Below are positions 1 to 52,697 of a DNA stretch of 52,697 nucleotides, piece after piece. Numbering within the stretch: position 1 is the stretch's first letter; each line of letters begins with the position of its first letter. The position numbers and the translations under genes are program-made. A model generated the notes under the pieces. That model did not search any database and was not told where the DNA came from. It was given only the letters and a program-made list of their open reading frames with translations. The DNA comes from a bacterium (lineage in GTDB: Bacteria > Patescibacteriota > Dojkabacteria > GCA-016699595), in contig CP064982.1 of NCBI GenBank assembly GCA_016699595.1, positions 709,118 to 761,814 on the forward strand. The letters are read 5' to 3'.

Positions 1-663
1 GAAGAAGAAGACTGTTTTGATGAAATTGCAAGGAAATTCAACAAAGAAGAGTTTAGAAAGCTTATTGAAAATCCAGATGACGCAACTTTACCAACTTTAA
101 TTCAAAAATCATTACCTTCCGGCAAAACCTTGGAGGGTTTTTTGTACCCTGATACTTACTACTTCAATGCAAATACGACAAGTTCAGAAGTACTCCAAAA
201 AATTCTTGCTAACTTCGCAAGCAGGTTTGATTCACTCTATAGCTCAAGCACAAACATACAAGGGTTAGATTTGAACTTTTATGATATATTGAAACTAACT
301 TCAGTTGTGACTCGAGAATCCAGCCATAAGGTTGAGGATGATAAGCTAATTGCAGGGGTACTACTCAATAGGCTAAACCAAAGTTATCCACTTCAGTGTG
401 ACACTATAAATCACTATCACTTCAAAAGTTGGACTTATGAGCTTACACAAACTGATTTAACAAAAGATTACCCTTACAATTCATATACCAAAGTTGGTCT
501 ACCGCCAACTCCAATATCAAATGTTTCAATCTCAACTTTTCAAAATGTTTTAAATGCAACAGATACTGATTATTTCTACTTTTTAGCTGATAAAAAAGGA
601 ATTCTGCATTATTCAAAGACTTGGGCAGAACATGTCAATTTTATAAATCAATATTTAAAATAA
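1..663 (+). CDS. mltG: Endolytic transglycosylase MltG (YceG family), 5'-partial
   Basis: Frame is open from base 1. Motifs MEGFLYPDTY, LTSVVTRE, IAGVLLNRL, LQCD, PYNSY..VGLPPTPISN, YFYFLAD and YSKTWAEH match YceG/MltG. Confidence 0.9.
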   Translation, partial: EEEDCFDEIARKFNKEEFRKLIENPDDATLPTLIQKSLPSGKTLEGFLYPDTYYFNANTTSSEVLQKILANFASRFDSLYSSSTNIQGLDLNFYDILKLTSVVTRESSHKVEDDKLIAGVLLNRLNQSYPLQCDTINHYHFKSWTYELTQTDLTKDYPYNSYTKVGLPPTPISNVSISTFQNVLNATDTDYFYFLADKKGILHYSKTWAEHVNFINQYLK

Positions 664-664
664 A

Positions 665-1270
665 ATGTTTAATTCAATTTTTAATAAATTATCTCAAAAA
701 GCAATGTTTGGAGGGTTTTGCGAAAAACAGAACCTTAGTTTTCCAGTTGAGATTTGGAACTCGTTTTCAAATATTGGTTATGTGATTTTTGCAGTATTTT
801 TAGCTTTGTTAAATAAAAAAGATAGAACTTACTCTTTACTTTTAACTTGGGTTGGAATTTCGTCTTTTCTCTACCATTCAGTATTTATAAGGGGTTATCA
901 GATATTGGATTTGACAGCGATACATCTAATAGTTTCTTATGTTTTTTTCAAACTCTTGAAGTTTAGTACAAAGTCAAGCACTGTAATCTCGATGTTATTG
1001 GCCGTGTTAGCATTCTTAAAGAATTTCATTATCCCAGATAGCGGGAGGTTTTTAGTAATGTCTTTTATAATCCCAACAATATTTTTACTTATTAAAACCT
1101 ACAAACAAAAATCAATAGTGATTGTATTGATTTTTCTAATCGCGTTTATTTGTTGGCTCCTTGATAGTTCAATTTTATGTTTTTCGAATCTGCCGTTTTT
1201 GAATGGTCATACACTTTGGCACTTGCTGACAGCTTTCGGATTTTATAAAATAGGTAAGTTAATTTTTTAG
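665..1270 (+). CDS. Ceramidase/CREST-superfamily membrane hydrolase
   Basis: About 7 hydrophobic segments with CREST-type motifs EIWNSFSN, SSFLYH, QILD and GHTLWHLLTA. Confidence 0.7.
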   Translation: MFNSIFNKLSQKAMFGGFCEKQNLSFPVEIWNSFSNIGYVIFAVFLALLNKKDRTYSLLLTWVGISSFLYHSVFIRGYQILDLTAIHLIVSYVFFKLLKFSTKSSTVISMLLAVLAFLKNFIIPDSGRFLVMSFIIPTIFLLIKTYKQKSIVIVLIFLIAFICWLLDSSILCFSNLPFLNGHTLWHLLTAFGFYKIGKLIF

Positions 1271-1295
1271 AGAAAATAGATTTTATCTGACAATA

Positions 1296-2120
1296 TTGCC
1301 CCTCTATACAAAGTCATACAAAAAAGCAGAACCAAAAATCAAAAAAGCCCCAAAAAAGGAAAGTTTTGATATTGATGATTCAATTGATAGAATAATATAT
1401 TCAAATGTCTTCCGTAAGATCGTTCCCACATTTCTTTTTCTAACTGGAGTTGGTTTGCTTACATATCAAATCTATCCAAATATAAAGTATAAACTCGATA
1501 GTGCTTATAATAAATACGATCAAGAGATACTCTCGGTAGTTCCAGAGGATTATTATATAAAGAAAGCAGAGCTTATAAGTTCGGTTCAAAAAGGATATTT
1601 TTCTAGTGTTATTGAATCTGCAGAAGTTTCGAATAAAGTTTTGGGTAAGTCAGAAGATACTATATCTGAAACATATGTAGGTACATTCAAACTTAGCATT
1701 CCTTCAGTAAATTTGGTTTCATTGCCAATTCAAGCAAATGTTGACTCTGCAAGTGAAAATGTTTACAACCCTATACTGCAGCATAATTTAGCACACTTCA
1801 AAGGTACCCCAGTTCCTGGTATGCCAGGGAATACTTTTGTCTATGGGCATTCAATCCAAGAATCTGCATATTTTGATGATCCCAAAAATCCTTATGTTGC
1901 GTTTACAAAGTTGTTTAGAGTGAAAATTGGCGAGAAGATATTTATCGAAAGAGATGGTGTAAATTACTCATATACAATTTTCAAGGTCAAAGAGGTCTCG
2001 CCAACTGATGTAAGTGTTCTTGAGAATACCGTTGATAATGTTTTGACCCTAATGACATGTTCTCCTCCAGGCAATAATACAAAAAGGTTGATTGTTGTAG
2101 CTAGGCAAGACAATATCTAG
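1296..2120 (+). CDS. Sortase (class D/E-like)
   Basis: N-terminal TM segment, AHFKGT..PG..GNTFVYGHS, LTLMTC (catalytic Cys) and RLIVVA (Arg). TTG start is uncertain. Confidence 0.88.
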   Translation: MPLYTKSYKKAEPKIKKAPKKESFDIDDSIDRIIYSNVFRKIVPTFLFLTGVGLLTYQIYPNIKYKLDSAYNKYDQEILSVVPEDYYIKKAELISSVQKGYFSSVIESAEVSNKVLGKSEDTISETYVGTFKLSIPSVNLVSLPIQANVDSASENVYNPILQHNLAHFKGTPVPGMPGNTFVYGHSIQESAYFDDPKNPYVAFTKLFRVKIGEKIFIERDGVNYSYTIFKVKEVSPTDVSVLENTVDNVLTLMTCSPPGNNTKRLIVVARQDNI

Positions 2121-2193
2121 TGATATAATGGTATCAACGCGTCTAAGTTCAAGCTAGAGGTATTTTGTAAGCTAAGAACTTAGTATTTAAGCA

Positions 2194-3117
2194 ATGTCAA
2201 AAATTTTGATTACAGCAAAGAACATGCCAGATCTTGATGGAGTATCATCAATGGTCGCTTATAAAGAACTTTTGCAAGAGCTTAACCCATCCAATACTTA
2301 CTTCACAGGAGAAATATATCAATCTCAACCTGAAGCAAGGTTTGTAGTAGACTTTTTGAAGACGAAAGAAGAAACTGCTTATTTGAAATGGGATGAAGTT
2401 ATATTGGTTGATGCTTCAAGTACTGTAGGGCTTAGAACAGATTTTGTGCCTACTCAAGTTATAGAAGTTATTGATCATCGATTTTTGGAGTCGGTAAATA
2501 TACTGGCCAAAAGATTTCCAAATGCAAAAATTCAAAATGAAAATGTGGGAGTAGCAGTAACTCTCGTAGTCGAAAAGTTTTTGGCAATGTCGAGAGTCCC
2601 AAAGGAAAAAACCTCAAAGCTAATACTGGCAGCTATTTATTCGCATACGCAAAACTTATCTAGTGAGATATTGACGGATCGGGATGTCGCAATCTTGAAT
2701 TACATTAAGTCCACATACGAATTTGACTTAGAATTTATCAGGCAAATGTTTGAGTTTAAAACTGAGTATGCGCTTAGAAATTTAAAAACTGTTCTTTTTG
2801 ATAATGGAAAAATAGAAGACTTGAGATATTTCAGGTTGTCAGCTTTGCAAGTAGAGGTGATGGGAGATGAAATTTTGAATAGCAAAGCTGACATTTTGCA
2901 AATTTTAGCTGAATATAATAGAAAAAATGATTTAAGTATGGGCTTTGTGAATATCATAGATATGCAGAATAAAATAACATATTTAATTACAAATGATGAT
3001 ACTCTAAAAGAGGTGTTTACAAAAGAGCTAGGTTTTGAGTTTACTCAGTATTTAGGAAAGTTTGAAGGGCTCATGCTTCGGAAGCATATATTAGCGAAAC
3101 TAAATTCAAAAAGATGA
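2194..3117 (+). CDS. ppaC: Mn-dependent inorganic pyrophosphatase family (DHH/DHHA2)
   Basis: PDLDGVSS, VILVD, EVIDHR (DHH variant), AAIYSHT..L, TDRD and a DHHA2-like C-terminus. Confidence 0.75.
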   Translation: MSKILITAKNMPDLDGVSSMVAYKELLQELNPSNTYFTGEIYQSQPEARFVVDFLKTKEETAYLKWDEVILVDASSTVGLRTDFVPTQVIEVIDHRFLESVNILAKRFPNAKIQNENVGVAVTLVVEKFLAMSRVPKEKTSKLILAAIYSHTQNLSSEILTDRDVAILNYIKSTYEFDLEFIRQMFEFKTEYALRNLKTVLFDNGKIEDLRYFRLSALQVEVMGDEILNSKADILQILAEYNRKNDLSMGFVNIIDMQNKITYLITNDDTLKEVFTKELGFEFTQYLGKFEGLMLRKHILAKLNSKR

Positions 3118-3932
3118 ATATTTTTGATGGGAAAAAGCATGCTCAAAGAGTATATGATGTGATAAGTCAAACTCTTCTTGGCTCGAAACTGGTAATTTTG
3201 CAAGTGGGTGATGATCTACCATCTAGCAAATATATTGAACTCAAACAAAGTGCGGCAAAAACTCTGCAAGTTGCATTTGAGCTTTATAGATACCCAACGA
3301 ACATAAGTGAAAGTATCCTTCTAGCTAAGATAAACGAACTCAACGAAGATCCCTCGGTAACTGGATTTATGGTTCAGTCTCCATTACCTAAAGAATTGAA
3401 CTTGAAAAGTTTAGTAAGTTATATACTTCCTGAAAAAGATGTTGACGGGATGAATGTTTCTTTGAGCTCAGTAGTTTACCCTGCTGTTGTAGAGTCAATT
3501 CTTGAGGCGATACAAGAGGCCTATGAGGTAAGCAATTCAAAGCAGAACTTTTTGAAAGGAAAGGTTGTGAGTATAGTAAATGACTCCATAATATTGGGAA
3601 GGCCACTGGCAATGAAGTTACTGGATTTGGGTGCAACAGTGAAGGTGTTGAACAGATTCACTGTCAACTTGGAAGACCAAATCCGTGAGAGTGAAATCAT
3701 AGTATCTGGTACTGGAGTCAGGAACCTCATCAAGATTGCGAGTTTATCTTTAGATCAAGTTTGTATCGACTGTGGTGCGCCACAAGGAGATTTTGAATTT
3801 AACAATAAATTTGATTTTGACGCTCTTGCAAATCAAAATTTCTGTAAATTTATAACTCCTGTTCCGAAAGGGATTGGACCATTGACTGTTGCAAAGTTGT
3901 TTGAGAATTTGGCTAAATTATACTCAAAATGA
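3114..3932 (+). CDS. folD: Methylenetetrahydrofolate dehydrogenase/cyclohydrolase FolD
   Basis: IFDGKK, S.KYIELK, GFMVQSPLP, KDVDG, LGRPLA..L and ITPVPKGIGPLTVAKL. ATGA overlap with ppaC. Confidence 0.9.
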   Translation: MNIFDGKKHAQRVYDVISQTLLGSKLVILQVGDDLPSSKYIELKQSAAKTLQVAFELYRYPTNISESILLAKINELNEDPSVTGFMVQSPLPKELNLKSLVSYILPEKDVDGMNVSLSSVVYPAVVESILEAIQEAYEVSNSKQNFLKGKVVSIVNDSIILGRPLAMKLLDLGATVKVLNRFTVNLEDQIRESEIIVSGTGVRNLIKIASLSLDQVCIDCGAPQGDFEFNNKFDFDALANQNFCKFITPVPKGIGPLTVAKLFENLAKLYSK

Positions 3933-3971
3933 GTAACAATATTTTTAGTTTAGTAAAAGTAATTACTACTG

Positions 3972-4652
3972 CTAATCTTTACTTTTCCCACTTAACATCA
4001 TTACATAATAAAGCACTTGACCTAAAGAAGTCACGGTTGCTGCGACATAAGTAAAAGCTGCTGCCATAAGAACTTTTTTCGCTCCAGGTATCTCGTCTGG
4101 GGTAAGCAAGTTATACTTCTTGATCATATCAATACCTCTTTTTGATGCATTAAATTCTACAGGCAATGTAACAAGCGTGAAGATAAAGGTCAAAGAAAAC
4201 AAAATCAGACCTAAAGTTGCAAGCCCTGAAAATTGCAGTGCAAGTCCCAAAATTATCAAAAAAAAGCCCAGATTACTGCCGATATTTGTAGCAGGAACAA
4301 GCGCAGTTCTTATACTCATCATTCCGAACTTGTCACGATCTTGGCAGGCGTGACCAAGTTCATGAGCAACTATTGCAATTCCAGCAATGCTGGATGCGGC
4401 ATTGCCACTGCTAAATCGAACAATGTTTCTTTGAGAATCATAATGATCTGTCAGTTCACCAGGTATAACTTCTGAACTAATTGGCAAATTTTCGTTTGAA
4501 ATAATTATTTTTCCTGCATCAAGTCCAGTCAAACCAGTTTGGGTTGGAACTTTTGAGTAAGTGTTGTAGTAACTTGACAAAAAATATTTGGCTAGTAATG
4601 CAAGAGCTAATCCTGGAAGTGTGTAAAGTAGATAGGTTATGTTGTAAGGCAT
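3972..4652 (-). CDS. Membrane zinc metallopeptidase (YugP/Zn_peptidase_2 family)
   Basis: GELTDHYD, IVAHELGHACQ (HExxH), TLPVEFNASKR and VLMAAAFTYVAA. Confidence 0.9.
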   Translation of the reverse strand: MPYNITYLLYTLPGLALALLAKYFLSSYYNTYSKVPTQTGLTGLDAGKIIISNENLPISSEVIPGELTDHYDSQRNIVRFSSGNAASSIAGIAIVAHELGHACQDRDKFGMMSIRTALVPATNIGSNLGFFLIILGLALQFSGLATLGLILFSLTFIFTLVTLPVEFNASKRGIDMIKKYNLLTPDEIPGAKKVLMAAAFTYVAATVTSLGQVLYYVMMLSGKSKD

Positions 4653-4907
4653 TAGGTTATATAAAATTAAGCTTTTAAGAATTTCAAAAAGCTAGCTGTA
4701 CAAATTAATATGGTAAGTATTGTACTTTAATTTGACCAAATTTGCAAGGTTGACGACAAGTTTTGATTGACTGATGTATTAACCAAGTTTGAAGTGGCGT
4801 TACGGTTAGGCAACACTGTGAAACTACGTTTCACAATCAGTTGCAAATATAACATTGGACATAAACTTCTAGCTGTTGAACAAAAAGTTTGATATACTAT
4901 TTTCATA

Positions 4908-6668
4908 ATGAAGTTTTCTGTTTTTGCACAAAAGCTATCTAAACTAGAAGGAATGTCTTCTAGAACTTTGATATCTACAGAGTATTCGAGGTTGATTGGT
5001 CTTTGTAGTTCAAAAGAAGAAGTTTATATGGCTGTTACAATGACTACAGGAAGAATTTCGCCAAAATATAGTTCATTGGAGTTCAACTTTGCGCAAAAGC
5101 AACTACTTAAAACTTTACAGCATATTTATTTAGATATCGAAGAAAAGTATAAAGATGTTGGTGATATAGGCTCAGCTATAGAAACTTCAAGAGAGACTGG
5201 AAGTATATATGGTGAAAATTTGGGGCAAGGAACGGATTTACAATCCATGTTTGAAGAGTTATATACTTTTGCGAGTATAACTGGGCCGGGTTCAAATGAG
5301 AGAAAGGCAAAAATGCTTCTTCGGATGCTATTAAGAGAAGATAATGTTAGCCGAAAATGGATTACGAGGATAATTTTAGGGAGTATGCGACTAGGGCTTT
5401 CGGAAAAGGGGATAATTGATGCCATTTCTATTTACCTGGTAGGTGATAAAAATTGCTCTGAATCTATCGAGAAAGCAGTAGGTGTCAGGTCTGATATTGC
5501 AGAGATCGCAGCTCTCACATATGACTGGAAATCGGAGTTGTCATTAGAGGAAATAAAAGCTAATTTATCGTTACTGAAAGTAAAACTATTTACTCCTGTA
5601 GCTTCAAAGCTCGTAGAAAGGGTTAAGGATGAGCTAGAAGTAATAGAGAGAATGAAGGTCTGTTTTGTGCAACCAAAGTTTGACGGTTTGAGAATACAAG
5701 CTCACTTCAATGTTGATAGAGTAGAATTTTACTCAAGAAACATGGAGAATAATACTGCTGCGTATCCAGATCTGGTAGATGCATTGAAAAGTTTCGCAAA
5801 ACTAAATGGCTTGGAATCGGCAATCTTTGATGGAGAAGTTGTAGGTTATGATCAAGTCTCCGGTAAGCCACTGCCATTTCAAGATACTTCAAAGCGAAGA
5901 CGTAAATCCAGTAATGAAGAGAGAACTTCGGAAATCCCGGTGGTATATAATGTTTTTGATGTTCTTTTTGAAAATGGGGTAGATATGACCGCAAGTCCAA
6001 TAGAAGAAAGGCTCTTAAAATTAAGAAGTTATTCTTGGACAGCAAGTATTCTACTTACACAAACGGACAAAGTCTCTGAGACAGAAAGTTTACGACAACT
6101 ATTTGACCGATACGTTCGGATAGAGGGACAAGAAGGAGTTATTGCCAAAAAGTTATCCACGCCCTATGATCCGGGCACTAGAAACTTTGATTGGGTGAAG
6201 TTAAAAAGATCTGCAGATTCAAATTTAAACGACTCTACGGACTTGTTGGTATTGGGATACTATTTAGGCAAGGGCAAAAGAGCAGGCATAGGAATTGGAG
6301 GTATTTTATGTGGAACTTATGACAAAGATACCCAAAAGTTCTATACGGTATGTAAAGTCGGAACTGGATTTAGTGACGAGCAATTGAGAATGTATCTAGT
6401 AGAACTAGACGCACTTGTTTCAGCCAAGCAATACAATCAAGAAAATTCTGAAATTGCTATGAGTTTACAAGATGGTCTTGTAACAGTAGAACCCAAAATA
6501 GTTGTCGAAATAGAAGCTGATGAAATAACTGCCTCAGAACTGCATAGTGCGAAATACTCTCTTAGATTTCCAAGGATCAAAAATTGGAATAGAGACAAGA
6601 GTTTTGAACAAGTAACAACAATAAAAGAGCTGAAAAGGATGTTTGAGATACGAAAGGGTGTAGTCTAA
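4908..6668 (+). CDS. lig: ATP-dependent DNA ligase with N-terminal DNA-binding domain
   Basis: Motif I QPKFDGLR, IFDGEVV, YNVFD, EGVIAK, WVKLK, GKR, VGTGFSD and LRFPR (OB fold). Confidence 0.93.
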   Translation: MKFSVFAQKLSKLEGMSSRTLISTEYSRLIGLCSSKEEVYMAVTMTTGRISPKYSSLEFNFAQKQLLKTLQHIYLDIEEKYKDVGDIGSAIETSRETGSIYGENLGQGTDLQSMFEELYTFASITGPGSNERKAKMLLRMLLREDNVSRKWITRIILGSMRLGLSEKGIIDAISIYLVGDKNCSESIEKAVGVRSDIAEIAALTYDWKSELSLEEIKANLSLLKVKLFTPVASKLVERVKDELEVIERMKVCFVQPKFDGLRIQAHFNVDRVEFYSRNMENNTAAYPDLVDALKSFAKLNGLESAIFDGEVVGYDQVSGKPLPFQDTSKRRRKSSNEERTSEIPVVYNVFDVLFENGVDMTASPIEERLLKLRSYSWTASILLTQTDKVSETESLRQLFDRYVRIEGQEGVIAKKLSTPYDPGTRNFDWVKLKRSADSNLNDSTDLLVLGYYLGKGKRAGIGIGGILCGTYDKDTQKFYTVCKVGTGFSDEQLRMYLVELDALVSAKQYNQENSEIAMSLQDGLVTVEPKIVVEIEADEITASELHSAKYSLRFPRIKNWNRDKSFEQVTTIKELKRMFEIRKGVV

Positions 6669-6765
6669 TCGAAACTTCGTTTTACTGATAACTTCTAACT
6701 GATACTAGGCTTGTAAAAAAGGAAAAATGTAGTAAAATACTACTAAACTGCCGATTTAATATAAA

Positions 6766-7413
6766 TTGTATCCAAATTATAACCAAAACTCTTTTCCTCC
6801 ATTAGGTAACTTCAATCCCCAACCTGCTCCACCGTACTATGTTCCTCAGTCCCAAAACTTGAATAATCTGGATAACTTCTCTGGTTATCAACGTTATCAA
6901 CCATCCCCACCTCAAGTATCAGCAAATCAAGCTTCAAGTCAACAAAAGTTGCAAGAAGATGTTTCCAAAAAGAAAGACAAAATTATCAGTTGGTACAAAC
7001 TTATATTTGGCAGGATACCTTCTGAATCTGATCTCTCTACATTGCTCCAGTCAAAGTTACCAGAAATTGAAATAGTAAAAAAAATGCTTTCTGATAGCGA
7101 GCATCTTGAAGTATTGAATGCAAGAAATGAAATCATAAATAGTAGAATTGAAAATGAACGGCTAAAAAAGGAAATGGAGGATATGCAACTGAAACAAGTA
7201 GATTTAGAAAACACAAACAAAGGTTGGGAAGAATTGGTAGCTGATAAATCGAATGAAATAAGAGAACTTGATCAACAAATTCAAAACTTTAATTTAGAGC
7301 TTGAGAAAGCAAGAAACAAAATTATTCGACTTGAAGAGGCATTCAATAGTAAGTTTTCAACTAAAATAAAAAACACATTTGATCGGATTGTTGACAAAAT
7401 TGTCGACAGATAA
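6766..7413 (+). CDS. Hypothetical protein with N/Q/P/Y/S-rich N-terminus and long coiled coil
   Basis: 215 aa ORF with a low-complexity first ~65 aa and heptad-rich aa ~110-195. A promoter-like TTGTAA-16-TAAAAT lies at 6711-6738. Confidence 0.7.
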   Translation: MYPNYNQNSFPPLGNFNPQPAPPYYVPQSQNLNNLDNFSGYQRYQPSPPQVSANQASSQQKLQEDVSKKKDKIISWYKLIFGRIPSESDLSTLLQSKLPEIEIVKKMLSDSEHLEVLNARNEIINSRIENERLKKEMEDMQLKQVDLENTNKGWEELVADKSNEIRELDQQIQNFNLELEKARNKIIRLEEAFNSKFSTKIKNTFDRIVDKIVDR

Positions 7414-7430
7414 ATCTTCGTAATAAAATA

Positions 7431-7459
7431 TTGATAAACTCTCAATGTTTTATTATAAT
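7431..7459 (+). promoter_or_regulatory. Sigma70-type promoter for tRNA-Ile(UAU)-rel
   Basis: TTGATA-17 bp-TATAAT ending 9 nt before the tRNA. Confidence 0.8.
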
Positions 7460-7468
7460 ACTCAAACA

Positions 7469-7542
7469 GGGCGTATAGTTCAGTCGGTTAGAACGCGGTT
7501 CTTATAAAGCCGAAGTCCATGGTTCGAGTCCATGTACGCCCA
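7469..7542 (+). tRNA. tRNA-Ile (anticodon TAT)
   Basis: Full cloverleaf: acceptor GGGCGTA/TACGCCC, discriminator A, anticodon arm CGGTT-CTTATAA-AGCCG, T arm CATGG-TTCGAGT-CCATG. Confidence 0.93.
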
Positions 7543-7572
7543 GTTCTTACAGAAATTATCTCAGTTACAGTT

Positions 7573-9063
7573 ATGAAAAACGAAATAAAGATAAAGTTAG
7601 ATACCTCTACTATTTTTCATTTTTCTGAATTAGAATCTTTGATTCAATCCTCAGGTTTAGAATATGACTTATCTGCAATACAGAAAGCCTATCTTTTTGC
7701 TGCTGAGAAGCACTTCGGCCAAACTAGAATGGATGGTACTCCCTATGTATCTCATTTACTTACTGTCTCAAAGTACTTGGTAGAATTGGGTATGGATACC
7801 ACTTCAGTTATAGCTGGGTTACTTCATGACACTGTTGAAGATTGTGGCGTTTTGCTAGATGAGCTTGAATTGGAATTTGGTATAGAGATAGCCTATATTG
7901 TTGACGGTTTGACAAATGTGCACAATCTTGAAGATCGTACAAAGTATGACGATCTTGAGAATTTTCAAAAGATGATATTGAAGTCGGTTGATGATATTCG
8001 CATAATTATTATCAAATTATGTGACAAACTTCATAACTTATCAAATATGAGTACTTATAGTGAAGAAAAGAAAATAAAATCTGCTGAAAATGTCAAAGCT
8101 TTGTGGGAACCGATATCTGAATACTTAGGTCTGTTTTTGATAAAAAGAGAATATCAAGATATTTGTTTCAACATCTTAGACAAGGAAAATTACCTGAAGG
8201 TACAAGGTGAATATGATATGTATGTAGAAAAGCACTTAACTGATGCGAAAAACTTACAGACTGACATAGTCGAATTACTAAATGAATATAAACTTGAGGG
8301 TTTCAAAGTAGACTTCAGGGTTAAGTCTATAGGAAGTTTCTATGACAAGGTGGCAAGAAAAGCAGGAGACAAACAAGTGCAAAATCAATTTGAATTGGTT
8401 CCTGATATATTTGCTTATAGGATACTTGTTCATAATGTCGAGATGTGTTACGAGGTATTATCGCTCATTTCTGCTAAATTTAAACTGAAGGTAGAGGAGT
8501 ATGATGATTATATAGCCAAGCCTAAGAAGAGCGGATACAAATCACTGCATACGGTTGTTCTACCAAAGGAGGATTTACAAGTTGAGATTCAAATCAAGAC
8601 TTACGAAATGCATGATTACAATGAATATGGACCTGCTTCTCACATAGCTTATAAAAACGGAGGTAAAGATTATTCTTGGGTTCGCAGCTTACAAGACTAT
8701 ACCGTTATACAAAAAACGGAGACTGATTCTAGTAGCTATAAAGAAAATGTATTTAAGGGAAAAGTTTTTGTATTTACACCAGAATACAATGTAAAAGTCC
8801 TTAGTGAAGGTTCTGTCCCAATTGACTTTGCCTATGAAGTTCATACAGAGGTTGGGGACAGTTATGCAGGGGCTAAGGTGAATGGAAAGATAGTTTCTGC
8901 AGATTATACATTGAAAACAGGTGATATAGTCGAAATCTTGACAAGCAAAAACAGACTTGCTCCGAGTCTTGATATATTGAAACATGCCAGAATGTCTGAA
9001 ACAAAATCGAGAATTAGAAGGGCAAGAAACAGAGTGAACAGTCTTAACCATGAAAATCTATAG
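7573..9063 (+). CDS. rel: RelA/SpoT homologue (HD hydrolase + synthetase + TGS, no ACT domain)
   Basis: H.GQTR.DG.PY..H, LHDTVED, KLCDKLHN, RVKS, DIFAYRI, GYKSLH, EIQIKT, DFAYEVHTEVG. Start moved to ATG 7573 because the track start lies inside the tRNA. Confidence 0.92.
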   Translation: MKNEIKIKLDTSTIFHFSELESLIQSSGLEYDLSAIQKAYLFAAEKHFGQTRMDGTPYVSHLLTVSKYLVELGMDTTSVIAGLLHDTVEDCGVLLDELELEFGIEIAYIVDGLTNVHNLEDRTKYDDLENFQKMILKSVDDIRIIIIKLCDKLHNLSNMSTYSEEKKIKSAENVKALWEPISEYLGLFLIKREYQDICFNILDKENYLKVQGEYDMYVEKHLTDAKNLQTDIVELLNEYKLEGFKVDFRVKSIGSFYDKVARKAGDKQVQNQFELVPDIFAYRILVHNVEMCYEVLSLISAKFKLKVEEYDDYIAKPKKSGYKSLHTVVLPKEDLQVEIQIKTYEMHDYNEYGPASHIAYKNGGKDYSWVRSLQDYTVIQKTETDSSSYKENVFKGKVFVFTPEYNVKVLSEGSVPIDFAYEVHTEVGDSYAGAKVNGKIVSADYTLKTGDIVEILTSKNRLAPSLDILKHARMSETKSRIRRARNRVNSLNHENL

Positions 9064-9081
9064 AATAATTGAGTCTTATGA

Positions 9082-9966
9082 TTAGAAATTCTCGATTAGT
9101 TTACTTAAGAATTCTCTATACATATCACCGAATTCAGGGTTATTAAGTCCAAATTCGGTGATAGTCTTTAGGTATTCAAATTTATCGCCTGTATCAAAGT
9201 ATTTCCCATTTTCAATAACTACAGTATACAAAGGCACACCTTTTTTGTGGAGTAAGTTTATTGCATCAACCAGCCAAACCTCATCACCTTTGCCTGGTGC
9301 GATATCTCTTAGTGCCTCAAAAATCTCTGGAGGTAGTATATATGCACCATGAGTAGCGATATTTGATGGTGCCAAATTAGGATCTGGTTTCTCGATTATG
9401 TTTAGTATTTCATAAATATTGCTTTCTAAGTTTCTTACTTCAGCAATTCCATACTTTCTTAGGTTTTCTTTCTCAAGAATTTCAACTCCAGAGATGATAA
9501 TGCCTCCGTATTTTTCATATACATTTATCATTTGAGCAAGCCTAGGTGGTTTTGAATAGATGAATTCATCTCCCCAAAGAACTGCAAAAGGTTCGTTCCC
9601 AATGACATGTTCAGCATTCAAAACTGGAGTGCCATTTCCATATTTCCCCTTTTGCCTTATGTATATGAAGTTTGCAAGCTCTGCAATTCGAGTTACATTG
9701 TCAAGATGGTCAAATTTGTGACTACTAATTAGCAAGTTTACAAGCTCTTGTGAAGGAGCATCAAAATGATCTTCAATTGCTCGCTTATTGGCCCCAGTCA
9801 CAATAACTATATCTTCTATTCCCGAAGACACTATTTCTTCTACCACATACTGAATAATTGGTTTATCAATCACAGGCATCATTTCTTTGGGAGATGCTTT
9901 TGTTTGAGGTAGAAATCTTGTACCTAAGCCTGCTGCAGGAATAACTGCTTTTCTAATTTTGTTCAT
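9082..9966 (-). CDS. galU: UTP--glucose-1-phosphate uridylyltransferase
   Basis: KAVIPAAGLGTRFLPQTKASPKEMMP..DKP, KRAIEDHFD, EKP and YFDTG. Confidence 0.95.
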   Translation of the reverse strand: MNKIRKAVIPAAGLGTRFLPQTKASPKEMMPVIDKPIIQYVVEEIVSSGIEDIVIVTGANKRAIEDHFDAPSQELVNLLISSHKFDHLDNVTRIAELANFIYIRQKGKYGNGTPVLNAEHVIGNEPFAVLWGDEFIYSKPPRLAQMINVYEKYGGIIISGVEILEKENLRKYGIAEVRNLESNIYEILNIIEKPDPNLAPSNIATHGAYILPPEIFEALRDIAPGKGDEVWLVDAINLLHKKGVPLYTVVIENGKYFDTGDKFEYLKTITEFGLNNPEFGDMYREFLSKLIENF

Positions 9967-10109
9967 GTATATAAAGTTAGTTTATAAATAATTTATTATT
10001 ACAATATTGCAATGTAGTTTATAAAAAAGAAACACATTAGATTTTAGATAATAAAATAGTTGAGGTCAACTGATATTATGTAAATTTGCATTTGATTTGA
10101 AATAAATAT

Positions 10110-10138
10110 TGCAAAAGGGAATTTGATGAGTTAAAATA
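10110..10138 (+). promoter_or_regulatory. Sigma70-type promoter for tRNA-Asn
   Basis: TTGCAA-17-TAAAAT ending 14 nt upstream of the tRNA. Confidence 0.7.
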
Positions 10139-10152
10139 AATTGCCTTTTCGT

Positions 10153-10223
10153 TGGTCTATGGTGTAACGGTAACACGGCTCCCTGTTAAGGAGTTTTTCT
10201 AGGTTCGAATCCTAGTAGACCAG
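10153..10223 (+). tRNA. tRNA-Asn (anticodon GTT)
   Basis: Acceptor TGGTCTA/TAGACCA plus G73, D arm GTGT/ACAC, anticodon arm GCTCC-CTGTTAA-GGAGT, T arm CTAGG-TTCGAAT-CCTAG. Confidence 0.9.
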
Positions 10224-10482
10224 TTCTACTTGCCTAATTTTACATTTTAGTACTTCCCTAAATTTTTTTAATATATAATTTTGACCGAACTAAACTAGAA
10301 TTCTCTTTGTGAATTATTTTTCTAAAGTATACAAGATGCTTGATTTCGAAAGTTCAAACACAGATTATTCGATTTTGCAGTAGGAAAAACTTGCAGAGGT
10401 AGATGTTTTTGGAGAGTATTATTATCTGAGCTGTGTTGATTATTCTAAAACCCTGAACGGGTAGTATAGGTGAAAGCAGAGT

Positions 10483-10902
10483 TTAATTGAACACAATCTC
10501 AAAATCATACATACCCATTGCACAACTTCCTTTGACAGTTTTGCCAGCAGGTTGGGCTGCAAACTCAAACTCGGTGTCACTAGTTCTGGAAAGTACTTTT
10601 GATGCATCAAGTTCAGGAATTACAACAGAATTCTGGCACCCAAAAGTTGTAGTTGGTGGAAATTTTATCGTGCCCGGGATCCCTGATTTAGCGTATATCT
10701 TCTTTGGTTCATATCCCGCTCCAACGGCTCTAATTTCAAGGGTTTGTTTTTCGTTCTCAACAATTGAGTAGCCAATTGAATCAGTAGTGGCAACCGAATC
10801 TTTGGATAGAAGTGTGAATGTTGCAAGCATTACCAAGAGCATAGCTGAGATGAACATTAAATAAATAATTGTACTTTTTGATAAGTTTGGTAAGGAAAGC
10901 AT
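10483..10902 (-). CDS. Membrane-anchored cupredoxin-domain protein
   Basis: N-terminal TM segment, GYEPKKI...G.P, GCQNSVVIPEL and GSCAMGMY (Cys/Met copper ligands). Confidence 0.8.
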   Translation of the reverse strand: MLSLPNLSKSTIIYLMFISAMLLVMLATFTLLSKDSVATTDSIGYSIVENEKQTLEIRAVGAGYEPKKIYAKSGIPGTIKFPPTTTFGCQNSVVIPELDASKVLSRTSDTEFEFAAQPAGKTVKGSCAMGMYDFEIVFN

Positions 10903-10903
10903 T

Positions 10904-11941
10904 TTAAAAAAATAAATTTTTTGACAAGTAGAATCCGTAAATCGACATAAATATGGTTATAAATCCAGCAGTTTTGAAAAAAACATCTTTGAACTTTGAA
11001 TTTCCAAACATTGCAGAGGTTTTTGATATCAAAAGCAATACAGGTAAAGTTCCTAACCCAAAAATTAGCATAATCATACTACCTTCAAGAAAGGACTTTG
11101 ATTCCAAAGCAATAAGTTGCATACTTTGAGTAAACCCGCAAGGTAAAAAGAAAGTTGTAATTCCAAGAAGAAATGGAACTACAATGTTTGACTTTTCGCT
11201 TAGATTGAAAGTGATTCTTGATAATGATTTTGGCAATCGCGGTTGAAATTTCTTTGTGAAGTTTACTCCAAGTAAATTAAGCCCTAGAACTATCAAAACA
11301 ACTTGAATGGCAATACGAAGCAATATCTCAACTTCCCAACTAAAAGAAACAAAGTTACCGACTAACCCGAAAAGTCCTCCAAGAACGAAGAACCCGAAAA
11401 GTCTTCCTATATGGAAAGTGGAAATTGCAAATTTTTCACTTTTTTTGGCTTTGGTGAAATTTGCAGACATAGATAAGACCAAAGCACCTACTGTGGCAGT
11501 ACAAGTTGATATGCTTGCAACAAGGCCAACTAAAAAGATGTATGGATAACTGATTGTGGAGCTGGATAGGTTGATAAAGTCTAACTTCTGTAACAACAAA
11601 AAAAGAAGAGTGAAGATAAGGGCAAACATAAATGAACTAAAGTAATTTCTAGCTACAGGTTCAAAAGTTTCTTTGTGAGTTTCAGTCACTGTGGCATTCA
11701 ATGCAAAAACTTTGTATTCATCTGACCTCAAAGAAATAGCTTCTTGGATTTGTTTTAGCAACTCTGCTTCAGAGACATTATCTGTACTCCAAACTCGAAC
11801 TTCGTTTGAGTTTAACTTTGCCTTAACTGTCTTTACGACTGGGATTTTTTTGATTGCTTCTTCAAGCCAAAGTTCGCAACTTGCACAATGCATACCCTCA
11901 ATTCTGAACGAATGTAAATTTTGATCTGGCTCTTTGGTCAT
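10904..11941 (-). CDS. HMA domain + DsbD_2/TauE-SafE-like membrane protein
   Basis: IEGMHCASCE (CxxC HMA), SISTCTATVG, FHIGR..GFF.LG, FFLPCGFTQSMQ and FGLGTLP. Likely start is ATG 11941; the ORF track extends to 12031. Confidence 0.85.
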   Translation of the reverse strand: MTKEPDQNLHSFRIEGMHCASCELWLEEAIKKIPVVKTVKAKLNSNEVRVWSTDNVSEAELLKQIQEAISLRSDEYKVFALNATVTETHKETFEPVARNYFSSFMFALIFTLLFLLLQKLDFINLSSSTISYPYIFLVGLVASISTCTATVGALVLSMSANFTKAKKSEKFAISTFHIGRLFGFFVLGGLFGLVGNFVSFSWEVEILLRIAIQVVLIVLGLNLLGVNFTKKFQPRLPKSLSRITFNLSEKSNIVVPFLLGITTFFLPCGFTQSMQLIALESKSFLEGSMIMLIFGLGTLPVLLLISKTSAMFGNSKFKDVFFKTAGFITIFMSIYGFYLSKNLFF

Positions 11942-12209
11942 TTTGTACTTGCCTTGTTTTGTAATAATTAAATTGCTTTTAGATTCTTGCCCTGCGGATT
12001 TATAGTTTAAGTAACAAATCATAGGTGGCAAAAAACCATCTTCTGTTTATAGCATAGGCCCTTGCCTAAATCAATTGCTTCGCTTTGTATTTATTGAGTT
12101 ACAAATCAAAAGGTAGGTCGATTTCGTATAACAAGGTTAAGCAATTCAACAAACTTCGAAAAGCTATCACTCTAAGATAATGGTTTGATATTGTTGAAAC
12201 AAGGATTTT

Positions 12210-12521
12210 ATGTTAAAATTTAGTGTGAATTATAATATTACTAATGACCCTACAAAAGAGATTCAGCTTAGAGAATTGGATGATCAGATATTTGAGTATT
12301 GCAAATTTACAATGCTGGAACCAGAGGATGACTCTTTCAAGGTAAAACAAAGGCTCTTGTACTCCGAGCTCTTATCAAAAACAACCCTTCTTGGTGTAGG
12401 AAAATACTATCTGACAGAAAAGATTGAATTGTTTGAAGATATAATTGTCGATCTTCGTAGAATGCAATACAAGCCAGATCAGATTAGTAAATATTCACGA
12501 GAGAATATAATGAGTGAATAG
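12210..12521 (+). CDS. Hypothetical protein
   Basis: 103 aa ORF with AAGGA SD-like sequence upstream. No recognised family. Confidence 0.55.
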   Translation: MLKFSVNYNITNDPTKEIQLRELDDQIFEYCKFTMLEPEDDSFKVKQRLLYSELLSKTTLLGVGKYYLTEKIELFEDIIVDLRRMQYKPDQISKYSRENIMSE

Positions 12522-12670
12522 CTAGTTATTAACTCTAGCTACACTTAGGCAAGTAAATAAAGGTTCACTTTCACTAATCTAGAGAGTTGTTTGAGTTTTC
12601 AATCTTCTTCATAAACCTACTAAAACCAACTTGAGTAGAAATTTCTTGTGTTTGGTTTATAATCCACATC

Positions 12671-13366
12671 ATGAACGAACTACACTTCATCCAACAACAC
12701 ATTTTAAACTATCTTTCAAGGTGTGAGTCTGCACAATTTTCAGATTTACAAATGGAGAAAATTGAAAGTGAGCATCTGAATTATCACTTAAAAACTCTCG
12801 TAAAATTAAATTTAGTTTCCAAATCTAAGGGTCAATATTTCTTGACAATTGAAGGAAAAAAATTAGTAAACAAAGTTGATAGTGAATCTAAAAAAGAAGA
12901 AGCTCAACCTAAACCTGCAGTAATACTTTCTGTAATCACTGAAGTAAATAGCATAAGAATGGCTTTAGTTTGTCGTAGACTCAAACATCCATATTTTGGT
13001 AAAGTTGGAAGATTAACCGGTAAAATAAAACAAGGTGAATCTATTTATGATACTGCAAGTAGAGAACTCAAAGAAGAAACCAATCTTGAAGCGCAGGAAT
13101 TTATGTTAAGAAGGATATATAGAAAAGTTAGAAATGACGCAAATGGAAATTGTTTGAATGACTCGATATTCTTCGTGATGGAAGTAAAGGGTATAACAGG
13201 TGAATTGAAGACAAATAATGGAGTTCAAGAAAATATTTGGATTACAGAAAAAGATGTCATAAACAAAAACTATGATTTCTTCGGTGATTTTACCTTTGGT
13301 TGGTTCGAAAGTGAAGAGCTTACTTATGCTGAAAATATAGATATCGAAAATAAGGATAGATTTTAA
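12671..13366 (+). CDS. Winged-HTH + NUDIX hydrolase fusion
   Basis: N-terminal wHTH (FSDL..SEHLNYHLKTL..Y.LT.EG) and Nudix box GKIKQGESIYDTASRELKEETNL. Confidence 0.8.
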   Translation: MNELHFIQQHILNYLSRCESAQFSDLQMEKIESEHLNYHLKTLVKLNLVSKSKGQYFLTIEGKKLVNKVDSESKKEEAQPKPAVILSVITEVNSIRMALVCRRLKHPYFGKVGRLTGKIKQGESIYDTASRELKEETNLEAQEFMLRRIYRKVRNDANGNCLNDSIFFVMEVKGITGELKTNNGVQENIWITEKDVINKNYDFFGDFTFGWFESEELTYAENIDIENKDRF

Positions 13367-13592
13367 AACTAGCGAGTCATAAGCAAAGATGTTTAATGCA
13401 ATACATATAACTCAAGCTGTTTCAAGTAGTGATATTCATTTCGAATCTCACGCTGTTGTAAATTCAAGGATATAGAGAATAGCAGGACTACAAAATTGTA
13501 AACTTGGAGATTCAACGATTTGTAAATATTGCCTTTGTATTTGTATATAAATTAATACACTTTAGAAAATGATACTTTTCATGAATTTTCTC

Positions 13593-13620
13593 TTGACATT
13601 AAAATTTTTTATGGTAACAT
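13593..13620 (+). promoter_or_regulatory. Upstream rRNA promoter (P1-like)
   Basis: TTGACA-16-TAACAT with an extended TG and an AT-rich upstream region. Confidence 0.55.
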
Positions 13621-13810
13621 TATTTTGTCAACCAAGTAGTTGAGTCTTTAATTTCGGTTATTCGATTCACTATAACTGAAAGATCTTTGGTTTTTTAGTT
13701 GGGTTGACAACAATTCTAAGCTTTGAAATATTTTCTATTTCTTCAAGCTCATTTCAAAAGGTTCAATTTGTTGATAACATTTGAAATTTCCATAATATAT
13801 ATTTTTATTG

Positions 13811-13839
13811 TTGACATTCTATTTTTAACTTGGTAGAAT
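13811..13839 (+). promoter_or_regulatory. rRNA operon promoter (P2-like)
   Basis: TTGACA-17-TAGAAT with TGn extended -10, about 180 nt upstream of 16S. Confidence 0.8.
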
Positions 13840-14017
13840 GACCCCGTTTTCTGAATTTTTATTCAGAGGCTTTTTAAGAAATTAAACGGTCTCTGCTGTA
13901 GAAATACAGTATTGCTTGAAAGTAGGTAGCCGTAAGGCTGTCTACAAACAAGCGAGTTCTTTGAAAATTTAAAAGTGCTAAAGTTATTCTTTTGAGTAAT
14001 TTGGATTATTTTCCAAT

Positions 14018-15526
<1,509 letters not shown>

Positions 15527-15653
15527 TAAGGAGTTCTGAAAATCTATACACGAAATAGATATTGTTGTACAATTTGCTTGAATTCTCAAGCATCACTCAG
15601 AAGATCTTTAGCACTTTTAAGAATTGAAAGTTATACTGTATGAGGATATTCCA

Positions 15654-15727
15654 GGGCGTGTAGCTCAGGTGGTTAGAGCGCAGTCCTGATAAGACTGAGG
15701 TCCCAGGTTCGAGCCCTGGCACGCCCA
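15654..15727 (+). tRNA. tRNA-Ile (anticodon GAT)
   Basis: GGGCGTG/CACGCCC acceptor and CAGTC-CTGATAA-GACTG anticodon arm. Confidence 0.97.
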
Positions 15728-15742
15728 TTTTGATGATAACTA

Positions 15743-15815
15743 GGGCCCTTAGCTTAGTTGGTAGAGCACCTCATTTGCAATGAGGGGGTCAAGAGTTCGA
15801 ATCTCTTAGGGTCCA
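15743..15815 (+). tRNA. tRNA-Ala (anticodon TGC)
   Basis: GGGCCCT/AGGGTCC acceptor with G3-U70 and CCTCA-TTTGCAA-TGAGG anticodon arm. Confidence 0.97.
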
Positions 15816-15936
15816 TTTCAAAATTTAATAGTTCAAAAAGTTTTTAAGTGCAGTAGAGTTTTCGAATGAGTAAGATGATTTTCTAACTTGTTGGAGAATT
15901 GGGTTGCAATTTATTGCGATTCTTTTGTCTTACTCA

Positions 15937-16052
15937 TTCGGTGACTTTATCGCAGTGGCACCACCTGATCCCATCCCGAACTCAGAAGTGAAACACTGTT
16001 GAGCCGACAATACTTTTTCCTTTGGGATTGTGGAAGATAGGTAGTCGCCGAA
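15937..16052 (+). rRNA. rrf: 5S rRNA (located between 16S and 23S)
   Basis: About 116 nt with terminal helix TTCGGTGAC/GTCGCCGAA and the 5S hallmark CACCTGATCCCATCCCGAACTCAGAAGTGAAA. Confidence 0.95.
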
Positions 16053-16297
16053 TTTCATTCTATAGCATTTGAGTTTCTTGAATGCTATTTATGAAATTTC
16101 GATTTCATAATACGGAGTAGGGTTAATTTCTTTCGAGTGGTTAACCCAATTCCAATGTTCTTTGAAAATTAAATAGAAGGCACAGTTATTACAAAATCTA
16201 GACTAGGATTGAAAAATTCAAAGTTGTGGAATTTGTAATAAATAAAAATTTAATGTTCAATATTTGAATATTATTTTGTTAGGTAATTTTCATCATT

Positions 16298-19352
<3,055 letters not shown>

Positions 19353-19402
19353 AAATGGTGAAATTGCCTGTGCCTTCTATTTAGTTTTCAAAACAAGAAT
19401 TT

Positions 19403-19427
19403 AAATCCCACGAAAGTGGGATTTTTT
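19403..19427 (+). terminator. Intrinsic terminator of rRNA operon
   Basis: AAATCCCAC-GAAA-GTGGGATTT followed by a T run. Confidence 0.85.
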
Positions 19428-19696
19428 GTTGTTTAGAATATATGTGTGACATGAGTTGCTAATAATATCTTTTTATTGAAGAGTTAGTGTATTGACATTC
19501 AAAACTCGGTTATGAAAAGTACCAATCTCTACCAATGTATCTCATTTTTGACTATATGCAAGATTTTTCCAAAGCAATAAACAATCAAATTATTTGTTAC
19601 TATATTAAACAATCAAAACCGCTGCTGGGATTTAGCTCGGCATAATTCCGTTGCACTTTTATAGTTAATGTACTTGCTTCTGCTATAATTCTGCTC

Positions 19697-21352
19697 GTGC
19701 TTTCTCTCTCTTCTATTTCAAAAACCATTTCTTCAAAGCTTCTTTTTGAGAACTTGACTTTTCAGCTTGGCGAAGTTGAAAAAGTTGCCTTGATTGGTAG
19801 AAATGGAATTGGAAAAACTACATTATTTCGACTAATAACCGAAGAAGACAAAGATTATTCAGGAGAAATTTCCAAATCTCGAGATTACAAAATTATCAAA
19901 ACTGAGCAAGAATTCTTTTTAGATCATGAAATTACACCACTTGACTACATTTTGAACTTTGTTCCTAAGTATAGAGAGCTTCACAAAGTTATGAAAGATT
20001 ATGAACTTGATCCAAGTCATGACATGGATGAAATCACAAAATTTTCTGATGCAATCGAAGAGTTTCATTCATTAAATTTTTCTCAAATTGATAATGAAAT
20101 TATCCAAACTCTTGAAAGTTTTGGAATAAATATGGAACAAAGCTTGAATCCAATGATGAAAATGTCTGGTGGAGAAAAAAGATTTGTAGAGCTTTGCAAA
20201 GTGATTTATTCTCAAGCTGATATAGTTTTGATAGATGAACCTACAAATCATATGGATTATGTCGGAAAGGAAAAATTTATTGCATGGCTCAAGTCATTCA
20301 AAAAACTAGTTATAGTAATTACACATGATCGTGATATTTTGCAAGTAGTTGATAAGATTATTGAATTAACTCCTAATGGATCTAAAGTTTTTTCTGGAAA
20401 TTATGACAAGTATATCAAACAAAATTCAATCTCAAATGTTAGTGATATAAATTCATATAAAACTGAACTTGATAAAATTGAACGACTTAAAGAATTGTAT
20501 TTAAATTTCAGAAAGATCAAACAAATGGTTGCAAGTCCAGCAGCAAGAACTTCAGCTGCAAAAAAGGAAGAAAGATATTACCAAGAATACTTAAAAGCAA
20601 AAGCAGAACTCGTTAAACCTGAGTTTTGGATAGATCAAGAGTCGCTTCTTGGTCAATCAAAAAAGGTTTTGGAAGATTATGATAAGTTTAAATCTAAAAG
20701 CATCAACTTCAAATCATTTTTAGTTGAAGATAAGTCATTAAATACTGCAACTTTGATCAAAATTCAAGATTTAACTTTAGGTTTTGGTGAAAGAATATTG
20801 ACTAAAAATTTAAATTTTCAGATATCAATGGGTGATAAAGTCGAAATTCGAGGTAGAAATGGAGCTGGGAAAAGTACTTTTTTGAAATATATTATAAATT
20901 CATATAGTCAAAATAAAATAATTGGTTTTATTTCTGGCAAGATTGAATTACATCCAAAATTGAAAGTTGGAGTTTATGAGCAAGAAATTGATAATTCTGA
21001 GCTTGAATTAACTTTAGCTCAAATTATTCGGAAACTTTATGATAGTGAAAACTTAGCATTTAATGACCAAGAATTATCTAGGGTTTTGGCAAATTATTTG
21101 TTTGATCCAATTTTAGACAAAGGCTTGAAGTTGAAAAGTTGTTCAGGAGGTCAAAAAGCCAGGATTCAACTTATCAAAATGCTCATATCAAATCCCAATA
21201 TACTAATTCTAGATGAACCGACAAACCATTTGGATTTATCAAGCATTGAAGAGTTTGAAAGTATGTTGAAAGATTATCAAGGTGCAGTTTTGTATGTATC
21301 ACATGACAATTACTTCCGGAAAAATATGGGAGGAAAGGTGGTGGAGTTTTAG
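19697..21352 (+). CDS. ABC-F family ATPase
   Basis: Two ABC cassettes (GRNGIGKTT/MSGGE/LIDEPTNH and GRNGAGKST/CSGGQ/LDEPTNHLD) and no TM segments. Confidence 0.92.
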   Translation: MLSLSSISKTISSKLLFENLTFQLGEVEKVALIGRNGIGKTTLFRLITEEDKDYSGEISKSRDYKIIKTEQEFFLDHEITPLDYILNFVPKYRELHKVMKDYELDPSHDMDEITKFSDAIEEFHSLNFSQIDNEIIQTLESFGINMEQSLNPMMKMSGGEKRFVELCKVIYSQADIVLIDEPTNHMDYVGKEKFIAWLKSFKKLVIVITHDRDILQVVDKIIELTPNGSKVFSGNYDKYIKQNSISNVSDINSYKTELDKIERLKELYLNFRKIKQMVASPAARTSAAKKEERYYQEYLKAKAELVKPEFWIDQESLLGQSKKVLEDYDKFKSKSINFKSFLVEDKSLNTATLIKIQDLTLGFGERILTKNLNFQISMGDKVEIRGRNGAGKSTFLKYIINSYSQNKIIGFISGKIELHPKLKVGVYEQEIDNSELELTLAQIIRKLYDSENLAFNDQELSRVLANYLFDPILDKGLKLKSCSGGQKARIQLIKMLISNPNILILDEPTNHLDLSSIEEFESMLKDYQGAVLYVSHDNYFRKNMGGKVVEF

Positions 21353-21629
21353 AGAAATTACTTGAAAAACTACTTGTCAACTCAGGTAGTTAGTAGCAAG
21401 ATTTTTTTACTTACTAATTTTCAAGTTTCTGTTGCAAATACTTTGAATTATTAGATTCAAAAGCAATATCAAGAATTATTTCGGGAGAGGAGATGTTGCA
21501 AAATTTGGCAGAAGATTGCATTCTATACCAGCTATGCTTACGGATCATGCTTATTACTTTAGTTTTTTGGAGGATAGGCAGGTTTTGATGGCAAAAAAGA
21601 TTTGCAAGTATTATTTTGAATTATAATTC

Positions 21630-21658
21630 TTGACATTCATATTAGTCTCTGCTAATAT
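21630..21658 (+). promoter_or_regulatory. Promoter with overlapping palindromic operator (ArsR/SmtB autoregulation)
   Basis: TTGACA-17-TAATAT. The inverted repeat ATATTAG-N6-CTAATAT (21639-21658) overlaps the -10. Confidence 0.75.
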
Positions 21659-21663
21659 ATCTT

Positions 21664-21915
21664 ATGCTCGATTTTACTCAAGCTTTTTCAAATGTGACAA
21701 GGGTCAAGATACTTGCATGCCTGTCAAGCAAAGAGAAAAGTGTGAGTGAGCTTATAGAGAATTGCGAACTTTCACAGTCAGCTGTATCTCAACATTTGAA
21801 AAAGTTGAAAGATGCAGAGCTTGTAACTTCAAAAGTTGTTGGGAAGAAGAGGATTTACAATTTGACAAATCAAAAGCTCGGTCAAGTTGCGAAAGATCTT
21901 TTGAAAATGACATGA
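21664..21915 (+). CDS. ArsR/SmtB-family transcriptional repressor
   Basis: TRVKILACL..KEKSVSEL..LSQSAVSQHLKKLKDAELV......RIY.L. Confidence 0.93.
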   Translation: MLDFTQAFSNVTRVKILACLSSKEKSVSELIENCELSQSAVSQHLKKLKDAELVTSKVVGKKRIYNLTNQKLGQVAKDLLKMT

Positions 21916-21988
21916 AGTTTTGGCAAAGCAAAAGTTGGCAATCAATTTACACATTATTTACAAAGTTTATTCAAACTAAAACAAAACT

Positions 21989-22348
21989 ATGGACACAAAC
22001 ACATCACAAACAAACAAAGTTATGGACCTTTCAGGCAGAGATCAGTTCAATGCTGAGGTTATAAGTAGTGAACTTCCAGTTCTAGTCGATTTTTGGGCAC
22101 CATGGTGTATGCCATGTAGGATGATGGCTCCGATACTAGAACAATTGTCAGAGCAAATGGATGGGAAACTCAAAGTAGCGAAAGTAGATACTGATGAACC
22201 TGAGAATCAAGTCTTGGCGATGGAGTATCAAATACAAAGTATCCCAAACATGAAACTCTTCAAAGGTGGAAAGGTTGTGGGTGAGTTTATTGGGATGAGG
22301 AACTTAGGGATGCTAACTAGTGAGATAAATCAAGTCTTAGGGCAGTGA
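21989..22348 (+). CDS. trxA: Thioredoxin
   Basis: VLVDFWAPWCMPCRMMAP, KVDTD and IQSIP..KLFKGG. Confidence 0.95.
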   Translation: MDTNTSQTNKVMDLSGRDQFNAEVISSELPVLVDFWAPWCMPCRMMAPILEQLSEQMDGKLKVAKVDTDEPENQVLAMEYQIQSIPNMKLFKGGKVVGEFIGMRNLGMLTSEINQVLGQ

Positions 22349-22358
22349 TTGTGACTGT

Positions 22359-23099
22359 CTAGTCCTTGAAGTCAGTCAACCTTAATACTGTAATTGCATT
22401 TAAATATTTTGCATATATTTCGTTGCCAACATTACCATCGTGACACACGATACACATCTCTGCCTTTTTTGCAAAAATGGTGTACTCTTGGATTTGAGGT
22501 TTTGGACGATACAAATGACTAAAAGAGCTTAGACCACCAAAGTTTGGGGCCACTGGATTAGCCTGGTGAATAGCACGAACAAAATCAAGACCACAAGGAT
22601 AATTTCCTAACCATCCTACTAGCTGTAAAAGCATATGCTTATATGCAGTAACTCGTGCAGAAGCTGACTTTCTACTGGCTTCCAGCCTATAAAGGAATTC
22701 ACCTCGTCCGTTCGGTAGGGTTCCAGGTAGTTGAGCAGTGTAGTAGTCAGGCGGTGCTGTCCTTATTTGCAAATGCGGGTGGTTGTGAAAGAATATGAAT
22801 GCTCCATGTTTAGCAAATGTAAGTCCTACATTTTCTAATGTAACATTTGGATCTTGACCTAAAGTCCAACCAATCAAACGAAAGACTTTAGGGTCAGCAT
22901 CTTTGAAATTCCTGTAAAATCTCATCCATGTGGCAATGTTTCTTATGTTTTCATTAGATTGCCACTGCTTGTCACGAATTTCGGGAATCAAACTAATAGC
23001 TCCTAAGCAACGTTGTGCAGTTGGATCTGCTAAAAAGTCTGGAAGGTTATTCACTTTTCTGATTTCGCTCATATCTTTTTTCCTCCTTTCTCCTAGCAA
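22359..23099 (-). CDS. Hypothetical protein (weak JAB/MPN-like HxH..D motif)
   Basis: 246 aa ORF with its own promoter (23174-23202). The start may be the ATG encoding MSEIRK. Confidence 0.6.
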   Translation of the reverse strand: MLGERRKKDMSEIRKVNNLPDFLADPTAQRCLGAISLIPEIRDKQWQSNENIRNIATWMRFYRNFKDADPKVFRLIGWTLGQDPNVTLENVGLTFAKHGAFIFFHNHPHLQIRTAPPDYYTAQLPGTLPNGRGEFLYRLEASRKSASARVTAYKHMLLQLVGWLGNYPCGLDFVRAIHQANPVAPNFGGLSSFSHLYRPKPQIQEYTIFAKKAEMCIVCHDGNVGNEIYAKYLNAITVLRLTDFKD

Positions 23100-23173
23100 A
23101 TTGCTAGAGTTTGGGAAGTATGATGATATATATTTTTGAGCAGCCGTTTGGGGAGCGTTTCTTTATTGTCACG

Positions 23174-23202
23174 ATAGTAGCACAGGAAGCAGTTTTTGTC
23201 AA
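23174..23202 (-). promoter_or_regulatory. Sigma70-type promoter for the 22359-23099 gene
   Basis: On the minus strand TTGACA-17-TACTAT with TGn extension. Confidence 0.7.
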
Positions 23203-23263
23203 GTATCCTGCTTTGACAAAGATATAGCTATCCAAAAGCTTGTACTTGTGCTAAAATGCTAGT

Positions 23264-25159
23264 GTGAAAAAAATGGTTCTTCTCTTTCACATTTATCAGC
23301 CACCATGGCAAGACGACAAAACTATACTTGAACATTATCACAAAGATTACTTGCCACTGCTTGATATAGTAGAAAAAGATAATTTGCATATAACTCTAAA
23401 TATTTCTGGCTCGCTTCTTGAGCATTTGGCACGACTTGGCAAGTTTGACTTTTCTGATAAGTTGGAAAAACTAGTACAAGTTGGAAATATAGAACTTACA
23501 AGCAGTGCTATGTATCACCCAATATTGCCACTGATTCCTGAGATTGAAGTCATTCGCCAAATACAACTAAATGAGGAAGTCAGCCTCAAGTACTTGCCAA
23601 CAGCATGGACATTGTCAAAGCTCAAAAAGCAGGGATTTTTTCTCCCTGAACTTGCATACTCAAAGGAAGCTGCAAATATCATCAAAAACCTTGGATATAG
23701 CTACATAGTTATCGACAGTTCAGGAATACACCAAGGTGAAGGTAATGAAAGTTTGAAGATAGATTATTCTCAAAAACTGCAAGAAAGAGAGCTGCAAATT
23801 GACTTGTTTGTCAACAACAGAAATCTAGAAATGTTCTCTGATTCTGAAGTTCAACAGTACGAATATCTAACGATTGTTAGCGATGGTGAAAATCAGGTCC
23901 AAAATGGAGAATTGGCAAAGATTCAGAAAGTTGTGAGTTATAAAAATGAAGTTCAAACTCTGACGGTAAAGGAGTACTTGGAAAATTTCCAAGCGACACA
24001 AATAGTTGAAGTAACAAATTCGACTTGGCAAATGACAAATGAAGAGAAGTTAGCGGGAAATTGTTTTGCAAATTGGGATGATTCACAAAATGAAGTCCAT
24101 AAGCAATTATGGCAATTCGTCAGTCAAATTAGAAATGTAGTTCGTGATAATGTGGATGATATGAATTATGAATTTGTCAGAGGAGAACTTGACAAAGCTA
24201 TTGCAAGCTGTACTTGGTGGTGGGCCGATGGCAGAATCTTGGGATATGTTCCCCAAGAGATTGAAAAGGGGCTGGGGGTTATGATAAATGTAATTCGAAG
24301 CTTGCAAAGTTTGAAACTCGAAACACAGTTAGAGTTTGAAAAAAAGTACGCAGAAATCAGTTATAAAATATGGGAGAAACATTGGACCGAAATCAAAGTT
24401 CCAACTAGCAAGAGAAATCTTCAACCCAAAAGCTCAATAGACTTGTTTTTTTTGCAGTACGATTTTGCAAAAAGACTCTCAGAAATTGCAGGCACTTCGA
24501 TTGTAGAAATGCTGCCCAAATGGACTCAGATATGGAACTACTTAGGTTGTCAAGGCACACAATACAATCCTGAGGATCCAGCTTGGGTTGAATTTTCGCA
24601 AAGTGTCGATATATTTGACAGAAATACTTTCCTCAAAGCTTTTTTCGATAAATATTCTTCGCAAGATTTGTTTCCGTATAATTTTGAATTTGGCTGTTTC
24701 TCATACAAGACATGGTATGACGCAAATGGAATAGAAAATGCAAAGCTCCATTTTCTCAACAATGATGCAAATGACGGTAGGGGACCACTACATCTTTCCA
24801 AGTTACCATTGAGGAAAATGGAATTAAGAAAACTTTTTAGGGTTCTGAAAATTCGACATCCGCATTGCAAAATAGTAAATGGCGAGTCTTGGCTATATAA
24901 TTTAGAAAACTATAGGGCACTTTTTCCTGTTCAATATTTAGATACTGCCAAAGCGACAGATAGCCCTCATTATCATGCATCGATCTGGTGGCAATTACAA
25001 GATGCAAAAGGTAACTTAAAAACTAGTATGGCTAATGAATTTCGAAGCAAGATGTCCAATATGGAAACTATTGAGGATGCTGAAAATATCTGGAAGTACA
25101 AGATATTGAAGTTAGAGGGAGATACAAAGTGTTTTTACGAGTTTTATGATATATCATGA
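23264..25159 (+). CDS. GH57-family glycoside hydrolase fused to an uncharacterised C-terminal domain
   Basis: HIYQP, LNISGSLLE, YHPILPLIP, GFFLPE (nucleophile), IVSDGE (acid/base) and SCTWWW. About 245 extra C-terminal residues. Confidence 0.85.
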   Translation: MKKMVLLFHIYQPPWQDDKTILEHYHKDYLPLLDIVEKDNLHITLNISGSLLEHLARLGKFDFSDKLEKLVQVGNIELTSSAMYHPILPLIPEIEVIRQIQLNEEVSLKYLPTAWTLSKLKKQGFFLPELAYSKEAANIIKNLGYSYIVIDSSGIHQGEGNESLKIDYSQKLQERELQIDLFVNNRNLEMFSDSEVQQYEYLTIVSDGENQVQNGELAKIQKVVSYKNEVQTLTVKEYLENFQATQIVEVTNSTWQMTNEEKLAGNCFANWDDSQNEVHKQLWQFVSQIRNVVRDNVDDMNYEFVRGELDKAIASCTWWWADGRILGYVPQEIEKGLGVMINVIRSLQSLKLETQLEFEKKYAEISYKIWEKHWTEIKVPTSKRNLQPKSSIDLFFLQYDFAKRLSEIAGTSIVEMLPKWTQIWNYLGCQGTQYNPEDPAWVEFSQSVDIFDRNTFLKAFFDKYSSQDLFPYNFEFGCFSYKTWYDANGIENAKLHFLNNDANDGRGPLHLSKLPLRKMELRKLFRVLKIRHPHCKIVNGESWLYNLENYRALFPVQYLDTAKATDSPHYHASIWWQLQDAKGNLKTSMANEFRSKMSNMETIEDAENIWKYKILKLEGDTKCFYEFYDIS

Positions 25160-26004
25160 TAACTTTCAAAAGGGAAATACCAAAAACAATATTTTTTATT
25201 CATTTTGATTCGGGCAAGGATCTTTCGTTGATAACTTATTTAGCAATCAAGAGTGCAATAGAGGCAAATCAAGACTGTGAGGTAATACTCTATACTGACA
25301 ACAAAAGTTTGCCAGGAGACTGGGGAAGAGCTATAACAAAAATTCACAACCTGAAAGTTATGGATATCCCAAGTTTTGACAAAATTAGAAATGTAGAGTA
25401 TGCAAAGCTGAGTTTTGCTCACAAGGCAGATATACTTAGATTGCAAATACTGTATGCTACAGGTGGTATTTACCTTGATACAGATGTTATTTCAAATAGA
25501 CCATTTTTTGGGCTTATCGATGATTTGTTAGGAAGTCAAGCTAGTTCAATAATGAATAGTACGGTAATACTTGGAAAAGAAGAAGTTTATGGTAAGTTTG
25601 TAGGTTATGCAAATGCAGTTATGATTGCTTCTGCAGAGTCTACATTCTTGAATCGCTGGCTTGATGGGTTTGATAAAGACAAATCTCTTTGGAAAGGCTT
25701 AAGGTCAGAAGGGTATGACAAGTTTTATACGGAATTGTCAGTAAAGTACTCAAAGTTTCTAGGCTTTTTGTATCCAGAAGAAATAATTGAGGTTAGCAGA
25801 GGGTATTTTTACTACCCAAATTATACACCTGAAGAATTAAATCATTTTTTCCTAGAAGACTATGATGGAAGTTTTGACCGATGCTATGCCTTTCATTTAT
25901 GGGGCAATGCATCTAGTTATGATTATCTGAAAGATTTAACTAAAGAATCTATCAAAAGTAGCAATTCAAACTTTGCAAGTATCGTAAAAAGATACTTGGA
26001 CTAA
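25156..26004 (+). CDS. DXD glycosyltransferase (GT32 / Gly_transf_sug-like)
   Basis: IPKTIFF, HKADILRLQILY..GGIYLDTDV and AFHLW. Confidence 0.85.
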   Translation: MITFKREIPKTIFFIHFDSGKDLSLITYLAIKSAIEANQDCEVILYTDNKSLPGDWGRAITKIHNLKVMDIPSFDKIRNVEYAKLSFAHKADILRLQILYATGGIYLDTDVISNRPFFGLIDDLLGSQASSIMNSTVILGKEEVYGKFVGYANAVMIASAESTFLNRWLDGFDKDKSLWKGLRSEGYDKFYTELSVKYSKFLGFLYPEEIIEVSRGYFYYPNYTPEELNHFFLEDYDGSFDRCYAFHLWGNASSYDYLKDLTKESIKSSNSNFASIVKRYLD

Positions 26005-26011
26005 TAATTAT

Positions 26012-27172
26012 ATGAAAATTGGCATAATATCTTCACCCCGAGTATGCGTCCCACCAATCGGATACGGAGGTGCAGAAAGAGTAGTGTATTTTCTTATAAA
26101 AGGACTCCAAGAGCTGGGGCATGAAGTTACATTGTTTGGACCGAGAGACTCAAAAGTTGATTGTGAAGTAATTTCTGTCGCCGATACTATAAGTTATGCA
26201 ATGACCAATGAAGAGGAATCGAGATATAATCTGCAAACTAGCCAAGTTTTGCAGGAAATATCAAGTAAAGTTCAGGAAAATATAGGCAGGCTAGATATTA
26301 TAAATTCACATGAAGAACAATTTGACCTGTTGCCTTTTAAAGATTTTCCACATTTGCAAACATTACACAACCCTTTCTCGAATGGATTCAATACCGACAA
26401 ATACTACCAAGCAAAAGATGAAATCTTTTACAACTCAATTTCGCACAATCAACGCAGGGCGTTTCCAATACTAAACTATGTAGCAACAATTTACAATGGA
26501 TTAGATCCAGATGAGTTCCCAATAAATACTGACCCCAAGGATTACTTCGCATTCATAGGTAGGTTTAGTCCAGTGAAATCTCCAAACTTGGCAATTTGGT
26601 GGGCGATAAAAAATAATGTGCCAATAAAATTGGCAGGTAACTATAATTTTCAAGATAATGACTACTTCCATAATGAAGTTGAAGAACTACTTACAAGAAA
26701 TAATGTTGAATTTATCGGAGAAACTGATATGAAGATGAAGATAGATTTGCTTTCAAATGCTTTGGCAAACTTGCATTTCATCAAATTTCGGGAACCTTTT
26801 GGTTTGACCGTTCTTGAAGCTGGCTATATGGGTACTCCAACTTTAGCAATAAAAAGAGGTTCTATGGCAGAGTTGATTGAAGATGGGAGAACAGGCGTAT
26901 TGGTTGAAGATTTTGATGAAGCAATATTCAAACTGCAAGAAATCAAAGCAATTGACAGAGGTGTGGTAGCAACATCCTTTAGAAGAAAATTTAACTACAA
27001 GATAATGGCATCGCAATATGAACTTGTATACAAAAATGTGATTGATGCATTTAGTCAAGTCAACAAGAAGAGCTTGGAAGTACGAGATAGGCAAGCTTTT
27101 GCAAAAAGTTCTTCATCTTCTGTAGATAAACTATATCAAGAACTAATTAGGCAAATTGAATCAAGTGCATAA
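26012..27172 (+). CDS. GT4-family glycosyltransferase
   Basis: VPPIGYGGAERVV, TIYNGLD, FIGRFSPVK and EPFGLTVLEA...GTP. Confidence 0.9.
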   Translation: MKIGIISSPRVCVPPIGYGGAERVVYFLIKGLQELGHEVTLFGPRDSKVDCEVISVADTISYAMTNEEESRYNLQTSQVLQEISSKVQENIGRLDIINSHEEQFDLLPFKDFPHLQTLHNPFSNGFNTDKYYQAKDEIFYNSISHNQRRAFPILNYVATIYNGLDPDEFPINTDPKDYFAFIGRFSPVKSPNLAIWWAIKNNVPIKLAGNYNFQDNDYFHNEVEELLTRNNVEFIGETDMKMKIDLLSNALANLHFIKFREPFGLTVLEAGYMGTPTLAIKRGSMAELIEDGRTGVLVEDFDEAIFKLQEIKAIDRGVVATSFRRKFNYKIMASQYELVYKNVIDAFSQVNKKSLEVRDRQAFAKSSSSSVDKLYQELIRQIESSA

Positions 27173-28643
27173 TTTAAAGAAAATAAAAACCATAGCCCAG
27201 ATCACACCTGAAGTTTATCCATTTTCTAGAACAGGTGGATTGGCGTTTTCTAGTGCAGACATTTCAAATAACTTAGCAAAACTAGGTTATAATGTGAGTG
27301 TTTTCGCTCCATTTTGGGGAAGCACTGTCAAAAGGCTAGATTTAGATGAAAGAGAAGTGATCTTGAAAGATATTCAGCTTGAGCTTGATAATGAGACAAA
27401 GATTAAGTTTTCTTGCATCAAGCATAAAGTTGAAATTGACGAAGATAATTCTATAGAATATTATTTCATAGCACACTATGAGTTTTTTGGAAAGTATTCC
27501 CAAAACCTGTTTTATCATCCTGAGACGCACAAGAGAATGTACTTTTTCTCAAAAGCAACAGTAGAAGTAATTAAACTATTGAACCTAAACTTTGACATAG
27601 TCCATATCCATGACTGGATGGCGGGACTTGTTCCTCAAATTCTAAGAAAGGAGATTGCCAACCCTCCTAAAACATTACTCACAATACACAATGCTGCATA
27701 TCAAGGCGCGAACAATGTCAATCTACATAGGTTTGAAAAAGGATTTGGAAGGATTGTAAATAGATTACCGAATTTTAATGACAACGAGAGTTGGGATAAT
27801 GTGAACTTTCTTAAACAAGGTATAAAATTCTCTGATGCTGTAAATACTGTGAGTAATACTTATGCAAGAGAAGTGATTTCAGGCAAGTTTGGTGAAGGGC
27901 TTGCAGCGTTTATAAAAAGGAATAAAGTGCTGTATGGTATCAGAAATGGAATTGATTACAAGAAATATAATCCATCTCTACCTGGAAGCTTGTCATTTCG
28001 TTATGACAAAACCAATTTTTGGGAAAAACGAAGGAAAAACAAGAAACGATTGTTTCGAAAACTGCAAATACCAAAATCACATTTAAGCAAATTACTTGTA
28101 ATAACGACTCATAGGCTTTGTTACCAAAAGGGATTTGACTATATCTTTCAAGAGATAGAAAACTTGATGAAATTGCCTGTTTACATGATAGTGTTGGGAG
28201 ATGGTGATAATTATTACATTAACAAAGCTAGAGATTTGGATAAGAACTTTGAAAGATTCAAATTTATACATCCATTCTCAATAGAAATGGAAGAAAAGCT
28301 TATATCTAGTGCAGATGTAGTCATTTGTGCTTCAGTTTTTGAACCTTGTGGTCTTGCGCATATGAAGGCGATGAGGTATGGCACTATACCTGTTGCAAAT
28401 AGTGTTGGCGGGCTTGCTGATTCGATAGATAATTATGATCTACACTTAAAGACCGGAACAGGCTTTCTTTACGATGGTAATAATGGGGATAATTTGACCA
28501 ATACACTCAATACTGCATACAAGATATTTGATAATAGTAAGGATGAATGGAAGCTAATAGTCGAAAATGCAATGAGTGAGATATTTAGCTGGGAACTAAG
28601 CATAGAGGAATATATCCGTCTTTATGAAAAAATCTCAAAATAA
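27156..28643 (+). CDS. glgA: Glycogen/starch synthase (GT5)
   Basis: PFSRTGGL, HIHDW, TIHNAAYQG, NFLKQG, GIRNGID, RLCYQKG, FEPCGL, MRYGT.P and GGLADSI. Start (TTG/GTG) is uncertain. Confidence 0.9.
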   Translation: MNQVHNLKKIKTIAQITPEVYPFSRTGGLAFSSADISNNLAKLGYNVSVFAPFWGSTVKRLDLDEREVILKDIQLELDNETKIKFSCIKHKVEIDEDNSIEYYFIAHYEFFGKYSQNLFYHPETHKRMYFFSKATVEVIKLLNLNFDIVHIHDWMAGLVPQILRKEIANPPKTLLTIHNAAYQGANNVNLHRFEKGFGRIVNRLPNFNDNESWDNVNFLKQGIKFSDAVNTVSNTYAREVISGKFGEGLAAFIKRNKVLYGIRNGIDYKKYNPSLPGSLSFRYDKTNFWEKRRKNKKRLFRKLQIPKSHLSKLLVITTHRLCYQKGFDYIFQEIENLMKLPVYMIVLGDGDNYYINKARDLDKNFERFKFIHPFSIEMEEKLISSADVVICASVFEPCGLAHMKAMRYGTIPVANSVGGLADSIDNYDLHLKTGTGFLYDGNNGDNLTNTLNTAYKIFDNSKDEWKLIVENAMSEIFSWELSIEEYIRLYEKISK

Positions 28644-29322
28644 CGATGGTACCATTTTTTCTTTTGGTTGTTCTATAATCGGGTACAATCATCTCAATTT
28701 GACCATTCGCAAATTCCTCCATTCTACTTCTTAGTCTACCAGTTGTATCAAATGCTGCGATTCTTTTTGCTAAGTTAGGATCTCCCATAATGTCAAAGTT
28801 TGATCCCGTGATCAATAGGACCTTATGTTCATATACGTATTGTAATACTTTTGCTATCTGTCTCGTTTGTTCGTCTCCAAACGATCGATCTGACCCTGAT
28901 AACTCAGAGAACCAATCATCAACTAATACAATAGGGACTTCGTGGCTGTCAATAATCCATGCATTATTTGAAAACTTTATAAAATGTCTTCTTGAGACAA
29001 AACCCTCTGCACTTAAAGCGTTCTGTAAGCTTTCAATTAAGTGGCTTTTTCCAACTCCTGATTTGCCAAAAAGATTTAACCACAGAGGTAACTTAAATTG
29101 AAAAGGGTTTGAATATGGTGCCGAAGGTAGTATAATTTCTTTGTGATCTATTATATCGCTGAGTAATTTAGCGATGGTTTGGAGCGCTAAAGTTTGAGAT
29201 TCGGTTTGTGGAAAATAATCGCCGAAATACTTCTCAATGATACCTTCGAGTGGGTCTTGTTTAGCTTCGAGATGGATTAGTTCTGTATTTTGTGAATTAA
29301 TACTACCTGGTTTTGTTGTCAT
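28585..29322 (-). CDS. P-loop NTPase of DnaA/IstB/ZapE-like AAA+ type
   Basis: Walker A GKSGVGKS, Walker B IVLVDD, sensor-like LLITGSN and RLRSR. Confidence 0.7.
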   Translation of the reverse strand: MTTKPGSINSQNTELIHLEAKQDPLEGIIEKYFGDYFPQTESQTLALQTIAKLLSDIIDHKEIILPSAPYSNPFQFKLPLWLNLFGKSGVGKSHLIESLQNALSAEGFVSRRHFIKFSNNAWIIDSHEVPIVLVDDWFSELSGSDRSFGDEQTRQIAKVLQYVYEHKVLLITGSNFDIMGDPNLAKRIAAFDTTGRLRSRMEEFANGQIEMIVPDYRTTKRKNGTIVILRFFHKDGYIPLCLVPS

Positions 29323-29379
29323 GTATGGATTATATATATATGTATGTCAAGTTAAACAGACTTTTGGAAAAGATTTTAC

Positions 29380-29407
29380 TTGCAAAATCGTCATGACTTG
29401 GTATAAT
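29380..29407 (+). promoter_or_regulatory. Promoter of rpsA
   Basis: TTGCAA-16-TATAAT with TGn extension. Confidence 0.65.
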
Positions 29408-29483
29408 TGCAAAAGCAAAGTTTCTTTGCCACTCTTCTGCTATTCTTCAGAATAAATTCAAACAGTTGAGTCACCTTATTTTT

Positions 29484-30830
29484 ATGAATAATAATTTAGA
29501 TCCAAATTGGATCGAAGAAATTGAGAAATTCCCAACAGCTATAAAGAGGGATACTTTGATCAAGGGAGTAGTAACCGTTGTCGAACCCGGTAGGATACTT
29601 CTTGATGTCAACTATCGTTCAGAAGGTGAGATTTTGGGGCCGGAAATTTTTACTGAAGGATTTAGGGAATATCCTAAAGTAGGTGAAATTGTCCAAATTT
29701 ATGTTATGAATGATGGTGCGTATTCAGGCACACCTCGGCTTTCCATAAAAAAAACTGGAAATGTCAAAGTTTGGGAGAATCTTGAAAAAGCTAGAGAAAA
29801 CGGTACTGAAGTTACCGGTGTTGTGATAGAAGTAAATACTGGAGGATGTATGGTTGCTTTACCAGGAAACATCAAAGGATTTTTGCCTGCATCTCAATTA
29901 GATCAAGCAAGATTTGCTACTCTAAATACAAACAGAAATGATGGAATAAGTATGCAAGATAAAATTCTTGAAATTTTGAGGCCTCTCAAGGGTCAAAAAC
30001 TGAAACTCGGTCTTTTGGAAGCTGATCAAAAAAAGCAAAAAATTCTTCTCTCTGAAAAAATGTTGATGGAATCACATTCTGTTGGTTCGGATGATAGGAA
30101 TTCTTCTAGTGAAATGATTGATGCAGCAAGACTATCACAGCAGAAAACTATTCTTGAAAATTTCAAGGTAGGTGATGTTGTGGAAGCTACGGTAACTGGT
30201 TTTGCTCCTTTCGGTATTTTTGTAAATTCACAAGGTCTTGAAGGTTTGATCCATATATCTCAAATTTCATGGGAGAAAGTTGAAGATGTTTCAAATCTTT
30301 ATAAAATTGGTGACAAAATACAAGTTAAGGTTATAGCTATAGATCAAGCTACTGCAAGAGTTGGCTTCTCTGTCAAAATGTTGGAGAAGGATCCTTGGCA
30401 ATCAATAAAAGAAAAATATAATGTAGGGGATGTGATTGCAGGAAAAATTACGAAAGTAGTTCCTTATGGTGCATTTGTCAAAATTGAGGATGGTGTCAAT
30501 GGATTGATACATAATTCTGAAGTATCTGAAAGTTCAAGTGCAAAGGCAATTGATATTTTGCAAGATGGTCAAGATGTAAGTGCAATTATATTGCATATTT
30601 CTGTGCCAGATAGACAAATAGCACTTTCAATTCGCAATATGATGAAAAAAGAGGTGGAGCAAGTAGGTGCTGAAATTCAAGAAAATGCTAATGCAGACAG
30701 TGGAAACAGCAATATAGATAAATCAGAACTTATAAATAAAGATGAAGATAAGGATGTCAAACCAAAGGTAAGAAGATCAAAGAAGAAGTCGGAGACTGAG
30801 AATATCGACAATGTTGACAATAAGGAATAG
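29484..30830 (+). CDS. rpsA: 30S ribosomal protein S1 (4 S1 domains)
   Basis: GFLPASQL, APFGIFV..GLEGLIHISQISW and VPYGAFVKI.DGVNGLIHNSE. ATG 29484 is preferred over TTG 29466. Confidence 0.92.
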   Translation: MNNNLDPNWIEEIEKFPTAIKRDTLIKGVVTVVEPGRILLDVNYRSEGEILGPEIFTEGFREYPKVGEIVQIYVMNDGAYSGTPRLSIKKTGNVKVWENLEKARENGTEVTGVVIEVNTGGCMVALPGNIKGFLPASQLDQARFATLNTNRNDGISMQDKILEILRPLKGQKLKLGLLEADQKKQKILLSEKMLMESHSVGSDDRNSSSEMIDAARLSQQKTILENFKVGDVVEATVTGFAPFGIFVNSQGLEGLIHISQISWEKVEDVSNLYKIGDKIQVKVIAIDQATARVGFSVKMLEKDPWQSIKEKYNVGDVIAGKITKVVPYGAFVKIEDGVNGLIHNSEVSESSSAKAIDILQDGQDVSAIILHISVPDRQIALSIRNMMKKEVEQVGAEIQENANADSGNSNIDKSELINKDEDKDVKPKVRRSKKKSETENIDNVDNKE

Positions 30831-30842
30831 TTTTGGTATAAT
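30814..30842 (+). promoter_or_regulatory. Perfect-consensus sigma70 promoter embedded in the rpsA 3' end
   Basis: TTGACA (30814-30819)-17-TATAAT (30837-30842) with TGn extended -10. Confidence 0.85.
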
Positions 30843-30847
30843 ACATC

Positions 30848-30970
30848 ATCCTCAGTTTCATCCAGAGTCTGGTTGACAGAAATGCTACTGGATTCTCGGT
30901 GAAGTTGAGGATGGATGATTTTAGTGGGATGCGTTTGGGGCAGTGGCGCATCCCACTAAAGAAATTTTTT
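30848..30970 (+). ncRNA. Candidate structured small RNA or 5' leader (two hairpins), family unrecognised
   Basis: Starts at the predicted TSS. A 13-bp stem pairs 30848-60 with 30900-12 around an inner TCCAG/CTGGA stem. A perfect 14-bp stem pairs 30920-33 with 30947-60, then a T-rich tail. Confidence 0.5.
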
Positions 30971-31002
30971 ACTTTCTACAAATTTTTTAACTTCAAATTC
31001 TT

Positions 31003-31299
31003 ATGGATCAAATTCAAAACGAAACTCCAATTCAAAAAAGGTCATTTAGAGACATTTATAAAGATCTAATAAAAAGCAAGCAAAGAAAATCTTTTTTCAT
31101 AAATTTGTTTTATTTTCTTTTGACAACCATTATTTTTGTTGTTATAAATTTACTTTATTCCAAGGACTATATATGGTTTGTATATCCAATGTTAGCTGGA
31201 GGTATATCATTAGGAGTTCAGGCTGTAAGTACATTTGTACTTGGTGGTCGAACTGCTGATATATATGCCAATGAAGCTGAACTGCTTACCAATAAATGA
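31003..31299 (+). CDS. 2TM-domain small membrane protein
   Basis: FFINLFYF...VINL...YIWFVYPMLAGGISL matches the 2TM pattern. Confidence 0.7.
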   Translation: MDQIQNETPIQKRSFRDIYKDLIKSKQRKSFFINLFYFLLTTIIFVVINLLYSKDYIWFVYPMLAGGISLGVQAVSTFVLGGRTADIYANEAELLTNK

Positions 31300-31402
31300 T
31301 GTTTGTAGAAACTTTGTGCTTTAAGAAATTATTTTCAACCAACTTTTCTGCTTTTGACTAGTTTCATCTTTTCAAAAATTATTTACATTGATCAAAGTAA
31401 TT

Positions 31403-31822
31403 ATGCTTAGGATAAATCCCCACGTCAATTTTAATGGGCACTGCTTAGAAGCGTCTAATTTTTTAAAGCGGTTTTTGGCGGTGAATTTTCCAATATAATT
31501 TATACGAACGAAATTGACGGTCCTGAAATGTCTGTTGCTCTAGCTGAGAAGGAAAAATAATGCATGTAGTATTATCAATTGACAACGGTTTACTCATAGG
31601 TAATGATGTCCCCGAGCTTTGGGGTAAAGTAAATGAAAGAGAAAGTGTAAGTAAAATTGCAATAAATTTAGAAAGCAAAGAAGAGGCTGAAAGAATGTTT
31701 GATTTACTTTCCGAATGAGGTGAGATAGAAGTACCAATTGGAGATAGCTCTTGAAATTCGTGTTTTGGCATGTTTCAAGATAATATGGAATTGAGTGGAT
31801 TATTGAATATTTTAAAAGTTAA
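31403..31822 (+). pseudogene. VOC/PhnB (glyoxalase-like) pseudogene
   Basis: Reconstructed MLRINPHVNFNGHCLEASNF-(Y)KAVFGGEF...EKIMHVVL...LSE*GEIEVPIGDSS*NSCFGMFQD(K)YGIEWIIE. Three 1-bp deletions and two in-frame TGA codons (31716, 31752). Confidence 0.85.
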
Positions 31823-31881
31823 ACGAAATTAAATTTAATAACAATATTACTAAATATCTATAAATAATTTATAAAATAACT

Positions 31882-33417
31882 ATGCTTACAATCAACGACA
31901 TATCGAAATTAGACGAAGATAATTTATCACAAACTCAAATGAATAATACCACATCATCTGCTATTGATTTTCAATCTTTTCCTACTGATGACAACAAGAC
32001 CGATGAGAAAGATTTCTTGGAAAAGGAAAGTTCAAAATCAAAATCTGGAGTAACCAACAGAAAGAGAAGAACAACAGCTACATCTAGATTTAGCCCAGAA
32101 GAGATGCAGAATACTGATAGTAGATATCAAGAAAGAAAAGAAAAGTTTGATAGAACAAGTGAGACAATGCGAGTCTCAGACCTTGAAGATAAAACACTTT
32201 TGGAACTTAGGAAAGTTGCACAAGATTTGTCTGTTGGGGGTGTTGAAAATTTCGAAAAAAAGGAATTGATATTGAAAATTGTTGAAGAACAAGTAAAGAA
32301 AGGAGGTAATATTTTCGTGAATGGATTTCTAGAAATTGTCAATGATAACTCGCATGGGATACTACACTCAAATTCACTACTACCAGGTGAGAATGATGTA
32401 TATATAAGTTCATCACAGATAAGGAGATTTAACCTACGAAAGGGTGATTTTGTCACTGGGCAAGCAAGAGCAGCAAAGGAAGGAGAAAGATACTTGTCTC
32501 TATTGAAAATAGAAGCAATTGATGGAGTTGATCCAGAAAAATCTTTGGGCAGACCAACTTTTGAAAAACTAACTCCAATATTTCCAGACAAGCAAATCAA
32601 GCTTGAAACTACCAAAGAAATTATCTCTACCAGGATTATTGACTTACTTGCACCTATAGGAAATGGACAAAGAGGCATGATTGTAGCACCTCCAAAATCA
32701 GGGAAAACATTTTTATTGAAAGATATAGCTCTTGGAGTGCGTAAAAATTATCCCGAATATCACTTAATGATAGTCTTGATCGGCGAGAGACCCGAAGAAG
32801 TCACAGACATGAGAAGAACAGTTGAAGGTGCTGAAGTTTTTGCATCGAACTTTGATGAATCCCCCCAAGATCAAGTCAAAGTCGCAGAACTTGCATTAGA
32901 GAGAGCAAAAAGACTAGTTGAGGTTGGTAGAAATGTTGTTATTTTGATGGATTCTTTGACTCGATTAGCAAGAGCTTATAATGTAGCGTTACCTGCTTCT
33001 GGTAGGACACTATCAGGCGGAATGGATCCTATAGCTTTGTATCCTGCGAAAAGATTTTATGGAGCTGCAAGAAACTTTGAAGTAGGTGGTTCACTAACTA
33101 TCTTAGCTACAGCATTGGTTGAAACGGGGTCTAGGATGGATGAAGTTATATTTGAAGAATTCAAAGGAACTGGAAATATGGAACTGAAGTTAAGTAGGGA
33201 TCTCGCTGACAAAAGAGTTTTTCCATCTATTGATATAGAACAATCTGGAACAAGAAATGAAGAACTTCTTTTGGGTCAGGAAGTACTATCTCAAAGCTGG
33301 AGAATTCGAAGAATGATGGAACTTCTAAATAGTAATGAGAAGAATGATGTGATAATTGAAAGAATGAAGAAGACAAAAAACAATACTGAATTTCTTCAAT
33401 CATTAGTGGAAGGCTAA
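31882..33417 (+). CDS. rho: Transcription termination factor Rho with N-terminal extension
   Basis: [59 protein letters not shown] and FKGTGNMEL. Confidence 0.97.
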
Positions 33418-33499
33418 TTTGTAGTATTTACTCTTTTCTATGGATTCTTTTCGCTGAATCTACTTGGAGATTATTAATATATCCTAAAATACTAACACT

Positions 33500-33528
33500 G
33501 TTGTCATATTTTCGCAAATATAGTAAAA
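33500..33528 (+). promoter_or_regulatory. Promoter of LysM-M23 gene
   Basis: TTGTCA-17-TAAAAT, 10 nt before the ATG. Confidence 0.65.
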
Positions 33529-33538
33529 TGTAGTATTT

Positions 33539-34849
33539 ATGAGCAGATTTTTTGTTAGTTACAACAAACTACAAAACAAGTTACATGAAGAAATAGCTGT
33601 TGTTGAGGAAGCTGATCCATTGCCTAATAGCGATGTAGACAATTTTCTACTATCTATTTTCAGATATGTCTTGTATAAGTTCAAATCATTTCTCACTTAT
33701 CTTTACTATAGTTTTTTTAGGCTTCTTGAAATTGTAGAATTAACAAAAGATTTCCTAGTCAAAAAAATGTTTTGGGGTAGAAGCCCAGTTTATAAAATTG
33801 GTCTTCAGGGTGGAATATTTATATTCACAGTATTGATTGCTCTTTACAATCTGACATCTATTCTTTCAGTAGCATATGCTAGTGAAAACTATGATTCATA
33901 CTACAATCCATCATCAGATCTGATTATCAGGGAATCTGCTTCCCTAAAAAACATTGCTGACTCGCAATCCAGAAAGATAATATCTGTGGAAACGGAAACT
34001 TACACAGTTCAGCAAGGAGATACACTTGAAAAAATCGCCGAGAAGATGGCATATAAATTTGCAGATATGTATAAAGAAATGATTGATATTCAAGTAACAC
34101 CAGAAATGATTAAGGCAAAAAAAGATGTGATTAGGTATGCCAATAATTTGATTTATGAAAATCCAGTATTGAAAGTAGGTCAACAACTTCAGATCTATCA
34201 TTTTGATGGTATGGTTTATCAAGTCAAAGACGGAGATAATATATCCAGTATTGCAGAAAAGTTTAAAATCACTATAGAAGATGTCGTTCAGATAAATGAA
34301 CTTGAATATAGTGAAGATAAATCAATATCGCTTATTACAAATCAAGTCTTGCTACTTCCTAGGCCATATATTGAACCCGGAAAACAATATGTTGCACCGG
34401 TCAAAGTTACTGTAACTAATGTGAAAACAACAAATGTAAGTGCTGCGACTGTGTCTTCTACTTCCAATTTTCCTTTAGATACTTCATGTAATCATGGATT
34501 TTCGAGAGGACTGCAGTGGAGTGGGAATTATATGACACACACAGGTATAGATATTTGGGGATCTGTTGGGTGCAAAGAATTGGCTGTTTGGAGTGGTACT
34601 GTAGTTGTTGCCAGTTATTATTGTGGTGCTTGTGGAAATACGGTGATAATTGAGCATGATAATGGGACAAGAGCAATATATTACCATGGTAATGGAACTT
34701 ATTATGTAAAAGTTGGTGATAGGGTTGTTCCAGGTCAAGCAGTACAAGGTTTGGGAAGTACTGGAAACAGCACTGGACCACATTTACACTATGAATTAAG
34801 AGTGAATGGTGCTATAGTCAATCCATTGAATTATTTCTCACTTCAATAA
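33539..34849 (+). CDS. Membrane-anchored LysM (x2) + M23 metallopeptidase
   Basis: TM segment, YTVQQGDTLEKIA, YQVKDGDNISSIA, HTGID (HxxxD) and GSTGNSTGPHLHYE (HxH). Confidence 0.92.
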   Translation: MSRFFVSYNKLQNKLHEEIAVVEEADPLPNSDVDNFLLSIFRYVLYKFKSFLTYLYYSFFRLLEIVELTKDFLVKKMFWGRSPVYKIGLQGGIFIFTVLIALYNLTSILSVAYASENYDSYYNPSSDLIIRESASLKNIADSQSRKIISVETETYTVQQGDTLEKIAEKMAYKFADMYKEMIDIQVTPEMIKAKKDVIRYANNLIYENPVLKVGQQLQIYHFDGMVYQVKDGDNISSIAEKFKITIEDVVQINELEYSEDKSISLITNQVLLLPRPYIEPGKQYVAPVKVTVTNVKTTNVSAATVSSTSNFPLDTSCNHGFSRGLQWSGNYMTHTGIDIWGSVGCKELAVWSGTVVVASYYCGACGNTVIIEHDNGTRAIYYHGNGTYYVKVGDRVVPGQAVQGLGSTGNSTGPHLHYELRVNGAIVNPLNYFSLQ

Positions 34850-34876
34850 AAAGGTCCAAAATTAAGCTAACCAGGC

Positions 34877-35818
34877 TTACAAGTTACTATTGCGTTTGGC
34901 TAACTTTGCTACTGACCTAGTCAATTTGAAAAATAAGTACTTTCTTTTATTGAGGATTATATCTACTCCGGGATCTAACTGTTCTTCTGATCCACCAAGC
35001 GAAAGTTTGAATTTTGTAAAACCATCCCATGTAGGATCTGGGATCAAGTCTCTTCCAATGATGCCGCAAAGGTCATAGTACTTGACATTGAGTGATTTCA
35101 AGAATTTCATTATTTCAAAATGCAAAAAAACAGAAGATCCTTTGACTGGTTCGAATTTCATCTTGCCACCATAGATATAGTAAGCTGTATTTCCACTTAC
35201 AATCAACCATGCAGAACAGATAACTTTAGTATCATTCAAAACATTAAAAATGAAACTTCTGGAGGCTGATTTAGCAAGGTTTACAAAAAACTCTAGTTCG
35301 TGTCCTTTAAAACTTTGATTCTTGCTAGAACTATATGAATCAAAAAACTTTTCTACTAAATTCAATTCTATTTCATTACTTTCAGAATTTGTCTCCAAAG
35401 TATAAACTTTTTTAGCTTTATTGTAATTATTTTTATTGCTTGAGCTAAAGTTACTATAGATTTGGCCCTCATCTAGCTCAAGGTCAATTCTCGAAGTATA
35501 GTGATAATAGTTATGATAAAAAGATAGAATTACAGGCTTGCCATCAATTATGCTGGTTTTATCAGGCAAAACCTCCTTGTCAATATTAGGTTCGATATGT
35601 AGGTGTGCTATACCTTTGGGAAGGATTTTCAATATTTCTCGTAGATCCTCTACATATAGATTTTCACACATAGACAAATCAGCCATTTTGACAACATTTC
35701 TATAATTTTCGATTTTGATCAAAAAATACCTTCCGTCATTTGATGTATGTTCAACACATTGAATTTGCGACCTAATTAGAATGCTTTTCCAGTCTTTTGT
35801 TTGTGTAGGATGAGACAT
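34877..35818 (-). CDS. FemABX-family (GNAT) peptidoglycan bridge/lipid II aminoacyltransferase-like protein
   Basis: HLHIEP, TSRIDL..DE..IYSNFS, AYYIYGG, YYDLCGI and WDGFTKFKLSLGG. Confidence 0.8.
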   Translation of the reverse strand: MSHPTQTKDWKSILIRSQIQCVEHTSNDGRYFLIKIENYRNVVKMADLSMCENLYVEDLREILKILPKGIAHLHIEPNIDKEVLPDKTSIIDGKPVILSFYHNYYHYTSRIDLELDEGQIYSNFSSSNKNNYNKAKKVYTLETNSESNEIELNLVEKFFDSYSSSKNQSFKGHELEFFVNLAKSASRSFIFNVLNDTKVICSAWLIVSGNTAYYIYGGKMKFEPVKGSSVFLHFEIMKFLKSLNVKYYDLCGIIGRDLIPDPTWDGFTKFKLSLGGSEEQLDPGVDIILNKRKYLFFKLTRSVAKLAKRNSNL

Positions 35819-35892
35819 TTGTTATTTCAAATATCTCATTATATCAATTTTGGTTGTAATTGAGCATGTAATTTTATATGATAATAGATATT

Positions 35893-37506
35893 ATGAAAGT
35901 AACAATAAAAGTATTTCTAACAATAATTGTGGCGATATTTTTTATCAATAGTACAGTTTATGCTTTGCCCGATAGCTATAATTTCGAGATCAATGGTGAT
36001 AAATTTGATGAAATTTCAGGAATAATTCTTCCAAATGCAAATCAAATAGCTATAGTTTCAACTTCTTGGAATCCAAATGTTCGCACTGGCATTCCCGAAT
36101 GTAATGGACTTACTGAAGGCGGAGGTTTGTGTGGTAATGGTGATATATACCTCACAATTATTGACATCGCATCACAAAGGCAAGTATCGCAAATTTTACT
36201 AGCAGATGATAATGCGGAAGGCATCTTGAACCAGGAATATGCTTCGATAATCTACAATTCATTAAAGGATGAATACTTAGTAGCGTGGCAAGAATTGCCT
36301 GCAAATACAAGTAGATTTAACTATAATGGCTACGAAGGAAGTTTCGAGGTTGGTTATGATATATACGCACAAAGGATAAAAATTCAAAATGGACAAGTAA
36401 GTAAGCTTGGCTCGAAATCTTTGGTCTCAAATGCACAAGATAGTCAATGGGTTCCTCAAATAGCATACAACAAAGATAATAATGAATATTTATTGACTTG
36501 GCATGATCATAGAAATAGAGGTGCAATTGGTGTTGACCCTCAAAAAGATATATATGCCCAAATACTTGGATTTGATCCCCAAGGGCAGCTATATAGGAAA
36601 GGGTCAAATTTTGTAATAACTAAAGAGGGCACTTCAAATGCAAAATACTACCAAGAGTACTCCGGCTTGATTTACGATGAAAGCACGAAGCATTACATCG
36701 TTCTATGGCATGATAGTAGAACTACAAAAACAAATACAAATACAACGGCTGAGATTTGGGGACAGATCTTGGACAAAGATGCAAACTTCATTGGTACTAA
36801 TGTTCCTGTCGTGAGAACAAATGAAGGTATTCGTTCTAGTGCATTTGTAAAATTACACAATATCCCGAATTCAGCAAATTACTTTATCTCTTGGGATCAA
36901 GTAGATGAGGTGCAAAATAGATCTATCGGATTTGCTGTTTTAGATCCTGAGCTTAAAATTATAACTATAGAAGATGGTATCAAAAAAAGCGCGATTTCAT
37001 TGACGGGTTCGTCAGTTATATCAAATTCTTCTTGTAATGCAAATTACTGCGAAGTTCTATGGAGAGAAGGAAGCTTTATTCAGAGTGTAATAAAACATTT
37101 GTCGACAACATCTTATGTTGAAGGTATAAATGTCGATTTTGGTACACATGTAAACAATACGCTATCTCTATCTACAAGTAATCTTACGGTAAGTATGTTT
37201 GTTGGATCTGGTGCATTGAATTTTTATGTAACTTCAGATATCCCTTCTATACCTGAACCTCCAATTGTTAGTAAATGTACAAAGTACGACCTAAATAACG
37301 ATGACAAGGTAACTATTATGGGTGATTTTACTAAGTTTTTGTTAGAATTTTCGAATCCAGCTGTAAATTCTGTAGCTGACTTTAGTAATCCAAAAGATGG
37401 TAAGGTGGATATAGTAGATTTTGTAATGTTCAGAAATGCATTGTATCAATATGCTGTTACGAAGAGCTGTGACGTATCTGTTTTAGAGACAGAGTTTAGA
37501 CCGTAA
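35893..37506 (+). CDS. Secreted beta-repeat protein with C-terminal dockerin-like domain
   Basis: Sec signal peptide (..STVYA|LP), repeats Y(L/I)xxW.D.R...DIY(A/G)Q(R/I), P-rich linker and two DxNxD/DGKVD..D loops. Confidence 0.8.
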   Translation: MKVTIKVFLTIIVAIFFINSTVYALPDSYNFEINGDKFDEISGIILPNANQIAIVSTSWNPNVRTGIPECNGLTEGGGLCGNGDIYLTIIDIASQRQVSQILLADDNAEGILNQEYASIIYNSLKDEYLVAWQELPANTSRFNYNGYEGSFEVGYDIYAQRIKIQNGQVSKLGSKSLVSNAQDSQWVPQIAYNKDNNEYLLTWHDHRNRGAIGVDPQKDIYAQILGFDPQGQLYRKGSNFVITKEGTSNAKYYQEYSGLIYDESTKHYIVLWHDSRTTKTNTNTTAEIWGQILDKDANFIGTNVPVVRTNEGIRSSAFVKLHNIPNSANYFISWDQVDEVQNRSIGFAVLDPELKIITIEDGIKKSAISLTGSSVISNSSCNANYCEVLWREGSFIQSVIKHLSTTSYVEGINVDFGTHVNNTLSLSTSNLTVSMFVGSGALNFYVTSDIPSIPEPPIVSKCTKYDLNNDDKVTIMGDFTKFLLEFSNPAVNSVADFSNPKDGKVDIVDFVMFRNALYQYAVTKSCDVSVLETEFRP

Positions 37507-37507
37507 A

Positions 37508-39820
37508 TTGGATCATAAAAATAAACAAAAAAGAATAGCTGGCCTAGTTGTAGTGATAATAATTCTATTTGGATTGCTGATGTTCTTTGCTTCTTATCTT
37601 GATCGAAAATCTGATCTAGCACCTACCCAAAGTAGTGCAGGCTCACCGCCTCAAATAAACAAAAATGATGTAAAGACTGTCGCTGCATCGGCATGTTCTG
37701 GTATAAATCCGTCAACGGCTCAATACTTTAGTGACATAGATGCTCTTCATTGTCGCATGCCATGGAATGATATTCAGTTAGGTCATGGATCTGGAAACTA
37801 TAGTGCTGCAACTTCATCTACACAACTTAGGATGTCTGATTTTGACTTTTCTAGTCTTGATAACTGGATACGGTCAAACTATTCTTATGGTAAGTACTCA
37901 ATACCTTCAATAATGTTTAGAGGTGATTATTATTATCAATGTGCTACATATAACGATTATCAAGAAATGCCTAAGTTTTTGCTAAGTGATAGTAACTATA
38001 ACCCAATTCCTGGAAATAGGTATATGGCTTCAAAGGGCGATGATCAAGGAGAATCTGAATGTGAACTAGGTCCGCATTTTGTTTGGGATATACCATATAA
38101 ACAAGTCAACTATTTAGACGGTGAAGTTAAGAATGCAATATCAAACCTAGTATTGGCACTGAAAGTCCATCTAAAGGAAACTGATCTTGATGGCACGGGT
38201 AAAAAACTCATTGATGCAGTTCCGGATATTGAGATAAGTATCGGTCATCAAGGTGAGGCAAGACCAATTAGCAAGAATGTTCATTCGGATTTTCCGTTTC
38301 CTCTTTTATCTTGTGACCAATACAATCCTGCTACTCCAGAAAAGTACTCAGATTACTGTCATTATATACAAAATGGGTATAACGGTGATACTTGGACAAA
38401 TTGGCAAAAGTGGCTTTTGCAAAAGTATTCTGAGGTATTCTCTGGTACAGAAGTTGATTTATACTATATACACAGTGGAGCTTTGGATTCTGCTACTGAG
38501 GCAGGTCAAGTAGTCCCATATGCATTATCACTAGGAATAGGATTGAAGTCTACTGGATTATCCGGTGTACTAGGGCCGGGTAGTGGCAAAGAGTATGCTA
38601 CTTGGGGAACTGGTCCAAATGGTTTTACATTTGCAAACTGGTGGTCGATACATAGAATGTACTGGGACAATAGTGGAGATACGAACATTATACACGAACA
38701 TGGGACCTCAGCAGAGCCTGCATTTCATAGGCTTGCAACACAAATACATCCATTTGGCTACTATTGGCTACTGTTGACATCTCTTTCTATGCATGCGGAT
38801 CAAGTTCAGTACTTGTCAAATCATTTTGAACCAGCCAGAGGAGACTCTACATGGAACTTAGGAGTAAGTTCCACTTATACTAACTGGGCAAAGAAGTATC
38901 TTGGAGTAAATATCTCTAGTAGTCCAGGTGCATTTGTAATTTTGAGAGAAAATGCATTACTTAGCCATGAAAATATAACTAATGCTCAGTGGCATGATCC
39001 AAGTCAAGTGAGTAGTATGCTGGCTAAGGAGCAAGGTTCTGGAGGTTGTTACTACTGTGATATGGGGAACTATAATTTCTTTATGACTGGTAATGATGGG
39101 AAATCTGGGAATAATGGTCAAAATTTACCAAAGTGGAACTTTCCATCAGCATATTCAAATCTATGGAATCCAGTTAATGGAATTCCAAACTCTGCAATAG
39201 CAAAAGAAGACTTTGCCTACAGAGAGACAGATATAATTAATGGTTACGATAGATTCTGCTTCAATATAGAAGATGCTTATAGAAGCAAATTTGCATCAAA
39301 CTTTAATCTGGCAATAAATATTACATTGAAGACTAATTCAAGAAATCTGGCATTGCTTTATGATACGAATAAGCAACAAGCAATTGCAGTCAATTCTTCT
39401 AATTGGACAAAGGTCAGTTTGAATCTTGGAAGTGTTGAATTTAGAAACTCGATTTCGGGTAATGATTTCTGTATTGTAAATAATGATAGGACAAATAATC
39501 TGGCTCTCCACATGGTTGAAGTTTTGCCTGAATCAGCGACTGCTACAACATCAACACCTGCGACAAGTGCATCTTCTAGTTCTTTGCAACAGCAATGTAC
39601 AATGTATGACCTCAATAGTGATGGTGCAGTTCAAATACTTGGAGATTTCACAAAGTTCTTAGAATCATTTGCAACCACAAATGAAAATTTACTTGGAGAT
39701 TTCAATGATGATAAAAAGGTTGATATCTTTGACTTCGTAATGTTTCGAAATGCCTTACTCAGGTACTCTATAACTAGATCATGTGAACTTAGTGTACTTG
39801 ATCAAGACTTTGTGCCATAG
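37508..39820 (+). CDS. Membrane-anchored putative glycoside hydrolase (GH42/DUF4832-like barrel) with C-terminal dockerin-like domain
   Basis: N-terminal TM segment, RMPWNDIQ...DFSSLDNWI pattern, S/T-rich linker and a dockerin-like tail paralogous to the upstream gene. The catalytic family call is tentative. Confidence 0.7.
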   Translation: MDHKNKQKRIAGLVVVIIILFGLLMFFASYLDRKSDLAPTQSSAGSPPQINKNDVKTVAASACSGINPSTAQYFSDIDALHCRMPWNDIQLGHGSGNYSAATSSTQLRMSDFDFSSLDNWIRSNYSYGKYSIPSIMFRGDYYYQCATYNDYQEMPKFLLSDSNYNPIPGNRYMASKGDDQGESECELGPHFVWDIPYKQVNYLDGEVKNAISNLVLALKVHLKETDLDGTGKKLIDAVPDIEISIGHQGEARPISKNVHSDFPFPLLSCDQYNPATPEKYSDYCHYIQNGYNGDTWTNWQKWLLQKYSEVFSGTEVDLYYIHSGALDSATEAGQVVPYALSLGIGLKSTGLSGVLGPGSGKEYATWGTGPNGFTFANWWSIHRMYWDNSGDTNIIHEHGTSAEPAFHRLATQIHPFGYYWLLLTSLSMHADQVQYLSNHFEPARGDSTWNLGVSSTYTNWAKKYLGVNISSSPGAFVILRENALLSHENITNAQWHDPSQVSSMLAKEQGSGGCYYCDMGNYNFFMTGNDGKSGNNGQNLPKWNFPSAYSNLWNPVNGIPNSAIAKEDFAYRETDIINGYDRFCFNIEDAYRSKFASNFNLAINITLKTNSRNLALLYDTNKQQAIAVNSSNWTKVSLNLGSVEFRNSISGNDFCIVNNDRTNNLALHMVEVLPESATATTSTPATSASSSSLQQQCTMYDLNSDGAVQILGDFTKFLESFATTNENLLGDFNDDKKVDIFDFVMFRNALLRYSITRSCELSVLDQDFVP

Positions 39821-39882
39821 GGTGGTCAAGGCTTGAAGATATTTGCACAGTCCAATGCTTAGTGCGTCTATACCTTATTACC

Positions 39883-40683
39883 TTAGAAAATATATTCTAT
39901 GGGATTATTTTCAATTAACTTTGTGCAAAATTCGCAATTGAAAACACTTGATTTCATTTTCATAAAAACTTCACTGCCAATTTCGAAGTAATGTTGTGCG
40001 TTTTCACTTGATTGCAAAAATTCCATGAGATTTCGTAGGTCTTCACTGTAACAAAGGCTGGCAGGTCTTGGATTGGTAAAAAAATTATACATTGCTTCTA
40101 GAAACTGAAAAATATTGATATTCGTACGGTTGAAATAGACATACCTCCATACAGTGACTATGGGTTCAAGTTCATCAATTAGTTCGAAGTTATAATAGAG
40201 GTCCATATCTTTTTGTATCAACTGAATGGGTTTGAAATTTTGCAAAAAGTCGTTAAAAGGTTCCTTCAGCTTGAATGGGAGTGAGTTCAAAATATGCATA
40301 TTTACACTTGCTTCAAGTTTTTCCCGTTCGTCTGCACTCAAAATTTTCATGCCTGCCAACTCTTCATTTGTATAAGCTGGAATATCGCCAATGACAAGTT
40401 CGCTCATATCATGAAAAATGCAAAACTCAGCCAGTATCTTTCGATTCAAATCCAAATGCATTGCATCTAAGAACAAATCTAGGTTGTACGCCAAGCTTCT
40501 TTCGTGATCAAATATGGATTGTACTGGTAGATGAAGCTTGTATTTCTGAACTCTGACACTTTTGCCTGTTCTAGCTGTAGACTTAAGAATTCCCAATATT
40601 TCATAAGACTTACCATTATAGTCAAAAGAAATATCTTTGAAATCTTCTGCAAAATTCAAAAAGTATGATAATGTAGATGTCAT
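39883..40683 (-). CDS. HD-domain phosphohydrolase (YfbR/HD_3-like)
   Basis: QSIFDH..., CIFHDMSELVIGDIPA and ELIDELEP. Confidence 0.75.
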   Translation of the reverse strand: MTSTLSYFLNFAEDFKDISFDYNGKSYEILGILKSTARTGKSVRVQKYKLHLPVQSIFDHERSLAYNLDLFLDAMHLDLNRKILAEFCIFHDMSELVIGDIPAYTNEELAGMKILSADEREKLEASVNMHILNSLPFKLKEPFNDFLQNFKPIQLIQKDMDLYYNFELIDELEPIVTVWRYVYFNRTNINIFQFLEAMYNFFTNPRPASLCYSEDLRNLMEFLQSSENAQHYFEIGSEVFMKMKSSVFNCEFCTKLIENNPIEYIF

Positions 40684-40733
40684 ATTTTCAATAAAATTTG
40701 TAACAATTAGTATGAATTCATTGTAGCATAGTC

Positions 40734-40762
40734 TTGCTAAGACAATTTAATTTTGATAAAAT
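40734..40762 (+). promoter_or_regulatory. Promoter for the tRNA-Arg/His and downstream operon
   Basis: TTGCTA-17-TAAAAT with TGn extension. Confidence 0.7.
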
Positions 40763-40782
40763 GTTTTATTGATTCAAAGTTT

Positions 40783-40856
40783 GTCCCCATAGCTCAGCTG
40801 GATAGAGCGGCTGCCTTCTAAGCAGTAGGTCGGATGTTCGAATCATCCTGGGGACG
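40783..40856 (+). tRNA. tRNA-Arg (anticodon TCT)
   Basis: GTCCCCA/TGGGGAC acceptor, GCTGC-CTTCTAA-GCAGT anticodon arm and GGATG-TTCGAAT-CATCC T arm. Confidence 0.95.
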
Positions 40857-40868
40857 ATCAATATTTAT

Positions 40869-40946
40869 GAGGGAATTAGCTCAATTGGTTAGAGCGTCGC
40901 TCTGTGGAAGCGAAGGTTGGCGGTTCAAGCCCGCTATTCCCTCCCA
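40869..40946 (+). tRNA. tRNA-His (anticodon GTG), with encoded G-1 and CCA
   Basis: G-AGGGAAT/ATTCCCT-C-CCA (G-1:C73) and TCGCT-CTGTGGA-AGCGA anticodon arm. Confidence 0.95.
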
Positions 40947-40955
40947 AACTGCTTT

Positions 40956-41543
40956 ATGTCAATACTTTTTCAAATAGATAAAATTATCACCAAATATATA
41001 AACTCCTTGAATGTTTTTGGTAGTGCTTTTGATAGTTTGATGAAAATTATGTCAGATGACAGGTTTCTTATTTTTTTGCTAATTGTTTCAATTTTTATCG
41101 TCGCGATATCATTTTATTTACTTTGGAAGAGGATAGGGATTTCAAAACGATTGCAAAGTTACTTCACTTTTGAATCTCTGAGATTTCTCTTGCTTGTAGG
41201 AATATCTACGGTCATAGTTCAAGTTATCAAGCAATTAACTCATAGGGCAAGACCATATGAAGCGGATTTAGAAATTATTCTCCGACAATCTGTAGATCTT
41301 TCAGACACTGCTACTAGTATGCCCTCTGCACATACAGCACTTGCATTTGTTTTAACATTTTTTTTCATTTTTGGTGATTATCCGAAAACTATTAAAGTGA
41401 CATTTCTTATTCTAGCAATACTTATAGCGATCTCAAGAATTTACTTGGGAATGCATTTTTTTTCTGATATACTAGTTTCAATCCTTATAACTTTAAGCTT
41501 GGTAGTTTCATTTAATATTTACCAAAAAAGATCTAAGGTATAA
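40956..41543 (+). CDS. PAP2-family phosphatase (undecaprenyl-PP phosphatase-like)
   Basis: KQLTHRARP, SMPSAH and SRIYLGMHFFSD. Start moved to ATG 40956, after the tRNA. Confidence 0.9.
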   Translation: MSILFQIDKIITKYINSLNVFGSAFDSLMKIMSDDRFLIFLLIVSIFIVAISFYLLWKRIGISKRLQSYFTFESLRFLLLVGISTVIVQVIKQLTHRARPYEADLEIILRQSVDLSDTATSMPSAHTALAFVLTFFFIFGDYPKTIKVTFLILAILIAISRIYLGMHFFSDILVSILITLSLVVSFNIYQKRSKV

Positions 41544-41554
41544 AAATTTCACAT

Positions 41555-42214
41555 ATGGAAAATTCACAACCTGCCAATTCACAGTTTTCAACGAATAAGG
41601 AAAAGAAGGCTAAATCTATCCCAAATTCACTTTTAGTAGCCGGATTTATTATGATAGTTCTTGTGCTTGTTGGGATCATCTCCTTTATTGGTTACAAAGA
41701 ATATTTGAAACGAGACAAAAGTAGCATTAATTTTGCACTGTCGCAAATAGCAGATGCACTAAATCATAGAGATTCAGAAGGTTTTTTGAAATTTGTAGAT
41801 CAAGAATCTTTTACGACATCAGTAGTAGATGGAGTATATTCAAAGTTAGTTGAAGAGACTGTTCAAGCAACAGGTTTAGACAAAGCAAATGTAGAAACGT
41901 TGCTAACTAAAGATATGGTTAGGATAATGATTGAACGAAAGGGTGCAACCTTGGACGAGATTCAATCTTTTATTGATAATGATAGTTCTAGAACAAATCA
42001 ATATATAAATGAAGTGACGGGGCAGATTTCCAAGTACAAAGACAAAAGTTTTTCAAAAGAAAAAACGGTGAAAGTTCCTCTTGAGATGGACACTCCAAAA
42101 GGCAAGCTTAACATGAGCTTAGAATTTTCTTTAGTCAACGGGTCTTATTTATTGACCGGATTAGAGGTATCCGAAGGATGGGATACTATGTTGAAAATTT
42201 TACAACTTAATTAA
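41555..42214 (+). CDS. Hypothetical single-TM exported protein
   Basis: 219 aa with one TM segment at aa ~25-47. Confidence 0.7.
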   Translation: MENSQPANSQFSTNKEKKAKSIPNSLLVAGFIMIVLVLVGIISFIGYKEYLKRDKSSINFALSQIADALNHRDSEGFLKFVDQESFTTSVVDGVYSKLVEETVQATGLDKANVETLLTKDMVRIMIERKGATLDEIQSFIDNDSSRTNQYINEVTGQISKYKDKSFSKEKTVKVPLEMDTPKGKLNMSLEFSLVNGSYLLTGLEVSEGWDTMLKILQLN

Positions 42215-42222
42215 ATATAAGT

Positions 42223-42420
42223 ATGAGTAAAGAATATAAAGAAGTATGGCTATCATTCGGGTTTATGGTAACAATGATGATACTATTTCTTATAGTAATA
42301 AAAGTCAACAATCAGAATCCTGAGTTCTTTTCAAATTTAGCAGTTCAATTTTTTGAGTACTTCACAAAAGTTTTGTATAGATCATACTATATATTTGTAA
42401 TTTTGGTTTTCGGTAACTAA
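42223..42420 (+). CDS. Small hypothetical membrane protein
   Basis: 65 aa with two hydrophobic stretches, tightly packed between neighbours (8 and 4 nt gaps). Confidence 0.55.
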   Translation: MSKEYKEVWLSFGFMVTMMILFLIVIKVNNQNPEFFSNLAVQFFEYFTKVLYRSYYIFVILVFGN

Positions 42421-42424
42421 TACA

Positions 42425-42997
42425 ATGTCCTCGGAGATACCAGAAAAGTTAAAAATCGTTGCATTTCTAGTCTTTCTTGTGTTGTTATTTTTGATTGGTT
42501 ATACATTTTTCCTAAATTCAAAAGATATAGACAAGTATTCAAGCGACTCTGTTTCAGAATCTACTCATACACAGCAATCAATTGATCAAATAGTTGTAGA
42601 TTTGTCTGGAGCTGTTAGTAATCCCGGTGTATATAGAATTGGTAGTGACATGATCCTTGTTGATCTGATAGAAAAGTCGGGAGGATTTAGTGAGGATGTG
42701 GACAAAAATTATATTGACAAGAACTTGAATTTAGCAAGGAAGCTGAATAATGCAGAGAAGATATACATACCTAGACTCAGCGATAATCAAACGCTTGGTG
42801 TACAGAATGTAAGCTCTGGACTTGTAAATATCAATACTGCAAGTGATAGCGATCTTGATAAACTAGCCGGAGTAGGACCAGCAACTATTGAAAAGTGGAA
42901 GGATGCAAGACCTTTTGGCTCAATTAATGAACTCGTCAGTAAAAGTGTCCTTTCCCAAACAACTTTTGAGGGTATCAAAGACAAATTAACTTTGTAA
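42425..42997 (+). CDS. comEA: Competence DNA receptor ComEA (SLBB + HhH)
   Basis: VDLSGAVSNPGVY, LNLARKL..AEKIYIP and VNINTAS..DLDKLAGVGP. Confidence 0.93.
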   Translation: MSSEIPEKLKIVAFLVFLVLLFLIGYTFFLNSKDIDKYSSDSVSESTHTQQSIDQIVVDLSGAVSNPGVYRIGSDMILVDLIEKSGGFSEDVDKNYIDKNLNLARKLNNAEKIYIPRLSDNQTLGVQNVSSGLVNINTASDSDLDKLAGVGPATIEKWKDARPFGSINELVSKSVLSQTTFEGIKDKLTL

Positions 42998-43004
42998 TCC
43001 ACAA

Positions 43005-44456
43005 ATGAAAGAAGCTACACCAAATGGAAGACTCTACGGATCTTACTTTGCCACATTGTCTCCAATAGTTCTCACATTGATTGCAAACTATATCAGTTTT
43101 TATGCTGTATTAATTGTGGCTTTATTTTTCAGCATATTATTCTTTTTAATTTTCAAAAAACAAAGTTTTTTGTTTTTTCTGTTTACGATTTGCTTGATGA
43201 TATTGAGTCTGTTTATAGTTTTTGCTCAAGTTAAGGCTTACAATTATGCAAGTTTTGTAGGACAAGAAACTGCACTCCAAGCTACTATTGAGAGTCGCAT
43301 TGACTGTACAGGAGATGAGTATTGTAGTTTCGATATCAGACCAATTACCCGTATTGGCAAGGTAAAGATTTATATTGATTGGAGTGAAGAAGTAGAAAGG
43401 TTGGAAATTGGTGATAATTTGAATATTACTACAATGTTGAGCCTACCGAATATCTATGAGGATTTTGACTATAGAAGCTACTTAAACAATCAAGGTATAT
43501 TCTTGATTGGCAAGAATACAAAAATACTGAATCTAACAAAAACTCAAAACTTTTATAGAAGTAGCTTAAACAAAATTATTGCAACCTTGTCACTTGATTC
43601 AAAAGTTCTAAATGACAAAGAGAACTCACTGTTACTGGCTATGGTCTTAGGCTTTCGCGAAAATATCCCCCTAGATCTTTCTGAAGATTTCAAAAACCTT
43701 GGATTGACTCATATAATTGCAGTTTCAGGCTTCAATATAACAATACTAATATCATTTGCATTACTTGCCGCCAGATATATCAATAAAAGAAGGACTTTCG
43801 TCCTTGTATTCATTCTTGCTACGCTCTATATGTCCTTGGTAGGATTTGATAATTTGCCTGCACTTAGAGCTTACATACTAGGAATGATAGTTATACTTAC
43901 GCAACTATATGGAAGAAAAGTTTCAAATACCAGCTCATTGCTTGTCGCAGTAATGATAGTGCAATTCATAAATATCAAAAGCTTTCTAGATATTGGTTTT
44001 CAATTATCTTTGATCACTTACACAGCTATAATATTTTTGGAAAAAGATTTTCGGCAGTATTGCAAATTTCTGCCAAAAGGAGTTGATGCTATTTTTTCAA
44101 CTAGTCTCTTAGCGTCAGTTCTCACTTCTCCGATAACGCTTAAAATCTCTCATCAATTTCCAATAATAGCTCCAATTGCAAATATACTGATACTTCCCAT
44201 AGTTCCTTTAGTTACAATACTTGGATTGATTCATTTCACACTTAAATTGCTCGGTATAACATTTATAGAAGTTCCATTGAAAGTTTTACTTGTATACATA
44301 ACAAATGTGAGTAATTTTATCTCTGATTTCAGCTTTTCAACTATAGGTATAAGTGATAAAATTATCAAATATATAGATATTTCAATATTATTTACAATGG
44401 TTTTGATCATTTTTACTAAGTACAAACGAAGTAAAGATATATCAAAGGATTTATAA
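43005..44456 (+). CDS. comEC: Competence channel ComEC (OB + Competence domain, no MBL domain)
   Basis: FDYRSYL, LAMVLG, GLTHIIAVSGFNI, ALRA, DIGFQLS and IANILILP. Confidence 0.92.
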   Translation: MKEATPNGRLYGSYFATLSPIVLTLIANYISFYAVLIVALFFSILFFLIFKKQSFLFFLFTICLMILSLFIVFAQVKAYNYASFVGQETALQATIESRIDCTGDEYCSFDIRPITRIGKVKIYIDWSEEVERLEIGDNLNITTMLSLPNIYEDFDYRSYLNNQGIFLIGKNTKILNLTKTQNFYRSSLNKIIATLSLDSKVLNDKENSLLLAMVLGFRENIPLDLSEDFKNLGLTHIIAVSGFNITILISFALLAARYINKRRTFVLVFILATLYMSLVGFDNLPALRAYILGMIVILTQLYGRKVSNTSSLLVAVMIVQFINIKSFLDIGFQLSLITYTAIIFLEKDFRQYCKFLPKGVDAIFSTSLLASVLTSPITLKISHQFPIIAPIANILILPIVPLVTILGLIHFTLKLLGITFIEVPLKVLLVYITNVSNFISDFSFSTIGISDKIIKYIDISILFTMVLIIFTKYKRSKDISKDL

Positions 44457-44458
44457 TT

Positions 44459-45085
44459 ATGTCGAACCTTCCAGAACCAATTAGAAAGCTTAGATATCAA
44501 CGAACATTTGCAATGATTAAGCCAGATGGAGTTGCAAGAGGGCTTACAGGAGAAATACTGAAACGATTTGAAGTAAGGGGTCTGAAAATAGTTTCAATGA
44601 AAATGGTAAGACCAACAGACAAACAAATTATGGAACATTATGTTGCTAGTAGAGAAGAATGGATACGCGGACTTGGACAAAAGGGAGTAGGTACTTTTCA
44701 TGAGTTGCATTTAGATATCAAAGAACATATGGGAACAGATGATGAATTGGAAATAGGTAAAATTGTTTATCAGGGACTTGTTGAATATATGAAGTCTGGT
44801 CCAGTAATTCCTATGGTGATAGAAGGGGTACAAGCAGTTGAAATGGTTAGAAAACTTGTTGGACCTACTATTCCACTGAAAGCAGAGCTTGGAACGATTC
44901 GAGGAGATTTCTCAGTTGATAGTACTTCTATTGCAAATGTTGAAAAACGATCAATCCACAATCTAATCCATGCATCTGGCAATTTAGAAGAAGCGGAGTA
45001 TGAAATCAAAGTGTGGTTTGATGATGACGAGATATTTACCTACAAAAGATCTGATGAAGATTTCATGTTTGAGAAGTATTACTAA
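44459..45085 (+). CDS. ndk: Nucleoside diphosphate kinase (long form)
   Basis: QRTFAMIKPDGVARGL.GEI..RFE, SGPV, VRKLVG.T, GTIRGDF and NLIHASG (phospho-His). Confidence 0.95.
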   Translation: MSNLPEPIRKLRYQRTFAMIKPDGVARGLTGEILKRFEVRGLKIVSMKMVRPTDKQIMEHYVASREEWIRGLGQKGVGTFHELHLDIKEHMGTDDELEIGKIVYQGLVEYMKSGPVIPMVIEGVQAVEMVRKLVGPTIPLKAELGTIRGDFSVDSTSIANVEKRSIHNLIHASGNLEEAEYEIKVWFDDDEIFTYKRSDEDFMFEKYY

Positions 45086-45096
45086 TAGCTTGATAT

Positions 45097-45690
45097 ATGG
45101 ATTTTGTTCAAATTATAAAAATAGTAATCGCCTTCCTAACACCAATACCCTTTATCATAGGTTATATATATCTGGAATTAATTTCGAAAAGAACAGGGAC
45201 ATTTCTTAACGCTCAACAGCTTTTAGAATCCAACCTGTGTACTTTAGCAGAAATTTATAAAAGCGAACTGGTTATTGAATTAGGTTTTATATTTACATCT
45301 ATAGGACTTATAGTTACTGGAATCTTTTTAAGAGATGAAATTTCTTATGAGAATCTTGGTAATATGATTTTTGGTATTTCAAGTCTTGCGAGTTTATGTT
45401 CACTTTTAGCAGCAATGTCGGTTAGAAATCATACTCAAAAGCTGCATAAATACTCTTCTAGAATACTCATTTTATTTTTGATTGTTCTATCAATTCTTAC
45501 CAATATTGCGCTGATACTTGATGATCGATTCTTTGGTATTCTTGGAACTACTATTACTGTACTTCCATCTATTTATATTATATACACTGTCAGGAGAAAT
45601 AAGTTTATAAATAAAACTAGTCAGATAGTATTTCATATGTCCTTTAGTTTTTGGCTTTGGATTGTAATGATAAGGCTACTTTTACAATAA
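45097..45690 (+). CDS. Multi-TM membrane protein (DUF998-like)
   Basis: About 5 TM segments with S.L-like N-terminus and LH..S motif. Family call is tentative. Confidence 0.6.
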   Translation: MDFVQIIKIVIAFLTPIPFIIGYIYLELISKRTGTFLNAQQLLESNLCTLAEIYKSELVIELGFIFTSIGLIVTGIFLRDEISYENLGNMIFGISSLASLCSLLAAMSVRNHTQKLHKYSSRILILFLIVLSILTNIALILDDRFFGILGTTITVLPSIYIIYTVRRNKFINKTSQIVFHMSFSFWLWIVMIRLLLQ

Positions 45691-45691
45691 C

Positions 45692-47221
45692 ATGCAAAAT
45701 TTTTCGAAATTACAACATAAATCAAACAAGAAAAAGGCAATAATAATAGGTTCTGGCTTTGGTGGTTTAGCAATAGCTATAAGACTTCAGGCATTAGGGT
45801 TTCAAACTGAAATATTTGAAAAAAATGAAATGATAGGTGGGCATGCTAGTCAGATCAAAAAAGAAGGATTTACTTTTGATATGGGACCATCTATAGTCAC
45901 TATACCTTTTACTATCCAAGAACTATTTGGACTGAATGGTGAAGACATGAATGATTATTTGCAAATGTCATCACTTGATCCACTTTATAGGATATATTTC
46001 CACGACAAAAGTTATATAGATTACACTGGGAATGCTGATCAGATGAAGGCACAAATCTCGAAGTTTAATGAAAAAGATGCAAAGAACTATGATAAGTTTA
46101 TGAAATTATCATCATCTATATATAAAATAGTAATTGAAGACGGATTGGGAAGCAAACCGTTTTCAAGTTTGTGGGATTTTTTGAAATTCGCCCCTCGTGC
46201 GATAAAGCTTAAAGCAGTGCTACCTGGCTACTTTCTTGTTTCCAGATACTTCAAAGATTTTCGAACGCGCTTCCTTTTTTCGTTTCACCCATTGTTCATA
46301 GGAGGAAATCCATTTACTACTCCATCGATATTTCTTATGTTGCCATACCTAGAGAAGCTTGGCGGAGTGTGGTATGCAACAGGTGGCATGTATAAAATTA
46401 TAGAAGAATTGGGGAAACTTTATACAAGGATGGGCGGCAAAATTCATTTAAATTCTGAAGTAACAGAAATTCTAATAGAGAACGGATGTGCAATCGGTGT
46501 CAAAGTGCATAATGAGGAAATGCTCTCAGATATTGTCGTTTCAAACTCACACTTTGCAAATACATACATGGATTTAATTCCTGAGACAAAAAGGCAAAAA
46601 TGGCCCAACAAAAAAATACTTAATAAACAATATAGCATGAGTTGTTTTTTAATTTACCTCGGGATAAGTGAAAGATACGATAAATTCAAACACCATACAC
46701 TTATACTTTCAGAAAGATATAAGGAACTTGTTACGGATTTGTTTGACAAAACTGTTTTACCTGATGATTTTTCTATGTATATTCACACTCCATCAAAAAC
46801 TGATGAAACGATGGCTCCAGCAGGTTGTGATAGTGTTTACATACTTATACCGACTCCAAATCTGAATGCTGATGTGAATTGGGATAAATACAAAGATACT
46901 TATGCGAAAAAGATTATTGACTTTCTGGAAAGTGATTTTGGGTTGAAGGATTTATCAAAAAATGTAAAAGTAAAAGAGATTTTTACACCTCTGGATTTTC
47001 AAAGAAAAAGGAATAACTTTTTAGGAGCTCCGTGGAGTTTACAACCTTCATTGTTTCAAATAGCATCATTTAGACCACATAATAAGTCTGAGGATATAAA
47101 TGGTCTTTATCTCGTTGGTGCTAGTACTCATCCAGGAGGTGGAGTACCAGGTGTATTACTCGGTGCTAAAGCTACAGAGGCTGTTATAGCTAAAGACTTT
47201 GGATTATTTTTTATAAAATAA
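45692..47221 (+). CDS. crtI: Phytoene desaturase-family carotenoid oxidoreductase (CrtI/CrtN/CrtD-like)
   Basis: IIGSGFGGLA.AIRL, FDMGPSI, GGNPF, GGVWY..GG, FRPHNK and YLVGASTHPGGGVPGV. Confidence 0.9.
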   Translation: MQNFSKLQHKSNKKKAIIIGSGFGGLAIAIRLQALGFQTEIFEKNEMIGGHASQIKKEGFTFDMGPSIVTIPFTIQELFGLNGEDMNDYLQMSSLDPLYRIYFHDKSYIDYTGNADQMKAQISKFNEKDAKNYDKFMKLSSSIYKIVIEDGLGSKPFSSLWDFLKFAPRAIKLKAVLPGYFLVSRYFKDFRTRFLFSFHPLFIGGNPFTTPSIFLMLPYLEKLGGVWYATGGMYKIIEELGKLYTRMGGKIHLNSEVTEILIENGCAIGVKVHNEEMLSDIVVSNSHFANTYMDLIPETKRQKWPNKKILNKQYSMSCFLIYLGISERYDKFKHHTLILSERYKELVTDLFDKTVLPDDFSMYIHTPSKTDETMAPAGCDSVYILIPTPNLNADVNWDKYKDTYAKKIIDFLESDFGLKDLSKNVKVKEIFTPLDFQRKRNNFLGAPWSLQPSLFQIASFRPHNKSEDINGLYLVGASTHPGGGVPGVLLGAKATEAVIAKDFGLFFIK

Positions 47222-47225
47222 ATAT

Positions 47226-48644
47226 ATGTTAAGTATAGTCATACCTGCATATAATGAAGAAAGTATAATAACTGAAACGATAACAAATGTTAAAGAAGTA
47301 CTTTTAGCAATTGATCAAAATTTCGAAATAATTGTAGTTGACAACAACTCAACTGACAATACTTCAGACTTAGCAAAGTCATTAGGCGCAAAGGTGTTTT
47401 TTGAGCCTGAAAATAGTATTGCAAAAGCTAGAAACATGGGCACGAAACATGCAAGTGGAGATATATTGATTTTCATTGATGCAGATAGCAAATTAAGCAA
47501 GAAGCTTGTTTTACAAAGCCTATTGGCACTAGATGAAGGTCTTATAGCAGTAAGTGCTATATCATCATTAGATAAATACCCTTCACTTATTAGTTTTGGT
47601 ATTTGGTTGTATAATCTAATCTCAATTGTTTTCAAAATAGGTATAGGCCAATTTATAATGATCCGAAAAAAGGATTTTGATGTCATAGGAGGTTTTGACG
47701 AAACATATTATGCATTCGAAGAGTTAGAGTTTTTCAAGCAGCTAAAACTGAAATATAGTCGAAGGAGCTTTAAAGTATTGACAATACCAGTAGAAACAAG
47801 TAGTCGCAAGTTTGAGAAGGGTAAAACAGATACCACTAAGTTTTTGTTATTATTACTCGCATATTTCAAAAATCCCAAAGTAGGTCAAGATAAGAAGCAA
47901 CTGGATTTCTGGTACAAAAGATCAGATGTACAAAACTCAAGGTTTTCCAGATATAGAAAATGGTTAGTTGTCTTTTTTATGTTTTTATTTTGGTCAAATA
48001 CTGCATTATTAAAGACCAATAATCAGATCCTTGAATATTCTTTTCTAATTACTCCCATAATATTTTTCATAATGCTATTTGTGATAATTCAAGACAAGTC
48101 GAAAATCAAAGACTTCTTGTTGATGTTCCTTATTACAATGATTATAGAAATAGTTGGTGTTAAGACAGGTTTCCCATTTGGTCGTTATCTCTATGATCCT
48201 GCATATGCAAGTATAGGAATAGGTGAAGTTCCTATATTTATTGGATTTGCATGGTATATATTGATTGTAGGTATATCCAAAGTAACTGCTAGTCGGGTAC
48301 TATCTGCTATATATATTGTAATTCTTGATCTTATACTTGAGGTGTTTGCAGTAGAAATGGGTATTTGGACTTGGACACAAAGGTATAATAACATATTATA
48401 TGCTCCGATATGGAACTATATATCTTGGGGAATTATTGCTTTTCTATTGTACCCAATAGCAAAGAAGCAAGGTACTGATATTTTTATTATGGCTTTTCTA
48501 CTTGTGGTAATCATTGGTTATTTTTCAAGCAGCTTGATAATTTTGGGACAACCTATAATTGCCATCTTTGGTTATATGTTTTGTATAGTTTTAGTCATAA
48601 CTGCTATCAAGACAGGGGTTAATGAAATTGCTAATATATGTTGA
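47226..48644 (+). CDS. GT2 glycosyltransferase fused to CruF-like carotenoid biosynthesis (Caroten_synth) domain
   Basis: N-terminal SIVIPAYNEE, VVDNNSTD, ARN.G and FIDAD. C-terminal EIVGVKTGFPFGRYLY, VPIFIGFAW, DLILE.FAV..G.W.W and P.WNYISW. Confidence 0.85.
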   Translation: MLSIVIPAYNEESIITETITNVKEVLLAIDQNFEIIVVDNNSTDNTSDLAKSLGAKVFFEPENSIAKARNMGTKHASGDILIFIDADSKLSKKLVLQSLLALDEGLIAVSAISSLDKYPSLISFGIWLYNLISIVFKIGIGQFIMIRKKDFDVIGGFDETYYAFEELEFFKQLKLKYSRRSFKVLTIPVETSSRKFEKGKTDTTKFLLLLLAYFKNPKVGQDKKQLDFWYKRSDVQNSRFSRYRKWLVVFFMFLFWSNTALLKTNNQILEYSFLITPIIFFIMLFVIIQDKSKIKDFLLMFLITMIIEIVGVKTGFPFGRYLYDPAYASIGIGEVPIFIGFAWYILIVGISKVTASRVLSAIYIVILDLILEVFAVEMGIWTWTQRYNNILYAPIWNYISWGIIAFLLYPIAKKQGTDIFIMAFLLVVIIGYFSSSLIILGQPIIAIFGYMFCIVLVITAIKTGVNEIANIC

Positions 48645-48764
48645 CTAGGTATGTTAAAATTACTGTAATGCAAACAGTTTAAAATTTGAAATGGCCGATT
48701 GGTAGAATAATACTGCAAATAGATTTCGCAGTTGAAGGTTTTCTGTATCTCAAGTTCTTATCTA

Positions 48765-48838
48765 GCCGCTGTAGCTCAAATGGATAGAGCAACGCACTCC
48801 TAACGCGTAGGTTGTAGGTTCAATTCCTGCCAGCGGCG
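48765..48838 (+). tRNA. tRNA-Arg (anticodon CCT)
   Basis: GCCGCTG/CAGCGGC acceptor and anticodon arm ACGCA-CTCCTAA-CGCGT (A31-C39 mismatch). Confidence 0.88.
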
Positions 48839-48841
48839 AAA

Positions 48842-50179
48842 CTATTCAAACAAATTTAGAGTGCTTATTTTTTTCAGATTTCCTATTGTCTCGTACTTAA
48901 ATAGTTTATCTCCAACTAAATAATATCTTTCGTTCTCTAGTTTTTCAATGCTAAAATGATTGAGCTTTGTGCTACCATAAAAGTAATCCAATCTATTGTT
49001 ATTTTGAATCAATAAGCTAGTATCAGATACTGATAATGTATCTGTTTCAGAGTTATAAAATGCACGAGGAATTGCTATTACTACATTATTTTTCAGTAAT
49101 ATATTTACAACATTTTCGCTTTTGGAATAAAAATATCCGTCTTCACTATAGCTATAGTCTCCAGAGATAATCTTGATAAGTTCAAGTTTTTCATTGAAAA
49201 TTCGAATATCATTTTCATCGAATATATATAAATTATTTCTCAATATTTTTGCTTTGATAGAATTGAGGTTACTAGTAAAGTTTAGTTTTTCTGACTTTGA
49301 GGCAAAATTTGAATCTACAGCAAAAAATATCTTCTCAAAACTATCATAAACAATTGGAACATTATTCAATAATCCGATATATTCTTCTTCACTTTGCAAA
49401 CTATAGCGAATTTTAGCAGTTCTTGACTTTAGGTCATATTCAACCAAAAGATTATTTGAAAGAAAAAATAAGCTATTATCAGTTATAGAGACTTTTGATA
49501 AATCATTGAAAGCTCTCTTTAATTCAAACTCAATTTCAGTATCTGTAAACAATATATAATTGCAGTTATCAAATATATGTTGATTTGTGAGATTTAGACA
49601 TGTATAGTTTATGTTTTTTGAATAAAGTATTTCTTCAGAGAAATTGAAATTTGGCTCTGTTTTTGAAACTATATCTTTCAATCGCTTTTCGGTGACAAGG
49701 TTGTATATATGAGCAAACTTACCTTCTGATAAATTTACTATATAGTTCTGTCCCCAAAGAATAAAGTTATCCAAATATTCACCAAGCACCTTGAATTGCG
49801 TTGATTCAGAATCAGAGATCATTACAGGGCTAACTTCATATATCTTGCCTTTTTCAACTTCAACACTTTCGTGATATTTACTATATCCATCAGATTCAAT
49901 ATCTAGCCTGTATTTGCCTGGTTTCAAGGAGTCTGTTGTGAGTGGTGAACTACCGATTTGCACACCGTCTAAATACACCTTAGCAGGACCTTTCGTAAGA
50001 ACTTTGATTTTGCCAGTTCTAGAGAATTCTGGGAGATTTATAGTGACATTATCAGTTATTTGATATACTTTTGAATTTTCGTAATCTGCTACAAATCCAT
50101 TTGCTTCATATATTCCATAAACAGATAGAATCACAAAGAAGGTATAAAATAGCAAATGGACTAAATTTTCCCTTTTCAT
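48842..50179 (-). CDS. PEGA-domain membrane-anchored protein
   Basis: N-terminal TM segment and G.I.V.T.GPA.VYLDG..IG.SP.....L.PG.Y.L.I...GY (PEGA). Confidence 0.8.
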   Translation of the reverse strand: MKRENLVHLLFYTFFVILSVYGIYEANGFVADYENSKVYQITDNVTINLPEFSRTGKIKVLTKGPAKVYLDGVQIGSSPLTTDSLKPGKYRLDIESDGYSKYHESVEVEKGKIYEVSPVMISDSESTQFKVLGEYLDNFILWGQNYIVNLSEGKFAHIYNLVTEKRLKDIVSKTEPNFNFSEEILYSKNINYTCLNLTNQHIFDNCNYILFTDTEIEFELKRAFNDLSKVSITDNSLFFLSNNLLVEYDLKSRTAKIRYSLQSEEEYIGLLNNVPIVYDSFEKIFFAVDSNFASKSEKLNFTSNLNSIKAKILRNNLYIFDENDIRIFNEKLELIKIISGDYSYSEDGYFYSKSENVVNILLKNNVVIAIPRAFYNSETDTLSVSDTSLLIQNNNRLDYFYGSTKLNHFSIEKLENERYYLVGDKLFKYETIGNLKKISTLNLFE

Positions 50180-50223
50180 GCATAAATTATAGCAAATATT
50201 ATATTGAATGGTATAATTTCAAT

Positions 50224-51195
50224 ATGCGAAAAAATATATGTATAGATCTAGGGACTGCAAATGTATTGGTTTCAGTCAATGGAGAGCTGATATTTGAGGA
50301 ACCTACATACATTGCAATGTCAAATGACAAAAGAACTGTCTTGTCGGTAGGAAAAGAAGCCAAGAGTATGTCAGGAAAAGTTTCGAAGGAAATATCTGTC
50401 GTTAGACCTATGAAAAATGGTGTGATATCTGATTTCAAAGCAGCAAGAAAGCTTGTTGAGTATTGTATATCACTTGCTGGTAAAAACAATTGGTTAAAAC
50501 CAAATGTCTTGATTTCAGTTCCTGCAGGACTTACATCAGTTGAAGAAAGAGCTGTAATAGAAGCTGGCATGTATGCCGGAGCAAGTAAGGTCATATTACT
50601 TCCAGAGCCAATATCTGCAGCTATTGGTGCGGGTTTGCCAGTATTATCAGCCAAGGGCTTTATGATAGTAAATATGGGAGGAGGTACATCGGAAATAGCA
50701 GTAGTGTCTGTTGGTTCAGTGATCAATTTCAAATCTGAGAGGATTGCAGGTGATTTTATCACAGAGAAGATAATGACATTTCTAAAGCAGCAATATGAAA
50801 TCAATGTCGGAGAAGCATCAGCTGAAGAACTAAAGATCCAAATTGGAAATCTAGTTCCAACCGCAGAACCTATATTTCATGAAATAAGAGGTAAGGACCT
50901 AGATGGTTTTACACCAAGGACTTTGAATATTAGTTCAAACGACATAATAGATGCAATATCTCCTGTTATCTCAGTTATTGCAAGATCAGTTAAAGAAGTT
51001 ATTGAGAAATCACAATCTGAATTGGTGTCAGACATCATAGAAAATGGCATAGTACTATCTGGAGGAACGGCTGGTATAAAAGGTATAGATATCTTTATGC
51101 ACGACTCAGTTGGGATTTACGCTCATATAGCAGAAGATCCAATACATGCTGTTATTCGAGGTCTGTCGGCTTCGGTAGAGAAAGTCTTTTCGTAA
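50224..51195 (+). CDS. mreB: MreB/Mbl-family rod-shape actin homologue
   Basis: IDLGTANVLV, PMKNGVISDF, VPAGLTSVEERAV, EPISAAIGAGLP, GGGTSEIA and LSGGTA. Start is ATG 50224. Confidence 0.92.
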   Translation: MRKNICIDLGTANVLVSVNGELIFEEPTYIAMSNDKRTVLSVGKEAKSMSGKVSKEISVVRPMKNGVISDFKAARKLVEYCISLAGKNNWLKPNVLISVPAGLTSVEERAVIEAGMYAGASKVILLPEPISAAIGAGLPVLSAKGFMIVNMGGGTSEIAVVSVGSVINFKSERIAGDFITEKIMTFLKQQYEINVGEASAEELKIQIGNLVPTAEPIFHEIRGKDLDGFTPRTLNISSNDIIDAISPVISVIARSVKEVIEKSQSELVSDIIENGIVLSGGTAGIKGIDIFMHDSVGIYAHIAEDPIHAVIRGLSASVEKVFS

Positions 51196-51838
51196 ACTCT
51201 TGGTCATAAAGCAAAACTATAAAAATACCAAGCAGCAAAAATATCCACCAATTTCTATTTAGCAGTGAATAAATAGGTTGCCAAGAAATAAGCAGGAAAC
51301 TTATTGATGAAAGGGCAAGGTTTAGGATTAGACTTTTGAGCATTATAGATTTGCCATTATGGCTCAGTAGATCCAGAAAGTACTGTACTATATACACTAT
51401 TAGTAAGACACTAAGAATATCTAAACTCAAACTCTCAGTTGAAATCAATTTAAACAGCATGAATCCAAGTAGCAAGAAAACTACATCTATCAACTTATAT
51501 TTCTTGTAAGTATAGAACTCCTGCTTTATGCTATCACTAAAGACTTTTTTTGCCAAAAATGCCTTGCTAAATATAATGAGTAAAGTCAAACTAGTAATGA
51601 ATGATAAAACTAGCAATTGATCTCTTAGGGTTCCTGATCTCCAGTCGACAAGATATCTATTTGTCAATAATGCAAACAATACAATTGTAATCCCTAAATT
51701 CAAATCACTTTTCAAGTTTTCAAAAATAGTTATTACTATTAGGTAGCCAAGAATGACTACAATAATACTAAGTAAGCTATACCCAAGAGGTAGTGAAATT
51801 TCCAAAGTATTTATAAAAAATATAGAGATTGGATCCAT
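51152..51838 (-). CDS. Hypothetical polytopic membrane protein
   Basis: 228 aa with about 7 hydrophobic segments. Confidence 0.7.
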   Translation of the reverse strand: MDPISIFFINTLEISLPLGYSLLSIIVVILGYLIVITIFENLKSDLNLGITIVLFALLTNRYLVDWRSGTLRDQLLVLSFITSLTLLIIFSKAFLAKKVFSDSIKQEFYTYKKYKLIDVVFLLLGFMLFKLISTESLSLDILSVLLIVYIVQYFLDLLSHNGKSIMLKSLILNLALSSISFLLISWQPIYSLLNRNWWIFLLLGIFIVLLYDQEFTKRLSLPKPTDLE

Positions 51839-51910
51839 ATGAATTATCTGTATGTGATTGATTAATTAGTTCCCAAAGAATTATACTATAGGTGGAAGTT
51901 TCAATATACG

Positions 51911-51933
51911 AAAAAAGGGCACTTGCCCCTTTT
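51911..51933 (-). terminator. Intrinsic terminator after rplJ-rplL
   Basis: Minus strand GGGC-AAGT-GCCC followed by TTTTTT. Confidence 0.7.
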
Positions 51934-51958
51934 CGATAAAAATTGAAAAATGATACTC

Positions 51959-52339
51959 TTACTTGAGAGTAACCGTACCTCCAACTGCCTCAATCTCAGA
52001 TTTCATTTTTTGTGCCTCTTCCTTTGCAACTTGTTCCTTCACAGTCTTTGGAGCACCATCAACCAATGCTTTTGCTTCTGCCAAACCAAGATTAGCATAA
52101 GTTTTTACAAGTTTGATAACTTCAATTTTTTTGTCACCACCAGACTCTAGAACAACATCAAATGAAGTTTGTTCTTCAGTTGGAGCTGCTGCAGTTGGAG
52201 CTGCTACTGCTACTGCTGCTGGAGCTGCTGCACTTACACCAAATTTTTCTTCCATAGCTTTGACTAGTTGAGAAAGTTCTAAAACAGACATTTCTGAAAC
52301 TAGATCCATTACTTTTTGTTGATTTGTAGTTAATTCCAT
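51959..52339 (-). CDS. rplL: 50S ribosomal protein L7/L12
   Basis: [51 protein letters not shown] and GGTVTLK. Confidence 0.98.
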
Positions 52340-52399
52340 ATTTTGATAATCTCTTATTACTTTTCAATAATAAGACTAAAAAAATTAATAATAAAAAAA

Positions 52400-52697
52400 T
52401 TATTTAGTTTCTGAAATTGCATTCAAAACTCTCAGAAATCTCTCAATATTGTTCGCACTAGCCCTTACAAAGTTAGTAGGAACACTCATCATAGTTCCTA
52501 ATGTTATACCTAGTTGTACCTCTCTTGAAGGTAGATCTGCGATAGCTATGACATCATCACTAGAGATAAATTTCCCAGCAAAATAACCACCTAGGACCTT
52601 CATTTTCTTTGTTTCTTTTACAAATTCATTCAAAGATTTTGCTGGTGTTGCGATATCTTCACCATTTACAAATACAACTGCATGTTCGCCACTACCA
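52400..52697 (-). CDS. rplJ: 50S ribosomal protein L10, 5'-partial
   Basis: Frame is open to the window edge: GSGEHAVVF...PAKSLNEF, VLGG, IADLPSRE. Lies directly upstream of rplL. Confidence 0.93.
   Translation of the reverse strand, partial: GSGEHAVVFVNGEDIATPAKSLNEFVKETKKMKVLGGYFAGKFISSDDVIAIADLPSREVQLGITLGTMMSVPTNFVRASANNIERFLRVLNAISETK

What the first reader, a model, noticed from the sequence alone, without database searches (positions are those of the whole stretch)
7469..7542. tRNA-Ile with a UAU anticodon: probable TilS-independent AUA decoding
The anticodon TAT is at 7503-7505 in an intact cloverleaf with its own strong promoter. The acceptor stem (GGGCGT./.ACGCCC, A73) is almost identical to the window's tRNA-Ile(GAU), suggesting origin by duplication rather than from tRNA-Ile(CAU). 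Nearly all bacteria read AUA with lysidine-modified tRNA(CAU) made by TilS. Mycoplasma mobile is the classic exception using UAU. ATA codons are frequent in these AT-rich ORFs, so the tRNA is likely needed, and misreading of AUG must somehow be avoided.
Basis: partly seen in the sequence, partly recalled or inferred. Interest (0 to 1): 0.7.

Follow-up and report, generated by a model that had tools for sequence, protein, structure and literature searches.

The report
AUA-reading isoleucine tRNA (UAU) in CPR
This is a real, conserved isoleucine tRNA whose encoded UAU anticodon reads the very common AUA codon directly; textbooks call this rare in bacteria, but it is typical of the ultra-small CPR/Patescibacteria bacteria this genome belongs to, and I could not test whether the usual lysidine enzyme TilS is missing here.

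Summary
The tRNA-Ile(TAT) gene at 7469-7542 is real. ARAGORN and Rfam (69.5 bits) both call it, and the cloverleaf is regular.

- **Not an assembly error.** Contigs from six independent metagenome runs carry the identical gene, while the flanks differ at 10 sites.
- **Conserved in the lineage.** The nearest non-conspecific relative (RelA 54% identical, same ligase-unknown-tRNA-relA neighbourhood) keeps TAT. Its anticodon arm is identical and all six stem changes are compensatory.
- **Common in CPR.** A strict 74-nt backbone pattern with TAT hit at least 120 species genomes before the scan was cut off; 77 carry CPR labels. The family shows strong covariation.
- **AUA is needed and means Ile.** ATA makes up 43% of Ile codons in the window and aligns with Ile/Leu/Val in homologues.

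So this is the lineage-typical AUA decoder, not a rarity.

The key interpretive claim, TilS independence, could not be tested. The tRNA body resembles tRNA-Ile(GAU), but the paralogy is old, not a recent duplication.

Verdict: a new member of a known kind (Mycoplasma mobile-type AUA decoding), of moderate interest.

The parts
7469..7542 (+). tRNA-Ile(UAU) gene, 74 nt, A73, no encoded CCA
   Evidence: ARAGORN. Rfam RF00005, 69.5 bits. Identical in contigs of six DNA runs. Orthologue in L201. Family covariation.
7503..7505 (+). anticodon TAT (positions 34-36) within the loop CTTATAA (7501-7507)
   Evidence: Read from the sequence. Unchanged in six runs and in the syntenic relative L201.
7431..7459 (+). 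sigma-70-like promoter candidate TTGATA-17 nt-TATAAT, ending 9 nt before the tRNA 5' end
   Evidence: Consensus scan gives 11 of 12 matches, the best site in 6500-9500. The overall site count does not exceed the shuffles. Two of the strain SNPs (7434, 7442) fall inside it. Function is inferred only.
7573..9063 (+). relA/spoT-like (p)ppGpp synthetase/hydrolase gene, 30 nt downstream, with no terminator-like site between it and the tRNA. It is a context gene, not part of the decoder.
   Evidence: Pfam HD_4 + RelA_SpoT + TGS. No terminator found. mRNA contigs in X20 and X21. Gene callers start it at 7519, inside the tRNA (P0001, 514 aa).
15654..15727 (+). tRNA-Ile(GAU), the paralogue that reads AUU/AUC, in the rRNA operon. 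It shares the acceptor stem (6 of 7 pairs), A73 and D-arm type with the UAU tRNA.
   Evidence: ARAGORN. Rfam 68.9 bits. 56/74 identity.

Best explanation
The gene encodes the functional minor isoleucine tRNA of this CPR/Patescibacteria bacterium.

**Shown**
- The tRNA gene is intact and conserved, and lineage relatives share it.
- AUA is used as an Ile codon, and heavily (37 per 1000 codons).

**Inferred**
- It is transcribed from its own sigma-70-like promoter and given its CCA end post-transcriptionally.
- It is charged by the same IleRS that charges tRNA-Ile(GAU), because both share A73, C4:G69, U12:A23 and the A37-A38 loop context.
- It is not a MetRS substrate, because it has U34 rather than C34.
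- Its UAU anticodon pairs directly with AUA.
- It is the sole or main AUA reader, so lysidine (TilS plus tRNA-Ile2(CAU)) is not needed, as in Mycoplasma mobile.
- AUG misreading is held down by competition from tRNA-Met(CAU), and by a property of the ribosome or an unknown U34 state.

It is an old, vertically inherited feature of the lineage, not a recent invention of this genome.
For: - **Gene quality:**
- **Independent assemblies:** the tRNA is identical in six DNA runs. There are 0 changes in its 74 nt against 10 in the 327 flanking nt.
- **Unbiased orthologue:** L201 was found through RelA (54% identity), not through the anticodon. It has the same order ligase (53%) - unknown (45%) - tRNA - relA. 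It keeps TAT and an identical anticodon arm. Six stem differences form three compensatory pairs, and two further differences lie in the D loop.
- **Family:** at least 120 species genomes match the backbone with TAT, 77 with CPR labels. There are 97 distinct sequences; 99.6% of cells are paired; 12 of 21 pairs show changes on both sides; the covariation score is 0.527 against 0.126 in shuffles and at most 0.094 in slid controls.
- **Codon need and meaning:** ATA is 43% of Ile codons. At 19 ATA sites in RelA, 80 homologues show I/L/V in 64% of cells. One site is invariant Ile (80/80). Met is the top residue at only one site.
- **Consistent with no lysidine system, weakly:** no TilS or PP-loop ORF in the window. 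No CAT tRNA in the window. No PP-loop ORF in 850 kb around the CPR tRNA-Ile(UAU) genes, including 10 loci with at least 1.8 kb upstream of ftsH, where tilS usually sits (the usual tilS position is from my own knowledge).
- **Precedent:** the M. mobile system (PMC3575796).
Against: - The window is only about 52.7 kb of a genome of at least 685 kb.
- Some bacteria carry both tilS and tRNA-Ile(TAT), for example Lactobacillus casei and Cyanothece. Presence of the tRNA therefore does not prove loss of lysidine.
- No RNA evidence for the tRNA itself.
- The U34 modification state, charging and AUG discrimination are all inferred.
- Zero SNPs in 74 nt at the flank rate is expected by chance about 10% of the time, so strain-level conservation alone is weak.
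- The family search fixed TAT and 43 other positions. It says nothing about how often CAT occurs on this backbone.
Confidence: 0.7

Rival explanations
1. Redundant decoder. The genome also keeps tilS and tRNA-Ile2(CAU), and the UAU tRNA only supplements lysidine-dependent reading of a very frequent AUA codon. This would match Lactobacillus casei/plantarum, Cyanothece and Ferrimonas.
For: Taniguchi et al. list bacteria that have both tilS and a tRNA-Ile(TAT) gene. Only about 8% of the genome was visible to me. Earlier scan notes say a minority of CPR keep a short TilS (an unchecked lead).
Against: No TilS or PP-loop gene and no CAT tRNA in the window. The only CAT tRNAs noted elsewhere in this genome are an adjacent initiator/elongator Met pair (note e1-360297; an unchecked lead). 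In other CPR loci the CAT tRNAs next to tRNA-Ile(UAU) are initiator and elongator Met types.
Confidence: 0.22
2. Recent derivative of tRNA-Ile(GAU). On this reading the gene is a young duplicate of the window's GAU gene with a G34-to-T change, like the Bacillus subtilis tilS suppressor.
For: The two share 6 of 7 acceptor pairs, A73 and the D-arm type, and are 56/74 identical. The B. subtilis suppressor is a precedent.
Against: The UAU tRNA is closer to UAU tRNAs of other CPR classes (up to 64/74) and to its syntenic orthologue in a relative with about 50% protein identity (66/74) than to its own GAU paralogue (56/74). Its anticodon and T stems differ from the GAU gene at most positions. The split therefore predates this lineage.
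Confidence: 0.05
3. Artefact or dead gene. The TAT would be an assembly or sequencing error for CAT or GAT, or the gene would be an unexpressed pseudogene or the cargo of a mobile element.
For: No RNA coverage of the tRNA in the metatranscriptome contigs.
Against: Six independent runs give the same letters. The orthologue and the family show compensatory changes with a constant anticodon loop. The neighbours are core genes (DNA ligase, relA, rRNA operon) in conserved synteny, with no integrase. Short structured tRNAs are normally missing from RNA-seq contigs, so one search is uninformative.
Confidence: 0.02

Closest known systems
Mycoplasma mobile tRNA-Ile2(UAU) system (Taniguchi et al. 2013, PMC3575796)
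   Same: Both have a genomically encoded UAU anticodon on a bacterial tRNA-Ile that reads AUA, in a small AT-rich genome with frequent AUA. The proposed logic is the same: IleRS accepts U34, MetRS does not, and AUG misreading is limited by the ribosome and by competition.
   Different: In M. mobile the loss of tilS, the unmodified U34, the IleRS Arg865 determinant and ribosomal AUA/AUG discrimination were all shown experimentally. None of these could be tested here. The paper proposes that the M. mobile gene derives from tRNA-Ile2(CAU). The CPR gene has a tRNA-Ile1(GAU)-like body and is shared by many CPR classes, not by a single species.
Bifidobacterium and Neorickettsia: tilS-less bacteria with tRNA-Ile(TAT) and a eukaryote-type (type 2) IleRS (PMC3575796, discussion)
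   Same: A tRNA-Ile(UAU) that serves as the AUA reader across a whole clade, not a single species.
   Different: Earlier scan notes propose a type-2 IleRS for CPR, but I did not test that.
Bacillus subtilis tilS suppressor: tRNA-Ile1 with a G34-to-U change (Fabret et al. 2011, as cited in PMC3575796; Koehrer et al. 2014, PMC3919564)
   Same: A UAU anticodon on a tRNA-Ile1(GAU)-type body is enough to read AUA without lysidine.
   Different: That is a laboratory point mutant of one rRNA-operon tRNA copy. Here the gene is an old, separately located and separately promoted paralogue.
Lactobacillus casei/plantarum, Cyanothece and Ferrimonas: tRNA-Ile(TAT) together with tilS (PMC3575796)
   Same: A genomic tRNA-Ile(TAT) is present.
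   Different: Those genomes keep tilS. Whether this genome does is unknown.
Eukaryotic cytoplasmic tRNA-Ile(UAU) with pseudouridine at positions 34 and 36
   Same: A UAU-type anticodon dedicated to AUA.
   Different: It is a eukaryotic tRNA with known Psi34/Psi36 modification and an intron. Nothing is known about modification here.

Membership tests
Bacterial tRNA (Rfam RF00005) of isoleucine type | Canonical cloverleaf scoring above the family threshold | tested here: met
   69.5 bits against a gathering score of 29. ARAGORN call. 21 of 21 stem pairs are standard, including one U-G.
Bacterial tRNA (Rfam RF00005) of isoleucine type | IleRS identity elements as recalled for E. coli tRNA-Ile (Nureki et al. 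1994, from memory): A73, C4:G69, U12:A23, C29:G41, A35, U36, A37, A38 | tested here: inconclusive
   A73, C4:G69, U12:A23, A35, U36, A37 and A38 are present. Pair 29:41 is G:C, not C:G, but the window's own tRNA-Ile(GAU) has G29:C41 too. The lineage's IleRS rules are unknown.
Bacterial tRNA (Rfam RF00005) of isoleucine type | Structure maintained by selection (compensatory changes in orthologues) | tested here: met
   L201 has three compensatory pairs and an identical anticodon arm. The family has 12 of 21 pairs with changes on both sides and 99.6% of cells paired. The family was selected with a pattern that fixes 44 columns, so only the free columns are informative.
TilS-independent AUA decoding (Mycoplasma mobile type) | Genomic tRNA-Ile with a UAU anticodon | tested here: met
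TilS-independent AUA decoding (Mycoplasma mobile type) | No tilS gene in the genome | not testable with these tools
The window's proteins are not on record for contig look-up. Within the window there is no PF01171 hit in 40 ORFs and no SGGxDS motif in six frames.
TilS-independent AUA decoding (Mycoplasma mobile type) | No tRNA-Ile2(CAU); the only CAU tRNAs are initiator and elongator Met | tested here: inconclusive
   No CAT tRNA among the 7 tRNAs of the window. An earlier first-reader note reports one adjacent initiator/elongator CAT pair elsewhere in the genome. There is no whole-genome census.
TilS-independent AUA decoding (Mycoplasma mobile type) | IleRS able to accept U34: Arg or Lys at the E. 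coli W905 / M. mobile R865 site, or a type-2 IleRS | not testable with these tools
   ileS lies outside the window and could not be fetched.
TilS-independent AUA decoding (Mycoplasma mobile type) | Unmodified U34, and ribosomal discrimination of AUA from AUG | not testable with these tools
   This needs tRNA mass spectrometry or tRNA-seq, and ribosome binding assays.
TilS-independent AUA decoding (Mycoplasma mobile type) | AUA used as an isoleucine codon | tested here: met
   ATA is 37 per 1000 codons. ATA sites in RelA align with I/L/V in 64% of cells, and one site is invariant Ile.

The most novel reading that the evidence does not exclude
This gene is one more instance of a CPR-wide rule. 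Most Patescibacteria, a large share of bacterial diversity, would read AUA with a vertically inherited, tRNA-Ile1-like tRNA-Ile(UAU) and would have no lysidine system at all. If so, the published picture of TilS as near-universal and evolutionarily stable (98% of 1093 genomes, PMC6063277) and of tRNA-Ile(UAU) as 'rare cases' (PMC13752280, 2026) would be a sampling artefact of cultured bacteria. My data show that the tRNA is widespread: at least 120 species genomes from a truncated, strict scan. They do not show that TilS is absent.
Probability: 0.5. Interest if true: 0.7.

Novelty: new member of a known kind. Interest (0 to 1): 0.4.

Why it matters
AUA/AUG discrimination is a classic problem of the genetic code, and lysidine made by TilS is taught as the essential, nearly universal bacterial answer. 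A genomically encoded UAU reader used at 37 AUA codons per 1000, in a lineage where the same tRNA recurs across many classes, suggests that a lysidine-free solution may be a major bacterial regime and not a curiosity.

If so, three open questions can be asked in a much broader set of organisms than Mycoplasma mobile:
- How is AUG misreading avoided?
- What is the modification state of U34?
- Which IleRS type charges the tRNA?

For this single window the finding is ordinary for its lineage. Its value is as one well-documented data point: conservation at strain level, at lineage level and across the CPR.

Tried and rejected
- **Contig look-up.** Exact look-up of two window proteins found nothing on record, so I could not walk along the genome.
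- **Metagenome scan.** The metagenome-contig scan with RelA returned only distant homologues (39% identity or less) with no synteny. I used them only as an alignment panel for the ATA-codon test.
- **Other RelA relatives.** P0003, P0004 and P0015 (42-47% identity) show no synteny and no tRNA-Ile nearby.
- **RNA runs.** X20-X22 cover only relA, so there is no information on the tRNA.
- **A second organism's tRNA.** A similar tRNA (6 differences) in X4, X7 and X8 could not be read, because the tool does not list letters for partial matches.
- **Lineage placement.** rRNA and protein comparison with the named loci gave only about 70% rRNA identity and scattered protein hits. The class within the CPR stays undetermined.
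- **Literature.** No paper in the held library combines 'candidate phyla radiation' with lysidine. The Saccharibacteria + TilS hits all concern tumour-infiltrating lymphocytes.
- **Readings rejected:** assembly error, pseudogene, mobile-element cargo, and recent duplication of the GAU gene. See the rival explanations.

Full report
**Observation.** ARAGORN finds seven tRNA genes in the window. One is tRNA-Ile with anticodon tat at 7469-7542 on the + strand. Rfam's tRNA model scores it 69.5 bits (E = 3.5e-13, full model), as high as the window's other tRNAs. The sequence folds into a regular 74-nt cloverleaf:
- acceptor GGGCGTA/TACGCCC with A73;
- D stem GTTC/GAAC;
- anticodon stem CGGTT/AGCCG;
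- loop CTTATAA, with TAT at 7503-7505;
- T arm CATGG-TTCGAGT-CCATG.

CCA is not encoded.

**Is the TAT real?** Logan contigs from six DNA runs in four studies (biofilm, bioanode and a named-organism sample) cover the gene. They belong to strains that differ from the window at 10 flanking positions: 7376, 7386, 7420, 7434, 7442, 7543, 7549, 7582, 7593 and 7636. None shows a difference inside 7469-7542. This rules out an assembly or sequencing error at the anticodon. As evidence of selection it is weak, because zero changes in 74 nt at the flank rate has a chance probability of about 0.1.

**Context.** The genome is CPR/Patescibacteria-like according to earlier notes on the same assembly. It has 35% G+C and lies on one piece of at least 685 kb.
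- *Upstream:* an ATP-dependent DNA ligase and an unknown 215-aa protein.
- *Downstream:* 30 nt away, a short relA/spoT-type gene (HD_4, RelA_SpoT, TGS).
- *Promoter:* a promoter-like site, TTGATA-17-TATAAT (11/12), ends 9 nt before the tRNA. No terminator-like hairpin separates the tRNA from relA.
- *Caveat on the promoter:* this is the best site in the region, but AT-rich DNA gives as many sites in shuffles, so 'strong promoter' is plausible and not shown.
- *Gene calling:* gene callers start relA at 7519, inside the tRNA (P0001 is 514 aa). ATG 7573 is the more likely start.

**Is AUA needed, and what does it mean?** In 41 ORFs, ATA occurs 515 times in 13,904 codons. That is 37 per 1000 and 43% of Ile codons. 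I aligned the window's RelA with 80 homologues.
- The 19 ATA positions align with Ile, Leu or Val in 64% of cells, with Ile the commonest residue.
- One site is Ile in 80 of 80 homologues, and another in 71 of 80.
- Met is the top residue at only one site.
- ATG positions align mainly with Met.

AUA is therefore read as a hydrophobic, Ile-like residue and not as Met.

**Conservation found without selecting on the anticodon.** A search of 5.8 billion proteins with RelA found a conspecific copy (99%). The next best hit was only 54% identical, so the lineage is sparsely sampled. That relative's contig (L201, NCBI GCA_040364335.1) keeps the neighbourhood ligase (53%) - unknown protein (45%) - tRNA - relA (54%).
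- It carries a tRNA-Ile(tat) between the same genes, on the opposite strand.
- The two tRNAs are 66/74 identical. The whole anticodon arm and the unusual U11-A24 D-stem pair are the same.
- Six of the eight differences form three compensatory pairs (6:67, 49:65, 50:64). The other two are in the D loop.

This is the strongest evidence that the gene, anticodon included, is under purifying selection in this lineage. The inverted orientation in L201 also shows that co-transcription with relA is not a conserved feature.

**Distribution.** I scanned one genome per prokaryotic species with a strict 74-nt pattern. It was the positions common to the window's two Ile tRNAs, with TAT fixed, 44 bases specified in all. 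By record title:
- 77 are CPR lineages (Saccharibacteria, Dojka-, Falkow-, Magasanik-, Uhr-, Peri-, Pacei-, Parcu-, Berkel-, Doudna-, Levy-, Morani-, Sung-, Yanofsky- and Nealsonbacteria, Minisyncoccales, 'Patescibacteria group');
- 25 are unnamed;
- 17 are labelled 'uncultured Gammaproteobacteria', from one co-assembly project, with CPR-type tRNA sequences and sub-megabase chromosomes, so the label is doubtful;
- 1 is labelled Clostridia.

The window's own species was not among them (best match 64/74). The 97 distinct sequences plus the window fit the cloverleaf in 99.6% of cells. All stem columns left free by the pattern covary: 12 of 21 pairs have changes on both sides, and the covariation score is 0.527 against 0.126 in shuffles and at most 0.094 in slid controls. 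Because the pattern fixed TAT, this shows that the UAU tRNA is common and functional in CPR. It does not show how often a CAT version exists.

**Origin.** The window's UAU and GAU genes share 6 of 7 acceptor pairs and are 56/74 identical. The GAU gene is almost as close to the CPR UAU family (mean 54.5) as the UAU gene itself (mean 57.7). The UAU family therefore has a tRNA-Ile1-like body. However, the UAU gene is closer to its orthologues (66/74 in L201, up to 64/74 in other classes) than to its paralogue. Any duplication is ancient, and shared IleRS identity elements could also explain the resemblance.

**The lysidine question.** What I can say is limited.
- The window has no Pfam TilS/ATP_bind_3 hit in 40 ORFs, no SGGxDS PP-loop motif in any of six frames and no CAT tRNA.
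- An earlier first-reader note reports one adjacent initiator/elongator CAT pair elsewhere in this genome. That is an unchecked lead.
- In 850 kb around the CPR tRNA-Ile(UAU) genes there is no PP-loop ORF.
- The 28 nearby CAT tRNAs look like initiator (C1 mismatch) or elongator Met types.
- ftsH lies in 17 of the 120 blocks. Usually the tRNA is just downstream of it, or sits in an Ile(UAU)-fMet-Met-ftsH cluster. No PP-loop gene lies upstream of ftsH in the 10 blocks that include at least 1.8 kb there. From my own knowledge, tilS commonly lies in a tilS-hpt-ftsH arrangement.
- Several earlier agents of this scan reported that TilS is mostly absent in CPR and proposed a type-2 IleRS. I treat these as leads only.

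**Literature.** Taniguchi et al. 2013 knew nine species in three clades that lack tilS and carry tRNA-Ile(TAT). For M. mobile they showed an unmodified U34, an IleRS Arg865 determinant and ribosomal AUA/AUG discrimination. They also list bacteria that have both tilS and the TAT gene. A 2018 survey found TilS in 98% of 1093 genomes and called it evolutionarily stable. A 2026 IleRS paper still speaks of 'rare cases' of tRNA-Ile(UAU). No paper in the held library links the CPR with lysidine.

**Mechanism proposed.**
- *Shown:* an intact, conserved gene, and AUA used heavily as an Ile codon.
- *Inferred:* transcription from its own promoter, and post-transcriptional CCA addition.
- *Inferred:* charging by the IleRS that also charges tRNA-Ile(GAU), through the shared A73, C4:G69, U12:A23 and A37/A38.
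- *Inferred:* rejection by MetRS, because C34 is absent.
- *Inferred:* direct U34-A pairing with AUA.
- *Inferred:* AUG misreading limited by tRNA-Met competition and by a ribosomal or U34-modification property, as in M. mobile.

I put about 0.9 on 'functional AUA decoder' and about 0.65-0.7 on 'no lysidine system in this genome'.

**Verdict.** The finding is real and correctly located, but it is lineage-typical. It is a new member of a known kind, and its most interesting claim remains untested. Interest 0.4.

Noticed in passing
window 14018-19353: The rRNA operon has an unusual gene order: 16S (14018-15526), tRNA-Ile(GAT), tRNA-Ala(TGC), 5S (15937-16053, Rfam 82.2 bits, full model), then 23S (16300-19353). 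No 5S follows the 23S. Contigs of conspecific strains in X1 and X2 span the tRNA-Ala-5S and 5S-23S junctions, so it is not an assembly artefact.
   Followed up: partly
window 7469-9063; L201 3624-5253: tRNA-Ile(UAU) sits directly upstream of a short relA/spoT gene with no terminator-like site between them. In the nearest relative the tRNA is at the same place but inverted, so the linkage is positional and not transcriptional. Gene callers start relA inside the tRNA gene (514-aa product).
   Followed up: partly
window 7573-9060 (RelA residues 358 and 468): Two of the 19 ATA codons in RelA lie where 78 of 80 and 54 of 55 homologues have Trp. These are probably lineage-specific substitutions in a divergent protein. 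I did not check them in closer relatives.
   Followed up: no
L034, L047, L059 and others among L001-L120: In several CPR genomes the three tRNAs of the AUR box, Ile(UAU), initiator Met and elongator Met, cluster immediately upstream of ftsH. In others the tRNA-Ile(UAU) lies just downstream of ftsH. ftsH is in 17 of the 120 8-kb blocks. That is the neighbourhood where tilS usually sits in other bacteria (from my own knowledge).
   Followed up: partly
L086 (JAFUPS010000033.1, 1773-1846): A MAG labelled Clostridia, from roe-deer rectum, carries a tRNA-Ile(TAT) on the same 74-nt backbone. It may be a non-CPR carrier or a mislabelled or contaminating contig.
   Followed up: no
L004, L022, L037, L059, L088 (OZ246416.1) and 12 more: Seventeen records titled 'uncultured Gammaproteobacteria', all from one co-assembly project, carry CPR-type tRNA-Ile(UAU) sequences. 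One is an 886-kb complete chromosome. The taxonomic labels look wrong.
   Followed up: no
window 4908-6668 and 45692-48644: The window holds an ATP-dependent (archaeal/eukaryotic-type) DNA ligase. It also holds a carotenoid-like pair: an amine-oxidase/desaturase-like gene and a GT2-Caroten_synth fusion. Both are uncommon features for a small CPR genome.
   Followed up: no
window 7573-9060 versus the protein database: Apart from conspecific strains, the closest RelA among 5.8 billion proteins is only 54% identical. The lineage is very sparsely sampled, even though the species turns up in wastewater, activated-sludge, bioanode and biofilm metagenomes.
   Followed up: partly

What the first reader, a model, noticed from the sequence alone, without database searches (positions are those of the whole stretch)
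30814..30970. Candidate novel small RNA driven by a perfect promoter hidden in the rpsA tail
The best promoter in the window (TTGACA-17-TGnTATAAT) starts within the last rpsA codons. Its predicted TSS (~30848) coincides with the first base of a long imperfect hairpin (13 bp, a 7-nt 3' bulge, 5-6 bp, then an apical TCTG-GTTGA-CAGA). A perfect, GC-rich 14-bp hairpin with a 13-nt G-rich loop follows, then a T-rich tail. The segment is GC-rich against AT-rich flanks and has no credible ORF. It lacks SRP (CAGG/GNRA/AGCA), tmRNA, RNase P or known riboswitch signatures that I can recognise. It may be a new ~120 nt sRNA (for example a reduced 6S/SRP analogue) or an attenuator controlling the 2TM membrane protein at 31003.
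Basis: partly seen in the sequence, partly recalled or inferred. Interest (0 to 1): 0.62.

Follow-up and report, generated by a model that had tools for sequence, protein, structure and literature searches.

The report
Minimal rho-linked structured RNA gene
Right after the ribosomal protein S1 gene of this tiny uncultured Dojkabacteria (CPR) bacterium lies a real, strongly promoted two-hairpin RNA of about 120 bases; it is the most stripped-down member seen here of an uncatalogued RNA family that this lineage, and some of its phages, keeps next to the transcription-termination gene rho, and its function is still unproven.

Summary
A perfect TTGACA-17-TGnTATAAT promoter (30814-30842) is the only one in the window and one of 8 perfect promoters in the 762-kb genome. 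It is followed by two very stable hairpins: P1 (30846-30914) and P2 (30919-30961), then a U-run.

No Rfam family matches. The RNA is not an orphan, though. P2, with the invariant loop GGGGCAGUG, was detected by a covariance model built without this genome. That model hits once per genome in 153 of 201 Dojkabacteria, plus some other Patescibacteria and three phage contigs. The P1 core has a C mismatch and a tandem U.G/G.U. It is shared across the class with strong covariation (14 of 19 pairs show compensatory changes).

Relatives carry the RNA behind a consensus promoter, almost always just upstream of rho on the same strand. Here it is the shortest version. It lacks the boxA-like 5' end and the middle hairpin. 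It sits after rpsA and is separated from rho by a 2TM gene and gene remnants.

The SRP-analogue idea is refuted: this genome and its relatives have no Ffh, no FtsY and no SRP RNA. The most likely role is a promoter-proximal regulatory RNA of the termination system, either a leaky-terminator leader or a stand-alone RNA.

The parts
29466..30830 (+). rpsA (ribosomal protein S1, 454 aa); its last codons contain the -35 box
   Evidence: ORF; S1 domains, Pfam PF00575 E 2.5e-43
30814..30842 (+). Consensus sigma-70-type promoter TTGACA-17-TGgTATAAT (-35 at 30814-30819, TG at 30834-30835, -10 at 30837-30842). The inferred start is about 30848-30850.
   Evidence: 12/12 with TG. Unique in the window. One of 8 perfect promoters in the genome. 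Relatives have a TTGACA-17/18-TAtAAT promoter at the equivalent place.
30846..30914 (+). P1 hairpin: lower stem 30846-30862 with 30898-30914; conserved C.C mismatch at 30863/30897; conserved core helix AGAGUCUGGU/ACUGGAUUCU at 30864-30873 with 30887-30896, including a tandem U.G/G.U; 13-nt apical loop at 30874-30886
   Evidence: MFE fold. The core is shared with G001, G002 and G006. In an alignment of 38 P1 arms, 95.8% of cells are paired and 14 of 19 pairs show compensatory changes. Single copy in the genome.
30919..30961 (+). P2 hairpin: stem 30922-30933 with 30947-30958 (plus U-A extension), loop 30934-30946 holding the invariant GGGGCAGUG (30937-30945)
   Evidence: Covariance model R1, built from 8 relatives without this genome, hits 30920-30964 at 33.7 bits, E 1.5e-8 to 2.8e-9. 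Stems covary across 14 variants. G.U is the commonest pair at one position, which favours an RNA on the + strand.
30965..30970 (+). U6 run 4-7 nt after P2; a possible weak (leaky) intrinsic terminator tail
   Evidence: Sequence. Not flagged by the simple terminator scan. Relatives range from strong U-tails to none.
31003..31299 (+). 98-aa 2TM-domain membrane protein gene with no convincing promoter of its own; probably reached by read-through
   Evidence: Pfam PF13239 E 2e-11; promoter scans
31388..31830 (+). About 0.45 kb of frame-shifted ORF fragments with in-frame TGA stops (gene remnants); an untranslated stretch between the 2TM gene and rho
   Evidence: Three-frame translation. No Pfam hit for the longest piece. 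My impression of a PhnB/VOC-like relic comes from memory and was not confirmed.
31882..33417 (+). rho (511 aa), the conserved downstream partner of this RNA family; here it starts 0.92 kb after the P2 hairpin instead of 0.1-0.6 kb
   Evidence: Pfam Rho_N, Rho_RNA_bind and ATP-synt_ab. rho lies downstream on the same strand in 27-28 of 30 loci, 34 of 42 loci and 4 of 5 loci in relatives.

Best explanation
Segment 30814-30970 is a complete small transcription unit. A consensus promoter, whose -35 box lies in the last rpsA codons, drives a two-hairpin RNA of about 115-125 nt (P1 and P2).

The RNA is the most reduced member seen here of an uncatalogued structured-RNA family of Dojkabacteria. The family's full form is: promoter, boxA-like 5' end, P1, a variable middle hairpin, then P2. 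The P2 hairpin also occurs in some other Patescibacteria classes and in phages.

Most likely mechanism (inferred): it is a promoter-proximal regulatory RNA of the transcription-termination system. P1 and P2 would be recognition modules for a conserved factor, such as Rho, a Nus-type factor or RNA polymerase itself. P2 would also act as a leaky terminator. Polymerases that stop at P2 release a stable small RNA. Polymerases that pass it transcribe the promoter-less 2TM gene and can continue through 0.58 kb of untranslated DNA into rho. In this way the element would set or feed back on rho expression, as the family appears placed to do in nearly all relatives.

Shown: the promoter, the fold, the strand, covariation, family membership and synteny. 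Inferred: that it is transcribed, where it ends, which factor binds it, and the regulatory effect.
For: - Promoter quality.
- Fold stability, and a + strand preference through G.U pairs.
- P2 was found by a model built without this genome. That model hits once per genome in 153 of 201 class genomes.
- P1 covaries strongly. P2 stems covary around an invariant loop.
- rho lies downstream on the same strand in 27-28 of 30 loci, 34 of 42 loci and 4 of 5 loci from other classes.
- In family f44, a second covarying hairpin spans the -35 of the rho-proximal promoter. Upstream transcripts must therefore extend past P2 there.
- In this window there is no strong promoter and no terminator-like site on the + strand between P2 and rho.
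- Phage copies sit at the head of an early operon or inside an operon, not beside rho. The module therefore works on whatever lies downstream of it or in trans.
- Precedents: regulation of rho through its leader (the SraL entry in review PMC12360218) and BoxA/Nus-regulated genes (PMC5725501).
Against:
- In most non-f3 relatives a second good promoter (TTGACA-17-TATACT) lies between P2 and rho, and P2 often carries a strong U-tail. The RNA could therefore be a self-contained gene.
- In family f6 the RNA precedes rplJ-rplL and lies about 6 kb from rho on the other strand. In G022 a convergent gene follows it.
- Family f11 has P1 but no P2.
- This copy lacks the boxA-like element that the genome's own rRNA leaders carry, so Nus-factor loading cannot be its mechanism here.
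- No binding factor has been identified.
Confidence: 0.45

Rival explanations
1. Stand-alone, trans-acting small RNA or RNP component. The unit ends at P2. The abundant two-hairpin RNA acts away from its gene, for example as a decoy or partner of a core protein such as Rho. Its position next to rho would be inherited synteny or co-regulation, not cis control.
For: - It has its own stable-RNA-grade promoter.
- It is single-copy and class-wide, like a housekeeping RNA.
- A second promoter lies between P2 and rho in most relatives, and many P2 copies have strong U-tails.
- It is kept when unlinked from rho (f6 before rplJL; G022 facing a convergent gene).
- Phages carry it without rho.
- The invariant loop and the conserved helix sequence suggest recognition by a macromolecule.
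Against: - Synteny with rho is very deep, and the RNA is co-oriented with the downstream gene nearly everywhere.
- Several members, and this one, lack a convincing terminator tail.
- The loop has no complementary target in this genome. The single CACTGCCCC site, at genome position 22486, lies on the non-coding strand of a minus-strand ORF, so that ORF's mRNA carries the loop-sense sequence, not its complement.
Confidence: 0.35
2. Processive antitermination element of the nut/put type. The RNA stays with the polymerase that made it, with or without Nus factors, and makes that polymerase resistant to terminators downstream.
For: - Most family members start with a boxA-like GYUCUUUAA, which fits the consensus GYTCTTTAANA of PMC5725501.
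- Two conserved hairpins lie directly after a strong promoter.
- In phage contig L068 the whole RNA heads an early operon. L069 combines boxA with a P2-like hairpin.
Against: - This copy, and those of G001 and G002, have no boxA, although the genome's rRNA leaders do (GUUCUUUGAAAA at 13956 and 16157).
- The rRNA leaders carry neither P1 nor P2: each has one hit per genome.
- No N-like protein lies next to the phage copy.
Confidence: 0.15
3. Nothing more than the rpsA terminator region plus a fortuitous promoter-like sequence.
For: The hairpins lie directly after the rpsA stop codon. P2 plus the U-run resembles a terminator.
Against: - P1 and P2 are conserved with covariation in genomes where the upstream gene is radA, a clp ATPase gene or a phage gene, not rpsA.
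- An equivalent consensus promoter is present in all of these.
- A perfect promoter occurs only 8 times in the genome.
Confidence: 0.03
4. A reduced SRP RNA or 6S RNA analogue.
For: No canonical SRP RNA is detectable anywhere in the genome, so an unrecognised one seemed possible.
Against: - No Ffh M domain in the genome.
- No SRP54-type GTPase over the Pfam cut-off in 21 class genomes, and none at E<=1e-10 in 101 phylum genomes, so there is no partner protein.
- No SRP or 6S Rfam match to the region even at E<=10.
- No GNAR tetraloop or symmetric-loop motifs, and no long helix with a central bubble.
Confidence: 0.02

Closest known systems
Leader-based control of rho: Rho-dependent attenuation in the rho leader of E. 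coli/Salmonella, and its relief by the sRNA SraL (Silva et al. 2019, as tabulated in review PMC12360218). Autogenous control of rho in B. subtilis is cited from my own knowledge.
   Same: An RNA element upstream of rho and co-oriented with it, placed where it can decide how much transcription reaches the gene for the termination factor.
   Different: The known leaders are unstructured rut-type regions without a conserved hairpin. Here two sequence-invariant hairpins sit behind a dedicated consensus promoter, often with a second promoter before rho. In this genome another gene lies in between. Dependence on Rho was not tested.
Phage lambda nut sites, rRNA-operon boxA/boxB/boxC antitermination leaders, and BoxA-regulated genes (PMC5725501)
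   Same: Most family members combine a boxA-like GYUCUUUAA at the 5' end with conserved hairpins directly after a strong promoter. Phage copies head early operons.
   Different: This copy has no boxA. P1 and P2 are absent from the genome's own rRNA leaders. No N-like protein or Nus binding has been shown.
HK022 put RNA (a cis-acting, factor-independent antitermination RNA with two stem-loops; from my own knowledge)
   Same: Two conserved stem-loops immediately downstream of a promoter, also carried by phages, and able in principle to act without boxA.
   Different: No sequence or structural similarity was tested or seen. put is known only in a lambdoid phage, whereas this RNA is a chromosomal, class-wide, single-copy element.
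Stand-alone bacterial sRNA genes with a sigma-70 promoter and a Rho-independent terminator
   Same: A promoter-to-hairpin unit of about 120 nt in an intergenic spacer.
   Different: Conservation is class- to phylum-deep, with an invariant loop and a helix conserved in sequence. No target complementarity was found, and the U-tail is inconsistent.

Membership tests
Uncatalogued Dojkabacteria 'rho-upstream' RNA family (P1/P2), as defined by my own alignments | P2 hairpin with loop ..GGGGCAGUR.. closed by a G+C-rich covarying stem | tested here: met
   Model R1, built without G000, hits window 30920-30964 at 33.7 bits. G000 supplies two compensatory pair swaps.
Uncatalogued Dojkabacteria 'rho-upstream' RNA family (P1/P2) | P1 hairpin core: CC - C mismatch - 3 covarying pairs - GUCUGG...CUGGRY, with a tandem U.G/G.U | tested here: met
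   30860-30900 matches all 7 tested pairing positions and is the only such site in the genome. Aligned with 37 relatives in A4.
Uncatalogued Dojkabacteria 'rho-upstream' RNA family (P1/P2) | Own consensus promoter 130-270 nt upstream of the P2 loop | tested here: met
   The promoter starts 123 nt before the loop, the shortest distance in the set.
Uncatalogued Dojkabacteria 'rho-upstream' RNA family (P1/P2) | boxA-like GYUCUUUAA at the 5' end, and a middle hairpin preceded by CUUCGAUAA | tested here: not met
   Absent from 30843-30920. Also absent in the same-order genomes G001 and G002, so this is a reduced subtype.
Uncatalogued Dojkabacteria 'rho-upstream' RNA family (P1/P2) | rho immediately downstream on the same strand | tested here: inconclusive
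   The strand is the same, but rho starts 0.92 kb after the P2 hairpin, with a 2TM gene and gene remnants in between. Family f6 and G022 also break this rule.
Bacterial small SRP RNA (RF00169) | Match to the covariance model, i.e. domain IV motifs | tested here: not met
   No match in the region at E<=10 or anywhere in the genome.
Bacterial small SRP RNA (RF00169) | Partner proteins Ffh (M domain) and FtsY encoded in the genome | tested here: not met
   PF02978 is absent. PF00448 has nothing over the cut-off in 21 class genomes and nothing at E<=1e-10 in 101 phylum genomes. No SRP-type GTPase was found among P-loop ORFs.
6S RNA (RF00013 and relatives) | Model match; one long helix with a large central bubble, about 150-200 nt | tested here: not met
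   No 6S family appears among matches at E<=10. The fold is two separate hairpins totalling about 120 nt.
Intrinsic (Rho-independent) terminator | G+C-rich hairpin immediately followed by a U-tract | tested here: inconclusive
   The hairpin is strong, but the U6 run starts 4-7 nt after the stem and the loop is 13 nt. The scan did not call it. Relatives range from perfect U-tails to A-rich tails.
nut-type or rrn-type antitermination site | boxA bound by NusB/NusE, plus an adjacent hairpin | tested here: not met
   There is no boxA in this copy, although the genome's rRNA leaders have GUUCUUUGAAAA. Binding cannot be tested with these tools.
Autogenous rho leader attenuator | Rho-dependent termination between the promoter and the rho start codon | not testable with these tools
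   Only the geometry is known: same strand, no strong promoter or terminator-like site in between, and 0.58 kb of untranslated sequence before rho.

The most novel reading that the evidence does not exclude
P2 (and P1) form a dedicated, high-affinity recognition RNA for the termination machinery of Patescibacteria, most attractively for Rho itself. The chromosomal copy would be an operator or decoy that keeps Rho levels in balance. Phages would carry the same hairpins to blunt Rho during infection. This genome's boxA-less, 120-nt version would define the minimal functional core: the C-mismatch/tandem-GU helix plus the GGGGCAGUG loop.
Probability: 0.2. Interest if true: 0.8.

Novelty: new variant of a known kind. 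Interest (0 to 1): 0.58.

Why it matters
Rho is the main factor-dependent terminator of bacteria. Almost nothing is known about transcription control in CPR/Patescibacteria.

The RNA is single-copy and driven by one of the best promoters in the genome. It is conserved with covariation across a whole class, and its 3' hairpin is conserved beyond that class. It is tied to rho and has been borrowed by phages. These features make it a strong candidate for a lineage-specific regulator of termination.

This window contributes the smallest natural version, with no boxA and no middle hairpin. It narrows down which parts are indispensable: the P1 core helix and the P2 loop. It is also short enough for direct biochemistry.

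The by-product may matter more than the RNA, if an independent check confirms it: no Ffh, FtsY or SRP RNA was found in any sampled Patescibacteria genome.

Tried and rejected
- Rfam at gathering level and at E<=10 gave only chance microRNA-like hits.
- A repeat or MITE: rejected, because the segment is single-copy.
- SRP RNA or 6S analogue: rejected. A regex hunt for SRP domain IV gave only noise.
- A DNA-level operator or palindrome: rejected. The arms covary while the 'spacer' is invariant, and G.U pairs would be A.C mismatches on the other strand.
- A trans target for the P2 loop: the only perfect complement (genome position 22486) is on the non-coding strand of a minus-strand ORF, so that ORF's mRNA carries the loop-sense sequence, not its complement. 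No match was found in rRNA.
- A terminator/antiterminator switch: alternative pairings exist in family f3 (GGCACUCCUC with the loop) and between the middle hairpin and the 5' strand of P2. I found no consistent partner across families, and none in this copy.
- An N-like peptide next to the phage copy: not seen.
- A broader P2 covariance model was not built. MAFFT could not register the variants with different loop lengths.
- A metagenome scan for close relatives of this subtype found nothing.
- Pfam found nothing in the gene remnants before rho.
Full report
**What is in the sequence**

- The -35 box TTGACA (30814-30819) lies in the last codons of rpsA (stop at 30828-30830). It is followed by a 17-nt spacer, a TG at 30834-30835 and the -10 box TATAAT at 30837-30842.
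- This is the only perfect match in the 52.7-kb window. The one-mismatch matches lie in front of a tRNA gene and the rRNA operon.
- Only 8 perfect promoters with 16-18-nt spacers exist in the whole 761,814-bp genome.
- The RNA that would start at about 30848 folds into two hairpins with an MFE of -60.9 kcal/mol (z = -7.56; 0 of 200 shuffles fold as well).
- The opposite strand folds much less well (-45.0 kcal/mol), because the + strand uses many G.U pairs.

**It is not a known family, not a repeat and not an SRP or 6S analogue**

- Rfam 15 gives nothing at gathering thresholds. At E<=10 it gives only chance microRNA-type hits far below their cut-offs.
- The segment is single-copy in the genome.
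- The genome does have a tmRNA and an RNase P CR-I motif. It has no SRP RNA match.
- This is not because the SRP RNA is hiding here. The genome has no Ffh M domain.
- No SRP54-type GTPase reaches the Pfam cut-off in 21 genomes of the class, and none reaches E<=1e-10 in 101 genomes of the phylum.
- RF00169 is absent from 61 class genomes and 121 phylum genomes. The control genomes all ring.
- With no Ffh or FtsY there is no SRP for this RNA to belong to.

**It has relatives**

- BLASTN against 60 relatives gave weak but consistent hits to the apical part of hairpin 1 (G001, G002, G006) and to hairpin 2 (five genomes of family f3).
- Reading those loci showed the same layout: a TTGACA-17/18-TAtAAT promoter, a long hairpin with the core CCAGAGUCUGG...CUGGAYUCUCGG, and a second hairpin. 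In the second hairpin the stems differ but the loop GGGGCAGUG is identical.
- I built a covariance model of the second hairpin (P2) from eight relatives, leaving this genome out.
  - It hits 153 of 201 genomes of the class, almost always exactly once per genome.
  - It finds this window at 30920-30964 (33.7 bits, E 1.5e-8).
- Across 31 distinct sequences, 86.5% of P2 cells are paired and six pairs show double changes. G.U is the commonest pair at one position.
- Fourteen distinct P2 variants show stem swaps around the invariant loop: GGGGUCGG/CCGAUCCC, GAGGUUGG/CCAACCUC, GCCGGCC/GGCCGGC, and GGAUGCG/CGCAUCC in this genome.
- For P1 I extracted 38 instances by their short anchor motifs and joined the two arms with an artificial GAAA linker for counting.
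  - 95.8% of cells are paired.
  - 14 of 19 pairs show compensatory changes (187 cells).
  - The covariation score is 0.719 against 0.223 for shuffles, and it collapses when the partner strand is slid.
  - Caveat: instances were chosen with a complementarity filter, so the percentage paired is inflated. The compensatory changes are not.
- An invariant C stands opposite a C, A or U (never a G). A tandem U.G/G.U next to a G-C pair is conserved.
- An exact 20-mer of the commonest P1 form occurs in 42 of 185,579 species genomes. All are labelled Candidatus Dojkabacteria, Patescibacteria, or (automatic labels) Saccharibacteria. This also confirms the organism.

**Context in relatives**

- In the first eight relatives the RNA lies between radA and rho.
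- rho follows on the same strand in 27-28 of 30 loci fetched with the P2 model and in 34 of 42 loci fetched with the P1 motif.
- rho is present in 193 of 201 class genomes.
- The RNA always has its own near-consensus promoter 130-270 nt before the P2 loop. In most families other than f3, a second good promoter (TTGACA-17-TATACT) begins 27-65 nt after the loop, in front of rho.
- Most members start with a boxA-like GUUCUUUAA or GAUCAUUAA. This fits the GYTCTTTAANA consensus of PMC5725501.
- There are informative exceptions.
  - In family f6 the RNA lies between a clp ATPase gene and rplJ-rplL. It is about 6 kb from rho and on the other strand.
  - In G022 it faces a convergent gene.
  - Family f11 has the promoter, boxA and one or two P1 copies, but no P2.
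  - Family f16 has P2 with quite different stems.
- Outside the class, the P2 model finds good hits in several other Patescibacteria families. In these, a strong promoter is followed almost at once by P2. rho lies downstream in 4 of 5 loci.
- In family f44 a second covarying hairpin spans the -35 of the rho-proximal promoter, so upstream transcripts must run past P2 there.
- Three AT-rich IMG/VR contigs carry P2 without rho.
  - In L068 the whole RNA, with its promoter, heads the leftward early operon (replication initiator). That operon is divergent from a RecT/exonuclease operon.
  - L069 combines boxA with a P2-like hairpin.

**Anatomy of this copy**

- It is the shortest version in my set (about 119 nt from the inferred start to the tail).
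- It keeps the P1 core:
  - lower stem 30846-30862 with 30898-30914;
  - C.C mismatch at 30863/30897;
  - helix AGAGUCUGGU/ACUGGAUUCU at 30864-30873 with 30887-30896.
- It keeps P2 (stem 30922-30933 with 30947-30958; loop UUUGGGGCAGUGG).
- It lacks the boxA-like 5' end, although the genome's rRNA leaders have GUUCUUUGAAAA at 13956 and 16157.
- It also lacks the conserved CGCGUAC loop motif of P1 and the middle hairpin.
- The upstream neighbour is rpsA, not radA.
- Downstream come a 2TM-domain gene (31003-31299, Pfam PF13239), then about 0.45 kb of frame-shifted ORF fragments, then rho at 31882.
- Between P2 and rho the + strand has no strong promoter (the best are 9-10 of 12 matches) and no terminator-like site.
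- The U6 run starts 4-7 nt after P2, so termination there is probably inefficient.

**Interpretation**

Firmly established:
- a real, + strand, structured RNA element with a first-rate promoter;
- membership of a class-wide, single-copy, uncatalogued family;
- a 3' hairpin that is older than the class and that phages also carry.

Inferred: the function. Two readings fit the data almost equally well.

- (a) A promoter-proximal regulatory RNA, acting as a leaky-terminator leader, that controls how much transcription goes on into the downstream genes, normally rho.
  - Favoured by the depth of the rho linkage, the near-universal co-orientation, the missing or weak U-tails in several lineages, the f44 read-through hairpin, the phage copy at the head of an operon, and, in this window, the lack of other promoters for the 2TM gene.
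- (b) A self-contained small RNA acting in trans.
  - Favoured by the second promoter before rho, the strong U-tails in many members, and the copies unlinked from rho.

The invariant loop and the sequence-conserved helix call for a macromolecular partner in either case. I give (a) 0.45 and (b) 0.35. A specifically nut/put-like antitermination mechanism gets 0.15. It is weakened here by the absence of boxA.

**Relation to earlier notes of this scan**

- After I had found the rho link myself, the notes showed that other agents had met the same family in other Dojkabacteria genomes.
- Those notes supplied the boxA lead, the phage lead and the beyond-the-class lead. I re-tested these here.
- This window adds three things: the minimal boxA-less form, the displacement from radA and rho, and the removal of the SRP idea through the absence of Ffh and FtsY.

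**Limits**

- No factor has been identified.
- E-values from my short-calibrated model are rough.
- P1 instances were selected with a pairing filter.

Noticed in passing
whole genome G000; 21 Dojkabacteria and about 100-120 other Patescibacteria genomes: No SRP system was detectable. There is no Ffh M domain (PF02978) in G000. No SRP54-type GTPase (PF00448, i.e. Ffh or FtsY) is over the cut-off in 21 class genomes, and none reaches E<=1e-10 in 101 phylum genomes. No small SRP RNA (RF00169) was found in 61 class and 121 phylum genomes, while all control genomes ring. I found no paper stating this. It needs an independent check.
   Followed up: partly
window 31388-31830: Between the 2TM gene and rho lie frame-shifted ORF fragments in three frames, with two in-frame TGA codons. 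They look like the remains of a small gene. By memory it resembles a PhnB/VOC-type protein, but Pfam gives no hit.
   Followed up: partly
window 13956-13966 and 16157-16167: The boxA-like sequence GUUCUUUGAAAA occurs upstream of both 16S and 23S rRNA. The rRNA operon reads 16S-tRNA-tRNA-5S-23S.
   Followed up: no
L072-L078 (family f6) and L132, L133, L141 (another class): One or two perfect DnaA boxes (TTATCCACA) lie 100-200 nt upstream of the RNA's promoter in two distant lineages. None is found near this window's copy.
   Followed up: no
relatives' loci, e.g. L029, L032, L003, L072-L089, L132-L141: A conserved CTATRGG (N0-2) motif lies directly upstream of the -35 TTGACA of the RNA's promoter in nearly all relatives. 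It may be an extended -35 or UP-like element of very strong Patescibacteria promoters.
   Followed up: no
L080, L082, L118, L122 (family f11), L055, L086, L089: The P1 hairpin is tandemly duplicated in several genomes. In some pairs the second copy is of a different subtype.
   Followed up: no
L132, L133, L141: In family f44 a second hairpin with covarying stems (GCUUGUAC/GUACAAGC, ACUAGUG/CACUAGU, ACUAGAG/CUCUAGU) encloses the -35 box of the rho-proximal promoter. It shares CCCUU with the 3' strand of P2.
   Followed up: no
genome C1:455775 (minus strand), just upstream of the tmRNA gene 455298-455747: A perfect boxA consensus, GTTCTTTAAAA, follows a TTGACA box in front of the tmRNA gene.
   Followed up: no
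window 31120-31148: A one-mismatch promoter match (TTGACA-17-TATAAA) lies inside the 2TM ORF, pointing towards rho.
   Followed up: no
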